64,000 nucleotides of DNA from Selaginella moellendorffii (taxonomy: Eukaryota > Plantae > Lycopodiophyta). The stretch lies in contig NW_003314290.1 in NCBI RefSeq assembly GCF_000143415.4, positions 248,001 to 312,000 of the forward strand, read 5' to 3'. A program made the position numbers and the translations under genes. Shown here piece by piece: positions 1 through 64,000 of this stretch. The notes beneath the pieces were generated by a model. It searched no databases. It was not told where the DNA came from and saw only the letters and a program-made list of their open reading frames with translations. The first letter of the stretch is position 1, and each line of letters starts with the position of its first letter.

Positions 1-227
1 GACTCGGTCTCGGTCTTGGTCTCGGTCTCAGTCCTAGTTCTATCTCGGACTCCATCTCAGACTCCATCTCAGGTCCATCTTGGACTCCATTTTGGGTCCA
101 TCTCGGGTCCATCTCAGACTCCATCTCGGGCTCCATCTCAGGTCCATCTCAGACTCCATCTCTGGCTCCATCTTGGGTCCATCTCAGACTCCATTTTGGG
201 TCCATCTCGGGTCCATCTTGGACTCAG
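1..227. repeat. 11-12 bp minisatellite, unit ~TCCATCTC(A/G)G(G/AC), truncated by window start
   Basis: Many tandem copies of tccatctcagac / tccatctcggg are directly visible. The repeat abuts the integrase remnant. Confidence 0.9.
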
Positions 228-676
228 TACAAAGTGGATGATTTGGTGTTAGTTTGTTTTCCCTATCTTATGGTACGTGGTTTATCTAAAGGGCTCCTTG
301 CACAGTGGAAAAGACCATATCGGGTGTTGCGGCAAGTTGGACCACAAGTTCTGCATAATGTCTAGTGGGTTGATCCTCCGGAGATTGTGCATGTGCAGTG
401 GTTGAACACTTCATACAAAGGGATCAGGAGCAATTAATACCACATATAGATCCATTAATGCCTCTTCCTGACGTTCTTCCAAATCCTATTATTTCGAGAA
501 AAAGGGATGATGTAAGGGCTAAGTGTATGGTTACGATGCCATATACTTATATTAGCATAGTAGGATTTTGGTAGCCGTCGGATTAGTTTTAATCCAGACC
601 ATTCACTCTTATATATAAACTAGGGTTTTTAGGCTAATTGATATGCACATTTTCTATATTCCCTTTCCATATCACA
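228..676 (+). mobile_element. 3' end of a degenerate Ty3/gypsy LTR retrotransposon: integrase C-terminal GPY/F-like region, PPT, short 3' LTR
   Basis: The frame from 228 reads YKVDDLVLVCFPY..LSKGLLAQWKRPYRVLRQVGP..*..VHVQWL, like a gypsy integrase tail with an internal stop. Purine tract gagaaaaagggatga at 496-510 is followed by TGTAAG(511)...ATCACA(676) with an internal TATA-like tract. A homologous LTR lies at 60974-61145. Confidence 0.75.
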
Positions 677-1075
677 CCTCTTAATATTTTAAAGTTTATA
701 ATGTTTATATTAAATTACAATTTAAAATTGGGCTAAACTCCTGAGCTTTTAACTGTGGAATGGCCTGCATTCCTCAAAAGCATATGATCCTCTCTCCTAA
801 AAACAATCTGGCACATTGGGATTTCCAGCACAGATTGCCATTGGCCCCTAGACAGGCTTTTGCATGATGAATTGACAAAGCCGGTGGTGTCACGATTGCT
901 GTGAAGCTCCACCTGCATCGCTGCTGTGCAATAAGGATGATCCCCTAGTTCTGGAGCAGCTCCCTGGCCTCGATAATCCTGAGATCATCTCCAGATTTTA
1001 GGGTTCTTGGTCCCAATGTTATTTATAGTAAGGGTCTAAAGAGCTATTCCACTGTCAAAGCCCTAAAATCAGGAA

Positions 1076-2358
1076 ATGGGTACCGAGGAGAGCTTTGTGA
1101 AGCTCGAGGCGCTCCCTCATGGCGTCTACGTTCTCAAATTTGATGGTGGAGATGGGCAGCACAGGTGATCCATCCAGTTTCTTACATGAGAATGAGAATC
1201 AAAGTGAATTTCAGGTTGAATCCGACCACTATAGCAGAGATTCATTCGGCGCTTGACAAGGTAATCACGAAAGCAATCTCTCTCTCAGTCGCGCAAATTC
1301 ATTCGCACTTCCAGGTTGAGGATGATCCCAAGGCAGCTGCTTTGATCACTACGAATGAGGTAAACAGCGAAAACATCTAGGAGGAAGGAGAAAGATTTTG
1401 ATTGTTTTCTTTCTTTGGACAGGGAAAGTTTTTCTCGAATGGTCTTGACTTGGGATTCGCACAAAGTAGCCCGGGGAATTTTAAGGCTTGTGGGATCAAT
1501 CTTAGTCCTTGAAGTTTCTCTCAACTTGAGTTGTTTTTTCCAGTACCTGGTCGATCTCTTTCTCAATCTCCTCGATCGTTTTCTTTGTTTTCCAATGCCG
1601 ACAATCGCAGCAATCTGGTCAGTTTTTCGTGACAAGCCTGAGAATTCTTTTTTCTCTTTTCTGTTCTTACGTTTTCGAGATCGTTTGTCAGTGGCCATGC
1701 TGCAGCCGGAGGATGCATGCTCGCACTCGCACACGACTACCGGGTGATGCGAATTGACCGTGGCTATATTTTCATGAACGAGGCAAGTTTTCTCTTCCTT
1801 CTACACAACTTTTCTCACGGTTTCACAGGTGGAGATCAATCTCCATATGAGTCCAGGAATGATCTCTCTGATTCGTTGCAAGCTACCAGTCGCCACTTTC
1901 CACAAATCTCTCCTCTCTGCGTAAGTTCCTTCTTTCATTTTCAAGTGAAAGAGAGCTAGAGAGAGCGACGTTGTTTTGTTTTCTTCGCCCAGGCACAAAT
2001 ACACTGGCAAGCCCGCCGAGGAAGCTGGCTTTGTTTACGCCTCCTTTCCAGACGCGCGCTCCACTCAAGAAGAAGCAATACAGAAAGGTACAGAACTCTT
2101 CCAAGCTTTTGCTGCGACTTTGCTACATTCTGTCTCATCGCAGCAACCGAACTGGCGAAGAAGAAGTATAACCGCTCCATTTACAAAGCTATAAAGGTAC
2201 GAATACGATTGAGGGAAGGCTGTCAGCCAGAATTGCGTGTGCGAAAACTTTGTTTTGTTCTTTTGTTGTTGCAGTCTGAGATGTTCAGAGTGGAACTTCG
2301 AGATCTTCGATCCGGGGACCACGGCCCGCCTCCTGGTATCATACTCTCCAAAATTTGA
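1076..2358 (+). CDS. ECI: Peroxisomal delta3,delta2-enoyl-CoA isomerase (crotonase fold, ECI/IBR10-like); 10 coding exons
   Basis: Spliced translation: MGTEESFVKLEALPHGVYVLKFDGGDGQHR|LNPTTIAEIHSALDK|VEDDPKAAALITTNE|GKFFSNGLDL..|..FPMPTIAAIC|GHAAAGGCMLALAHDYRVMRIDRGYIFMNE|.. ending IILSKI* (PTS1-like SKI). Not seen as a single ORF in the track. Confidence 0.9.
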
Positions 2359-2809
2359 GCGGCTGGTACGTGCGAGAATTGATCAAGCTCTATCCTTTAC
2401 GCGTCACTTTGCTTTTGTTTTGTTTGTGTCAGGAAGATGGTGCCAAAGCTTGCCGAAAACCAGAGAAGCACGGCAAAAAAAGAAGAAGAAACAAAGAATT
2501 GTCTTGGATTGAGTGAAAGCTCTTGAATCTCCTTCAGAAGAAAAGAGGTTAACTTTCGAGTTCCAAGCTCGAGTTTAATAACAAAGTATGAAAGTTCGTT
2601 GTGTCCTATGATTCGGCGTGTTCGAGTTCTTTCCTTGCATGGTTCCAAAAACAAATCGAGCTCGAAAATTTTGACTCCACAACAACGTTTCTTCATTCAC
2701 ATTTGGTGTGAGCGGAAAAAAATTTGGGGTCTTTTTCTTATAAACAATGGGATGGAAAAGAATTTTTCAAAGTCAAAACTTTGGTATGACAAAAAATAAA
2801 AACCAGGCA

Positions 2810-5039
2810 TCAGGACGCCGCCGGATTCACCTTTCTCGACGATCTAGACCGTCCAATCCGCGTCGCCGGCGGCGTCTTGGCCGCCGCCGCCGCTGTACTG
2901 GCCCCAAAAGTCTGCGAAAGGTGTACCATCTCGGCCATGGACGACGTCACGTAGCTCTGGCCGTACAGGTCGTCGTCGTTTGGGCCCTGGCGCATCGTCG
3001 CCCGCTGGTGCAAGTGAGAGCTGTGTACGGACAGCGTATATGCCCTCCCCGACTCCTCGTAGATCCTCCGATTCTCCATCCTGTGGAGCACTTCTCCCAG
3101 CTCCGAGTGGAGGGACTTTGACAGCGCGTCGCCGCTCGCAAACGCAAACGATCGCTCAATGCGGCTTCGCGACGCCGAGATCGCGTCCTGGGCGGCCTCC
3201 AGATTGCCCGCGTCCGCGAGATTCCCAGCGCTGGCCATCGTTTCCGAGACGAGCAGACGGTTTCTCTGGCGATCCACCTCCAGGCTCGCGGTTTGAGACG
3301 AGTTCTGCACGATCGCAGGCCTCCGGACTGATATGGACGTTGATCCGGCCTCCGCGACCTCGCCCGGCTCCAATGCATCCCTGTAGCGGCACCCAATCCG
3401 GAAGATCTCGATCGACTCCGCCTCGGCGCAGGCGCCCAGCTCGATCTGGACCAAGACGTCGCGCTCCTCCTCGGCGTAGAGATCGCCCAGCGTCACCAGC
3501 GCGCTGGAGCCATCGCCCGATACCCAGCTCTCAAATCCCCCATTCTCCACCTTTAAGATCTTCACCCATGCCGCCGCGGCATGCAGCCAGACCTCCACGC
3601 CCTGCGACACGACGCTGAGAAGCCCGCCGATGCACTGCGCGAAGGCGTCGCGTACCGCCGCGGCCGCGTGGACGAACGAGAAGGTGCCACCTGTTGCCTC
3701 GGCGATGGCGTGGAGCGTCGGGGCGTCGTGGTCGGAGCCCACCCCGAATGCGTGGACGGGCGGCATGTGGCGGTATACCGCCGAGAGCGACTGCCGCAAC
3801 AGGTTAGATGAGAAAAATGCTGACGTGTCCTGCCCGTCCGAGAGGAGGATGACGCTGGATACCGCGTTGCGGTGCCGCCGGTCGCCCAGCACCTTGCCCG
3901 CCTTCTTGAGCGCGTCGCCGATGTTGGTACCGCCGGATGCCACCAGCGCATGAACGGCGCGTACCGCGCGGCGCTTGTTGGTGTCGTCCATTCGCTTGAG
4001 AGGGAAGAGCCGAGCGGCGTTGGTGGCGAAGGAGATCACGCTCAGCCGATCACGCGGCCCCAGCTGCCCGATGACGAATTCCATGGCCGATTTCACCAGC
4101 GCGAGCTTGGATCCCGCCATGGAGCCGCTCACATCGAGCACCGTGACGAGATCGATGGGAGCTCGAGCGCTCCCGGTAGCGCTGCCGCCGCCGCCGCTGC
4201 TCGATGCCTTGAGATTGACGAGCACTGTGAAGGGATTCCTGGATTGATCCGCCTGGACGGAGCCACACTCGGTGAATGCCGCGATCTTGGGCGCTCGCGA
4301 TGGCGGTGCTTGGTGCTGGAAATCCTGGGACGATATATCCCTTGGATCGACGGAGACGTTGTGGATGCTGCTGCCACATTCCTCATCGTCGTCATAGACC
4401 GCGGGATCCGATCGATTGTCCGCGCGGCTGGCGCTGATCATCCGGCCGTAGCGCGCGCGCTCGCGCTGGATGGACTCGTTGAGGATTCGCAGCACTGGAT
4501 CGACGTGGTAATTCCCGTGGGAGACGAATGGCTGGGAGTGATGAGATCGCAGCTCTGGCGGGGATTCTTTGACCTGCTGCCAGGGAAGATCGATCCATTT
4601 GGCCCGGCACACGGGGCAGACGCGATTGCCATGCCGGACATTCGATGCGATGCACGAGAAGTGGAACATGTGGGAGCACTCGGCTGTGAACAAGGCGTGG
4701 CCGGCCCCGGGCGCCATTTGATCGAGGCAGATGGAGCACATACCCTGGAAATATCACCAAGAACATCAATAAACTTTCGATCGGATCGAGATTTCGATCG
4801 CATCGATATCGATCGACGCGCGATCATACCTCGCGCATGCTCCTCCTCCCGGTGCTCTTGCTCCTCCTCCCGCTCGCTGACCTGGCCCCGGATTCTTGGA
4901 GCGGCCGATCCAGCGCCATCAAATCCTGGAGGCTGGGAAGCGCCGCCGCCGCAATCTCATCGCCGCGCCGATCGCCGCCCGACGTGATGCACAGATTGGA
5001 CGCCAGCATCGCCCTGGCCGACTTCCATCCCTTTCCCAT
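2810..5039 (-). CDS. RING-H2 + von Willebrand factor A domain E3 ligase (WAV3/EDA40-like); 2 exons (5039-4830, 4744-2810)
   Basis: CSICL...ECSHMFHFSCI...CPVCR RING motif; DLVTVLDVSGSM MIDAS; GGTNI and ILLSDGQD vWA motifs. A phase-0 GT-AG intron at 4745-4829 joins the MGKGWK N-terminal exon. Confidence 0.93.
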
Positions 5040-6366
5040 CTAAAGAATCGCTAGAAAGAATTGCGCCGCTAGCTAGATCTCCAGCTCCTGGGGCACCGCT
5101 TGTTCGCGACTTTATACCTAGCGCTAGAATGGATCTCTATCTATCCCGCGCTGCGTGGGTGGCTCTCGCTCAGCAGCCTACAATCTTGAAATTCAAACAA
5201 ACCGACACGCATAAATTTCTTTTGTGAGCCAGTCAAACTAGGAGACACACGTCAGCACTCCCTCGCTTATCGGATGGACAGACACGTGGCCCCCGCATAC
5301 CCGTCAGCAGGACCCCTGCCCGTCGGATGGACGGTGATCGCCAACACACACAAACATCGTGTCCAAACTATAGGAAACGAAGAAACTCGGTGTTTTCCCC
5401 TTGGCGCGGCGATGGAGATCGTCAAAATAGAAGTGCTGCCTGGATGCTTTCGCGCAAACTTTTGCCTCTTTTCGTCTCTCTTTTGTTTCGATCCCACTGT
5501 TTGATCCAATGCTGGAAACAGTGGAGCAACGCGCAAGGAAGCGAGAGACTAAGGACTAGATCTCGGTTGGCAGCCGGGTTTTTTAAGCTTGCGCGAGTTC
5601 TCATTTGTGGAGCTCCACTGTTTGATATCGCGTACTGTAGACGTGAAGTGAGCTACACTCAAAGAAGAAAACCCACAGTTTTTTATTGTACCTCACTCTC
5701 GCTCTCCAATCGGTTGCTTGTCAACGCAAGCGTGCCTGTGTTCCTGCCACAATAATTTTATCCTTTGCTTCTTTGGTTTTGCTGCGAGTCCAAGTTACAA
5801 CTTAACAGCACCGAAACATGCAAATGGCCCACCTGGTTTGAAAGGCAGGACGTTGACAAAAAGTGGAGGAGCCGAGCTTACCTGACAAAAAAAAAACCAA
5901 CAAAAGAAACTCGGGATCAGATCAAATCTACTTGCCAGCAACTTGCAAAGGTCGACTCTTCGATGTTTCCCAAAGTCACGTTCGAAAAAAGATAGATTTG
6001 AGCTAGAACCAGAGCGACAAGACGAGTGGATTACCTGGATCGCAGAAAGCGAGAGAGAGAGAGACGAGGAAAGAAACAAAAAGAAGCTTGAGTAGTTTAA
6101 GATCTAGACACTTACATGCACGAATCCTTCGTGTTTAGAGATTAACATTACAGTTTTGCGACTAAAGGTCTGTCAAACCAATCATCGGAGAGCCTGAACA
6201 CACACAAAACAGTCATCCTGTTAGTAAACAAATGCCAAATCGCAATGAGATATTTCTATCTCGAAGCAAACAGACGAAAGAGTTTAAATGCGTGACACCC
6301 ACCTGGTTGACTCTCTTGCCGATTGGTTTTTTCTGATGGTGAGGATGATCTCTTTCCAAACGGCCT

Positions 6367-7336
6367 TTAGTCGAATCCAGAGTAAACGCCACGGTCGCGC
6401 AGCAAGCGTTTCTCTTCCTCAACGTAGCTCTTCCCCCTGCTCGCCTGACCGAGGTCTCTCTTTCGTTTTTCCTTCTTGGAGAAAGTTTGAGCCCGTTGCT
6501 CCGCTGCAGCGTCCCTGCGTTGCTTCTTTGCGAATTGGTACTCGTTGAAAGTATTTTCAGCGAACTGCGGAAACAAAACGAAGGTATCGTATCAAGCGTG
6601 AGAAAATGGAAAAAAGTTGACCAAGAAAAAGAAAGAAAACTTCACTTGAAAGAGACAATGGAAAGAGAAACGAACCTTTTCGGCGCCAGTGTTGACAATC
6701 TCTCGAGTTCGCTCTCGCTCATCAATATTTTCGACCTCTTCGGCTTGCCTCTCTTCGTCGGTCTTTTGCTTCCCACCAGACCACGACCAATTGCTCTCAA
6801 AGTTGGCATTGCGATTCGGAGCTGGAACATTTAAAACTGATGGCCCACTGGAGTACCCGTGTTTTGCCAAGTCCGCGAAGCTCAAGTCTCCTTTCTTTGA
6901 AGCCTTTTTTCGCTCTGGAACATGAAAAATTTAGCGTTGTGAGACAGTTCATCGCGACTAGCAAACAGGCAAAGAATTCATGACACTTCGAATCGGGAAT
7001 GAGGAACTATTTAGCTGCCTTGGCAACCAAGAATTGTCGACAATGTCTAAACCCATGACACTTACGTGGAATCGCCGCTGGAGCTTATGTTTCCAAGAAA
7101 AAAGAAAGAAAAGGGAATGAATGCAGAACTATCTAGCTGCTTTCGTGCATTTCGCGAAGTTCATCGCAACTACCAAACAACGCAAAGAATAGCAAAATGT
7201 CGACTAAGTGACACTTACTTGGAATCGCCGCTGGAGCTGGAGACTCTACCGGCGCCTTCGATTCCTGCTCTGAATCCGACGAGGAGAGGCCGAGACCGCT
7301 GCTGGAGCTCGCGCTGTCATCCTCGCCTTCCGCCAT
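6367..7336 (-). CDS. Conserved plant protein of unknown function; exons 7336-7219, 6914-6676, 6564-6367
   Basis: Phase-compatible GT-AG splicing gives MAEGEDDSASSSS...AAIPKRKKASKKGDLSFADLAKHGYSSGPSVL...KEKRKRDLGQASRGKSYVEEEKRLLRDRGVYSGFD*. The C-terminus resembles a conserved uncharacterised plant family (from memory). Confidence 0.8.
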
Positions 7337-7376
7337 TTTCCCCTTCGAAGATTTAGGGTTCTTGGAAGGACCCTAA

Positions 7377-9656
7377 ATGCGACACAATAGAACCGATTTG
7401 CTTAAATCCATCCAATCTTGCCGGTCTCTGTCCGCAGCGCTAGAAATCCACCATCGCATCCTCCCTCTGCCCACCAGCGACGCCTTCCTCTGCAACAATC
7501 TCATCGAGATGTATGGGAGATTGGGCAGCTCCGAAAGCGCGCGCGAGATCTTCGACGCGATGGGATCCAGCAGGAATTCCTTCTCATGGTCGCTGATGAT
7601 GAATGCCTACGCCAGGAATTCCTTGCTGCGCGAGGCTAGGCGTGTTTTCGATGAGATGCCTGAGAGAGATCGAAACCTAGTGTGCTGGAACGCACTACTC
7701 GCGGCATATGCCCAAACGGGGCACTTTGAGGACGCAGAGGATCTCTTCGATCAAATGCCCGGGAGGGATTTGGTATCATGGAACACAATGTTAAATGCGT
7801 TTGTCACAACCAGAGATCTGGGTCAAACGGCAAAACTCTTTGAAAGTATTCCAGAGCCAAACCTGATTTCATGGACTTCCATGATCACAGCAAATGCCCA
7901 AAGCGGGCATCTGGATGAATCAAGAAAAATGTTCAATGACATGCCCCAGAGAGATATTGTGTCGTGGAACGCAATGGTGGCAGCATTTACGCAGTATGGG
8001 AGTTTTGAGGAGGGTAAATTGGTGTTTCATGGCATGCCCGAGAGGGATCTTGCGACGTGGAATGTCATGCTAACTGCGTATGCCCAAGCAGGGCAAATGG
8101 AGACTGCAGAGACTATGTTCGAGGAAATGCCACGCCAGGACCTGGGCTCTTGGAACGCGATGCTTACAGGGTATGCCTATAGCGGGAGTACCAGGAAAGC
8201 AAAGGATTGCTTTGATCGCATGCCCCAGTGGAATATAATCTCCTGGAATTGTATGATTTCTTCCTATACTCATGTAGATCAGGCAAAGATACTGTTTGAT
8301 CAAATGCCGCAAAGAGATGTGGTGTCCTTCAACGTGATACTTGCTATGTATTTTGAACATGCTCGACTTGAGGAAGCGATAGGAGTCTTTGATGCCATGC
8401 CTGAAAGGAATCTGGTGACTTGGAACTCTCTATTATCAGGATATGCCCAAAGTGGGCATCTTGGGTTTGCCAAGCAAACCTTTGAGGAAATGGTACACAA
8501 GGATCTGGTGTCCTGGAACGCGATGCTTTCGGCATATTCTCAAAACGGGCATCTGGAAGATGCGCAGGCACTCTTTAAAGAGATGCCAAAGAGGGACGTG
8601 GTGTCCTGGAATATACTGCTCGTGTCTTATGCCCAAGCGGGTCATATTGAGGAATCCAAACAGCTGTTTGACGCAATGCCAAAAAGAAACCTTGTATCCT
8701 GGAATGCACTTCTTTCGGTCTACGCACAGAACGGGCATGTTGAAGAGGCCAAACATGTTTTTCACATTATGCCACAGAAAGACTTGGTATCGCTCACATC
8801 TATTCTTCCTGCTTATGCCCAAACTGGGCATCTAGAAGATGCTAAAGCTTTGTTTGATCAAATGCCGGAGAGGGATGTGGTGTTGTGGACCGCGATGCTG
8901 GATGCCTATGGCCAGAACGGAAATCTTGAGCTTGCCAAAGGAATTTTTGATGACATGCCTTGCCAAAATTTGATATCTTGGAATGCAATGTTGGTGGCTT
9001 ATGCGCAAAGCGGGTATCTGGAAGAGGCTAAGCATTTCTTTGACGTCCTGCCACAGAGGAGCATTGTGTCTTGGAACACAATGCTATTGACATATACCCT
9101 ATCAGGTCATATCCTGGCAGCAAGGAAGACGTTTGATCAGATGGGGGAGAGAGATACCATCACTTGGAACACCATCCTTTCAGTTTATGCTCAGAGTGGA
9201 ACACAGCATGTCGAGGCCTTTTATCTCTTCACTAGGATGAAGCTTCTTGATTCTTGCGACGGAGCTTCATTTGCCTTAGCTCTCATTTCTTGTAGCTACA
9301 TTGGCAATGTTTCCAAGGGCAGGGAACTGTTTGTGTCCATGGCTACCGACTTTGGAATCAAACCCTCAAAGCAACACTTTTGCTGCATGGTTGACGTATT
9401 TGCCCGGTCGGGGCATCTGCTGAAAGCCGAGGAACTCCTTCTAAACATGCCGTTTGTGCCGGATGCCGTCGAGTGGAGATGCTTGCTCGGAGCTTCTCGG
9501 AGCCACAACCGGGTCAGAGATGGCGCTCGAGCCGCAAGCTTTGTGTTCGATCTAGATCCCAAAGACACGGCAGGGTATATGCTCTTGGCAAACATGTATC
9601 AACAGAATGTTATAAATACAAACAATCCAATCGTATTGTCAGGCAAAGATTGTTAG
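7377..9656 (+). CDS. PLS-class PPR protein with ~18 tandem short (31-aa S/SS-type) motifs and a C-terminal E domain, no DYW; intronless
   Basis: Repeats of DxMPxRDxVSWNAMLxAYAQxGHLEEAKxLF; HFCCMVDVFARSGHL..PDAVEWRCLLGA..YMLLANMY marks the S2/E region. Confidence 0.95.
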   Translation: MRHNRTDLLKSIQSCRSLSAALEIHHRILPLPTSDAFLCNNLIEMYGRLGSSESAREIFDAMGSSRNSFSWSLMMNAYARNSLLREARRVFDEMPERDRNLVCWNALLAAYAQTGHFEDAEDLFDQMPGRDLVSWNTMLNAFVTTRDLGQTAKLFESIPEPNLISWTSMITANAQSGHLDESRKMFNDMPQRDIVSWNAMVAAFTQYGSFEEGKLVFHGMPERDLATWNVMLTAYAQAGQMETAETMFEEMPRQDLGSWNAMLTGYAYSGSTRKAKDCFDRMPQWNIISWNCMISSYTHVDQAKILFDQMPQRDVVSFNVILAMYFEHARLEEAIGVFDAMPERNLVTWNSLLSGYAQSGHLGFAKQTFEEMVHKDLVSWNAMLSAYSQNGHLEDAQALFKEMPKRDVVSWNILLVSYAQAGHIEESKQLFDAMPKRNLVSWNALLSVYAQNGHVEEAKHVFHIMPQKDLVSLTSILPAYAQTGHLEDAKALFDQMPERDVVLWTAMLDAYGQNGNLELAKGIFDDMPCQNLISWNAMLVAYAQSGYLEEAKHFFDVLPQRSIVSWNTMLLTYTLSGHILAARKTFDQMGERDTITWNTILSVYAQSGTQHVEAFYLFTRMKLLDSCDGASFALALISCSYIGNVSKGRELFVSMATDFGIKPSKQHFCCMVDVFARSGHLLKAEELLLNMPFVPDAVEWRCLLGASRSHNRVRDGARAASFVFDLDPKDTAGYMLLANMYQQNVINTNNPIVLSGKDC

Positions 9657-9800
9657 CATTTGGAAACAAAAATTAATGATCATGTGATTGATATATTACA
9701 TCCTTTGGGGCAACTAAAAGGATTTGATTCTGTTAAAATACTATTCTTTGTGTATGTGCGCCATGTGTAAATCTTTTCACAAGCTTTGTCTTTGTTTGCC

Positions 9801-9868
9801 TTAGGAGTCAATGGGACGTGCCAACGAAGAGATTCAACACGCGGGTTCGATTCCCTCCCCCACATGCA
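9801..9868 (+). pseudogene. Possible degenerate tRNA(Gly)-derived sequence or SINE head
   Basis: B-box/T-arm cgggttcgattccc at 9842-9855, an upstream tgcca(a)cg resembling a Gly GCC anticodon loop, and terminal tgca. No intact cloverleaf. Confidence 0.3.
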
Positions 9869-10333
9869 CAAGCGATGAATATTCCTCCCTTGGTTTGTAG
9901 ACGATGTTTTGGATCGCGAGGCCCGCAGCGTGGAAGCATCTCAGGTGCCACCGACAGCTAGGCGCGCGATTGAATCTAGCGGCTTATTTTAAAAAAGATT
10001 CTGGGATATTCCGGTGGGGGGAATCCGACGGTGGCGACGGTGTGAAGCCTACGTGGACAGATGCGATGGCTGCCATGCCCTTAAGATCAAAACGGACGGC
10101 CGGGATCTTTGGTGTGTAGGTGTGAACGTCCCAGAACCCCTGCGTTGCGAGAGGCGAGTCTTTGGCGCAAGGGTTTTTGCCCGAAGATCGGAGGCGCCGC
10201 GCGCGAGGAAATCTTCGTCTGGTGAGTCCTAGGCCTCCGCGCTGCGAATGTAGCGCCGCTCCTTTTCTTGCTTCCCCGATCTCTCGATCTTGCCGTGACG
10301 CGCGATCTTTGCTCGGTGTAGGGTTTTGGAGGT

Positions 10334-11248
10334 ATGGCGCCAGCGTCGGACGATACTATCCAGCTGCCGGCATCGACATCGGCGGATTCGTCGTCGCGTC
10401 GGCTCTTTGCCAGGGAAAAGAGCGTTCACGAGCTTCTTGGCGGCGGATTATGTGAGTTTTGTGCATGTTTGGGCTTCTTCCCTTAAAAAATTCTCCTTTT
10501 CCTTTGCAGTGGGCGATGTTTTGCTATGGAGGAAGAAGCATCTCTCCGCGTCGGTTTTGGGGATTGCCACGCTCATCTACGTCCTGTTTGAGTGGTGTGG
10601 CTACACTGTGCTCTCGGTGTTTTGCAACACCTTTCTGCTGATTACCATCGTCCTTTTTGTTTGGTCCCTTGGGGCCAGCTTCACGAACAGGTAACTCGCA
10701 GCGTAGTTCCTTTCTTCAATGGTTTCATGTTTTCTTTTCTATTTTGCAGACCTCCCCCTCGTATTCCTGAGTTACAGCTCTCGGAGAAAACTGTCCAGGA
10801 TGTTGCACACACGGTGCAATTACAGTTCAATAACGCTGTGGGAGCTTTTCGTTCAATCGTCCTCGAGAGAAATTACGTGCTCTTTCTCAAGGTGGAGTTT
10901 TTTTTTTCTCTCTTTTCTTTGCGACTTCTTAGCATCAGTCCTTTTGTTTAGGCTGCTGCCGGTCTTTGGCTACTTTCCACCGTTGGCTCGTGGACTAGTC
11001 TCCTGACTCTTCTTTATATCGGTACGTGTCACGAGAAACTTCTGTTTGAGCAGCCGCCTTAAATGCCTCTCGGCTTCTCAGGTGTGATCGTTGCGCATAT
11101 CATTCCGTTCGTGTATGACAAGTACGAGGACAAGATCGAGCACTACATGAAGGTGGCCGTGAGCGAGGGAAAGAAGCAGTACAGCAAAGTAGACGAAATG
11201 GTGGTGAAGAAGATCCCGAGAGCGGCGAAAGAGAAGAAGTCCGAGTAG
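10334..11248 (+). CDS. Reticulon-like protein (RTNLB); 5 exons
   Basis: RLFAREKSVHELLGGG|..DVLLWRKKHLSASVL.., two long hydrophobic segments, C-terminal ..KKIPRAAKEKKSE with a KKxx ER-retrieval motif. Confidence 0.93.
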
Positions 11249-11743
11249 TAGCACCGTCACCACCATCACGGGTTCAGCCTTTCCTCCTTCCATTCTCTCG
11301 TTGGTTTCGATATTTAGAGCTCTGCAATTTCACCAGGTTGGATGATCTGAGCACAGTGTTCACAGTGTTCATATGTAAGAACCATTCCCTGTAAGAAACA
11401 TTTCCTTTTTCACTAGCGGTGCAATCGATCTCGTTTTTTTTCCTTCCGGTATATTCTCGAGACTGTACGTAACAGCTACTGCGTAACTGCCGGTGCTTCA
11501 AGTGGGGAAAATCGTATCCCAAAGTGGGCCGGTTTTTTCACTTAGCAAGAACATATCATCTCCGGGAAGTTTTTCTTGGCTAGCTTCCGTTTTTTAATTT
11601 TTTTTGTTTTTTTTTGGAGGTACCACTGTGCCTAGAGGATCCACAGCTGCTATTTTACTTCAATCGGATCCTTTCATGGGACTGCTGCTGCTCGTCCTTG
11701 CTACTTAAACAGTGCTAAAGTTCTCCGGTGGTGAAGTGTAACA

Positions 11744-14700
11744 ATGGACTTTCTCATCGGGAGACTGGTGTTAGCGCTGGCGATGGTGGCCGTGCTTGTC
11801 TCTGCCGATGATGATGTTGATGCTGGACCGGTATACATCGTCAGGATGAAGGGACATCCGATTGCCGCTATGATCGACAAGCCTGTCTATGCCATTAATG
11901 AGGAAGATGATCATGAAACGAGGTAGTATATTGTCTTCATTGTTTCAACTCGTAACTTCGTCTTGTTTTTTTCGTTTTCTTTTTGTTTTTCCAGAGATTT
12001 CGTGGAGATGCATACGGCAAGCTTGAGACGGAACCACGATGCGTTTCTGGAAAGCTTGCTCGAAGAAGGGAGCTACGAGAAGCTGTACAGCTATACGTAC
12101 CTTATGAATGGTTTCGCTGTGAAGCTCAGGGATGAAGTTCATGTAAGTCGTTTCCTTATAAAGTTTTACTTGTTTCGGTACTTATCCGGTGCTACGGTCA
12201 GGTTGATTCTATCAGAGCTCATCCGGATGTTCTATCGCTGGAACACGAGGTGCATTTCCGAAAGACAACGACTTACACACCGTTTTTCTTGGGCCTGGAT
12301 CCAAGAGCTTGGAAGAACGTCGGGACATTTGCAAAGGCCGGGGAAGATATCGTCATTGGAGTTCTGGATACTGGGATCGATCCACGCCACCCCAGCTTTG
12401 CAAACACCACCTCAAGGCCTTACTCGTTCAATCGACACTGGGAGAAGGTGTGCGCTGCGTCCCCGACATTTCCCAAAGGTTCCTGCAACGGGAAGATCAT
12501 TGGCGCTCGTCACTTCTCCAAAGGCATTGTAGCTGCGAACGCGTTCAATGCGAGCAATGACTACGATTCCCCGCTCGATGGTGATGGTCACGGGAGGTAA
12601 GCTTAACGTTTCTCTTCTCTTTAGTGGTAAAGCAGATGTTTTGTATCTACAGCCATACCAGCTCTGTTTGTGCCGGCAACAATGGTGTTTACGTGAGTGT
12701 GGACAAGTATATCTATGGGAGAGCAAGCGGAATGGCTCCTCGCGCACGGTGAGCTCATGTTTTTGTAGTAAACCGTCCATCAACTTAGCTCTCTCAGGAT
12801 TGCGGTGTACAAAGTCATTTACAGAGATGGTGGCTACTTGTCTGATGTTCTTGCGGGGATTGATCAGGTTTGCCTTGCGCTATTTTCTTCTTTGTTTCAT
12901 TCCGTGAGTTGGAACACAGGCCGTTCAAGATGGAGTTCATGTGCTGAGTATCTCTCTCGGTGCCACTAGTGGAGCCTACGGTGTTCCGTTCCTCAACTCC
13001 TTCGACATTATGATGCTCCTCGCGTTCAAGGCGAACGTTTTCATCGTCCATGCTGCTGGGAACAACGGTCCTGCCGCCTTCAGTATGAACTCGTTCGGGC
13101 CGTGGGTGTTGTCGGTCGCAGCTGGTATGACAGATCGAACGTACTCGACTCCGATAATTCTCGGCAACGGGCAATGGGTGTATGGAACTGGTCTAACAGG
13201 TAAGCGTGTGAAACACTCTCGTAGAAGGCCATCGCTAACCTTTGGAACCATTTGCACTGTAGCTGGAACCAGCGCTCGCAAGTTGTATCCTTTGATTTAT
13301 TCCCAGGATGCGTACATCGCCGGGGTGACGTCCTTCGACCAGGAGTTTTACTCTTACTGCTCCGACCCCTCGCCTTTCAACAAGACTCTCGTCAGCGGGA
13401 AGATTCTCATTTGCAACTTTGTCGACTACTTTTCTGGTGGTGCCGTCACACAAATCGAAGGCGCTCTCGCAACTGCCATTGCCACGGGAGCTGCTGGCCT
13501 CCTCATTGTCTTCCCAACATCCGCCGAGAAAACGCCAACCAAAGACACGGTCTTTGATCCAATTCCTTTCACGATACCCGCGAGCTTTGTGGTGGATCCA
13601 AACGCGTCAGCGGTAAGCTGTTTTGTTTCCAAGCTTCTTAACTTGTTTCTTTTTCGCTCTGGCAGCTCATACTACAACACTACAACGAGAAGACTGTGAA
13701 AGACAGCAAGGGGCAAGTGTTGAGGTTCGATGCACAAGCCAGGATCGAGGACTCGAGACACCCCTTGTATCCATTGGAAGCACCGAGAGTGGCCTCGTAT
13801 TCTTCCAGAGGCCCGGTCTACGCTGACACGGTTACGTCCCTGGTAGCAGACGTGATGAAACCAGACGTCCTCGCACCTGGAAACCAGATATGGGGTGCAT
13901 GGACACCCAAAGGAACCGACGCAAACTCTTTCACAGGCAAGCCTGTAACTTCAGCTTCTTGTTCTTTTTCTTACAAACTCTATATACCAGGTCGCAACTT
14001 TGCCATGCTTTCCGGGACGAGCATGGCCACTCCGCACGTCGCCGGAATCGCCGCGCTCTTGATCCAAAAGTACCCGAGGTGGCGCGCCTCAACCATCCGC
14101 TCGGCGATCATGACCACCGCGGACAACTTCGACAACCGCGACCGCTGGACGCGAGCCGAGCAGCCGTACTCCAACTCGTCCCAGGCGATCGGCCGGGCCT
14201 GCCCCTTCGACATTGGCAGCGGTGCTATCAACGCCACCGCAGCGCTCGATCCAGGCCTCGTCTTCGACGTTGGTAAGCTTGGCTTTTCTCGTTTTCTCGA
14301 TCCAGAGCTTTCACAAACTTGTAACGCTCGTCTTCCTCGTTCCCAGGATTCCAGGATTACGTGGACTTCCTGTGCGAGATCCCGGGGGCCGACCAAAACT
14401 CGGTGGAGTACTCGACGGGGGCTCATTGCGGGCCTGAAAACAAGAACCCCTCGGACCTCAACATGCCGTACATCACGGTGGCGAACTTGATAGGCAGCCG
14501 GGTGGTGCAGCGAACCGTGGTAAACTTGGGCGGCGAGGAAACTTACAACGTCACGGTGAGGCATCCAGCGGGGGTGGACGTGTCGGTGAAGCCGCGGGTT
14601 TTCAAGGCCAGGACTGGGAAGCCAGTGGTCATCAACGTGACGCTCACCGCGACGCAGACCAACCAACAGTTCACCTTCGGGTATATGATCTGGGACGGCG

Positions 14701-14759
14701 ACAAGGGTCATTCCGTACGCGTTCCCCTCGTTGTCTCGGCGAACTCTATGAGCGGGTAA
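11744..14759 (+). CDS. Secreted subtilisin-like serine protease (SBT2-type; I9 prodomain, S8, PA, Fn3-like); multi-exon
   Basis: Signal peptide; catalytic triad motifs IGVLDTG, DGDGHG|SHT and GTSMATPHVAG; AAGNNG oxyanion Asn; KPDVLAPG. Confidence 0.95.
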
Positions 14760-14772
14760 ACAAAGTTCTTTG

Positions 14773-15000
14773 CTCTCTCTCTCTCCTCTCTCTCTCTCTC
14801 TCATATTTTTTCTACAAAGATGATGGCTCTCTCTTCCATTTTGAATCTCTCTTGATCTCTCTTCTACAAAGACCATTTTGATCATCTTTCTCTCTAAGGC
14901 CATCTCTCTCTCTCTCATATTTTTTCTACAAAGATGATGGCTCTCTTCCATTTTGAATCTCTCTTTCTCTCTAAGGCCATCTCTCTCTCTCTCTCTCTCC
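14773..15000. repeat. (CT)n microsatellites with a local ~60-bp duplication
   Basis: ctctctcatattttttctacaaagatgatggctctct..ccattttgaatctct occurs at ~14795-14851 and ~14910-14963. Confidence 0.85.
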
Positions 15001-16005
15001 GTTTTTTTCTTTTCTTTGATTGGAAACAGGGACCATTTTGATCATGGCACCGCCGCAAACTAAGATTGAGATTTTCCTCTTGTAAATAAAAGAGACTCTC
15101 TCTGGAACTCTTTTTCCTTTTCCTCGTTAAACATTGGAGAGAATCACGCCAGCTGTTGCTTCCATGTCTCCGTAATGCCCAGCAAAGAAAAAAAAGGGTT
15201 TTTCCTCCTCCCCGCGGCAATGAATCGGCCCCAAGGCCGCCGTACAAGACATGCCCTTTTAGCAGATGGAAACACCGCCAGTGTTGAGATCGGTAAGAAT
15301 ATTTGTTGCGCTCATTTTCCTTGTTGGCCACTAAGACTGTTGGCTTGTTGGCCTCCAACAGAATCGCAATCGGATCTTCACTCATTCATTCCTTGCGCTA
15401 TGCCGTCCCCTGTACGGACTGCCCCCCGGCACGTTCGTACCGGAGATTTCTCGCAACCAAGTTTAGAGACAAGCCATCGTGCCAGTGTTACAAATCCATC
15501 TGGCCAGTGTTACAATCCATCCAGCAGATGTTACAAACCAATGTTATATGCGCTAAAACATTACACTTTATCACGTTGTTCGCGTCAAAAAAGAAAAATA
15601 CACTCCCCTTCTTTCTTCTCTCCTTTTTTTTTTCTTGCGTTAATTTTCTCCGCGTTGCTCTGTGGAGATTTTTCAACAAAGGTAGAAAAAAAGCGAGGAT
15701 TTTGTTTCCATGTACAAGAGAGAAAGTAAAGAGGGGAGCCACTGTTCTTGGTCCTTATTGGAAACGAGCGAGAGAGAGCGAGAGAGAAAGAGGGAAAGAG
15801 CGAGACTGCAAAACCACCCCTTTTCTTCGTAGCGCAAATTTTCCAGCTTTGATTCCCCGACCCTTCTCATGGCACAGCTATTTAGCAGCTATAGACGTCT
15901 TCAAAAATGCTTCTTTGTGTTTCCCTGTTTTTTTTTTTTTTCTTCTTCTTCTTTTCTCTTTCGTTTTTTTAGCGGTTTTTTTGTCTTCCTCAAGATTTTA
16001 CTTCG

Positions 16006-17721
16006 TCAGCTTGTAGCCTCGGCTTCTCTCGGAACTGATCCAGAAAACAAAGACATCGTCAGTCCAGAGACTAAAAGCACGCAAAAGAAAAACAAAACTT
16101 ACCACCAAGACCAATTGCGTCAGACCCCTTCATGATCCGTAGCCTTTTCACAGTCGCTGCAAACATCCTGGAGTAGCAGGACAAGATCAGAACTCCACTT
16201 GGGATCCAGAGACAAAAAACAATTTACCTCCATGGAACATCGCCAACGAGCATCAAATCCCCGTCTTTGTCCTCGTAAGTCAGGACGTACTCCGTCTCAT
16301 ATCCATCAAAGAGGCTCCGGACATCTCCAGACGATTTTTGTTTGGACATCGGCTGGCCTGATCAGCGAAAGCAGCAAAAGTACTCGTTAGTCGATGGACA
16401 CATCAAGCTTTCCAGATCTAAAGCGAAAGTAGCTCACCGCTCACGAATCCGCTAAACATATCCTTGAGAGCCGAGGAGAGCTTCACGTAGCTGTTGTTGG
16501 AATCCAGATCCACTTTCCGGCCGATCGGGAGGCCGTCCATGTACACCTTGACAAAGAGTGAGTTGTTGCTCGCTGCTGCTTGGCCACCATTACTGCCTTG
16601 ATCCGGAGTCGCGAGCTCCGCGGCCTGCTTTACAGTTTGTGCTGGTGCAACCAACGTGTTCTTCCTAAAGGACTGAACTGGCGGCCACCCAACCATCGGA
16701 CCACTGCAAATAAATAAGATATTCAGTTATACTTCTTTGAAAAAAGCAAGAAAAAAAAACTCAAGCTTGGTATGAGAGGAAGGAAAAAAAAATCTTCGAG
16801 CTTCAGAGAGAAAGGAAAAAAAATCTGTACTGTGGAGTGAGAGGAAGGAAAAAAAAATCTTCGAGCTTCAGAGAGAAAGGAAAAAAATCTGTACTGTGGA
16901 GTGAGAGGAAGAAATCTAGAGCTTGCTGGAGGAGCTCAAGAGAATAGGAAAGGCTAAAGAGAAAGAAGAAAAACGTACCTTGAGGATGGAGTTTCTTCGC
17001 CTTGGTTCAGGCACGAGAAGTGACTGAGAGACGAAGAGGAGGAATCTTTTCTCTGGAAAGGCGTGAAAGTGGTCCTGTGTGGATCATGAATTGGCCTCCA
17101 TGTTTTGGTGGTGGCGGCGTTGGTGGTGGTAGTGGTGGTGGCGGCGGTAGTGTTGTTGTTCTTGGCGGAAGAGCTACTCCATGGAAACATCGCTGGTAGC
17201 ATCTTGGAGCCCATACCTTTGACGAGATCCACCGCCTCCACAGTCTCCGAGTAGCCCCTCTTGGATCCAGCGCTGGGGAGCTTCAATTTCACCTCCTGGA
17301 AGAGAGATCTCTCCCTCGTCGTCTCGCCCGCGCTGTCCAGCGCCTCCTTGCTCCTGGGAGCCGGCCCCAATCCCAGCCCCAGGCTCAGATCTGGATCCTC
17401 AACCATGGCTGCCGCCCCGCCGCAGCGATCCTCGGGCTTGTCCACGCTGATGGACGAGGAGCCAATGTAATCGTGCTCGTGGATCTTGGTGCTGCTCTGG
17501 CTGCTGCTATTGCTACACGAATTGGCGCGGCTAGCTCCAGCGCCAGCTCCAGCGCCAGCGCCAGCGCCATTGAAGAAAACCCCAGCCCCGGCCGCGCATT
17601 CCTCCCCAGCGTTGCTATCGCCCGTCCTCTCAGTCACCACCGAGGAGCTCACGCTGCGGCTGAGCGAATCAAACGCCATCGTCACGGGCGTTGCCGGCGC
17701 TGCTCGCGAATCCTCCCCCAT
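16006..17721 (-). CDS. IAA: Canonical Aux/IAA repressor; exons 17721-16979, 16703-16438, 16357-16228, 16167-16103, 16034-16006
   Basis: EAR motif DLSLGLGL; KRG; degron VGWPPV; PB1 domain [39 protein letters not shown]. Confidence 0.96.
16774..16911. repeat. ~65-bp near-perfect tandem duplication in Aux/IAA intron 1
   Basis: gagaggaagg(a)ntcttcgagcttcagagagaaagg(a)ntctgtactgtggagt occurs twice, followed by the start of a third copy. Confidence 0.92.
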
Positions 17722-19293
17722 TCCCCCTCTTTCACGCGCTAGAATCCCGGATTTTCACCTGCGTTGCCTCCAAACGCGCTGACGATCGGCCAGGGAACAA
17801 GACAGAGCTCCTCCAGTGCCGGATTTTAGCCCATCGATCGAGGCAAGAGCGCGAAGAAGACGAAGATCACACTCACGAAGAACGCGGAAGGCCTTTGGAA
17901 GCCCTAAAATGGGGGAATGGGGGTTTTATGAAGCTCGTGCGGGCATGGCCATGGCCATGGCCATGGTGGGGGCCATGATGGAATGGATGGATGGCAATGG
18001 TATGACATGGTAGCCCATTGGCCGCTGGCCAGTGGCCAAAAACCCCCGCAAGTGGTCCATGTCCATTACTGGCCCGGGAAAGAGGGGACAAGATCACGCC
18101 TACCATTTTGTCGTCGTGAGAAAACAGCAAAGCCAAACCAAACACGATTCGTTCTCTGTTTTAAACTTGAGATGGCGGTTTTTAATTTCTTGATTTTAAA
18201 ATTGTAATTATAGCTGATAATCTTTTTCATTTTTCATTCTGGAAGTTCTAATAGCCATGCTCCGTCCATTTGCTCTTTTGTGTGTTTTTTTTAGGTGGTT
18301 GGGAGGCACTAAATGATGTTCATTCAGCATGAGGCCTTCTCTGGGAAAACACGTCTGTCTCCTTTGTCTTTGATCATTCCTTCTTTGGCCTACTTGCAAA
18401 ATTTCCAGCAGCCTAGGTGCTATGTGCATATGTGTGAAGAAAAATAAAAAGTAGAACTGTGAAACTCAGCATATTATTATAGCTATATTGTTTTATACTA
18501 CATAACAGATATAAGAGTTCAATCTTTTAAAAACATGTGCTTGTCAACATGAGATCGCAGTAGAGGTTGCAAAATCTGGCATGGAAAGCTGCCTCCACGT
18601 TTATCTTTGTGATTTTGTGGGATTTGCAACCGAACAAACCAAACACATCTGCTTGCAGTGTCACTCTCATATAGAGTTAAGTTTTTTTTCTTTTTCCCAA
18701 TTTGGATTTGGATTTGGATTTAAACTATTCAGCATATCCTCTTTTGTTTTTTTTTGTTTTTCCTTTTAGGGATGTTAGATGCATGCCAGATTGTAGACAA
18801 TTTCAAGAGTGGAAGTGATTATGACACTGAGGGGAGACAATTTGAATGTTTTCCAGTGGACAAAGTCTGATCAGTTTGTCCAAGACTGGGGTAAAGAGCT
18901 TGATGGCCAATGCTTTCACACATTAATGAATTTGAAACCTCACAAGAAAACAGTAGGATAAGAACAAGGACGTGTGCCCGTGTGTCTTGCAAGAGCCCGG
19001 TTGAGTGACTTGGATTGATCATTTCTCCAACTCTCTTGTCTTTTGGGTGGGAATGAGAAAGACCAGAAGAAGAAGAAAGAGAGATACAAGAGGGGTCAAA
19101 AAGATGGAAAAAAAAAGAAGAAAAGAGCTCCTCAATGTACTTTGTGGGGTGTTGGCAAGATGATTCCCTTCATTTGAAAGGGAAGCTCTCACAGATCCAA
19201 CCATCCCTGCACTTTAATCAGGATCATGAAACCCACACTGAAATTCAAAGTCCTGGAGAATATTCTGCAAGCGGCACGATAATATACCGTCAA

Positions 19294-19562
19294 CCGACAG
19301 CCGGGGACATTCCCCGACAACGATCGAGATACCCCGTGATATGCCGGCCCTCTACCAACCCCACCAATGGGTCCCCATCCATCATGCACACCATGCCATG
19401 CGCATGAGCGGCATGGGCCCATAAGGCCCATGTGGGGCGCCAACGGCATGGGTACATATCATATCATTACAAACGCCCCGCATGACGTGTCAAGAGCAAG
19501 AGGACCGCAGCGACGTGGCCGGCCTCTCGACGAGACACGTGGTCGCTGGCTAGTGGCCGACA
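19294..19562 (-). promoter_or_regulatory. Putative auxin-responsive enhancer: AuxRE cluster plus ACGT/G-box elements
   Basis: Minus strand TGTCGG-n4-TGTCCC-n4-TGTCGG (19294-19319); GAGACA overlapping CACGTG (19532-19541); CCGACA 19557-19562; TGACGTGT 19483; ACGTGG 19513. About 1.6 kb upstream of the Aux/IAA ATG. Confidence 0.55.
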
Positions 19563-20235
19563 AGCAACCGGCAGATTCCGGCGCTGCAGGCTCCATGTCG
19601 TCCGCTGGGGACCGGTCCCTTTTTTGCCCTGGGGGACGCAATCTCCACCGTCTGTCCTCCAAATCGACGGCAGGATTCCGCGAGAAAAGCGCCCATAGAA
19701 ATGTCGAGGCTTCTTCCGTGACGACTCGATCGATCTCTCTCTCTCGGGACAAGAAAAAAAAACCATTCTTCCTGTTTTCTTCTATGATTTTCCAGTCTTG
19801 ATTTCTGTCGCTCAGTCTCGCAGTCACAGACAGTGAAAGAGAAGATTAAAATACCTGCAAGAGGAAACAAAGCCATTAGCTCTCTTTACAGAATCATTGT
19901 GTACAAATATTAAACTCCTGGAGAAAGAATGTGGTGTTTTCAACGCACCTCTGATAGAGAGCATCAGCGAGCAGCTCCTCGAGGCTTGTAGCTATAGGTG
20001 GAATTAAAAAACCACTAAGAAAACGAGAGAAAAACACTCATCACGATCAAAGAAACAGTGAAACAGTCAAGTGAGAAGCAGTACCTTCCAAGTTGTGTTC
20101 TTTGTAGATCTTTTTTTCTTTCTTTCTCCCTCCTGGCAATTGTTTAAGTTTCCCAAAGGTCAGTCCTTGTTACTGTTGTCTCGGGAGTGCCAGGAGCAGT
20201 AGCAGTAGTGTACAAGTCAACATCTTCCAGTCTCG

Positions 20236-20615
20236 CCTTTGCTTTGCTTTGCTTTGCGCTGCGTTGCGTTGCTGTGCTTTGCTTTGCCTTTGCTTTGCCT
20301 TGCTTTGCCTTTGCCTTGTTTGCTCGCTGCCTCCTCCTGTCTGCCTGTGGCGCGTCCTGTCCTGTGCATTGGCTTGTACAAGCAATTTGCTTGAGAGCCG
20401 TCCGGTCTATTCTCCCAATTATGAATGCTTGAAAAGTCCGCTCTGGAGTCTGGACTGGTCCCTGGCCTTGCCTCCATGAATGAAAAAGTGCCTTGTCTCT
20501 CTCCGGCGTCTGTCTGAGCAGCAAAGAGAGATTTTTTTTAGTGAAAGAAAAAAAGTGTTGAATGGATGCCCACCAGAGTCTCCGCTAGAGTGAGGCACTG
20601 ACTGCTCGCTCCGTG

Positions 20616-20643
<28 letters not shown>
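20236..20643. repeat. Simple repeats: (GCTTT/GCCTT)n at ~20236-20318 and (CTG)n at ~20618-20643
   Basis: Directly visible. Confidence 0.85.
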
Positions 20644-20647
<4 letters not shown>

Positions 20648-21148
20648 GTGGTGTTCTGTACAGCTTTTCTTTTTGTTGCTTCTGACTCGCAGCAGCCATT
20701 CGACGTCGCTGTTGGTGCTGTTGTTGCGCATTGTTTTCCTGCCACCTTGCTTAAATGAGCGAGCGCGAATTCTCCCGATCGGTTCCAGTCTCTCAGCAAC
20801 AGCTGCGAGGTCGGTGAGCAGTGGTATTCTTTGAACCTCCTCAGCTCCGTGCAGATGCAAGCAGACTTATCTGGATCAGGCAGGCAGGCAGTCAGTCAAG
20901 TCAGAGAATGTGTCGCCTCTCCCCCACTGTAACGCGGAGAGACGTCTCTCCCATGCAGTGTGTGTGCCTCCATGCCCTGCAGGTGTAAGAAAAGTCTACA
21001 GCTCTGGGAGTTCCAAGCTTTACGCTTACCCATACCTGTTGGAGACGCAACAGATTCCCGGTAAAGCACCTTCGTGACATCACGTATTCTGGTTAGAGAG
21101 AATTTGCAAGAAGAAAAGTGCTACTGACCTGTAATGTGGACTTGAAAA

Positions 21149-24100
21149 TCAAAGCACCAACTTTGTTAGCTCAAAACTTGGTCGACCTTTTGGAGCGATA
21201 CTAACGCATTTAACTTTCAGCTTATCTCCAACCGAGTAGTCTGATGTACTCGCTCCCTGCAAAATTAATTTAGCAGGGCGGAAGTGAATTGGAAGCATTG
21301 GACTCACCTTTCCCGTCTTAAGTACACCACTTGCGCCGGTCTCCATTTTCACAGCTACACCACTCTTCCGGATTTGCTCGATAGTCACATGGTATATAGC
21401 ACCAATTTCCGCTGTGGTCTGCTTCTCTGTACACGCTTTCTCGTGCTTCTGTTCATGGCCAGCTCCATCAACCTTTTGTTTCTGTCTTCTCTTTGTTTGC
21501 TCCTTTTCCTGTTTTTCAGCACCAGCGTCTGAGGCAGTCTTCTTTGATGATCCACCATGTAAGACTTTCATCACCATTAAGATTTTTGGTTCGTCTTTCT
21601 TTGTCTTCTCTTTTTCTTGTTTTTCAGCACCAGGTTTTGCCAGCTTCTTCGGTGAGGCTTTGCTTGAAATTTTCTTTTCCTCTGACATACTGGGGCTGTC
21701 TTCTGATTGACGTTTTTCTACCCCGGATTGCTGCAGTTGGGTCTTTCCAGCAGTCAACACCGCAGTAATCCTCTCGGCAGTTAGATCGAACGTTTGTGAT
21801 GATTTCTTTGCTTGTGTGATTGCTTGCGTGACTTTCGCAAGAACTGGAATCGTAGTAGTTGCCTCTGCATCTTCAGTAGGAAAAATGTCAGATCTTAACA
21901 AAAATCTAAAGTTCAACTTACTAGCTTTATTTATCACTGCTTTACGTGAAAACTTCAGATTTCCACGGAAGTCTCGTCCTGTACAGAGTACCGTAATTTG
22001 CTGTCCAACTGACAGTACGTCTGCAATAGCTGTTACCTGGGAAATACATGACAAGTTCAGTAATGCTTGAAGAGAAAGGCTTTCTAAACAGCGTACAGGT
22101 TCGTGTGAGATTTCTGAAATATGAAGAAGCCCTTGTTGCCCGCCATCGAAGTCAATAAAAGCTCCAAAATCTTTTATAGCGGAAACAGTTCCCGTATACG
22201 TTTCACCGACTATGATTTCTCGTCCAACTAGAGCTTCAATCTGCAAAACGAATATTAAAAGAAAAACGAGAATGCGCAACATGCATACCATCGATTTTGC
22301 CACTTTGAAGCTTTTTTCGGATCTTGAAATAATATGGACATTTCCATCCTCGCCCACAGTCAAACGAGCTCCTGTAAACAGTCCTTGAATGCACGAACAA
22401 GGGTAGAAGAACACATGTACCTGAAACGGATTGTAAATGCCTTATGTTCGAACCACTAGGACCGATAAGTCTGCCAATGCTTTCTCGTTGAATAACTATC
22501 GTTCCTGGAAAAGAAAGGACAGAACTATAGCCTATAGTTAGGAAAAAACATTACCTCTTCTAGGTGTATCTTGTCGTTGAGTGTCCCGCGGTTTAGAAAT
22601 TTCCTTTTCCATCAAATCCAAGATTTTCTTCCGAGCAACATACGCAGGTTCTAATGCCTCGCAAAGAATATGCAGTGGCACTCCTGGAAGCTTTATGTCA
22701 AGCTGGATCGCAGTCACGCCTTTTTTTGTTCCGGCAATTTTGAAGTCCATGTCACCCAAGTGATCCTCTAGTCCCTAAGAAAAAGATAATTCAGCGTACA
22801 GCCAGAGAAAGGCAGGAAAAGACGTACCAAGATGTCCGTCAAAATCTTATAGTTCTTTATTTCTCCAGTCTCAGCATCAACGTTCGTCATAAGACCCACG
22901 GAGATGCCCGCCACATGAGACTTTAAAGGAATGCCAGCATCCATCAAAGCCAGACTCCCTGTACCCAAAGTTAAATCCATGAAAAACCAATGACCCGTTT
23001 CTACCTCCACAAACCGTTGCCATTGACGATGAGCCATCAGAAGCCATGACTTCTGAATTCACTCGAACACTGTATGGAAAATTCTCATCTTCAGGCGGCA
23101 ATAGTGCTACCAAGGCCTTCTCGGCTAGAGTACCTGTGAAATGGCTTATATCAATGAGACCTTCGAAAATAACAACTTTACCATGCCCAACTTCTCGGCG
23201 GTTTAGGCCTCCTACTTTGCCAACTTCGTTAACAGAGAAGGGGGGAAAACTATAGTGGACCATAAATCGTTTCTTAGGAGGACCAACTATTGAATCAAGT
23301 TTCTGTGCATCTTCGGGAGCTCCCAAAGTTACCGTACATAGCACCTAAAAACCTTATAAAGATAGAGGCAAAGCACAAACACGAAATGCCTACCTGTGTA
23401 TTCCCTCGCGAAAACAAAGAAGAACCATGAAGTGCTGGATATATTCCGGCCTCGCAATAAAGGTCCCTGACGTCCGTCAGAGACCTGCCATCAACCCGAA
23501 TGTTCTTTTGAAACACATTTTCCCGGACAATCTAAAGGAGACAATTAGGTACCGGAGATAGAAACTTTTTTTCATGACTTACTTGCTTCTTTACAGTGTC
23601 AAAGCCAAGCGAAAAACGGCTTAAAGCGGCCTCGTCATTTTCTTTCTTGAGAATATCCTGCACATTTTCCATTGCTTTTCCGAGAGCCTTTCCTCGTTCA
23701 AACTGCAAAAACAAACATAAATACACTGCTTCAAAGTTTTCATCGAACCTTTCCAAGCGTCGGGTTATTAACCACTGCTTTGATATGTTCTTCCGATAAT
23801 CCACGGATTTTCTCTAAAACGGGGACATCAACCTTTACCACTTGTACAGGCCGTTTCCTGTTTCCAACCTTTGCTGCTAGTCGACGCTGTGGTTCTATCA
23901 GTTTGGAAGCCTGCAGCATCGAGTAGCAAAGTAATGTTTGCTTTTTGTAAGAAAATTAAGTACCTCCGAATGTGCCAGTTTCAAGGCAGCAGTGAAGTCT
24001 TTATTTGTTATTTCTCGCGCTTGTGTCTCGATCATAAGTGACCTTTCAGCTGTACATGAATATATCAAATTAAGGTCACTGCCGCTGAGCTGAAACAATA

Positions 24101-25050
24101 GACAATTTTAACGCGCAATTCAATGGCTAAAGATAAAAAATGAGAAAACAATACCGTGTCCATGTCGGGGTTAACAACAAACTTTCCATCAACACGTCCT
24201 ATGCGTACTACTCCAATAGGACCATTCCAAGGTACATCAGACAACGCTAAGGCAGCCGAGGCTGCATTAGCTGCGAGTATATCCGGATCCTGCTCCCCAT
24301 CTGAACAAAGGACATTGGCCATTATCTGTTTAGTTTGAGAAAATCAGAAACGAGACACATCAAGGAAAAACAAAACCTGGGTTTCGAAGTAGTAGCCCTT
24401 TGGAAAGAGAGGCCGAATCGATCTGTCAATGACACGACCGCAAAGAAGCTCCCTCTCTTTTGGTGCTCCCTCCCTACGCATGAAAGTGTTTGGAATTTTT
24501 CCCTGTGCATAAGACTTTTCTCTATACTCCACCTGACAAAGAGAGAGATTATGAACAGAAAAACAAAAGAAGATCAAACCTGGAGAGGCATGAAATCCCG
24601 ACCCGCATCGAGCCTTTCGTCGGACACAACAGTGACCAAAACTTTGGTTTCGCCAGCTCCACAGACCACTGCTCCAGCGGCAAACTGCGCGAGCTTTCCA
24701 GTCTCAAAAGTTAAAAGCTCCGGCCCGATCATCACAGACTCTTCAAACACTTGCATTTTTGCTGGAAGAAAACAACTCAAACTAACAAGAGGTTCTTAGA
24801 AAGAAAAATCTCTTACCCGCAGACTCGCGCCATGGAGCCGATGTCTCGGAAAGGATTTGCTGCCGGGCGCTCCTGGAAGTAGCAATGTGACGACGCCACT
24901 GGTGAAAGAACGACGATCAACGTGGCATTCTCGCAAGGAAATGGAGATTACCCGAGTGGGAGAAGGCGCCGATTGGATTTGGAGCTGCGGGCACACATAG
25001 GACGCGATCCGGTGCCTCACCGCTGCTCCCGCCCTCCAGCTTCCCTTCAT
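21149..25050 (-). CDS. PNP2: Polynucleotide phosphorylase, probably the mitochondrial type (2 RNase PH + KH + S1 + Lys-rich linker + second S1-like domain); many exons
   Basis: [77 protein letters not shown]; Arg/Ser-rich N-terminal presequence. Confidence 0.95.
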
Positions 25051-25101
25051 GGCCCGATAAACCCTAAACCTTGGGGCGATTTTATTTCTACTCAAACGGC
25101 C

Positions 25102-26023
25102 ATGTCTAGGGCTCTTTATTCCCTCGTCTCGCAATTTTTCCAAGCGCTACCTGGGCGTGGCGCTGCGAGGATCGCGGGAATGGCGTCTCCAGCATTCGAC
25201 AAGGTGAGATCATGGAAGCATTTCTTTTGCTCGATCTAGTGGCCGCACTGTCGATGCTTCGATCCAGGAAATTTTCTTCTTTGGGCCGTATAAGATTGAT
25301 CCCAGAGAAGTGTTCTTGGTCTCCAAGCATTCCTTTGCTCTCGTGAATCTAAAGCCCGTTGTTCCTGGTAAGGCATTGCTCTCTTTCTTTTTCCTTTGTA
25401 GCTAAACGAATGTTTCTTTTCTCAGGTCATATCCTTTCTTTCCAGCAGAACTTTGCTCGTTTCACTTGTCTTCCTTGATCTTTCTTTCTTTTTTTCTTTG
25501 TTTCTTTTTTATACATGTTCTTGTGAGCTCAAAGCGTGTGGTACCTCGTTTCACTGATCTCAGCAGTGAAGAAGTTTGCGATCTTTGGCTCACCGCGAGA
25601 AATGTTGGTGAGAAAGTGGAGAAGCACTTTAAAGCATCCTCGTTAACTTTGGCAATACAGGTATGATCATCGATCAAAACCTTTGTTTGCGTTTAAGTCA
25701 CTCTTTTAAGAGCTCTTTGTTTTGTTGTTCCAGGACGGGCCACAAGCCGGCCAGACCGTCCCTCACGTACACATCCATGTCCTCCCGCGAAAAGCCAGCG
25801 ACTTCGAGAAGAACGATGAGATCTACGACGCTGTAAGTTAGTGGCAGCTTTTCTGTCACGGAATCGAGAGACACGGGAGGGACTTTTGATTTTTATTTCC
25901 TTGCAGATCGATGATAAAGCGAAGGCAATGAACGACCATCTCAACCTTGACAAGGAGAGACGCGACCGGACAATGGACGAGATGGAGGCCGAGGCCAAAG
26001 ACCTGAGAGCTCTCTTCGACTGA
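25102..26023 (+). CDS. FHIT: FHIT-family HIT hydrolase (bis(5'-adenosyl)-triphosphatase); alternative ATG at 25180; contains a 3-nt micro-exon at 25426-25428
   Basis: [22 protein letters not shown]|G|HVLV..AIQ|[38 protein letters not shown]. Confidence 0.93.
25429..25514 (+). other. U12-type (minor spliceosome) AT-AC intron in FHIT
   Basis: 5' end ATATCCTTT, branch-like TTCCTTGAT at 25471-25479, 3' end TAC. Removal restores PGHVLV. Confidence 0.88.
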
Positions 26024-26341
26024 AGAAGATCAAGGAAACACTATAGAACCCTATAAACTACAGGTATGCCAGTGAATCATCCCTGACACTGTCTCTTCCA
26101 CTAAGCACTAAAGCGCGGTACTTTTCCTTCCAGACCAATCAGTCAATGAGTGGAGTAGTCACGTCATGAATCCATAACGGAAGTTTCAAAGCCATCTTTT
26201 TTCTGGTAGATAAAGTAGGACTACTGTGCTGCTATTGCTACGATTGCGACGCATTTTGCAGTATATGAGGAGCGAGTATGTGGAACCTCTGGAGTGTGCT
26301 CGATCATCACCGGGACTCGCGAGAGAGAACACAGAGAGAAG

Positions 26342-26894
26342 ATGGATCTTCTCTGCTGGATGGTCAGTGTTTTAAGTTTTCACCTGCTTTGGAGCTCTGC
26401 AGGCTTGCAGGCACAGTTCGTGGGACAGACGTGTGATCTGGAGAGTGAGTTCTCCACTCTCGTCCCGTGCCTGCCTTTCGTGCAAATGCAAGACAATAGT
26501 CCCTCGGACGATTGCTGCGTTAGAGTTCATGCAGTCCTCAAGGATCACTTTCCTTGTATGTGTACGCTCATCGATGGAGCTGGAGGCATGGTCGGGCACA
26601 TCCTCAACGATATGAACTTCACCTTGGCGATGGAGCTGCCATCGCTCTGCGGCGTGAAAGGATTTCAGCCATCGGCTCAGTGCGGATCCTTTGGTGGAAG
26701 TAAGTTTTACTTTTCTTTCGTTCTTTGCCTCTCATTCTTCGCTAACTTGGATTCCTTCTCTTGGTTTTTTAATAGTCGGACCATCACCATTGTTCGCCAA
26801 TCCAAACTTCTCTGGAGCTTGGTCGAGAAAGGCCGGAGCTTGGGTCGTGGCAGTAGTAACTATGGCGATGGCATCTCTCTTCATGAAGCTGTGA
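26342..26894 (+). CDS. Non-specific lipid transfer protein, probably GPI-anchored (type G); intron ~26700-26776
   Basis: Signal peptide, 8-Cys pattern C..C..CC..CMC..C..C, hydrophobic C-terminal tail WVVAVVTMAMASLFMKL. Confidence 0.85.
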
Positions 26895-27014
26895 AAAAGG
26901 AGAGCGTGAGTTTCGTGAGTTTTTGTGTGCATAATGGATTTTTTTTTTTTTTTCTTTGGGCATAGATGGCTTTCGGTGTAAGAAATGAAAGTGTTACTTA
27001 CACGAACTTCATCG

Positions 27015-27766
27015 TCAGATTTCTTCACACAAGTTACTTTGAATCACAAGCTTGGTTCTCCCTTGGCTCAGCTCCTTGATCGAGCAGCTAAGTTGGCACT
27101 CGAATTGGTGCTTGTAGTCGAAAGGCACCCAGAACCACTTTGATCGCGGCTTGGAACGAAGCTCGGCCTCGAAAAGGAGCTTGAAAGGCGAGCCTTGGAG
27201 TGGCATGTATTTGGAGTCGAAGAACAAGGGAACTCTATCACCGATAACGTAAGCTCTTACCACTTGTTGCTTGCGTGCTCCAGTGATAAATCCCCCTAGC
27301 TGCGATCGAAGAGAAGTTCTTGAGAGAAAAGATCTTTGCCAGAAGGAAAAGATGGTTTTTGGGAAGAACTCTACCTTACCAGTGGCAAGAGGGAGCTTGA
27401 AGTGTGCAGTGAGGAGCGAGAGCCGTATTTGAGCCTCTTTGACGTCGATCTTCCAGCAAAAGGAAGGATTTCTTACATGGAACTGGAGCTTGGAGGAGGA
27501 GGAGACGATCGAATTTTGATTCTTGTTGAAAGTTCCAAGCGTGAGATTCCACTGGTAGATGTCAATCTCCTGGAGACAAGAAATCAAAGCAAAATGAGAA
27601 CTTTTGTCAAGAAACCCTTGCTTGTAACTTGGAGAGAGACGTGAAGTGGTCGAGGACGAAGAATCAGCCTCCATGCGATTCCAAACGCGGCTCCCAGTAT
27701 GAGCAGCGCGAAGAAAAATGGGTGCCTCTTGACAGTTCCATCGAAAGCCTTGTGCAGAGAAGCCAT
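27015..27766 (-). CDS. Divergent LEA_2/NHL (WHy)-domain membrane protein; 3 exons
   Basis: N-terminal TM segment followed by LRPRP, VRNPS motif and a C-terminal Cys pair; GT-AG introns near 27570-27628 and 27300-27378. Confidence 0.7.
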
Positions 27767-27990
27767 GCAAATCAATCGATCACCTCGAGAAGAAGAGAAA
27801 AACTCCTTTCTTTCGAGCTTTTGAGCTTCATAAAAATGCGAGCTATGGAGTTTAGTCGCCGCTCGTCCAAAGCAGTGGCTCTGCCTTAAAGCTTGTTCTT
27901 AAGTTATAAAGCACTTGGTTTTCATACAAGCCACACAGTGAGGTTTTATCGTGTCCATATTTTAGGGCAGTACTGTGTGAGCGATTGGTG

Positions 27991-29017
27991 ATGGCGGAGG
28001 CGAGCTCCATCTTGTTCTTGGCACTCTTCCTGGCGCTCTTCGTCGCGGCGCCGGCATTGGATTCGCCGCAGTACACTGTGGTGCATTCCGAGTCGGATTT
28101 CGAGGTGCGGTGGTATCGGCCGTCGGCATGGATGACCTCGCAGCAGGAGGATTTGTCTTTCACTAGCGCAACGCTGAAAGGATTTCACAGGTATGTCAGG
28201 CTAGATTATGGCATTTGGGATGAATTGGTCTTCTATGCTTCTTGGTTTTCTTGTGTTTCATTGCTTGTAAGAGTGTCTTGCTGAATGTTTTTTATTTCTG
28301 TGTAAGTTTCTTCTATCGATAGATCATCTCGAATGGTTTTTACTTTTGTGTATCTTATGAATTTCGATTGAGAAGATCCTTTTTGTCGATAGTTTCATGT
28401 CGAATGGTTTTTATCTTTGTGTCCTGTGAATTTCGATTGAGAAGTTTATTTTGTCGATAGATCATCTCGGATGTATCTCGTCATAGGAGAAAGCAACTAA
28501 GAATTTTTATGTCTTTTTCCACAGATTGTTCCAGTTCATCCAAGGCGCCAACTTAAACTCTTCGCGAATCCCAATGACAGCTCCCGTGCTCACCGGCATA
28601 GTCCCTTCCACGGGCCCGTTTTGCTCCTCAACCTTCCGGGTCCGCTTCTTTCTACCACCGCAATTCGAAAAGTCGCCTCCAGTGGCACTCCCGGAGCTCA
28701 GCCTCGCTCCCGAGTTTTGGCCCGAGCGATGCATCGCCACCCGCTCCTTCTCGGGCTTTGCCAAAGACGAGAACGTCGCGGTGGAGGCCGCAAAGCTTGC
28801 CGCCAGCTTGAGCAAGACACTGTGGAGCAATGCTACGTCCAAGGAAACCATCTCCGGCGTCGACTCCTACTCCATCGCGCAGTACGACAGCCCTTTCAAG
28901 ATCTTTAGCCGCCACAACGAAGTCTGGGTGCCTCTCGCGAAATGCTCGGCCGCCAAAAACTGTCTCCCAGAACGAGTTGCCGACGACAATACCGAAGAAC
29001 GAAGAACTTCCTCCTAG
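27991..29017 (+). CDS. SOUL/HBP heme-binding protein with signal peptide; 2 exons
   Basis: DSPQYTVVHSESDFEVRWY..GFHR|LFQFIQGAN..IPMTAPV..AQYDSPF..RHNEVW. Confidence 0.93.
28316..28469. repeat. ~70-bp imperfect tandem repeat (about 2.2 copies) in the SOUL intron
   Basis: tcgatag..tcgaatggttttta..tgaatttcgattgagaag is repeated. Confidence 0.8.
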
Positions 29018-29360
29018 AAAAGAAAGAGGACTAGCGTAAATATCTAAGGTATGGCTTCTTTGCTGCTTGGTGGAGGTGTATTAATTTTCTTCCTACTCTT
29101 TGCAGCATAATTAGTGTAAGTGGCAGGCAGCTAGAATCCTTCATTCCAGCGCGCAAAAATCGGATTTTCGTGTTCTCTCTCGGTCGCCGGCTCTCTCAGG
29201 TCCTGTTCTCTAGAGATTTTTGTAGTATGCCACAGCAGCAAGCATCGGCAAGCTTCTTCCGGAGCGCTCAAGAACACGCTGGATAATCCCCAGGTTCGCT
29301 AAACTCTTTTGCATCTTCTCCATTCTCCTTTAATCGCTCTTCCAGCCGGGAGGAGAAACC

Positions 29361-29939
29361 ATGGAGAAGCTTGCTCGCCGCTGCTGCTACGTTTGCTGCT
29401 GCCTCATCGTCTCGATCCTCGTCGCGGTGGCAGTGATCGCCATCGTTCTAAGGGTCGTGCTCAAGCCCAGGGACGTGGACCTCAGCGTCACTCGCATGAC
29501 GCTCCAGGAGTTCGAGGCATCGCTAAACTTCCCGACGTTCACCCCGACGCTCAAGCTCGTCCTGGCCATGGACGTCCGGGTCTACAATCCAAACAGGGCC
29601 AGCTTCGCCTTCTCCAACAGCACCGTCTTGATGTTCTACCACGGCCAGGAGTCCGCGCGCACGCTCGTCCCCGCTGGGAGGATCCCGGCCAGGGACTCCG
29701 TGAACATCTCCACGGTGCTGGACGTGGCGGCCAGCAGGGTGATCGCCAATCCAAGCTTTGCGGGCGACGTGCGCGCGGGGATTCTGCCCGTGACCACGGA
29801 GAGTGCGATCAAGGGGCGCGTCAATGTGTGGAACATCTACCGGCATTCGATGGTGAGCGTCTCCAAGTGCCAGATCTTGCTGGCGGTGGCCAACCAGACC
29901 ATCGCGAGCTACAAATGCGAAAACAAGAATATCTTCTAG
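29361..29939 (+). CDS. LEA_2/NHL-domain protein, intronless
   Basis: Cys-rich N-terminus, TM segment, LKPR, VYNPN motif, C-terminal C..C. Confidence 0.9.
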   Translation: MEKLARRCCYVCCCLIVSILVAVAVIAIVLRVVLKPRDVDLSVTRMTLQEFEASLNFPTFTPTLKLVLAMDVRVYNPNRASFAFSNSTVLMFYHGQESARTLVPAGRIPARDSVNISTVLDVAASRVIANPSFAGDVRAGILPVTTESAIKGRVNVWNIYRHSMVSVSKCQILLAVANQTIASYKCENKNIF

Positions 29940-30074
29940 GGGTGATTATCCGCCGGGATATTCTTTTTAGGGTTCATGAGATGATTATTCGCCGGAATAT
30001 TCGTTTAGTCTTCTTGAGGTAATTAAACTTTCACTTTTCGATTAGCCTATCATCGCTGTTGAATTGGATTTCTT

Positions 30075-30743
30075 CTATCCACTTTGCCCGCACGAGTAAT
30101 CCACTAGGCTCGTGTTGGCTGTGGAGATTTGGAGCTCGCAGATCGAGGACAGCACGAAGTGGTGCTTAAACAAGATCCACTTGTGGACAAATCCTGTCAA
30201 ATTGGTCTCCACGCCCAGCAGCAAGGGAGAATCCCGTGGAGCATCGAATTCCCCATGAACGGTGGCCGACAGATTTCTCCTCGCTTGCGGCTTGATCGTT
30301 CCCGGCGCAATCGCCGCCCGCCCGGCCGCCTTGTCGCCGCCGGGCAGCGGGAAGACGAACGAGGCGGCGTTGTAGTATGTGAATTTCCCGGAGAGATTGG
30401 GGTTGGAGAGGCAGAGCACTGTTGTTATCGCTCCCGCGATCCTGGCCGACGAATTCCCCGATCTCGGAGTGGAATTGGAAGGCCTGGAGGAATTTTGCGC
30501 CGCTACACTGCTGGTGGGCGACGAGAGATTGATCCGCACAGGCCTCATCTCCTCCAAAAACACCCAGCTGTGATCAATGTCCGCAGGCTCTGGCTTGAGC
30601 GCCAAGCCCACGACGAGAACAACAATCACTCCCAGTAAAACGATCAAAACGATGGCCAATTTCCAGTTCTTGCGCGTCGAATTCTTTGTCTTGAATTCCC
30701 TGCGTGGATTGCCGTGATCATAGCCCCCCTCCTCCTGAGCCAT
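30075..30743 (-). CDS. LEA_2/NHL-domain protein, intronless
   Basis: TM segment followed by LKP, LSNPN motif, FKHHF..C..C C-terminus. Confidence 0.85.
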   Translation of the reverse strand: MAQEEGGYDHGNPRREFKTKNSTRKNWKLAIVLIVLLGVIVVLVVGLALKPEPADIDHSWVFLEEMRPVRINLSSPTSSVAAQNSSRPSNSTPRSGNSSARIAGAITTVLCLSNPNLSGKFTYYNAASFVFPLPGGDKAAGRAAIAPGTIKPQARRNLSATVHGEFDAPRDSPLLLGVETNLTGFVHKWILFKHHFVLSSICELQISTANTSLVDYSCGQSG

Positions 30744-31447
30744 TGTTTTATTCCTTTTCTACATGACTGAGGAACAAACCAGATCTTTGCTATGGAAATA
30801 TAAAATTGGATGGATAGAAAAGAAACTTAGATGGATAGGTTCCAATTCACTCTAAGCCCACCCAACATGTAGCAATCAGTCAATCAATCAGTCAGCGTCT
30901 TCCTATTCTTTCGATCGAAATCCTTTACACCCTTCTGCTGGCGACCTATCAATTAGGCGGGGGCGAGCCACCAAATTCAAAGATTTGAATTGGAAAGCTC
31001 CTCTCTCGCACTTTTAAAACCTAGACATGGACATGTGATCGAGAGAGGGACGACGACGAAGAACTTCTCTCTGGGATAAGAAAAAAACTAATATAAAGCT
31101 TTGAAGCTCTTGACAACTGTGGCTCCACGCGTTTGTTCTTGCGACTTTTCCGGTTCTAAGGGAGGAGAGCGAGCGAGAGTTTGAGAAACCAAGGGATTTC
31201 TCAATCACATTCAAACAAGAAAGACAAGAGGGAGAAAAAGAGCTTCTCCTTTCGTGAAGGCCACTAAATTCTTCGTGTTGACGAACAGGGAGATGACTTC
31301 GGGAGGGGGAATCTTTGTAAACAATTTTGAATTCACACCCACAATCTCCACACGGCTTTCCTGGAAACAAACCAAGTGTTCTTCCTCATCGAGGATATAG
31401 TTTTTAATGATCTCCTAGTGACATAGTTATCTTCTACAGTTTATCTT

Positions 31448-32074
31448 CTAGCACTGATAAGAAATAGACTCGTTCGGCAACGAGAGAGAAGCACGGCAGG
31501 ATCTGCCAAGCTTGAAGTGGTGTTTAAACTTGGCCCATTTGTGAACATATCCAATCAAGCTATAGTGGACCGTGAGTGGAATTCGATGATTGATAGTAAT
31601 GTTCTTGGTGTTCTTCCACTGGGGTCTTGCTTGATCCTTGTCGCTGCCACCAAAAACCACTAGAACTGCTGTTAAGTTCGTGCTCTTCTGAGACCCAAGA
31701 ACACCGCTGCGCAGCTCAAACCGATCGATGGTCTCGTCCTGGAGCTCGAGCCAGAAGGAAGCGTTGTAGTAGTCAAAACTCGCGGCGAGGTTGGGATTCC
31801 GGAGTCCCAGCGTGGCTCGAATCCATATGAAACTGGTGCTTTGATTTCGATCGAATGGAGACGTAGAGCTGGCCATGGAGCTGGAATTAACGCTGGAACT
31901 CATGAGTTGCATAAAACAGTGCGTGATCTCGACGTTGTGTGCCACGAACACGAATCGAAAGAGCACCACGAATAGCACCAACGCGAGAATTCCAACGGGA
32001 AATGCTAGCCGGAAAGATCTACACGACTTGGTCGATGGCTTGTAGATAACATTTTGCGTGACAATGTCGTCCAT
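31448..32074 (-). CDS. LEA_2/NHL-domain protein, intronless; paralogue of 30075-30743
   Basis: TM segment, LRNPN..FDYYNA, G[FY]VHKW..FKHHF shared with its neighbour. Confidence 0.85.
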   Translation of the reverse strand: MDDIVTQNVIYKPSTKSCRSFRLAFPVGILALVLFVVLFRFVFVAHNVEITHCFMQLMSSSVNSSSMASSTSPFDRNQSTSFIWIRATLGLRNPNLAASFDYYNASFWLELQDETIDRFELRSGVLGSQKSTNLTAVLVVFGGSDKDQARPQWKNTKNITINHRIPLTVHYSLIGYVHKWAKFKHHFKLGRSCRASLSLPNESISYQC

Positions 32075-32529
32075 ACCATGGAACTTGATATACAGTTCTT
32101 AGGGAAAGGAAACAAACTCTTGCAAACAAGTCTTGACAAAATCGAAAACACTTTGGGCAGATTGACGATGCCTTTGAGTAGAAGATCTGTCTTTCCGTAC
32201 GATTTGATCATGGTCACGCCAAAACTGATCCTTCTCGTGGCTTTTTTCTGCTGTGGGAGCAATCGAATCAGGGTGCATTCGCATGAGCTCCAGTGTCGAA
32301 GGTGGTGGACCACTCCAGGGTAACTTCATAGACGGCACTGCGATCCGATCACACATTTATGGTGTTGCAACAACCATCTTGCTGAATCACCTTCGAAACA
32401 AAATGTTAAGGTTCCTTGTGGGCTCCATACTTTTGAGTGTTTGCTTACAAGGTAATATCTCAAGCATTATTGAGCTTAGACATCTTATCACTGATTTATT
32501 ATACAATCTATTGAGCCAATAGTCCTTAC

Positions 32530-35500
32530 TTCTTTGTTTCTTGAGGTTGAAGTGTTGGTATTACTTTTAGCTGATTCAATCTAACCATCATCATGAAGAT
32601 CAGATCAAACTTTTAAAGGGGCAATTGCTTAATTGTATGGCCTAGTTCATGTTATTCTTCCCTCCCTTATGGAGCATTGGTAAGATCTTAGCCAATCTAG
32701 GCTAGATCATTTTTCCCTTCCACTGGAGAAGAATAATAATAATGATAATAAACCTAGGTAACCGCTAGGGAATCACAACTATGGATTACTTTGTTAATGA
32801 GTCATTTTGGATATCTTTTTCATACTACCACAACAATAGGAGATTAGTATTGTTAGTTCCTTTATTAGTCTTTTTTTGTTCAAGTATTAATAACCTAAGT
32901 TTTGGCCACATAAGCATATGGAAAGAAGTGATTATTTACCCAAACATACTATATTTAAAAAATGTAAAGAATGGCCTAAACACTATAGTGTTATTTCTAT
33001 ATCCAAATTCAAAATATAAAACCATTCCATATTTATTAAGTTTTTGAATTTATCCCAAAAACCATCTCGAAGGATTGGGGTGAAAGGCCAAAATGAGCTT
33101 TCATATAAGGGAGGAAAGGATTATAGAATTCAAAATATATAATAAAGATAGTAGATAGGTGTGGCATGGAAGATCACTTGAGGTTGTTAATTTTTATTTT
33201 GCATTTAGATTGATTCTAAACCTAACCTCTATACTGTGGAATACTTATATTTTTTCGTATCAATATACTAAAAAAATATTAAATTCCATTTTATATATTA
33301 GTCTTAGTGTTAGGATTTTAGATACTCTACAACTATTGTAATGTTACTCTATACTCCTATTTTTTCCTTCCTTTGCATTGAGAATTCCTTCTTAATACCA
33401 TGAAACTTAGGTCCTTATGGATTTAAGGATTAGGTTTTCTTTGTAGTTATTCTATGATAATTCATCATAAAATATATTATAAAAACCATATATTTAGTAT
33501 TAGAACATTAATTCTAACAAATACTATCCAATGAGATTGGGCAATATGATAATCTAAGTAGCTCAAAGTGTAATCTCAAGTTGATAATGTGCCTTATACA
33601 CATAAACTCATGCAAATTATACATCTTATCCATCTAATGAGTCTAAACAAAAGCTTATGGTACAAGATGGTACACACTAAAATCCATATCTAGAGACATA
33701 TGCAAAACCACAACCACCATATATATACTAGTGAACTTGATATTAACCCATCATAAGTAGTTACTATAGATTAAAGTAAACCTCCTTTGAGTTTATCATG
33801 AGTGGTAAATATGCTAATTTGTAGTTGTTTAGGATAACACTAGTGGATCCTTCCTAGACATGATATTGAATTTATTCCCCTTCAATAATATATTTCAAAG
33901 AATAATTGAGTATCCCTTTTATATGCAATAAGTTTATATCAATAATTTATTTTTACCTTTCAAATGTTATATAGCTTTGCAAAAGAATCTTATTTCAAAT
34001 TTAAATTTTTTAAATTCTGACAAAATTGATATTTAAATAAAAAGAAGAACATAGTATGGATTCTAAGATATTATGACAAACTTTTCTATTATTATACATA
34101 GTAAATATTTAAATCTCTTCTACAGTTTTATCTATATAAAGTGCAAAATTTCTAAATATATAGTATAAAAAATATGCTAATATTTAAAAATTAAAACTAT
34201 ACTACACTTAAAAATTGAGCTTAATTCTTCAACTCATGAGTTCAAGAACGGTCCACACTTGGCAACAACATCATCTTCAAGGAAGCTACTCACTATAGTT
34301 CCTACAGACATTTGCCATCGCATTCAATTTTCAATACTTGACATCCCTTTAGAGGTAGATTTTGTCATGGCATACTATCAACAGCTTGGCTCCACAACTT
34401 TAAAGGATTCTATGATACTTGGATATGCATGGCACAAGCAAGTGAATGGCATCACCACTTGAAAACTTGGGAAGATAGACACTCTACAATGCTTGTGACT
34501 TCTCTTTGAATGCACAAGGCTCTTCATAGGTTATAACATCTTTATCCAGAAGGACTTCTCATGAGTTACCAATGGTTTTCCTAGAGTTGATCAACTCTAC
34601 TTGCCTGAGATGGAGACTTTCCATTGCAATAGCACTAATATCATGCTTCACAATTAAGGAATGCCTCATAGATATCAACACTCAGTTGAGGCAACTCCTT
34701 TTTCTTCTGAGTTCACTTCTAGCATCACCACCTTTGTATCTACCTTCAACTCAATGAATGGAGCTCTCCATCTTTTGCATCAAGGTCTTGTACTTTGGCT
34801 TGCATGGCAAATGTTCTGGTCCAGAAGAGATTCTGGAAAAGCTGAGTGTCTTGTAGAATCTCAACTCTAGAAGCTAATATTTTCCAGCTAGTTGGACCTG
34901 ATGTACACATAGAAGCCTAGATACATTGGACAGATGATGTACCTGCCACCTCTTTTTCAGAAAGTTTTGCCACTAGGTATAACAATAATTCAAAAGCACA
35001 AAACATTATAATACTGCAGCTACCAATCCTGACATCCACAATCCCCTCCACTACTTTTTACCACCATCCACACCTTTCTCTCATCCAAATCTAGGGCATA
35101 TATTTCTCTCATCCCTCCTTTCTTCTAGCTTTGGTTCCCATTCACTTTCCTATACTTCTCTTCTCACCTATTACTTCTTCACACCTTGCATTTTGGTTTC
35201 TCCTATTATTTTTTCTAGACTTCTCATTCATAATTTATATGGTTTCCTTTGTGACTCCAAACTCTCTATTTCTTTTGTTTATTTACTTTGTTTTGGTTTC
35301 TCCAGTTTTCTATAGTTCCCCAAACCAGACATCACATTAAACTTCTGAAGATTGAGAAGTTCTCTTCATGCTACAAACATGCTCAGTCCACCATGGTTGC
35401 CTGATTGGGATGTGAGCCACATCCATGAGCCATTAGCCACCTACAAAGGGGCAGGCAAAGATACCCCCACTCCCCAACAATCTACAATTGCCCCCATATC

Positions 35501-36300
35501 AATGGCTCTTCCCTCACAAGTTTCAGCATTTCTTCATCATGTTAGACCCAGTTTACTTGCTCTATAAAATCCACAATTCTAGAAATGAACAAAGAAGATT
35601 GAGAGTAAAAAAAGAAAAATAAAAAAGAAAGAGAAAGAAAAGATCTCACCACAAAGGTGGTGAAGATGGCAAGCCAGAATAATAGATGAGGCGGCTTCTA
35701 ATGAGAGAAGGTGAGCTGGTCTTAAACCAGGTTAAGCAGCTCCAAACAATAGCAATCTTTGTTGCAATGCTGTTAGAAGTGTGGCAAATGTCCACTAACC
35801 ATTAGAGGAGATAGAAGAGGGTGCCAGCTGTTATGTCCACACCAAAGAGTCCACCTAGTTGCCTGAGGTACCAAGTTCAACTGGTTGGAAGAATAACACT
35901 TGACCACACCATCACATCATTTTCATGCATCCATTTTCACTTTTACACTTACCACCAATTGACAACAGTATTTCTTTGCTTTCTAGCCACATTTTGACCA
36001 AGGTTCTGACAATGACTGACTTAAGGATGAGGTTGCATTTGCATATTCACTATCTAGAGTTTGTTTTCATTTGATTCACCTTGCTTTTCACCTTCTTCTC
36101 TTGCTACTTCCATTTTTTGGTGTGTAGTTTACGCTTAGAGTTTCCCTCTAACCCTAAACTCTACACCACTTTCTTCTCCTTTTCTAATCATCTTTCTTTC
36201 CATTTTTCATCTTTCCTTTGTTTTATTTCCATATTTCTCAACTTTTGCAGTTGCGTTTTTCTAAGTATTTGGTAGAAGTCTTCAATATGACTTCTTTAAC
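32530..36300. mobile_element. AT-rich, CpG-depleted region of decayed repeats/pseudogenes; possible PPT + LTR start near 33107-33125
   Basis: Sharp compositional shift and no long ORFs; purine tract aagggaggaaagga. Family not identifiable. Confidence 0.45.
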
Positions 36301-36904
36301 ATCGTGGGTTCTCACATAGCAAAGCCTAATGCAATCCTTCATGGTCACCTATTGAAAGACTCCATAGATTTCAGAGGAGGAATATTCTCCATCGAGGGTA
36401 AAACAAAAGATTAGAGTTGTGGAGTCTTGGAATTTGTCATGAGAATGAGTTAGGAATTACCCTCACCCAATCCTCTCTATAGCAGTAGTGTAGCACAAAC
36501 TTGACTTGCTGATTGGTCGCCACTCTGGATCCGCCCATTTCTTGACACACCTTTTAAACACCGAAGAAAGACATAGTTACAAGCAGTTTCCCCTTCGGCC
36601 ATCCATTTTAGATTTAGGCTACTTGCTCCAGTTACCACTTTCAGCAGCTTTGATGGAGGAGCCATGGTCTTTTGCATGTGGATGCAGCCTAAAGGACCTG
36701 ATTCCAGATTACTTGCCAGGATCCCCTCACGCTAACCAGGAGGAATTGGAACAGCCTGGCTCTTTGGAGTTGCCATCTGAGGAAAACCCCAAAGTAAGTT
36801 TGGGAATTAGGAGGATAGCCGCCTAAAAGTTGATAAAATTTGAAGCGAGTTTAAACTTCAAAGGTCTATAAATTGCTTTCAGAAATAGGGTTTTGGAATT
36901 TAGG

Positions 36905-38260
36905 ATGGCGCAGCTTATGGCGCGGCGGCGGATTGCCCCATTTTTCTACAACCGAGCGCTGGAGCTTGGTCGTCTCGAAACAGCGGGAAACGGTGAGCTG
37001 CTAGTGCTTACAGGACCTCCGAACTCTGGCAAGTCGGCATTGCTGTCCGAGTTTAAGGAAAGGATGCAGGCAGAGCGCAAGGGATTCCCAATCCTCATCG
37101 ATATGCGCGCGGGAAAGTTCAACACTGCAGCTAGCTTCAGCAGGGAGCTCAAGGCCAAATCCGCCGTCCCTCTGATATCGCGTGTGGTCAGTGAGGGATT
37201 GAAGGCTGCCGTAGGTGTTGAGATTCCTGAAGAGGTAGAGATGGAAACTGGACAAGCTTTGAAGGAGGCTGTCCAACATGTCGAGTCTGCTAGTCCGGAC
37301 AATATGACGATTCTACTTGAGCGACTGGAAGCCTTGTTCAGCACGGTCAAAGCGTCTTTCACTGGGTTTACGCATGGAGCGGCCGCGGCATTCCCCACAC
37401 TGATCATAGACGAGGCAAACAGGCTTTACGAGTGGAGCGCTAGTCATGAAGAGCAGGAAAATCTGGCGACGCTTCAAGAGTGGTTGGTGATGATCACGAA
37501 GCAGAAGAAGCTGGCAAATGTGGTGTTAGCCAGCTCCGAGGACTCTTTCCGGATATGGATGGGAAACAGGGTAGGGCGAGAGAGGTTTACTGTGGCGGTG
37601 GTTGGCGATCTCGGAGACGAAGAGTCATTTGAGTTTTTCATGAGGGGGCTGACGTCGCCGTGGGAGTATTACTGTCCCAGCGTCAAGGATTACGTGTTTC
37701 CTCAGGCCTTGTGGGAAGAGATACACGGCTATGTTGGCGGGAGGATGCTACTGCTGGACAGAGTAGCAGCCAAGCTATCTCCACATCTGGCTTGTCTCAT
37801 GGTTAAAGGTGCAGATATGAAGGAGAGGAGCAAGGAAGTCGAGGCGGAGATGAAGCAGACATGGAATTCCTTCATGGTGTCACTCCGAAGCGCACTCTAC
37901 AATGAGATGCTGCTAGGCTGCGGCCCACACTCCCTAAGTGCAGAGTGGAAAAGGCCTGGTCCTACTGATGCTGCTCTAGCTGAGACCAAGCCCTTATGGA
38001 CGAAGGAGGAGTACCTTCAGCTCCTGGGAATGATCACTGCAAGGTCTGGTGTGGTCTCCGAAGATGAGGTCCTGGCAGCGGGAGTGTCGGAGCAAGCTCT
38101 CAAGAGCCTCATAATGCACAACTTTGCTCATTACAGGGACATTGGGGAGTGGGGAGGCACGGATCTTGCCTGGTACAAAGGAGGATTTCCTGTTGTTATG
38201 GCAATGTCCATGCCGTACTTTCATGCTATGAAGGACGTTTTAGCGCGGCATGGACTTTGA
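36905..38260 (+). CDS. Intronless P-loop ATPase of the 'archaeal ATPase' (ATPase_2/AAA_16, Yme2/RNA12-like) type
   Basis: FYNR..EL..L N-terminal motif; Walker A GPPNSGKS; Walker B LIIDEAN; VVLASS sensor; GGRM helical motif. First in-frame ATG is at 36905. Confidence 0.8.
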   Translation: MAQLMARRRIAPFFYNRALELGRLETAGNGELLVLTGPPNSGKSALLSEFKERMQAERKGFPILIDMRAGKFNTAASFSRELKAKSAVPLISRVVSEGLKAAVGVEIPEEVEMETGQALKEAVQHVESASPDNMTILLERLEALFSTVKASFTGFTHGAAAAFPTLIIDEANRLYEWSASHEEQENLATLQEWLVMITKQKKLANVVLASSEDSFRIWMGNRVGRERFTVAVVGDLGDEESFEFFMRGLTSPWEYYCPSVKDYVFPQALWEEIHGYVGGRMLLLDRVAAKLSPHLACLMVKGADMKERSKEVEAEMKQTWNSFMVSLRSALYNEMLLGCGPHSLSAEWKRPGPTDAALAETKPLWTKEEYLQLLGMITARSGVVSEDEVLAAGVSEQALKSLIMHNFAHYRDIGEWGGTDLAWYKGGFPVVMAMSMPYFHAMKDVLARHGL

Positions 38261-40629
38261 ATGGCAACGTGAGTTATTAGGGTTGTGTAATCCAGGCTAT
38301 AGTTTACCAAACCTTACAAGGCCATTGACAATAAAAGAAAATCACTCCAGCGCCAGATTTTTTAAACGAGCTCTCGCCCATTGTGCTCGCAATCTTGGCC
38401 TCCAATTCAACCGTGGGGAGCTGAAGACGTTACCACCGAGTGTGTCCACAATGGAATCTTCGTCAGCCTCCAATGACTTGTCTGGGGTGTCCAGTGATGT
38501 GTGTCTCAATAGGTGCTGACTGATCGGCTCTGGTCTCTCATGGATGCTGTATACCTGGGATTCCGCAGTTCTCCACAACATTGCGAGCTGGGTTCCGGCA
38601 TTACTATATAAGTGCTGATATTTTTTTGCCTTTAGCTTGTTGTTAAAAGTTTAACTTTGAAATAATCAACATTTTTGCACCATTTGGAGAACAAAGAAAG
38701 AAATTCTCGGCATTTCCTTTTTCAACCTTTGGAAAACAGATTTTTCGTTCATTCGTCTATAATACAGAATCCCAAAACCTACGGCCGCTGTCTAGATGTT
38801 TATCCATGATCTTGCTAGATTTTTATCCATGATCGAAAGAGGCTGGAATCATGTTGGAGGTCAACTTCGAGGTTGGTTTCCAAGGCCACTTTAGGTGGCA
38901 CGCTCGAGAGCTTACTCTTGTCCATGGTTGAGAGTGGCGGAAATGGCTCCTCTCATCAAGTGTTCACCCGATCACCAATGTGAGAAGGGCTTCAAGAACA
39001 AATGGCAAGTTAGAAAGCTCAAAAAGAATATCAAAGTTAGAAATCAAAACCTCTCAGATAGAGCACCATCTTTCAGAGCTTTTGCTGTCAAGTTCCAAGT
39101 CTCTTGAGTATATGAACAACAAGAAGAGAAACTGGAAGAGGCTGGATCACGAGATATAAAAGAAGAGGAAACGATTGATCGATCGATGACCTAACTGACC
39201 ACCGTCACAAAATTTTAAGATGCTACACATCCGGGTGCTACTAAAGAAGAAGAAAACGCTCCACAAATCAAACCATTGATAGTAAAACGAAGATATTTTT
39301 GCTGCTTTGCTTGTGCCAAAGTTTGACTTCTTTGTTTGACCGGTATCGACCGTTGTGAAGAATATTTTTTCAGCATCCGGGTAGGAATGCAATGAACGTG
39401 CGCCATAAGCGCTTAATGCATGCCATATGCGCGGCCCCAAGCTATAAGAAGTGACATTGTGCTCGTCGAACAAAATCTGCCTGGTGAGGGAGTTAAGGCT
39501 TGAAGAATGCACGATCCTCTAGGATCCTCTAGATCTTTCAAAATGAATCTGTTATGTATGGAATGACAACTATATTTTTAGGAGTGCTGTATGCTGCCTT
39601 CAACCTTCAAATAGTGTTGATTTTTCTTCACACTGATTCAAGGTTTTTTATGTGAATCTTTAAACTAACCTCGTTTAGTTGAGTTTTCTTGCAGCCTAGA
39701 TAGAGTAAGGTGCTTGCAATAAAATTCTTGAGCACCATCTTTTGAACATGCTTTGGTGAAATACAATATGGTTTGGAAAAAGAATAAGTTTTCAATAGTG
39801 TACATAGGTTTGACATATGTTTTGAAATTGGAACATATTTTGGTTTGTAAAATAAATTTCATATAATTCTCTGATGCCAATTTTGAAATTTGAACATAAT
39901 ACAGTTTTTAATGTAGCTAACATATAATTCTCAAAAGCACAATTTTGAAACTGAATGTAAATAACATATGATTCTCTTAAGCAAATAACTAAGTTTTACT
40001 AAGTTTTATATACTAACAATAGTTTTAGATTGCTTTCGATCATTCCTTAATGATGTAGAATTATATTTGGACTTTCTATAACTGGAAATCCTACTTTTTA
40101 AGGATAATGGTGCCATCTTCTGGAAGTAAGAATTGGCCTAGAAAAAAAACAAAGCCAAGATTCTGGAATGCCACCCACTGCTGGCTCTATGCCTAGGCAC
40201 TGCCAAGCTTTTATTGACAAAAAATAAGAAAAAGGAAGAGACACAGTTAACATCCAAGAGTCACAGTGGTCAACTTGACCTGAGGGAAGCTGGAACATTC
40301 CCTCGCTACCAGTCCAGCACAAGCCTTCAATGCAACAATAAAAGTTCAATGGTGCACTCACAGTTGGAGGAGGAGACCATTGTTACAGACAGCTGCAGTT
40401 GTCCGTTGAGATCTTCTTAGTGCTCATCATAGACAGTTCTATAAGACACCATTGCAAAAGATAATTCCATTTTCCCACACTTCAAGTACATGTCAAGGAG
40501 TGTGTTGGCAACGAAGATGTCGTTGTCCTTGCAGCCCGTGCACGAATTTCCATCCCTCTGTTCAAGGCCCAGACTTTCACCATCTAGTTTCTGCTGCCAA
40601 CTTCATTGCTTCTTCGTTCGCAGCCAGGT

Positions 40630-40930
40630 TTGAACAATTCGGCACAGCCCGAGGCTTGCATTTGCTGAAGTAAATCCAGAGCTACGTTGCCTTGGCCATT
40701 GTTAGCATATCCCGGGATGAGAACATTCCAAAGAACGAAGTCGGGGCTGTGGACTTTGTTGAAAGCCTTTACGAGCGTTTGCTGTGCTGCTGCACTGGCG
40801 TACGTTTCCACCAGCTTGCTGGTCACGAATATGTGGCCTTCAAGGAGACGTGCTTATGTTCTTTCGCCTTTTTTCTTTCTTGTAGCTACAATGCCTGTGA
40901 GATGATCGATTCGATGTTTGTTTCGAGATC
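40630..40930 (-). pseudogene. PPR pseudogene fragment
   Basis: HIFVTSKLVETYA..KAFNKVHSPDFVLWNVLIPGYANNGQGNVALDLLQQMQASGC is a degenerate S/P motif pair; the flanks are frameshifted. Confidence 0.75.
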
Positions 40931-41950
40931 AAAACTTTGTTAATCTCTCTCTCTCTTTCTCCATCTGGCAAACACTAGTTTTTCCAGGCCTTGACGCTAA
41001 GGACAGTGCCAAAGAGCCAATTGCCTGAGTGTGTGGATCAAACACAAGCAGTGGAAAAGCATATCCGGGTGCCAATGATGCTTGCTTGGTTTTCAACCCG
41101 AACGGAGATGCTAAGTCAAGGTTTGAGGTTTTACAGTAGCTTTGCACGTATTATTTGGTGTATTAAAACAGCTCTCTAGTCCTGAGGCATCCGCTTTGTG
41201 TCTAGATCGTGTTTCTCCGATGACGAAACTTTTTTGCAAGAGTGTGTGATTTCCAGTGAGCTTTCTAGTTTCTAATTGTCACTACCAAAGGAGATTTTTA
41301 TCAAGTTTGGAAGTAACATTTCTTTTTTGTGATCAAACCACTGGGACTTCTATCGGGGAGGATTGCCTTTGAGTAATTTCTGGAGCTCGATACGGCGTAC
41401 GTGCTCACGGTCAACATATACACTGGTGCTAAATGCTGGACGAGAGTGCCAAGATACAAACCAGGAGAAGAAGTCGTGGTGCTTCGGTTCGTTGGTTCCT
41501 TCTCTCATCTCCTTGGGTTTTCTTTTGCAGTTCATGAGTCTGTGGATCAAGGCAGGATGTGAACAGTATGTTCAAGTCTTGGGTGAGTATTTCGTTTGCA
41601 TTTGCGCTTTTCTGTGCCTGATGGTCATTCTCGTCAGGCTTGCAGCAGTCACTCGCCTGGCTTCGCCTTGAATGGAGGTAAAATTCACTTTTAAAGATGA
41701 GAAAGCCGGCTCTATCGTTTAATTCCGCAGGAAGAACAGAGTTCTTTGGACAAGCCACTGATCTTCCTTGTGTCAAGTCTTTCGCGATGCAGCAATCTCG
41801 TAGCTGATCGAGAAGAGGTCTCAACTCGGTTTCACGCCAGAGCCAATGACAGCGGTGAAACCTCAAATCAAACAAATTGTATGTATTGGCGGGAGACTGA
41901 GAATTGGAGGGAAATTATAGGGCTTGCGCACACCCCTAGGGTTTTTGCGC

Positions 41951-44303
41951 ATGGAATGGCGGGGGGGTGCGCCTTACGCGCCGGATCGTGCTGCTTCTGG
42001 TGCCGAGAGCGATGCATCGCCATCGCTAGGCAAGCGCAAGACTCCGTCGGAACTGCGGGTGAGAATTTGTCCCCCGTTTCTTCTTTCGTGAGATGATGCT
42101 AATCGGATCTGTAGCGCGAGCAACTCAAACGTGCCAATAGCCAGGATGCTGGCTCAGCGCAAAGGTACGCAAGCGGCATTTGGATATTTCAAGCGTCATG
42201 GATGAGATGCTTTGCTTTTTTGTTTTTTTTTTTGGTTTTTGACAGGCCCGACGCACCAAAGCCGCCGAGGTTTTCTGAGACGCGCGCTTCGGATGTGTGT
42301 GCTCCTACCAAGTCTGCTGAAAAGCCCAAGTTTAGCTTGTCCAAATACAAAGTAAGTTCTCGTGTTCTCTTCGATCGCTAGAACTTAAAGAGGATACATT
42401 TATATAGGACGAACACTCTACAAAAGGGAAAGAAATTAAGCAGTAAGTGATGATTCTTTTCTTCGTGTTGAGTTTCAAAGTTGAGTTTCTTTCCAGGAAT
42501 CAAGGAGAGGCATCGACGAGCAATTCAAAGTTCAAGAATGTCGCTGAGCTTTCTTGTAGAATACAGCAACCACAAGCGTCTCCAGCCGTGGACATGGTAG
42601 TTTTTGTTTTTCAGTTTCGTGTTTCAACTAACATCTCTTTGAACAGGCGGAAGCTATAAAAGCTCTTGCAGTGATCAAGGCGCCTGAGAAAGTTCCTCGT
42701 CCAATTAGCAGGTCTTCATCCGCGCCTGCTGAATTTGACAACCAGAGGACGAAAAAACTTCCAGTATTGCCACTAGATCTCACTCTAAAGCTTACTGCTC
42801 GTTTTCTTTCCTGTACATCGTTTCACTGGTGAGCTTTCGGTTGTTATACTTTTCGGGTTTGGTGTTAAGGTTTATGCTTCTGATCACAGGTGCCATAGGT
42901 TTGGTGTACAAAATCAGTTTCAAGGGTTGAAGCAGTTTATACAATCTGGTCTAGGCGTAGAAAATCCACACGGTCACAAAGCGTCAGAAGTCGAAAGTGA
43001 TTTTTGGAAAGGCCTGCATTCCTGGGTTTACCCTCAGCTTTCATTTCCTCCAGAAGTTCTTTCTGCCTTAATGTCACCCGCAGCTCGCGCTGGTATTGTC
43101 TTTTTCAGTTTCTGCGAAAGTCAGCTGATTTCTTCCTTTCTTCTTTGGTCTTAGCAGGAAGCTCTTTTTTGGAACAAAGACAACGTGACTGGGAAGATTC
43201 GTTTCATTCTCTGTACTATGCATTCCGGAACAAGCTCTGCAACATTTTTTACTGTAAGGTTTCATTTCTGTCCACGTTTTAATCTCCCGTTCGTGCAGTT
43301 TGTGGTTCCCAATTTGTAGTAGCATTCTTGTGCGGAAGATCACAGGAGCAAATTTGTGCGTATCTCTCAAGGTCAACTCGTGGACTTCGTGCTCTTCTTC
43401 AAAAACAAGTATGTATGCTTATTCTTTAAATATATATCGTGAAACTCACTCAGTTTCTTGACAAGGGTGTAAGCTTTTCAATGCCTTTGTGCAAACTGGA
43501 CTCAAAACCTGCGTCAGCAGAAGAGCTTCAAGAACTCTCTGCGTTTGAGAAGTTGAATCCTGGGCAGGTAGTTTTGACAAGTTTTGATATGAAACGGGAG
43601 GTGACTTTTGCTGAAAAATTAACAGACACGACTGGTGGACTCGATGGCTGCAGTTGACAATAGCGTCCAATCTCTGCTAGCTTTTAACGGAAGCCAAAGC
43701 GTCCACCGCCTGTATGATTTCCTGTTGAACTACAGGTATGCTTGCTTATGATGTACGTCACATTGAGGAACTTTCTGCCAGATTTTTTGTGGGAAGCATG
43801 ACTCGTGCTGATGTACCTGTACTCTATTCCCCAGTTCCCTTTCATAACGCATCGTTGAAAGTCCCCGAGGCAGGTGTTTTTGCATCGACCAGTCCAATGC
43901 ATCATGTTTATTGACGTGAAAGCTGCAGGTGTGCAGTAAGCAGATGCAGGTCATTGACGGATCTGCCGTGTCCACGAACAACTCGTACAGCCTTGAGATA
44001 AAAGCTACGTGCTTGGCACCATGGGTGATTTCCAGGCTGTGTGTTGCCTTGAGGAGGCTCCACAAAGAGACTTTTGAAGTAAGGTAAGTAGTTCCTTTTA
44101 GTTATTTTGAGCACCAAACTGAAACAAGATCTGGTTCTTTTAGTTTCACTACAGAGCCACTCAGCGAAGGTCTCAACATCGCGCAGCTTCACGAGGAAGC
44201 TGCATGCAACGAGTTGGGCTTCGGTCTGGCTTCAACATTCGCTTCGGGGTCGATCAGACAGATCAAGTGCATAGACGGTTCCTACGTGGCTACAGTAAGC
44301 TAG
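41951..44303 (+). CDS. DONSON: DONSON (downstream neighbour of SON) homologue; multi-exon
   Basis: KRKTPSELR|REQLKR, LPLDLTLK..RF..SFHW, SWVYPQ, WEDSFHSLY, STRGLRALL, LYDFLLN, VPVLYSPVPF. Confidence 0.88.
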
Positions 44304-44450
44304 TAAACGCGTAAGAATTCCCTTGCTCTGTTCGCCACGTCTTGTAGCAAGGGTAGTCAGGTGGCTGGCCCTCCAGCATCCACGTGTAGATAACGGTTCT
44401 AAAATAGTTTAAAGATCAAGATTTTGCGGAGAAGTTTGTGGCAAGACAGG

Positions 44451-45244
44451 ATGGCCAGGCTTGTAGTAGTGTTCGTCGCGCTGACAATCGCGAGCAGCGC
44501 GGTTGCTGCTCCTTCCAGTGGGTTTGAACAGGTTGTACAGCTCTATTCAGCTGAAGGCTCCGAGAGTTGTGGACCCAAGCTCTCAATTGAGACCCCGCAT
44601 TGCAAGATCGAGGCAAGGAAGAACGGCTACGAGCTCCGCAAGTATCCCGAGGGACAGGTCTGTAACAATTCTTACTTTTTGTTTTTCCTTGACTTGTTCT
44701 TCAACTAACAGAACAATTTTTTCTTTCTTTTTCTTACGAATCAGGTGTGGGTGGAGACTCTGGTTGCAAATTCATCCTACTCGGCAGCGGTTTCCGTGGG
44801 CTTTTACCGTCTCTTTTACTACATCTCTGGTAAGAATGAGAAAGGCGAGGTCATAGAAATGACTGCCCCGGTTTTGGTTCATCCCTACGAGGAGCGTGGA
44901 GGATACAAAGTCTCCTTCTATGCACCAAGCAGGTACTTCAGAACAGTCCAGAGCTTCCGTTTACTGTTGTACTCCTTGGCAGATTTAAGTCTCACAAGGA
45001 CCTCCCAAAGCCCATGGACAAGAACGTCAAGTTCCTGGTGACAAAAGAACATACTTACGCGGTGTCCGGGCCTTTCGGAGGCTTTCCAACCGAGCCTGAC
45101 TACGAAAAGAGGCTCAAGGCCTTGAAAGAAGCGCTGGACAAGGACGACGTCGAGTATAACGGCGAGAAAGTCTACTACGCCGGGTACAGCAGTCCTTTCG
45201 AGTTTGTCAATCGGAAGCAAGAGGTCCACTTACTCACCAAGTGA
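44451..45244 (+). CDS. Second SOUL/HBP heme-binding protein with signal peptide; 3 coding exons
   Basis: IETPHCK..YELRKY|..GFYRLFYYISGKN..IEMTAPV..|..AGYSSPF..RKQEV. Confidence 0.92.
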
Positions 45245-46898
45245 GAAAGCGAGCGAGCAAGCCGGCCCATGGGATTCGCAAGAAGCCTGGTAAGTCGCAT
45301 TCGCTTATCTCTTCTATCCTCGACGAAACGCTCAATGACTTACACGTTTCTTCTCGCATCTCTGCAGGACTGCTACGGTTCTACTTCTCCATCACAAGCT
45401 TAATTGGTAGCAGCGCGTACAGGTTCTTTAAAGTTCTTCTCGTTTTGGTTTCCTTGTCCGGTATTTATTCGCGCAATGGTGATGTGAGAGTGGTCTCTCA
45501 TTGAATGGAGCCATTTCTCCGGGCTGGCCACTCAGCTGTTTGTCTAGCCTATCTTTTTTTCTTAGTTTGTATTTCCTGGAGGATGCTTTTGCTTTTGCTT
45601 TTGCCTTTGTTTGCTCTGCCGCGTGAGATCGAGTCCCCCGTCATGAGCTCCTCGCTGTCGGTTCTTTGTCGATGGTGTGTGTATGGAACGTCGTCTTGCA
45701 GGCTTCGCTGATCGCTTTGCTTGTTTTGATTGCTTCTTCTGTTGCCACTGACGCTCCTGCTCCTGCTGCTGCTGCTGCTGCTGCGACTGCTCGAAAAACA
45801 AAAGAGAAAAACTGAAAAGGAGGTTGGCTTTAAGTTCAGAGCTCTAGCTCAAGAACCAAAAGACCATCTTATCTCTTTTTTTCGCGCGCTCCTCTCGCTC
45901 TCTCTGTCTAGTTTTGTTTGCTTGTGGTGCTTTCATCCAGAGGTGCCTGCCATGTTTCACGGATTTGAGACACTCGTGGAGGGAAATCCCACGCAACTTG
46001 GTGGTGCAAATACAAAATTTTGCTGGAGCGCTGGGCTGGAACTGGAATAGTCCTTTTTAAAACACTAGTAAATAATAGTCTGGAAGAACATCCATGATCA
46101 ATCAAGCCACGAAGTACACACGACTGTGCTCTGATTTATATATAGCCACCTTTGGTTATATTAACTCTTTTTGGTTTTGTATCCCCGGTCCAAAGTCAAG
46201 GCGCCTTGCGAATCATAGTTGTTGTCAAGATTCCAGATCAATCAAAATCAAACTCTCGATTATTTTGGCTAAGATCTCACTTGTCAAGAGAGCAATAAAC
46301 TGGATTACGTTGTGACTTGTCTCCTTGAATCACTTCCCAGTCAAAAGGAATTAACAATAACTAATTTATAAAAAGTAATACTTCGTTACTAGAATATTGT
46401 CAAAATTAAATAAAAAGTAAAAACTGAAAAAAATTGAATTTGTACCTGGAGCTCTGGTGGACGATGATCTCAAGAACAAATTGTCAGAGGAAGATTAATT
46501 AAAAGGCCAAGAAGAAGAAAGAAAGAAAGGAATGAATGTAATGTAGGCGTATTAAGCTTTCTTTCCATAAATGATAACTGTCCTCGTTTACTCCCCCATA
46601 GCATAGCTCTCAAAATAACATTCCATACTAGCCATAGCAGCCGTTGCTCAACAATCTCCTCTTCTTTCTTTCTTGCTGTCCAAACAAGAAAGTAGTGAAA
46701 CTGTAAAGAATCAATCGGGGCGAGCGAGCTCTCAATCAGATCAGCGAGAAAAGAGCAACAATCAAGGAAGAAAAACGAGTCACAGAACAGGGACTTTTGC
46801 AAAGGTGAGTGAGTGAGTTCCAATCCTTCCAAGCAAATGGAGGAGTAGAGAGAACTTTGGAGTGTATGTAGAGAATCAATCTCAGTGTAGAGGGAGCT

Positions 46899-49154
46899 AT
46901 GGCCGGAGATCACTCTAGAGGTGGGGGCGATAGAGTAGCAGCAGGGACGAGCAAGCAATCTAGCGGTAATACCAACGGCAGCTTTGGAGGATGGCTCCAG
47001 AGAGTGCGAAGAACAGGCGAGTATAGCGACGTGCTCGTCCGGTTTGGCGACTCGGCCGAGTTTAATCTCCATCTTCTTCCACTCAAAAACGCTTCCTCAT
47101 TCTTCCGCGAGCTCCACAACCAAGACCAAGAAGAAGAAGAAGAACAAGGAGGAGAAAGCCACCACCAAGTAGAGCGAGGAGAAGGAGAGATCCTCGATAG
47201 CTCTCGCAAGAGTGCAAGGAAGAAGATCCAGCGGGAGAGAGAAGTGGTGGAGCTCGACCTTTTAGGCGGCGCCGCCGCCTTCTCCACGGCGGCGGACTTC
47301 TGCTACCTCATCAAGCCGGCCTTCACATTCTCAAACGTAGCGCGAGTCCGATCGGTGGCGGCGGAGCTGGGCATGCCCGACCTGCTCGACTCCGCCAAGC
47401 GCTTCCTCTACACCAGCGTCTTCAGCCACTGGCGGTCGTGCGCGGGCTTCCTCCAGCACTACTCGCGATTCGGCGACTCCCCCGTGGACGACTACATCGA
47501 GTCGCGCTGCCTGAAAGTCCTGGCCTCGGCGCTCACCAAGGCCTTCGCGGACACCAAGCACGTCTCCGTGCCGCTCCCCCGGAATCTCTCCTCCAAGAGC
47601 GCCGGAAGAGGCTTTCTCGAGGGTGGCAGCAAATGCCCGGCCGCGGCATCTGGTGGCGCCGCCGCTTCCTCGGGCTCCTCGACACTCGGATCGTCCGGCT
47701 CGCCGTCCACAGCTCCGCCCAAGGCCGCCGCCGCCGCCACCGCCGCCACCACCACCACCACCACTTGGCACTGTTCTTCCTCGCCGTGTAGCTCGCTCAC
47801 CGAGGTGCTCGTCACCATGGCGTCGCGGTTGCCCGACCTCTACATGGCGCCGCTGGTGGCGACGCTGGTGGAGGCGGACGTGAATCTCAGCCTCAAGTGC
47901 CGCCAGGGGAGGAACGTCCGCGCGTGGCTCTCCCACGTCCTGCGCGACGAGTGTGGATCGCTATCGCCGCCCTCGTCCTCCTCCTCGGGCCACCGCGCGC
48001 GCTGCTGGATCGTCATCGCCCTCGCCGAGATGCTCCTCCGCCGCTCCTCCTCGCTGGAGCTCTCCTCCCAGTACTGGTGTAGCCTCCTAGAGCACGTCGA
48101 GGAGCTCCTGGCGCTCGAGCGAGAGAGACCCTTCTGGAATGCGGGCGTGGGCGATCGATCCAAGCACGTGGGCGTCGAGATCGCGCAACTGGGTTCCCAA
48201 ATCTGGCCGCGCCTCCGCGGGATCCACTCCCAGCTCGAGCAGCGCATCGGCGCCAGCCTCCACGAGCTGGACGACTACCTCCATAGCTACCGCTTCTCGG
48301 CGCCGACGCTACTCTCCCTCGTCACCCATTTCGTGGAGAATCGTTGCGATGGAGGGAGCAAGGAATCGCTGGAGCAGCTCGAGGAGGTAGCGGCGGAGGT
48401 GGACGGCTGCCTGTGGATCTTCGCGGAGGAGACCCCGCCCGCGATCACGCCCAAGCACTTCGTGGAGATCTTCTCGGCTTTCCCGGCGCAGTCCCGCGCA
48501 TCGCACGACTCGCTCTACTCCTCGATTGACCGGATGCTCTCCAAGGCCATGGCGGATCATCGCGAGGACGCCGCGGAGGAGATCCAGGCGCTGTGGCGGC
48601 TCGTGGATTGTGACAAGCTGAGCCCGGCAGTGCACGATCGAGCGCTCAACAACCCATCCTTCCTGTGCCAGCCCCACGTCCTGGAGAGGGTGCTGAGGAT
48701 CCACAGCGAGGAGCTCGCGGCTGGCAACCATGGCGGCGATCGCCAGGACCTCAAGAACATCATGCACAAGGTGATCAAGGCCAGCCTCAAGCTACTCGAG
48801 GAGAACTCGCGGCGGTCCAAGGAGATCCTCCAGCTCCAGAACCAATACTCGGCCCTCCTCCACCTCGGCAAGAGCAATCCCGGCACCACCAAGCTCCGCC
48901 CGCCATCCTCTCTCGATCCAAGGTCCTCCTCTTCCGCTCCGCGAGAGTTTGATCACGACCAAGAGGAAGTTGACGAAGATCTCCGGGTCGAGGACGAGGA
49001 CGATCTCTCGCGGCTGCCGTTCAAGAAGAAGCACGATACCGAGGACGAGGAAGACGAGCACGTCGTGGGCCTTGTCCAGGCACCGCAAACACCCATGGTG
49101 GAAGCCAGAAGATCTTTGCACTGCCTCACAGTAGGAGAGATCCTTGCTTCCTAG
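46899..49154 (+). CDS. Divergent BTB/POZ-NPH3 (NRL-like) protein, intronless
   Basis: SDVLVRFG..FNLHLLPL..GGAAAFSTAADFCY..NVARVRSVAAELGM (BTB); RASHDSLYSSID..LVDCDKLS..ALNN (NPH3 C-terminal part); coiled coil and acidic tail. Confidence 0.82.
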   Translation: MAGDHSRGGGDRVAAGTSKQSSGNTNGSFGGWLQRVRRTGEYSDVLVRFGDSAEFNLHLLPLKNASSFFRELHNQDQEEEEEQGGESHHQVERGEGEILDSSRKSARKKIQREREVVELDLLGGAAAFSTAADFCYLIKPAFTFSNVARVRSVAAELGMPDLLDSAKRFLYTSVFSHWRSCAGFLQHYSRFGDSPVDDYIESRCLKVLASALTKAFADTKHVSVPLPRNLSSKSAGRGFLEGGSKCPAAASGGAAASSGSSTLGSSGSPSTAPPKAAAAATAATTTTTTWHCSSSPCSSLTEVLVTMASRLPDLYMAPLVATLVEADVNLSLKCRQGRNVRAWLSHVLRDECGSLSPPSSSSSGHRARCWIVIALAEMLLRRSSSLELSSQYWCSLLEHVEELLALERERPFWNAGVGDRSKHVGVEIAQLGSQIWPRLRGIHSQLEQRIGASLHELDDYLHSYRFSAPTLLSLVTHFVENRCDGGSKESLEQLEEVAAEVDGCLWIFAEETPPAITPKHFVEIFSAFPAQSRASHDSLYSSIDRMLSKAMADHREDAAEEIQALWRLVDCDKLSPAVHDRALNNPSFLCQPHVLERVLRIHSEELAAGNHGGDRQDLKNIMHKVIKASLKLLEENSRRSKEILQLQNQYSALLHLGKSNPGTTKLRPPSSLDPRSSSSAPREFDHDQEEVDEDLRVEDEDDLSRLPFKKKHDTEDEEDEHVVGLVQAPQTPMVEARRSLHCLTVGEILAS

Positions 49155-49438
49155 AAGAAAACCATTCGGATTGTAAGCTAGAAAAGGAGAAAACCATTCC
49201 TGTTAACCATTGTATCACCTCTCTCGGACCTTCTCGGACTCACTCATCTCGGACTTACGGACTTGGATGGAAAAAGCATCCATTTCAATACGAATTGAAA
49301 TGCTCTGTTGCTCTTCTGTACACTAGGATGCTTGCTTGCTCTGGACGGAGCTCCAACTTCGGTTGGATCCATCCTAGCTATAAGTGATAGATCATTGCGG
49401 CAGCCTCTCTCCCTCCCCCCTCGGTTCACCAGGAGTGT

Positions 49439-51279
49439 TTATGGCGATGTCGCGGTTGCCTCCTTGGCTTTGCTTTGGTAGTATTCAACGAGGACTTTCC
49501 AGCCCCCGGGGCACATGAACCCGTCTGGTGGACTTTCGCCGCTCTTGGCAAAGTTTCTCATCTGCATTTCCAGAAAGCTCGTTAATTTAAAAGGATGCAG
49601 AATAAAAAGAGCACAAACCTTGGTGCCAGAGATGAAGACGAAATCCTGAGGTCTCGAAGGATCAAAGAACGCCATTTTGCTCTTCGTTTTGTCATACGCC
49701 GCCACCTGAATCCAAAAGAGAAGTGAACAAGATATTAGTTTCCGCAACTCACGAGCACAAAGGAACGTTACCCTGAAAGGAAGGATGTTCAAGCGCTCCA
49801 ATCCAGGAGCCATGCTGAGAACCAGCTTCCCGTGGTCCGCGTCATACAGATCACGTTTTTCAATGGGGTGTCCCATTCCTGCCGGATCACGGCCAACGAT
49901 GTAGAAGTTGGCACCCGCGTTGATTCGAGCTTTGGCGTGCCATTGGACTTCCGTTGGCCCGGCGTAATGCATTGGCGAGGGGAAGATTGCCACCACCGTT
50001 GTCTCTGGATCCAACACACCTGCTTTGAGAACCTTCACAAAGACAATGACAAATGTAAGAACGTAGAAAACACGCCGCGAAAATAAAAATCAAACCTCGT
50101 CGTGCTGCCTCATACGCCACTCGAGAGGAACATCGTCGGCCTTTGTGAAGCCACCAAGAGGATGGAGCAGTAGAATTGGATTCTTATACCCCATCTCCAG
50201 CAGCCTCCGTCGCGTGTCCGTCATCAAGAGCGCATGGCCGTTGTGCACCGGATTCCTCAGCTGGAATGCAAACACCGCGTCGGCCTTCCTTCTCGCAAAC
50301 TCGGCACGCAACTCCATCGGCGAGAGCCTGTAGTGATCCAAGCCATCGTTGTATTTGACGCGCTTGAGAACCTCCAAGTCCCCTCCAATCAACCAGTTAC
50401 CCGCATTGGTGATGGACTCGTCGACGTAAGGCAAGCCAGGAGCAGTGGTTCCCCAAGTCCTCGCGATTCGCTCCTCCTTGTTATGTTTGTAAATCTCGAT
50501 GCTGGAAAGAGCAAACTAGAGATTAGTGGAAAAAAGAAAGATAGCGACAAGCTCAATCAGTGAAGCAGCACAAACAAGCAAAAACTTGGACATGGTGGAA
50601 ATGGACTAAAGAAATGGACAAGCACTTACTTGGAGAGGATAGCCACCATGTCGCCTTGGGGACCAACGAGCGTTACGCTACTGGCGTTCCCAATGCTCTC
50701 CTTTTGCTCGTCGTCAATGGCCAGGACGATGGGAATCGACATATTCGCGAGGAGTCCATTGGGCATGCGCAGCGAATTGAAATGCAGCGCCTGCAAGTAC
50801 TCGGCCTGGCGCATGAACCCCTTGAGCGGGCTCGCCCATCCCTCGCTCACGACATGGATCCACTCCAGATCGATCTGGCCGATCTTCACCTGGACCAAAC
50901 CCCTGGCCTCGGATTCCTTCTCCGCCGCCTTGGAATCCGGCACCAGCAGATCCACCAGCGCGCCGCCGTCCGGCTCAATCAGTTCCGCCGCCGCCGGCTT
51001 GGCGCTGGCGCCGAGAAACGCCCCATTTACCTCGAGAACTCTGTCGATCTCCGCGACCCTGGGCGTAACATCCCTTTCCCGCGGCATCCTGCGATCGCTG
51101 GCGGTGAATCTGGCGCTCAATCGAGTGGATTGCTGGAGGCCCGCGAAGAAATGCGATGCCGCCGGAGCTTCCACCCTTTCCTGCCAAGAAATTAGGGCTT
51201 GAGAGGGCGCCGAAGGCGACGGACGGTATGGCGCCGCAAACGTGACGTCCCTGCCATACAATGTCGCTAAAGGCGCCAT
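49439..51279 (-). CDS. APS: ATP sulfurylase with N-terminal transit peptide; 5 exons
   Basis: [54 protein letters not shown]. Confidence 0.97.
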
Positions 51280-51763
51280 GGCCTCCTCTTAAACCCTAGA
51301 AAATCGATCGATCGCGAGCGAGAGGAGAAGAGGAGGAATGTTTCTAGAGCTACACTCGTTCCAAAGTTAATTTATACTGCCCTTTTCCACCATAGCCTTT
51401 GAGCCTCTGGTTTTTTTTTTTTTTGCAATAGCAAAATCTAGCCGATTTCCGGGACAGGTACGGAAGACGTTCGTGGCAGCTTCCGAGTGACACGTGGTAG
51501 CGATTTGCACTCGTGGCCGGCCCCTGGCCGTCGATGGACGTGACCTTTATTTAGGCCGACGGACAGGATTCCCGCGCTGGTTTCGGACCAGGGGGGACTC
51601 ACCTCCAACGTTGGAAGCCAATTTTGACTTCTTAGCAAAATTACGACGAATATGCCACTTTTTCATTAGCTTCCCTAAAAGGAATAGTTTTAGAATATGC
51701 TACGAAATGGATATGCCGTTTTTCGTTATATGGATCTTCGAATATTCCAGTCTTCTCTTACTC

Positions 51764-52261
51764 TCAGCTCAAGTCCATGGCACTGGCTTGGCCATGGCCG
51801 CCGGACGCCGGAACAGCGATTTGGCGGAACCGCTCTAACTCAAAAGGCCTGGTCTCACACCGCCGCTTCACACACCTCTCGAATCCTCCTCCATCACTGC
51901 TGGACGGGCTCGAGGGGATCACCGCCATGGCAGCGGTGGAAGATTCCCTCTTCCTCCTCACGCCCCTCGCCGCCTCCTGCTCCGCCAGCGTCAGTGGAAA
52001 GATCTGGCCACTCACGCGGCAAATGCTACTGTACGCATCATACAGGATCCTCTGGTTGCAATTCTTGTCACAGACGTGAGAGCTCCCAGTGGAGAGGCAG
52101 CGGTAAAGGTTGGCCCAGACGTGCTCGACCTGGCACGAATGGTTACACCTGTGGTAGCCACCGGTGGTAGCACCAACGCCACCGTTACCATTACCACAGA
52201 GGCTCGAGAGATAGACCACATTGGTGCCACCGATTGGCAATCTGCCACCATCAAACTCCAT
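51764..52261 (-). CDS. Small Cys/His-rich conserved protein (resembles the SKIP31 C-terminal / Herpes_UL92-like domain)
   Basis: HRCNHSC..NLYRCLSTGSSHVCDKNC..ICRVSG metal-ligand pattern; family assignment is from memory. Confidence 0.7.
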   Translation of the reverse strand: MEFDGGRLPIGGTNVVYLSSLCGNGNGGVGATTGGYHRCNHSCQVEHVWANLYRCLSTGSSHVCDKNCNQRILYDAYSSICRVSGQIFPLTLAEQEAARGVRRKRESSTAAMAVIPSSPSSSDGGGFERCVKRRCETRPFELERFRQIAVPASGGHGQASAMDLS

Positions 52262-53472
52262 GGTTTTCGAGATTGATCAGCTTTCTTTCACCTTTGGGTT
52301 CTTTTTCCGCGAGAATCGATTGATCGATGGTGAGACCGCTGCCTCGTCCCTCCCGAGACCTGCCATCCGACCCGTGACAAGGAAAACCCCCAAGCACCCG
52401 CGTCAATCTGGTGAAACTGGAATGAAATATCGAGAAATCCTAGTACAGGCCAGCAATGTGAGAGATTTCTAGACCCCCCCGCATGAGAATCGAGCGAAAT
52501 TTCGAGGCAGAGCATGGGAAAGAGCGAAATTTCGATGTGAAGAAACCCCCAGTTGGAAGAAGAGCGAATGAGGAGGAAGAGAAGGCGCCATACCTTTCAG
52601 GAGAGCGCCGGTTCTCGCCGTAGCCCTGTCGACGCAGGAGAGCGCGAAAAGATGTTAGAACACAAAACCCTGGCGATGGAATTCCTGAGAGAAATGCCGC
52701 ACCTGGACAGCAGCAGAGATTTGCGCGGCGCTTGCGATGGCACAGCACCTCCGCCCTGGATTTGCCCTGGCGCCTCGACAGCGCCTTGTCGCTCGCTCCG
52801 CACTTCCCCGCGCAGCGAAATGCTACAAACAAACAAAAAGGCCTAAATTTTTCCCCTTGTAAGCTTGGCCGTCGATCTCCCTGTAACCAACGGCTGGATT
52901 TGCAGGAGTTTGGTGATCGACGACAGTGAAGTTTTCACGTGTTTTGTGTCACTCGAAACGCTGAGAGGCCCACAAAGTCAACAAAGCGGATGAGCGACCG
53001 CTCGTCCTGGAGGAAGCGATCGCTCCACAGCATATCCTTGTGCAAGGGAGGGAATATCTCAGAGGTTACAAGTGAGGGTCTCGTGTTAAGATCTATCACG
53101 GGAAGTACCAGGTATCGATCCAGGATTGAGTGACCAACTGTTCACACTGGGAGCAAAAGGGATTTTGACAAGATCTAGCTTACTTTAACACCTGTTCACA
53201 CGAACGTGGCTAAATTATAGCGTATGGTTTCCCATTGCACCCAACGTTGTCGTCTATGCGGGAAATTCCTTTGTGCGAAGTCGTGGAGCCCTAGAATGGG
53301 ACAGGAGCTGCGATGGCGCGTCTCCGGCGCTTAGGTCTGGCGCCTTGATCCAGGTACGTGAAATTTCGCCCAGCGGCAGAACTTCTTGGATTGGCGCTGA
53401 TGATTGGAATGTCGATCGGGTGTGGGATGGGGATCATAGCTGCTGCGCATCGGATCAAGCTCTAGTGCAGCC

Positions 53473-56400
53473 ATGCCATCGCTACAGATCGCTCAGGCCC
53501 TCCGGCCTAGCTCAAAGAGGTAGGTCTTTTGCCTTTCTTTTGGCTTGTCGACAAGGATGCCACTTACAGGAGAGCGCTAGCGATCACGGCAGCCGTGCTG
53601 ATTGCCGGAGGAGGTTTTGCTTATGCGAGCTCGGTCTTGGCGCAGAGAAACTCCGCAAGAAAGCTCGTCTCGCAGAATGGAATTATTCCGGAAAGGCCAA
53701 CCAGTCAGGTCGACGCTAGCATTGAAGCAAATAAATCTACTCGCTCTCGAAAGCCAAGAAAGAGTGGTCTAAAGTCTCTGAAGATACTTCTTGGCATTCT
53801 GTCTGCCCAGCTCGGGAATCGTGGGGCGAAGTATCTTGGCTACCTCGTTGCGATTGCGGTATGCGATCACCTTATTCGTTCTGGCTCTTAACAACTTTAT
53901 TTTATTTTTACGCAGGTGTTGAAGACTACACTCAGTAACCGGCTTGCAAGAGTTCAAGGCTTTCTCTTCCGTGCCGTGTTCCTGAAGAGGGTGCCGCTGT
54001 TTATACGTCTTATAACGGAGAATGTTATTCTATGCCTTCTGCAATCAGTGCTTATATCAACGACGAAGTACCTTACTGGCAACTTGTGCCTGCATTTTCG
54101 GAAAATCCTTACTGACCGAATTCACCACGACTATTTCCAGGTAGGAAGGGAGATCTTACTGGTGTTGATGTTTCGATAGTTAACTTGGTCTATGTTCTGG
54201 CAGAACATGACGTACTACAAGATGTCTCATGTGGATCGCCGTATTTCCAACCCTGAGCAGCGCATTGCCAGTGATATCCCGAGGTTCTGCACTGAACTTT
54301 GCGATCTGATACAGGAAAACATCTCTGCCGTATTTGACGGACTTCTGTATACTTGGCGATTGTGCTCTTATGCGAGTCCAAAATATGCATTTGGAATTCT
54401 AGTAAGTAACGTACGGTTGAGGCTTTTCGTAAAACTCTTTCTTTCAGGGGTATGTGATCGGCGCAGGTGTTATCACCGGGACTTTGTCACCACCTTTCGG
54501 GCGACTCATGTCTACGGAACAACAGCTTGAGGGTGACTACAGGCAACTCCACTCTCGACTAAGAACTCACTCCGAGAGCATTGCTTTTTATGGGGGACAG
54601 GAAAGAGAGGCATCGATCATCTCTCAAAGATTCAGATCGCTCTACAAGCACCTGGGCTCTGTCCTTTACACCCAGTGGTGGTTCGGAATGATTCAAGACT
54701 TCTTATTGAAGTATTTGGGAGCGACGTTTGGTGTTGTTCTGATCATTGAACCCTTTTTCGCTGGCACACTGAAGCCTGATCATTCGACATGGGGCCGTGC
54801 TTTGATGCTTAGCAACATGCGGTATCACACCAGCGTAATTATTTCGCTTTTCCAGTCTATGGGTGTTCTAGCAACAACTCCACGTAGATTATCTCGAATG
54901 AGGTACGAGATCTCTTCATATGACCAGTTGGCTGATTTTCCCTTCAGCGGCTATGCGGACCGTATTTACGAGCTTATGTCAATTGCAAGAGATATAAGAG
55001 TGGTTGGTGGAAATGCTAAACGCAATAAGGAAACCGGGAGCTATTTTGTTGAGGCCAACTATATCGAGTTTGAGGGAGTAAAGGTAATTCTTAACGTCTC
55101 GGAACAATATTCTGAAAGTATGCTTGCAGGTAGTCACACCTACGGGAGCTACTTTGGTCGAGGATTTGACGTTGAAGGTTGAGCCCGGATCTAATCTATT
55201 AATTACTGGTATGGCAACATGGTGCCTTTGCATGTCGTCTTTAATGTGCCTTTCGGATCTCAGGCCCGAATGGAAGCGGCAAGAGCTCGCTGTTTAGAGT
55301 TCTCGGGGGCCTCTGGCCCTTAGTGTCTGGTCGAATTGCAAAGCCGGGAGTAGGCTCGGGCCTGAACCATGAAATTTTCTATGTTCCTCAACGTCCTTAC
55401 ACATCCATCGGAACTTTGCGTGATCAGCTGATCTATCCTCTTACTCCAGCCGAAGAAACTCAGCCTCTCACTATTGACGGCATGCGCGACCTACTAAAAA
55501 ACGTACGCTTTCCAGTCTTGGCTTGTATATTTTGCTAATTGTATGTCGTTCAGGTTGATTTGGAATACCTGCTTGATCGTTATCCCTCGAGTCAGGAAGT
55601 GAATTGGAGTGATGAACTTTCCCTTGGGGAACAACAGAGGCTTGGAATGGCACGCTTGTTTTATCACAGACCCGCATTCGCTATCTTAGATGAGTGTACG
55701 AGCGCTGTCACGACCGACATGGAAGAGCGCTTTTGTGCAGAAGTAAGGGCCATGGGTACCTCATGCGTGACCATATCTCACAGGCCTGCGCTGGTCGCTT
55801 TTCATGATACAGTTCTATCTCTTGATGGCGAAGGTGGATGGAATGTACATTACAAGAGGTACTTGCAGTTCATTTCCTTATCATCTTAAACTAACCTTGT
55901 CCTTTTAGAAATGCTCCTCCTCTTACCTTGCCGGAGACCACCAAAATGACTGTTGCAGAGGACGTCACTGATCGTAAAAGTGACGCTTTTTATGTTCAGA
56001 AACTCTTTTCTGACACGAAGGTAAGAACTGTGTTAAAGTTGAGTTTTCTAACACTTAACATTCAGGATGATCCTACGCAAGATTCGAAACCTCAAGATTC
56101 TTACGTTCGTGCAGTTCTTGCAGTTTCTCCTCCACGAAGTTCTGGCATTGTTCCTTCTGTCCCTCGATTGCAAATTGAGCAGCAGAAAATGCCTGCACGA
56201 GTGTCCGCGCTTTTGAAAATTTTGGTATGGCATTTCATATGTTCGAACTCGTTTCTGATTTTTTGCGGCTTCTTGAAAAGGTACCAACGCTGTCTGACAA
56301 GCAAGGAGCCCAATTGGTTGCGGTTGCGTTATTGGTGGTGGGGCGAACGTGGATTTCTGATCGCATTGCCGACCTTAATGGTAGTGACGCTCACGGTTTC

Positions 56401-58830
56401 CTTCTTATCGTAGCTTTTGTGACGCAGGAACAAGTGTCAGGCATGTCTTGGAACAGGACAAGTCAGCGTTTATTCGGCTCACTGGTGTCAGCGTGTTACA
56501 AAGCGCTGCTTCATCTATCGTAGCACCATCCTTAAGGTCTCTAAGATATATCAACTGATCCTTAAGGTCTCTAAGATATATCAACTGTTAAATTTAATTT
56601 TTTGTCTTCAGGTACTTGACAGCAAGACTTTCCATAGGCTGGAGAAGAAGGTTGACAGAGCATATATCGAAACTTTACTTTAGAAACAACGCGTTTTACA
56701 AAGTGAGTTCATCGCTTCTTTTTCGAAGTGCTTGTTTTACGCTGATGCGGATCGCCTTTGCGAAGGTCGTTAATCTTTCTCCCTGCACTGACGCGGATCA
56801 ACGGTTAACGCAAGATACGGAAAAACTTTGCGGGGACGTGGCCGGTCTTGTTACTGGCATGGTAAAACCACTGGTTGACATCGTATGGTAAGTGTCCAGC
56901 TGAAAAGCTTTTGTTTATCTGAAAAGCTTTACGACGCCTGCAATTCAGGTTTACATTGCGGATGAAGATGCTTACTGGAAAAAGGGGCGTCGGCATTTTA
57001 TATGCATACATGCTACTGGGTCTTGGATTTCTTCGTTGCATCACACCTGATTTTGCGGCTTTAACTAGCCAAGAACAGCAATTGGAAGGATCATTCAGGT
57101 TATTCACAAACGGTTTCTCTTATATTCCTGACATTGTTATCTACAGATACATGCATTCTCGGCTCTGCAGTCATGCAGAGTCCGTTGCTTTCTTTGGTGG
57201 CGGATCAAGAGAAAAGGCGGTAAGTCAGTTGCATTTGCTTTACGTTTTATTTATCGGCTTTCTGCAGGTCATTGAGCAACGATTTAACTCTTTGCTAAGA
57301 CACGATCGGAAGCTATTGAAAAAGCGGTGGACATTTGGAGTGGCAGATGAGTTTGTCACGAAGCAGCTACCACACATTGTGACATGGGCGTTGAGTTTGC
57401 TTTACGCTGTGGAACATACTGGCGATCGATCTTCGACTTCTGTACAAGGTAGGCAGGGTTCGGTGCCTGACATTTTTTAACCTCTTTATCGGCAGGAGAG
57501 CTGGCCCATGATTTGCGTTTCCTAGCCTCTGTTGTGTCCCAAAGCTTTCTTGCGTTCGGTGATATATTGGAGCTGTACAGAAAGTTTCTTGAGTTGTCTG
57601 GGGGAATTGCCAGAGTATCAGAGTTGGAGGAACTTGTTCGATCTGCACAACACGGTATGTGTTTACACTATTATTTTCATTTTCATATCTAATAGCGAGC
57701 ACATTTTAGAGGCCAAACCTGCCTGTACATCTTCTACAGATCCTCTAAAACTGATAGAAGAAACTCGAATTTCGTCAAAGTCATTGCTACTCGAAGATAA
57801 CGACGAGATTATTTTTTCGGACGTGGACATTGTTACTCCGTCGCAGAAGATGCTTGCCAGAAAGCTATCGTTCAGGGTACAACCAGGACAGAGCATGCTG
57901 ATAACTGGTTAGCCTCGAAGTCCTTTGTTTGTTCATTGCTAACTGCGATGGTGCCAGGACCAAATGGGAGTGGTAAGAGTTCGCTCTTTCGTGTCCTTGG
58001 TGGACTGTGGCCGATTGTTAGTGGATGCGTATCGAAGCCTGGGAAGATTGTCACTGACAACACCAGTATTGAAGTAAGCACCGGCTTAAGTCGAGAAATA
58101 TTTTACGTGCCTCAGCGCCCGTATACGGCCTTGGGAACTCTCCGGGATCAAATCATCTATCCCTTGACGCTCAACGAGGCAATCATCAAAGTTCTCCATG
58201 AAGCGAAGAAAGGTACGTCCGTTCCTCGTTTCAGCCTTCGCCATATTGTCTTTGTGTAGGTGATGCAAGTTTGGGAGTGGACCATGTCGATTCCACTAAA
58301 GAAGCCACGGAGCTTCTCGATTCAAAGTTGCGGTTTATATTAGAAAACGTCAGGCTCGTGTATTTGTTGCAGAGAGAAGGTGGCTGGAACACTCCCGCTA
58401 ACTGGGAAGACATGCTGTCGCTGGGAGAACAACAACGCCTTGGAATGGTATTATTGTAACCTGTGTTTCCAGGTTTTCTGACCCGGGATTGCTGACAGGC
58501 GCGACTCTTCTTCCATCATCCGAAGTTTGGAATTCTGGACGAATGCACCAAGTAAGCTCTTAAAGTCTTTCCAGCCGTTTTTCTCACCAAGTCCCATGCG
58601 ATAACAGTGCTACGAGCGTGGATGTGGAGGAAGGCCTCTACAAGCAGGCTCACGCACTGGGCATCACGATCGTCACAATCTCCCAGGTACTTGCCAAGAG
58701 TTATCCAGAATAGAGCGCTCTACTAATTCGTCCCTGCCAGCGTCCCGCCCTCATTCCATACCACTCAAACGAGCTCCGCCTGGTCGATGGAGAAGGAAGC
58801 TGGGAGCTGCGATCTATTAAATCAACCTGA
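53473..58830 (+). CDS. ABCD1: Full-size peroxisomal ABCD transporter (COMATOSE/PXA1/PED3); >20 exons
   Basis: MPSLQ start; NPEQRIASD; ESIAFYGG and ESVAFFGG (EAA-like); two GPNGSGKSS Walker A motifs; two LSLGEQQRL signatures; two ILDECT. Confidence 0.97.
56528..56587. repeat. Perfect 30-bp tandem duplication across an ABCD1 exon/intron boundary
   Basis: atccttaaggtctctaagatatatcaactg occurs twice in tandem. Confidence 0.97.
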
Positions 58831-58981
58831 GCATAGAGCTGTGTAAAAAAGAAAACGAATCGATTCAGGGCAACTCACTGTACACAATACAAGACACTGG
58901 AATCCAGAGGTAAATCCTGGAACCTCGGTTTTTTGCTTTTTTTGTTCTTTCTTCTAACTCCTGTTTTAGCAGTAGCAGCGC

Positions 58982-59452
58982 TCAAAAGCAAGCATCCAGA
59001 AGGCAGCAGCAGCACATTGCTGCTAGGCTGCACCAGTAAAACCAGATTATTATTCTTTTCTTCTCCTTTTTTCCTTGGATCTTAGATGGTTCTTAAGCTC
59101 TGTGGTTTTTTTAGAAACTTACCATCCTTCCAGGCAGCCAACATTGGATTGATTCTGTGGAGACTGGCCATAAGGCTGATACTGGTGATACATTTGAGGC
59201 TGGTGTGGTGGATAGTAAGAAGAAGCTCCTCCACCATAGCTAGCAACAATGAGAGATCCTTGTTGCTGGGTGGGAAAGCCTGGTGGGGGATGGAAATGTG
59301 GATGGGAGTGTGGTGAGAGGGGTGGGGGATAACCTGAAAAACAGAGAAAGAATCCTAGAGAGTGGAAGTTGCTCTTTTTTACCTGGTGGAGGGTAGCCTT
59401 GATATGGAGGTGGCAAGATTGGAGGAGTCTTGTGTTCCCCATAGTGATGCAT
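58982..59452 (-). CDS. CYSTM (GYPP-rich, cysteine-rich transmembrane module) protein; 3 exons
   Basis: MHHYGE..QGYPPP|GYPPP..GCLEG|CLAAMCCCCLLDACF*. Confidence 0.9.
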
Positions 59453-60973
59453 CCCACCACCAGTGCTGGAGCCCTCGCCCTGCGCTGGAGGAGGATCTAC
59501 GTCCGCGAGCCCCAGGATGAGCGACTTGTAAGTAGCCCTAACTTTTGAACGTAGGCATATTCTAATTCCAGCTGATCTAACTGGCTATAAATAGATAATA
59601 AATTTTTTATTATTTCAAGATAGTATAATACTCATGATTTATTATTTCACTAATAATATTAACAAGCATTAATCTTTATTAATGGACTTCGTTGTTGACA
59701 AAGTGCAAACTTAACAAAATAATTGTTGTTGATCTATTCACACAACCAAGATTGAAAACTAAAAAAAAACAATAGTCTTAAAAGATTTTATATTCACATC
59801 CAGGTTTTATACCCATACAAGAGTAAAACATGACAATGCTAACTTGAAGGTAAATTGCTGAGTTCAGCTCCCTGGGCTTGTCCAACTCAAATAAAAAAAA
59901 ATAGCAAATATTAAAAAAATTATAAACCTTTATTGTAAATATTGTAAAATAGTAGTGGAGTAGGCTAAAGAGCAATCCCAAAAAATAATCTTGTAATTAC
60001 TATTGAAAAAGCTGAGGAAGTCATTTCTCTTTCATAAATGATATTAAAAAACAGGGTGACAAATACAAGGACTACATGAGAAAATTTTATTAATAGTTAA
60101 AAAATAATTTAACTATTTACATAAGTAATTAAGACTTTTTAAACATTGTATTTAGTAAACTAAATTTTATCTAATAAAAAGAATTAAAATAAAATCTCTA
60201 TTAAATATTACAAAACAAAAAACGTTCTCAAACCTTAGCTAGATATACTGGCTAACCAATTTTTTTTTCTTATAATGTAAATTTCAATTACATTTGATAT
60301 TATTTCTTGAAAATTTAAATGACAATATATTTAATTAATTAATTAGACATGACTAAAGACTATTAGAATACAAAAACTAATAATTTTCAATTACAATGCA
60401 TATTAAAATAAATGAGATATATGCAGTGTCCTTGAAGATACCCATGGAGCATCATCATTACCGAGGTTTGAAACCCTAAATTCCTTACCAACCTCTAGAT
60501 TATTACATTATATATTTTTATCTTTTTCTACATAACAGTAAAAGTTAAATATTTAAAAACCAATCACAGCTTTACAACCTTAATAAATTTAAGAATTGTT
60601 TTTTCATAATGTAATAAAAATATTTAAATTTTATAAAAAATTTAAATAACTTAATATAAAAATATTAAAGATATAGTGGTACTCTTTGTTATATTAATAA
60701 ATTTATAAATATTATATAAAAGTTATTACCATTATATTGGAATACAACCAAATATAGTCAATTACAATAATATTCAATATCAATTTAATATCCAATTTGA
60801 AAACACTTTATGTTATATATATTTTATTTTATTCAACTATCACAATAAAGAATCTGTTAATGAAAAGAAAAGATATTTTTTAAAATTAATTATCCTTTTC
60901 TACTTCTGGAGCAAGTATATTAATTATATAAATATTTAAAATATCATAACAAAATAATAATAACATCAATTTC

Positions 60974-62377
60974 TATGACATCCAAGTATATAGCTATGAT
61001 ATCATATACTAATATTAATATAGTGCAATTTTTATAGTCGTCAAATTAGTTTTTTTATGGACCTCTTGTTATTATATTTATAAGCTTGGGTTTTTTTTCT
61101 AATTAATATACACATTTTTATATTCTATTTTATTCCATACACTCAAATTAGTGGAGGTGTAAGGTACCTTTGATTGTCTCTAATGAGTGCTTGGATTTGA
61201 GCTTTTGGTTTAGATTTAGTTTTTGCATTTTATAGATCTCATTTTCTTTATAGCTTTTTTTTTTTTTAAAAAAAATTCTTTTTTTTCCTTTTATTCATCT
61301 TCATGGCAGAGCAGAAGCCTCCTCTTCCTTTGACTCTAGATTAATAATTTGTGTAGTCGTGGAGTAGATTCTTTCAAATAATGGTCTTGTATTTATAGCT
61401 GAGGTGTTTTATGTTTTAACGTGTTGGTTGGGGATACACCACACTCTCATGAGTTTTTATCATCCACAATCAGATAGTTTAGTGGAATAACTTGTTTAGA
61501 TTTTCAATGGAATGATTGCAAAGTATATAAATTTTTAGCATTCGGATTGAGATAGTTATTTATAGTCTTTTCGGTATGTGTATATCACAAGAGTGCAAAG
61601 TTTTATTGGTGCTTCACTATATAAACTCTTATATAGTTATAATCCAATACTACCAATGGAGTTGGGTTTACCTTCACAATTGCCATAATACATAGTACAA
61701 CTCCTCTTACTTTTACTGCTAATTCTCATGTTCAGCCAAAGTTCTTCCTTGGGAATCTTAAGGATAATGTGTACTATTGATTTGATCATTTTATAGTGAT
61801 TGGCATATATCATTATTATGATGATACTTGGTGTTTGCATGAGCTTCCTAGATGTTTCCAAGGGATGGTGTTACAATGGTACAATAGTTTAAATGTAACC
61901 ACTCTTGCAAATTGAAGCATTTTCTCTAATGTTTTTAAGCATGCATTTGAACATGCTGATGATTGGGATAATACCCTCTAATAATTGCACCATTTTCATC
62001 AAGGGTCATCTAAGTTATTGATACAATTTGACATTTACTTCCAAAGTCTATTGCTTCATGTGGAGCCAAATATGTAAGAGTAGATTAAGTTGAGAATGTT
62101 GTAATTAACATTTCGTCAAGATTTTGTAAAACTTATGCATACATTTGCTACACATACTCTTAATGATGCTTTTCGACTAACACAATATTATGAGATATCG
62201 CCATTTCCACTTATTATTGCATGTCCTTTGACTCCATTGTTTATGGGAGATGGTTTTGTTCTAATGGAGGTTGATGCAATTACTACTTATGTTTAAAGAC
62301 AAAGGCGAGGATATGGTCATAGTTGTGATATCTATTATTTGATGTGTGGTGAGGTTAGCTATACATACTAGTATTAT
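60974..62377 (+). mobile_element. 5' part of a hypermutated Ty3/gypsy element: LTR (60974-61145), PBS (61149-61164), gag with relic CCHC knuckle
   Basis: LTR is homologous to 511-676. PBS tagtggaggtgtaagg resembles the complement of a tRNA-Ala 3' end. One frame over 61736-62377 reads PKFFLGN..LQWYNSL..*..F...F...F..HQG..TLNDAF..YE..YLMCGEVSYTY*YY with several stops. Confidence 0.8.
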
Positions 62378-63084
62378 CAATGTTTTCTAGATTAGCATCC
62401 TTCATTTTTTAGGTGGAGGCCTTGGCATTAATAATGTGATATTGATATTATTGTAATGGAAGGTCTTGACATAGAAATTCTTCTAAGAAATAAGGAATCA
62501 TACAAGTAATGGAGGGTTTTTACACAAATAAATTAGTGATTCTTCCATCCTTCTTGCAAGACTACCATCAAGGGATTCACTTGGCATCAGTTTATATAGT
62601 GTTTATTTTCTAAGCTCATTTTTATAATAAAAGGTCTTCTATTATTCTCTTTATGTTGGTTGATATAGACTTGAGTTTATCTTCTATTGCTCACTTATTG
62701 TCACATGTTACTGTCTACAATTGCATCGTGTAGTAGAGCCAATCTTCATTCTTTATGGCAATAGTCATACACATACGTGTGTGTGGGATAAGATAAACCT
62801 AACTATGTGCATAGGTGATCTCAAGCTTGAACTTCAATTGTTGTAGATGGTACTTTTTTGACCTCATCTTTAGTATGGATTGGTTGTAGTACAATAATAC
62901 CAAGTATGACTTTGAGGGTTTTCCCCCTTATCTCATACTTTTTTATATTTCTTTTATTCTTCTCACTTCTATTCCCTTTTATCCCTCTGCTTCCATCACT
63001 TTTGTTTTTCTATCACTTCCTATTTTATTTCCATCTTGCTCTTTTATTCCCTTTCTAAATCCTTCAAATGGCCTTTATATTGCA

Positions 63085-63310
63085 GTGGGATAAGATAAAC
63101 CTAACTATGTGCACAGGTGATCTCAAGCTTGAACTTCGCCAATGGCACGGCTAGAAAATCCCTACACAGTGCCAGGCATGCAACAATCTTAAGAATATTC
63201 TCCCGCATGATAGAAACTGCAACTCTTGTCGAGCCTGCCTTATCCTAAACCTGGTGGTGACAAAAGAGCAAGATGGAAATAAAATAGAAAGTGATAGAAA
63301 AACAAGGTGA
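63085..63310. repeat. Patchwork of four short direct or inverted copies of nearby sequence
   Basis: 63085-63137 = 62783-62835; 63138-63206 = revcomp 63532-63600; 63212-63250 = 63428-63466; 63262-63305 = revcomp 63002-63045. Confidence 0.93.
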
Positions 63311-64000
63311 CACGTTTAAAATGTTACGTTTTTTAAGTTTCACACGTTTTCTGGCAACTATGCATCCAGATATATCAGCATCAAAATCTTGAAAATGTCC
63401 TCTGGACATTGACGATATTCGATCTCAAGAAACTGCAACTCTTGTCGAGCCTGCCTTATCCTAAACTGAGCTCCTAGCCGTTTCCTCTTTCGGTCTTCCA
63501 AATCCTCCCATCTCTTCCGGCCATTAGCCGGGCAGGAGAATATTCTTAAGATTGTTGCATGCCTGGCACTGTGCAGGGATTTTCTAGCCGTGCCATTGGC
63601 CAATCTTGGTAATACTATACCCTCACAGATTCCTTGCAGAAGTACCAGATATGAAGATTGTCTACTACCTTTGCAAACTAATCTGTCCAAGAGCTGGTGC
63701 ATAATGATCTTTGCCGACCTTCTGGTTCTTAGTACAGAAAAGTGGAAGGGATGTGTGATTTGGTCACGTCAATCTTTTCCACGCTTGTCTCTCTTGACTC
63801 TCAAACTTTAAAGATGCCGCCTTCTCTACTAGACGTTCTAACCATCACGCCTGTATCCTTGAGGGCAGACGCTTGTGCTTGCAGGAACCAAGCCCCAAAG
63901 CATTGCAGGAATCTTTGATGCAAGAAGAGATGACGCGATCTGATCACCAATGGTTCCAATGAAGGTGTTTAGCTTGTCTTTGGTGAGGCCGGGAGTCAGT

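Follow-up and report, generated by a model that had tools for sequence, protein, structure and literature searches.

The FHIT gene of Selaginella moellendorffii includes a coding exon of only three bases, GTC (25426–25428), that lies between a GT-AG intron of the major class (intron 2, 25368–25425, 58 nt, phase 1 in a Gly codon) and an AT-AC intron of the minor, U12-type class (intron 3, 25429–25514, 86 nt, phase 1 in a His codon). With a probability of roughly 0.92 we regard this as a real, constitutive exon between two independent, old introns. An earlier examination of the letters alone (the sequence-only reading) had proposed the micro-exon, the two intron classes and a PGHV product, and all three are supported by RNA contigs and by conservation. 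Positions refer to the window, the 64-kb stretch of DNA that was analysed, and FHIT lies on its plus strand.

The gene has six coding exons that sum to 567 nt (188 codons plus the stop) with the frame intact, and its product is the 188 aa RefSeq protein XP_024536731.1 (P0065), with which all exons are identical letter for letter. Exon 1 (25102–25203) encodes residues 1–34, its joint being seen in the reads, and is followed by a 64 nt GT-AG intron (25204–25267) that is spliced in 4/4 runs. Exon 2 (25268–25367; residues 35–67) ends with a Pro codon and the first G of the Gly codon, the micro-exon provides the last two bases of Gly68 and the first of His69, and exon 4 (25515–25660, 146 nt) continues from there. 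Exon 5 (25734–25832) carries the histidine triad HVHIH and has its joints in the four runs, and exon 6 (25907–26023; residues 151–188), also seen in the reads, carries the stop codon. In an exon-by-exon search human FHIT residues 3–33 align with exon 2 and 36–83 with exon 4; this leaves exactly two codons, which are supplied by G+GT (Gly) and C+AT (His), so that the Gly-His pair built across the splice sites is G34-H35 of human FHIT. By alignment the His is His35, a residue other than the catalytic nucleophile His96, and one that we take to have a role in nucleotide binding. It was found in 119/119 homologues having the motif in the first homologue search. The proposal that the micro-exon builds this conserved His needs refinement: what the exon contributes to the His codon is its first base only, together with two bases of the Gly codon.

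Exons 4 and 5 match the Pfam HIT domain (5e-06 and 1.2e-06), and the best structural-database matches are to Fhit. By sequence the protein is a full member of the FHIT branch (Ap3A hydrolase/adenylylsulfatase) of the HIT superfamily, and an ordinary one; only the gene structure is unusual. Ap3A hydrolase activity has been described for the Arabidopsis Fhit family (PMC7072326), not for the Selaginella protein. Two RefSeq Selaginella proteins differ at residue 139 (S/G) only.

The splice signals on either side of the micro-exon are those of two different intron classes. Exon 2 closes with CCT G at 25367, and all coordinates of the sequence-only reading proved exact. Intron 2 has a GTAAG donor, a pyrimidine tract and a YAG acceptor, and its removal is seen in RNA. 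Intron 3 opens with the U12-type 5′ site ATATCCTT(T) at 25429–25437, as do all 14 plant loci including this one, and ends with AC at 25513–25514, the mature contigs picking up at 25514/25515. The longer donor sequence ATATCCTTT at 25429 is the sole copy in the window. By chance 3.3 U12-like donors are expected per window, and about 3e-6 occurrences of YAG-GNC-ATATCCTT within the 147 nt gap between exons 2 and 4. A U12-type branch-point motif, TTCCTTGAT, is predicted from the letters at 25471–25479, with the branch A at 25478; it falls in the −55 to −5 region scored by intronIC, yet lies 36 nt from the 3′ end, compared with 10–13 nt in orthologues, an oddity that counts against the micro-exon reading. 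After this motif comes a long pyrimidine run, with no further AC before the one that ends the intron. The remaining RTATCCTT matches in the window seem to be due to chance, and the one inspected, at 13285, sits in apparent coding sequence. An Rfam search of the window gave no match. A U6atac RNA has been reported for S. moellendorffii (PMC2396436), which is indirect evidence in favour of minor splicing; its donor-pairing motif is given there as ATGGA, a variant that could bear on AT-AC retention. We infer from the consensus signals, with circumstantial support from the Arabidopsis drol1 mutants discussed below, that intron 3 is excised by the minor spliceosome.

The same intron pair, for which orthologues were to be checked, was found in 13/13 further complete land-plant loci, all with the layout CAG/GTC/ATATCCTT. 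These came from a metagenome scan and from look-ups in named genomes, and comprise Sphagnum magellanicum, Amborella, Phragmites, Arabis alpina and Cucumis melo as well as moss-like, Brassicaceae-like and legume-like contigs; several of the metagenome contigs are close kin, so that the independent lineages number nearer eight than 13. AG-GTC-ATATCCTT is kept amid otherwise diverged introns (147–1378 nt), and GTC is invariant although any GGN encodes Gly, all plant loci having T as the wobble base of the Gly codon. In all plant loci tested exon 4 measures 146 nt, and the branch motif lies 10–13 nt from the intron end in those further loci for which it was tabulated. The minor intron ends in AC in the land-plant loci with the exception of Phragmites (L023, intron end at 1549), in which it is AT-AA and the database protein reads PGN; AA is the commonest non-canonical ending in plants.

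The RNA evidence consists of assembled contigs from four studies (X1, X5, X9 and X12) whose status as RNA-seq is probable, being guessed by the search tool. The mature junction, for which a check in RNA had been proposed, is present in the contigs of all four, so that the exon is internal, falls within the 1–15 nt range of plant microexons and has both of its junctions supported, at the level of contigs and not of raw junction-spanning reads. A single 1188 nt contig in X9 links 25369 straight to 25514 and gives the mature G GT C AT GTT. In X5 and X12 an upstream contig ends three letters beyond 25369 and a downstream contig opens with the matching overlap, the contigs forking exactly after GGTCAT, as expected. 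The other branch of the fork is a form from which 25368–25425 has been removed and in which the AT-AC intron is kept, represented by contigs in X1, X5 and X12; it shows the upstream junction alone, as a 58 nt GT..AG joint in X5 and X12 and as a loose end in X1. The search for partially spliced intermediates that the sequence-only reading had called for was thus answered in three studies. Depths for the retained and the spliced form were 8.3 versus 16.6 (X1), 8.7 versus 388 (X5) and 20.6 versus 120 (X12), so that the share of the intermediate in contig depth is none in X9 and elsewhere about 33, 2 and 15 %, respectively; such ratios are rough, since contig assemblies are not quantitative and drop rare forms. 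At the end of intron 2, the binned depth is wholly accounted for by the intermediate contig. Retention of any other FHIT intron was not seen in the contigs of the four runs, and with no depth over those introns DNA contamination is ruled out as the source of the AT-AC-retained form. The reverse intermediate, with the U12 intron out and the U2 intron in, was not seen in the contigs either, but as these lose rare forms it is unseen rather than excluded.

Together with the position of the sites, these observations suggest how the two introns may be removed, and we infer from them which spliceosome acts on each and that the intermediate is a precursor. The major spliceosome would usually take out the short upstream GT-AG intron first, whereby GTC would be fused to exon 2 to form an ordinary 103 nt exon, and the slower minor spliceosome would next excise the AT-AC intron and complete the His codon. 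Three bases are probably too few to hold both complexes at once, which makes bridging across the exon unlikely. Skipping of the exon would need a GT donor to be joined to an AC acceptor, and there is no substitute AG nearby in Selaginella, so that failure should appear as retention; a transcript retaining the AT-AC intron meets a stop 16 codons in, ahead of the catalytic triad, and would thus be non-productive. The sequence-only reading had supposed that both spliceosomes act across the exon, probably in a fixed order; a preferred order is supported by the U2-out/U12-in form as the only intermediate found, although it need not be obligatory.

The arrangement has known relatives. Plant microexons of 1–15 nt (for example 1 nt in APC11 and VPS55, 9 nt in AP2, and that of invertase; PMC8831610; PMC12409088) resemble the FHIT exon in being tiny, constitutive coding exons in phase 1, conserved in land plants, frequently mis-annotated and flanked by introns that are removed successively, but they usually detain the upstream intron, whereas FHIT detains the downstream one. 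In the crosstalk modules reviewed in PMC8329584 (the prospero twintron, SRSF10, the SNRNP48/RNPC3 USSE and MAPK8/9) major and minor signals also lie close together on one transcript; those modules, however, offer competing or alternative choices across exons of normal size, while FHIT needs both introns removed and has its sites 3 nt apart, presumably too close for cross-exon definition. FHIT, conserved from mosses to grasses, has just three bases between a major acceptor and a minor donor. An old question, the sharing of one transcript by two spliceosomes that cannot bridge an exon, can therefore be put to the test here, either in a minigene (about 400 nt) or in the Arabidopsis mutant data that already exist.

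A stronger version, which adds to the sequential removal proposed here, holds that the order is obligatory and that the AT-AC intron is a selected regulatory switch by which minor-spliceosome activity sets the level of FHIT and hence the turnover of dinucleoside polyphosphates. We consider this possible but rather doubtful. In its favour are the U2-first intermediate as the only one seen, with a share that ranges from none to about 33 %, the early stop that follows from AT-AC retention in 12/12 loci, the T used as Gly wobble base throughout the plants, and expression data from Arabidopsis, in which splicing of AT-AC introns requires DROL1 and is defective in drol1 mutants (bioRxiv 10.1101/2020.10.19.345900). 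According to the same study AT5G58240, the Arabidopsis FHIT gene, is among 232 genes that are down in both drol1 alleles, with a logFC of −1.89 in drol1-1 and −1.62 in drol1-2 (about 3–4-fold lower). FHIT is absent from the 48 affected AT-AC genes listed there, as might be expected if its AT-AC intron were unannotated, and two of the genes that are listed sit in the same part of the drol1 down list. With an intron of the same minor class as the DROL1-dependent ones and an mRNA that drops in drol1, FHIT is probably an unlisted DROL1 target, although the fall could be indirect, as it is for many of the 232 genes. Against a switch, slow splicing and retention are generic to minor introns, chance alone would put stops into retained introns, levels cannot be read from contig depth, and neutral persistence of minor introns has been argued (PMC10639083).

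The sequence-only reading had expected gene finders to mis-model the site, and they do so: both JGI v1 Selaginella models run into intron 2 or intron 3, and the proteins of Phragmites and Cucumis (both PGN) and of Arabis (PAH) are wrong while the DNA holds an intact micro-exon. The RefSeq Selaginella protein, with PGH at 67–69, is already correct. Among 101 further database homologues the Gly-His pair is missing at this site in 15, and the five of these that were checked are all gene models that lack the micro-exon. Some of these proteins could be taken as evidence that in some plants a bypass by the major spliceosome alone is real, the GT-AG intron being extended to an AG that precedes the AC end by three bases, to give an in-frame Pro-Ala-His. 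The minor intron does close with AG-CAC as its final 5 nt in Arabis (L027) and in a Brassicaceae-like contig (L004), the Arabis and Ginkgo proteins are annotated as PAH, and in MAPK12 a major donor is known to be spliced to a minor acceptor. Nevertheless, we think such a bypass unlikely: L027 and L004 retain the full micro-exon signals, there is no such AG in Selaginella, and gene finders would pick that AG regardless, the PAH and the Phragmites PGN readings both being the outcome of ignoring the micro-exon.

The mature junction by itself would also fit one non-canonical intron of 144 nt (25370–25513, AA..TA), with the donor lending its GT, the AC end its C, and no micro-exon at all, and the resulting mRNA would be identical letter for letter. 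The intermediate, in contrast, marks the GT-AG intron as a unit of its own, spliced alone in three studies; moreover AA..TA suits no spliceosome, AG-GTC-ATATCCTT would be conserved inside diverged introns, and Phragmites would get Asn instead of His, so that this explanation is very improbable. Still less credible is a recursive (zero-length) splice site at 25424–25427, with the rebuilt GT reused as a major-class donor, for although AG/GT is the signature of such sites and its T is invariant, TGCAG/GT is a strong plant acceptor consensus anyway, and reuse would leave no bases in the mRNA and so remove GTC and the Gly-His pair, whereas the mature contigs keep GTC and the intron ends in AC.

The elements of the micro-exon arrangement are already known, namely AT-AC introns, a minor intron in animal FHIT and plant microexons as short as 1 nt, but we could not find a description of their combination. 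The plant microexon catalogue admitted GT-AG and GC-AG introns only (Yu et al., 2022, PMC8831610), which places an AT-AC-flanked exon outside it, and the MEPDB clusters (MEP01–45) likewise have GT/GC-AG introns on both sides and exclude FHIT by its AT-AC downstream intron. In the portions of text and supplements available to us from PMC8831610 and MEPDB (PMC12409088) there is no mention of HIT, FHIT, U12 or AT-AC, and the available portions of the supplements of minor-intron papers do not name the FHIT arrangement. The searchable literature holds no description of an FHIT micro-exon between major and minor introns, an earlier listing in U12DB, ERISdb or IAOD being possible. Microexon pipelines restricted to GT/GC-AG introns and minor-intron surveys based on annotation can thus both overlook such exons, and recognition of this one corrects those plant FHIT models that show a false loss of the invariant Gly-His.

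The minor intron of FHIT is probably older than the land plants. A published table (Olthof 2019, PMC6717393) lists a minor intron in FHIT of 551 kb in mouse and 523 kb in human, and the donor context in that table fits the same phase 1 position in the His35 codon. The animal and plant introns have in common a U12-type donor and a branch motif; they differ in that the former has a GT-type donor and exceeds 500 kb, while the latter is AT-AC (AT-AA in Phragmites) and measures 86–842 nt, and in that in animals the upstream exon holds the entire Gly codon, so that, unlike in plants, there is no micro-exon. Minor-intron positions common to plants and animals are generally taken as ancestral, and the FHIT minor intron is therefore probably ancient. 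In the comparison of loci, Chlamydomonas reinhardtii, Cymbomonas and four chlorophyte-like contigs proved to share the position of the GT-AG intron in the Gly codon, and none of these has an intron in the His codon; both the GT-AG and the minor intron are absent from these FHIT positions in Catenaria and in several algal contigs. The GT-AG intron would thus already have been there in the green-plant ancestor, three bases upstream of the old minor intron, and loss of the minor intron would have cost the chlorophytes the micro-exon as well.

One further locus, L013 (1117–1197 of the eukaryotic contig Ga0180216_1031039, 41 % GC), has a 3 nt FHIT exon, GAC, between GT-AG introns of 43 and 35 nt. 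Pro-Gly-His is recovered only via this exon, and the introns are at the same two positions, as far as a single contig known from its DNA can tell. The second intron lacks a U12 donor, but CTCTTAAT stands close to its end, as if a minor intron had been converted to the major class. This locus hints at an age greater than that of the plants for both introns, or else at two separate gains of the upstream site. That the pair predates plants and in land plants enforces an unskippable major-then-minor splicing, with the AT-AC intron as a conserved checkpoint through which the FHIT level would be coupled to minor-spliceosome activity, is a speculative proposal that we regard as improbable in its entirety.

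A polynucleotide phosphorylase-like gene with RNase PH and S1 domains (21149–25080, minus strand) lies head to head with FHIT, and as FHIT contigs start at about 25080 and one X5 contig extends to 25069, the 5′ ends of the two genes may lie almost next to each other. The 3′ UTR of FHIT contains a 70 nt intron (26064–26133) that is spliced in 4/4 runs and a second one of 56 nt (26206–26261) that is present in X9 and for which X5 and X12 have matching loose ends, and the FHIT contigs continue toward a lipid-transfer-protein gene at about 26294. The reads also show allelic differences (25442, 25778 and 25797), namely a 5 nt deletion within the minor intron in X1 and two exon 5 substitutions in X12.

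What the first reader, a model, noticed from the sequence alone, without database searches (positions are those of the whole stretch)
36905..38260. Intact intronless 'archaeal-type' ATPase alone in a decayed-repeat zone
Seen: a ~450-aa uninterrupted, CpG-containing ORF with complete Walker A/B motifs, flanked by kilobases of AT-rich, CpG-poor debris. Its motifs (FYNRxxEL, hhIDEAN, VVLASS, GGRM) do not fit ordinary plant AAA or NB-ARC families. From memory they resemble ATPase_2/STAND-like and Yme2/RNA12-like proteins of prokaryotes, fungi and protists. Inference: a recently mobilised or horizontally acquired gene, possibly a stand-alone STAND-like signalling/immune NTPase or cargo of an unrecognised mobile element. 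This is my best candidate here for an undescribed protein system.
Basis: partly seen in the sequence, partly recalled or inferred. Interest (0 to 1): 0.7.

Follow-up and report, generated by a model that had tools for sequence, protein, structure and literature searches.

The report
Spikemoss stand-alone archaeal-type ATPase gene
This is an intact gene of the spikemoss Selaginella for a small ATP-driven switch protein of the little-studied "archaeal-type ATPase" family; spikemosses share it with ferns and green algae, so it is not a recent arrival, the family in Selaginella is already in print, and its function is untested.

Summary
The ORF is real: window 36905-38260 (+), 451 aa, identical to Selaginella moellendorffii SELMODRAFT_415937. 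It passes Pfam ATPase_2 (PF01637). It has complete Walker A and B motifs. Its high-confidence model matches the two solved archaeal ATPase_2 proteins best (2qen Z 23.9, 2fna Z 22.4), then plant NLR NB-ARC, ORC/Cdc6, CED-4 and TnsC.

The "recent, mobile or horizontally acquired, undescribed" reading does not hold.
- Selaginella has about ten loci of this family, at least two of them decayed.
- In a careful tree all vascular-plant copies form one clade (99/97) inside a green-algal clade (100/100). A fern sequence is sister to the query's subfamily.
- Paralogues share only coding sequence with the window. There are no shared flanks, LTRs or TIRs.
- The window copy keeps ancestral residues 21:4 against its decayed sister.

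Armaleo et al. 2019 (PMC6652019) already list seven "archaeal ATPases" in Selaginella. This scan has also noted two other copies in this genome (s1-395719, s1-353512).

Function is unknown. The most likely mechanism is a nucleotide-gated oligomeric switch with a winged-helix output domain. The finding is ordinary to mildly interesting.

The parts
36905..38260 (+). Coding sequence of the ATPase_2 protein (451 aa plus stop), identical to residues 45-495 of SELMODRAFT_415937
   Evidence: ORF list. 100% match to P0001. Pfam ATPase_2 45.6 bits against gathering score 33.2.
36653..36793 (+). Exon 1 of the GenBank model (47 acidic residues), with no counterpart in any paralogue; probably a prediction artefact or 5' UTR
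   Evidence: P0001 sequence set against the window. Relatives start MARR.../MSLW... at the position of ATG 36905 or Met5. blastn similarity to paralogue loci begins only at 36987.
36794..36913 (+). Intron of the GenBank model (GTAAGT...CAG, 120 nt). It contains the in-frame stop at 36887-36889 and the ATG at 36905
   Evidence: Read directly from the sequence.
36941..36967 (+). N-terminal FFYNRALEL motif (the hhGRExE-type motif of STAND/ATPase_2 proteins); R17 is present in 48 of 49 aligned family members
37013..37036 (+). Walker A / P-loop GPPNSGKS; K43 is invariant in 53 of 53
37397..37420 (+). Walker B TLIIDEAN; D169 in 51 of 53, catalytic E170 in 48 of 53
37127..37363 (+). Three-helix insert (residues 75-153) between strands beta2 and beta3, at the place of the initiator-specific motif of ORC/Cdc6-type AAA+ proteins
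   Evidence: Secondary structure of the AF2 model. The comparison with the ORC motif is inference.
37517..37549 (+). Strand beta4 and sensor-1 region NVVLASSEDSF; S211 in 49 of 53
37616..37804 (+). Helical lid domain (residues about 238-300) with the GGR motif; G278 in 52 of 53. R280 is a possible sensor-2 arginine, but only in 17 of 53
37991..38248 (+). C-terminal winged-helix domain plus a closing helix (residues about 363-448). Conserved W365, H409, R411 (40 of 47) and D420 (41 of 46)
   Evidence: Helix-strand-helix-helix-strand-strand order in the model. Alignment to the full length of 2qen and 2fna. Column counts.
32501..36500 (.). AT-rich, CpG-depleted, non-coding tract upstream (decayed repeats). 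It is not part of a unit shared with paralogues
   Evidence: GC 27-40%, CpG o/e 0-0.24. Only short ORFs. Three short matches to scattered places in L005.
39501..40500 (.). Smaller CpG-poor patch downstream, with a 61-nt tandem duplication at 39820-39941

Best explanation
Window 36905-38260 is an intact nuclear gene of Selaginella moellendorffii (SELMODRAFT_415937), kept under selection. It encodes a 50-kDa stand-alone P-loop NTPase of the 'archaeal-type' ATPase_2 family. The protein has an AAA+-like nucleotide-binding domain with a three-helix insert, a helical lid and a C-terminal winged helix, and no other domain.

Origin: it is one of about ten loci of a family that duplicates and decays in Selaginella. 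The family was inherited within the green lineage (trebouxiophyte and other green algae, lycophytes, ferns). It is neither a recent transfer nor transposon cargo. It simply sits beside a 4-kb tract of decayed, CpG-depleted repeats.

How it most likely works (inferred from the fold and conserved residues, not shown): K43 binds ATP. D169/E170 hydrolyse it. The nucleotide state switches the protein between a closed monomer and an oligomer, as in its structural neighbours ORC/Cdc6, TnsC and STAND proteins. The winged helix then binds nucleic acid or a partner. The cellular role is unknown. Print offers only a thermo/desiccation-tolerance hypothesis.
For: Identity:
- 100% match to P0001 on a 1.9-Mb plant scaffold.
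- Pfam ATPase_2 is above its gathering score. A family profile hits 2fna at 1.4e-11 and 2qen at 1.2e-7.

Fold:
- AF2 pLDDT 88.8, pTM 0.89.
- Foldseek's top two hits are 2qen and 2fna.
- VIA-align gives Z 23.9 and 22.4 over 320 and 311 residues, then NLR NB-ARC at about 17, and ORC/Cdc6, CED-4 and TnsC at about 15.

Catalytic residues are conserved: K43 53/53, D169 51/53, E170 48/53.

Family and descent:
- Only 194 hits in 1.84 billion proteins.
- Named relatives are Selaginella paralogues, Adiantum, Coccomyxa, Trebouxia, Myrmecia, Nannochloris and Tetradesmus.
- Careful tree: green clade 100/100, vascular-plant clade 99/97, fern sister to the query's subfamily 99/96, bacterial clade separate.

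Selection:
- The decayed sister copy in L005 has about 20 deletions and a stop.
- At 167 outgroup-conserved sites the query keeps the ancestral residue 21 times against 4 (p = 0.0009).

Not mobile:
- No flank similarity to paralogue loci, and no LTR or TIR.

Prior description: PMC6652019.
Against:
- ATP hydrolysis, oligomerisation and nucleic-acid binding are all inferred.
- No conserved arginine finger was found at residues 222-227 (R227 in 19 of 53). The sensor-2 arginine is not conserved family-wide (17 of 53). A classical AAA+ ring mechanism is therefore uncertain.
- Absence from seed plants and bryophytes was not tested directly. An ESM Atlas cluster of 85 streptophyte proteins scored as the nearest by language-model features, and its relation is unchecked.
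- The tree is unrooted, so the direction of any ancient exchange with bacteria is open.
Confidence: 0.8

Rival explanations
1. Ancient horizontal origin. The green-lineage family (or its bacterial sister) arose from a single old transfer between prokaryotes and an ancestor of green algae and plants, followed by vertical descent and many losses. This is what Armaleo et al. suggest. It concerns origin only and is compatible with the best explanation for everything after that.
For: - The distribution among eukaryotes is patchy, and the Pfam family is mainly prokaryotic.
- The sister clade in the tree holds bacteria: a Parachlamydiales MAG, a gammaproteobacterial MAG beside a RecG-like helicase gene, and a contig with RuvABC.
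- The CDS is probably intronless.
Against: - The tree is unrooted. The bacterial members belong to groups that live inside eukaryotic cells, so a eukaryote-to-bacterium transfer is equally possible.
- The HGT claim for the Galdieria 'archaeal ATPases' has been disputed in print (PMC6629376).
- No archaeal sequence was among the nearest relatives found.
Confidence: 0.3
2. One reading: a recently mobilised or recently horizontally acquired gene, possibly cargo of an unrecognised mobile element lodged in repeat debris.
For: - The CDS is probably intronless, and 4 kb of decayed repeats lie upstream.
- There are several dispersed copies, including pseudogenes. The paralogue loci fetched also have several kb without annotated genes around them.
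Against: - The nearest copy is about 82% identical over aligned bases (dS 0.36) and is decayed.
- Similarity to L002, L004 and L005 begins and ends inside the CDS.
- No direct or inverted terminal repeats bracket the gene within 30-46 kb.
- A fern orthologue-like sister and a single vascular-plant clade place the family before the lycophyte-fern split.
- GC and CpG of the ORF match neighbouring host genes.
Confidence: 0.04
3. A minimal STAND-like immune or stress-signalling NTPase. The family duplicates and decays like resistance genes and could act as a nucleotide-gated oligomerising switch in defence, in a plant with very few NLRs.
For: - The three-domain core aligns to plant NLR NB-ARC modules (WRR4A, RPP1, NRC4) at Z about 17.
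- It has an hhGRExE-type N-terminal motif.
- The family has several loci with at least two pseudogenes.
- Some members match the nSTAND1, nSTAND3 or NACHT Pfam models at E below 0.001.
Against: - There is no sensor repeat and no effector domain. The protein ends just after the winged helix.
- No PADLOC defence model matches beyond P-loop noise.
- ORC/Cdc6 and TnsC, which are not immune proteins, align almost as well.
- There is no expression or genetic evidence.
- That Selaginella has few NLRs is my recollection and was not tested here.
Confidence: 0.1
4. A Yme2/RNA12-like organellar factor: the green counterpart of the AAA+ domain of fungal Yme2, acting in mitochondrial (or plastid) gene expression or membrane-protein biogenesis.
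For: - 13 of 53 family members match Pfam RNA12, best E 1.4e-12. Coccomyxa (42.5 bits) and Myrmecia (41.9 bits) are above the gathering score of 27.
- Several algal and bacterial members carry 60-130-aa N-terminal extensions.
- Yme2's AAA+ domain is also most like ORC/Cdc6 and forms a large homo-oligomer (PMC9284673).
Against: - The query itself has no RNA12 hit at E up to 1.
- It has no N-terminal extension: the conserved core starts at residue 13.
- It has no transmembrane helix and no RRM.
- It keeps a canonical Walker B DE, where Yme2 has DR.
- The acidic annotated exon 1 (computed pI 4.05) does not look like a presequence, and paralogues do not support it.
Confidence: 0.06

Closest known systems
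Pfam ATPase_2 (PF01637), 'ATPase domain predominantly from Archaea'; solved members PAB2304 of Pyrococcus abyssi (2qen) and SSO1545 of Sulfolobus solfataricus (2fna)
   Same: - The HMM match is above the gathering score.
- It has the same three-domain layout: nucleotide-binding domain, helical lid, winged helix.
- These are the best structural matches, at Z 23.9 and 22.4 over more than 310 residues.
[quoted passage not shown]
   Different: - Sequence identity is only about 16%.
- The plant protein is about 100 residues longer. It has a three-helix insert (residues 75-153) and a long linker helix (305-337).
- The host is a eukaryote.
- None of these proteins has a known function.
Eukaryotic 'archaeal ATPases' described by Armaleo et al. 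2019 (PMC6652019: Asterochloris 26, Galdieria 12, Selaginella 7 members) and, for Galdieria, by Schoenknecht et al. 2013 as cited there
   Same: It is the same Pfam family in the same species. The gene studied here is very probably one of the 7 Selaginella members counted there, and the family was already noted as expanded.
   Different: - That work proposed independent transfers from Archaea. Here the Selaginella copies group with fern and green-algal copies in one clade, and the nearest prokaryotes found are bacteria, not archaea.
- Fern members, pseudogene copies, the structural model and the RNA12 link are additions made here.
- I could not check whether this exact accession is in their figure.
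Yme2 / RNA12 (PF10443), the AAA+ domain of the fungal mitochondrial inner-membrane protein Yme2
   Same: - It is a related P-loop domain of the ORC/Cdc6-like kind.
- A quarter of the family members match this model as well.
- Yme2 needs its Walker motifs and forms a homo-oligomer (PMC9284673).
   Different: - The query does not match RNA12.
- It has no presequence, RRM or transmembrane segment.
- Its Walker B is DE, not DR.
STAND NTPases (NB-ARC of plant NLRs, CED-4/Apaf-1) and initiator-clade AAA+ proteins (ORC/Cdc6, TnsC)
   Same: - The NBD, helical domain and winged-helix core superposes at Z 14-17.6.
- It has the hhGRExE-like motif upstream of the P-loop.
   Different: - It has no N-terminal effector domain and no C-terminal repeat sensor (STAND features).
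- It does not match the NB-ARC or ORC/Cdc6 sequence models.
- No conserved arginine finger was found.

Membership tests
Pfam ATPase_2 (PF01637, archaeal-type ATPase) | Whole-protein HMM score at or above Pfam's gathering score | tested here: met
   45.6 bits against 33.2, E 9.6e-12, residues 14-248. 52 of 53 aligned relatives also match.
Pfam ATPase_2 (PF01637, archaeal-type ATPase) | Walker A GxxxxGK[ST] and Walker B hhhhDE | tested here: met
   GPPNSGKS at 37-44 and LIIDE at 166-170. K43 53/53, D169 51/53, E170 48/53.
Pfam ATPase_2 (PF01637, archaeal-type ATPase) | Fold of the solved members: nucleotide-binding domain, helical lid, C-terminal winged helix | tested here: met
   2qen Z 23.9 (320 aligned, rmsd 4.7) and 2fna Z 22.4 (311 aligned, rmsd 5.0), spanning model residues 10-444. 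They are also Foldseek ranks 1 and 2.
Pfam ATPase_2 (PF01637, archaeal-type ATPase) | ATP binding and hydrolysis | not testable with these tools
   This needs a biochemical assay. Only the catalytic residues are seen.
Green-lineage clade of eukaryotic 'archaeal ATPases' (Armaleo et al. 2019) | Groups with green-algal and other Selaginella members in a phylogeny, apart from prokaryotes | tested here: met
   Green clade 100/100, vascular-plant clade 99/97, 35 rows, IQ-TREE LG+C20 PMSF. The quick tree of 53 rows agrees.
STAND NTPases | NBD-HD-WHD core with an hhGRExE motif before the P-loop | tested here: met
   The core aligns to WRR4A, RPP1, NRC4 and CED-4 at Z 15-17.6. FFYNRALEL is present, with R17 in 48/49 and E20 in 47/49.
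STAND NTPases | Fused sensor (repeat) and/or effector domain flanking the NTPase core | tested here: not met
   The core starts at residue 13 and the protein ends at 451, right after the winged helix. There is no further Pfam domain.
STAND NTPases | Winged-helix histidine contacting the bound nucleotide (MHD-type contact) | not testable with these tools
   A conserved L-H-x-R motif is in the winged helix (H409 in 26/47, R411 in 40/47).
Yme2 / RNA12 (PF10443) | HMM match above the gathering score | tested here: not met
   The query has no RNA12 hit at E up to 1. Relatives do match: 13/53 at E below 0.001, with Coccomyxa at 42.5 and Myrmecia at 41.9 bits against a gathering score of 27.
Yme2 / RNA12 (PF10443) | Mitochondrial presequence, RRM and transmembrane segment before the AAA+ domain; Walker B hhhhDR (features as described in PMC9284673) | tested here: not met
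   There is no N-terminal extension and Walker B is DE.
Classical AAA+ / ORC-Cdc6 initiators | Conserved arginine finger after sensor 1, and a sensor-2 arginine in the lid | tested here: inconclusive
   R227 is in only 19/53 and R280 in 17/53 (N in 18/53). ORC/Cdc6 chains align at Z 14-16, but no ORC/Cdc6 sequence model matches the query.
Transposable-element cargo gene | Copies share flanks with defined termini (LTR or TIR) and target-site duplications | tested here: not met
   blastn of window 30-46 kb against three paralogue loci finds similarity only within 36987-38233. No bracketing repeats were found.

The most novel reading that the evidence does not exclude
The green-lineage ATPase_2 clade (green algae, lycophytes, ferns; apparently lost from seed plants) could be a minimal STAND ancestor-like switch used in stress or immune signalling, one that duplicates and decays like resistance genes. 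Its sister clade in Chlamydiae and Legionella-like bacteria could then reflect host-to-parasite gene capture. It might also be the missing link between archaeal ATPase_2 and the mitochondrial Yme2 AAA+ domain.
Probability: 0.1. Interest if true: 0.6.

Novelty: already known. Interest (0 to 1): 0.22.

Why it matters
The gene is a clean, intact example of a protein family with no known function in any organism. Plants that lack seeds share the family with green algae, while the named relatives found here include no seed plant. If its role (stress tolerance, nucleic-acid handling or signalling) were found, it would give a first function to the whole 'archaeal-type ATPase' family. It would also inform the disputed claims of archaeal gene transfer into algae. 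As a genome-scan finding it is not new: the family in Selaginella is in print, and this scan has already met two other copies.

Tried and rejected
Expression, the 5' end and the annotated intron remain untested.
2. The search for homologous proteins was used three times. It was saturated by common words each time and returned only 1, 2 and 4 hits. The exhaustive HMMER search was the useful one.
A tighter alignment, A3, worked and found 2 bacterial loci.
4. A single-sequence search of PDB sequences was blank. The profile search found 2fna and 2qen.
5. NCBIfam and PADLOC gave only P-loop-level noise.
6. Rfam found nothing in the window.
7. Full-text searches for the SELMODRAFT locus tags and for SRR4210093 found nothing. 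The organism behind the closest non-Selaginella-genome sequence, P0002, is therefore unidentified. I call it lycophyte-like only from its place in the tree.
8. The upstream debris has no ORF longer than 106 aa and no recognisable coding remnant.
10. TE cargo and recent HGT were considered and rejected (see rivals).
Full report
**Observation**

The window holds an open reading frame at 36893 (TTG) / 36905 (first ATG) to 38260 on the + strand, 451 aa from the ATG. An in-frame stop lies at 36887-36889, and the start context is AGGATGG.

- FFYNRALEL at residues 13-21
- Walker A GPPNSGKS at 37-44
- Walker B TLIIDEAN at 165-172
- VVLASS at 206-211
- GGRM at 278-281

The ORF has 53.5% GC and CpG observed/expected 0.72. 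The 4 kb upstream (32501-36500) has 27-40% GC and CpG o/e 0-0.24. Downstream the picture is weaker: 38.5-39.5 kb is normal, and only 39.5-40.5 kb is CpG-poor.

The gene is not isolated. The window carries ordinary plant genes:
- VWA-RING
- PPR
- an S1-domain gene
- LTP
- SOUL and LEA_2 genes
- a DONSON/SOUL model
- an NPH3/BTB gene

The nearest annotated neighbours end about 5.9 kb upstream and start 3.7 kb downstream.

**What it is**

The protein is identical to Selaginella moellendorffii SELMODRAFT_415937 on the 1.9-Mb scaffold GL377594.1.

GenBank's 495-aa model adds a 47-residue acidic exon (36653-36793) and a 120-nt intron (36794-36913). No relative has that extension. Four relatives begin where ATG 36905 or Met5 lies:
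- P0151: MARRNLW..FFNR
- P0176: MARRIL..FYNR
- the copy in L004: MMARRIL..FYNR
- the transcript-like contig P0002: MSLW..FYNR

Nucleotide similarity to paralogue loci begins only at 36987.

**Family**

- Pfam places the protein in ATPase_2 (PF01637) at 45.6 bits against a gathering score of 33.2. AAA_22 also passes its cut-off (32.9 against 27), while AAA_16 (26.5 against 32.6) falls below its own. No NB-ARC, classical AAA or RNA12 match passes its cut-off.
- A profile of 53 relatives finds the two solved ATPase_2 proteins by sequence: 2fna at 1.4e-11 and 2qen at 1.2e-7.
- An AlphaFold2 model built on that alignment is confident, with pLDDT 88.8 and pTM 0.89.
- The model shows a five-stranded P-loop domain with a three-helix insert (75-153) between beta2 and beta3. 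It then has a helical lid (about 238-300), a long linker helix (305-337) and a winged helix (about 363-432) closed by a final helix.
- Foldseek ranks 2qen and 2fna first, followed by ORC/Cdc6, TnsC, MalT and an NLR.
- VIA-align gives Z 23.9 and 22.4 for the two archaeal proteins. It gives about 17 for the NB-ARC modules of WRR4A, RPP1 and NRC4, and about 15 for archaeal Orc/Cdc6, CED-4 and TnsC.

The 'Yme2/RNA12-like' recollection has a basis too. The query itself does not match RNA12, but 13 of 53 relatives do (best 1.4e-12). Coccomyxa (42.5 bits) and Myrmecia (41.9 bits) are above the gathering score of 27.

**Relatives and descent**

An exhaustive HMMER scan of 1.84 billion representative proteins finds only 194 hits at E up to 0.001, so this sub-family is small.

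The named relatives are:
- Selaginella paralogues: 430863/430855, 410880, 419622, 431113, 413500/432191, 425160/424095, 405930/427503 and 409440/440391. Some of these pairs are probably the two haplotypes of the assembly.
- The fern Adiantum capillus-veneris, with three proteins.
- Green algae: Coccomyxa, Trebouxia, Myrmecia, Nannochloris and Tetradesmus.
- The xanthophyte Tribonema.

A scan of prokaryotic reference genomes with the motif P[TIV]L[IF]IDEAN found a Parachlamydiales MAG. It also found a gammaproteobacterial MAG in which the gene lies next to a RecG-like helicase. Another relative sits on a contig with ruvA and ruvC.

A careful tree (35 rows, LG+C20 PMSF) shows the following:
- A green clade of 21 rows separates from the bacterial/marine clade at 100/100.
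- All vascular-plant sequences fall in one clade at 99/97.
- Adiantum GOP47_0027929 is sister to the Selaginella subfamily that holds the query, at 99/96.

A quick tree of 53 rows agrees. This pattern is what vertical inheritance predicts, with old duplications that predate the lycophyte-fern split. It is not what a recent acquisition predicts.

**Not a mobile unit**

- blastn of window 30-46 kb against the loci of three paralogues finds similarity only inside the coding sequence: 36987-38190 with L005, and two short stretches with L002. The only other matches are three short dispersed-repeat hits in the upstream debris.
- No direct or inverted repeats bracket the gene.
- The debris has no coding remnant.

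**Birth and death, and constraint**

- The closest copy, in L005 (annotated as the 186-aa SELMODRAFT_431113), aligns at 939 of 1143 positions. It has about 20 deletions, most of them not multiples of three, and one in-frame stop.
- The copy in L004 (419622) is split over three reading frames.
- Between the query and L005, dS is 0.355, dN is 0.16 and omega is 0.45.
- At 167 sites where two outgroups agree, the query keeps the outgroup residue 21 times and L005 keeps it 4 times (binomial p = 0.0009). The window copy is therefore the constrained one.

**Mechanism (inferred)**

Conserved positions across 53 relatives:

| Residue | Count |
|---|---|
| K43 | 53/53 |
| D169 | 51/53 |
| E170 | 48/53 |
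| R17 | 48/49 |
| R68 | 49/53 |
| S211 | 49/53 |
| G278 | 52/53 |
| R411 | 40/47 |
| D420 | 41/46 |

With a complete Walker A, a Walker B that has the catalytic glutamate, and an NBD-lid-winged-helix layout, the most likely mode of action is a nucleotide-gated conformational and oligomeric switch. Its winged helix would bind nucleic acid or a partner, as in ORC/Cdc6, TnsC, STAND proteins and, by report, Yme2 (PMC9284673).

Two features argue for caution:
- No arginine finger is conserved at 222-227.
- The sensor-2 arginine (R280) is present in only 17 of 53.

There is no sensor or effector domain, no defence-system match, no presequence and no membrane segment.

**What is already known**

Armaleo et al. 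2019 (PMC6652019, Fig. 12 and Additional file 7) describe 'archaeal ATPases' (PF01637) in eukaryotes. [quoted passage not shown] They also list Klebsormidium, Coccomyxa, Gonium, Rhizophagus and Puccinia.

They propose several independent transfers from Archaea, or one ancient transfer followed by losses, and a role in heat and desiccation tolerance. Rossoni et al. 2019 (PMC6629376) dispute the HGT origin of the Galdieria set.

This scan has itself already reported two other copies of the family in this genome (s1-395719 intact, s1-353512 frameshifted). Those reports reached conclusions like mine.

Additions made here:
- the fern members
- the single vascular-plant clade
- bacterial, not archaeal, nearest prokaryotes
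- the RNA12 overlap
- the structural model
- the relative-rate evidence for constraint on this copy

**Verdict**

The family guess is right. The 'recent, mobile, undescribed system' reading is not supported. This is an already described kind of gene with an unknown function.

**Limits**

- Absence from seed plants and bryophytes was not tested directly. An ESM Atlas cluster of 85 streptophyte proteins came up as the nearest by language-model features and was not checked.
- The trees are unrooted.
- The organism of P0002 (SRR4210093) is unidentified.

Noticed in passing
L005:9434-10561 (GL377711.1, SELMODRAFT_431113 locus): Closest copy of the window gene. It aligns at 939 of 1143 positions and has about 20 deletions and one in-frame stop. 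The 186-aa GenBank model covers only a fragment of a pseudogene.
   Followed up: yes
L004:9805-11064 (GL377608.1, SELMODRAFT_419622 locus): Paralogue whose coding sequence is split over three reading frames, and whose Walker A reads GPQDSGN before a frameshift. It is a pseudogene or an assembly error. The GenBank 339-aa model skips the N-terminal part.
   Followed up: partly
L010:270-1943 and L011:2863-4255: Homologues in a Parachlamydiales MAG and in a gammaproteobacterial MAG (the latter beside a RecG-like helicase, L011:264-2354 minus). Both carry N-terminal extensions of about 90-100 aa before the FFNR motif. Both groups typically live inside eukaryotic cells (from my own knowledge), so the direction of any gene exchange with eukaryotes is open.
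   Followed up: partly
P0106 (Tribonema minus KAG5176874.1) in the tree: The sequence of this xanthophyte (a stramenopile) is nested with the two Coccomyxa sequences at 99/99 inside the green clade. This may reflect a green-alga-derived gene or a transfer, but the branch is long (2.12).
   Followed up: no
window 36653-36913: The annotated first exon and 120-nt intron of SELMODRAFT_415937 have no counterpart in any relative. The model probably over-extends the 5' end.
   Followed up: partly
window 41951-45244 (L003:15299-18592): The annotated 732-aa product carries both DONSON and SOUL Pfam hits. Another SOUL gene lies at window 27991-29017. The 732-aa model may be a fusion of two genes.
   Followed up: no
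window 39820-39941: A 61-nt unit is present twice in tandem (72% identity) inside the CpG-poor patch downstream of the gene.
   Followed up: no
P0007 (Coccomyxa sp. Obi BDA41349.1, 892 aa): The ATPase_2/RNA12-like module occupies only residues about 417-690. The 400-residue N-terminal half has no Pfam match at E up to 0.01, and a coiled-coil-like tail follows. This is a fusion not seen in the Selaginella proteins.
   Followed up: no
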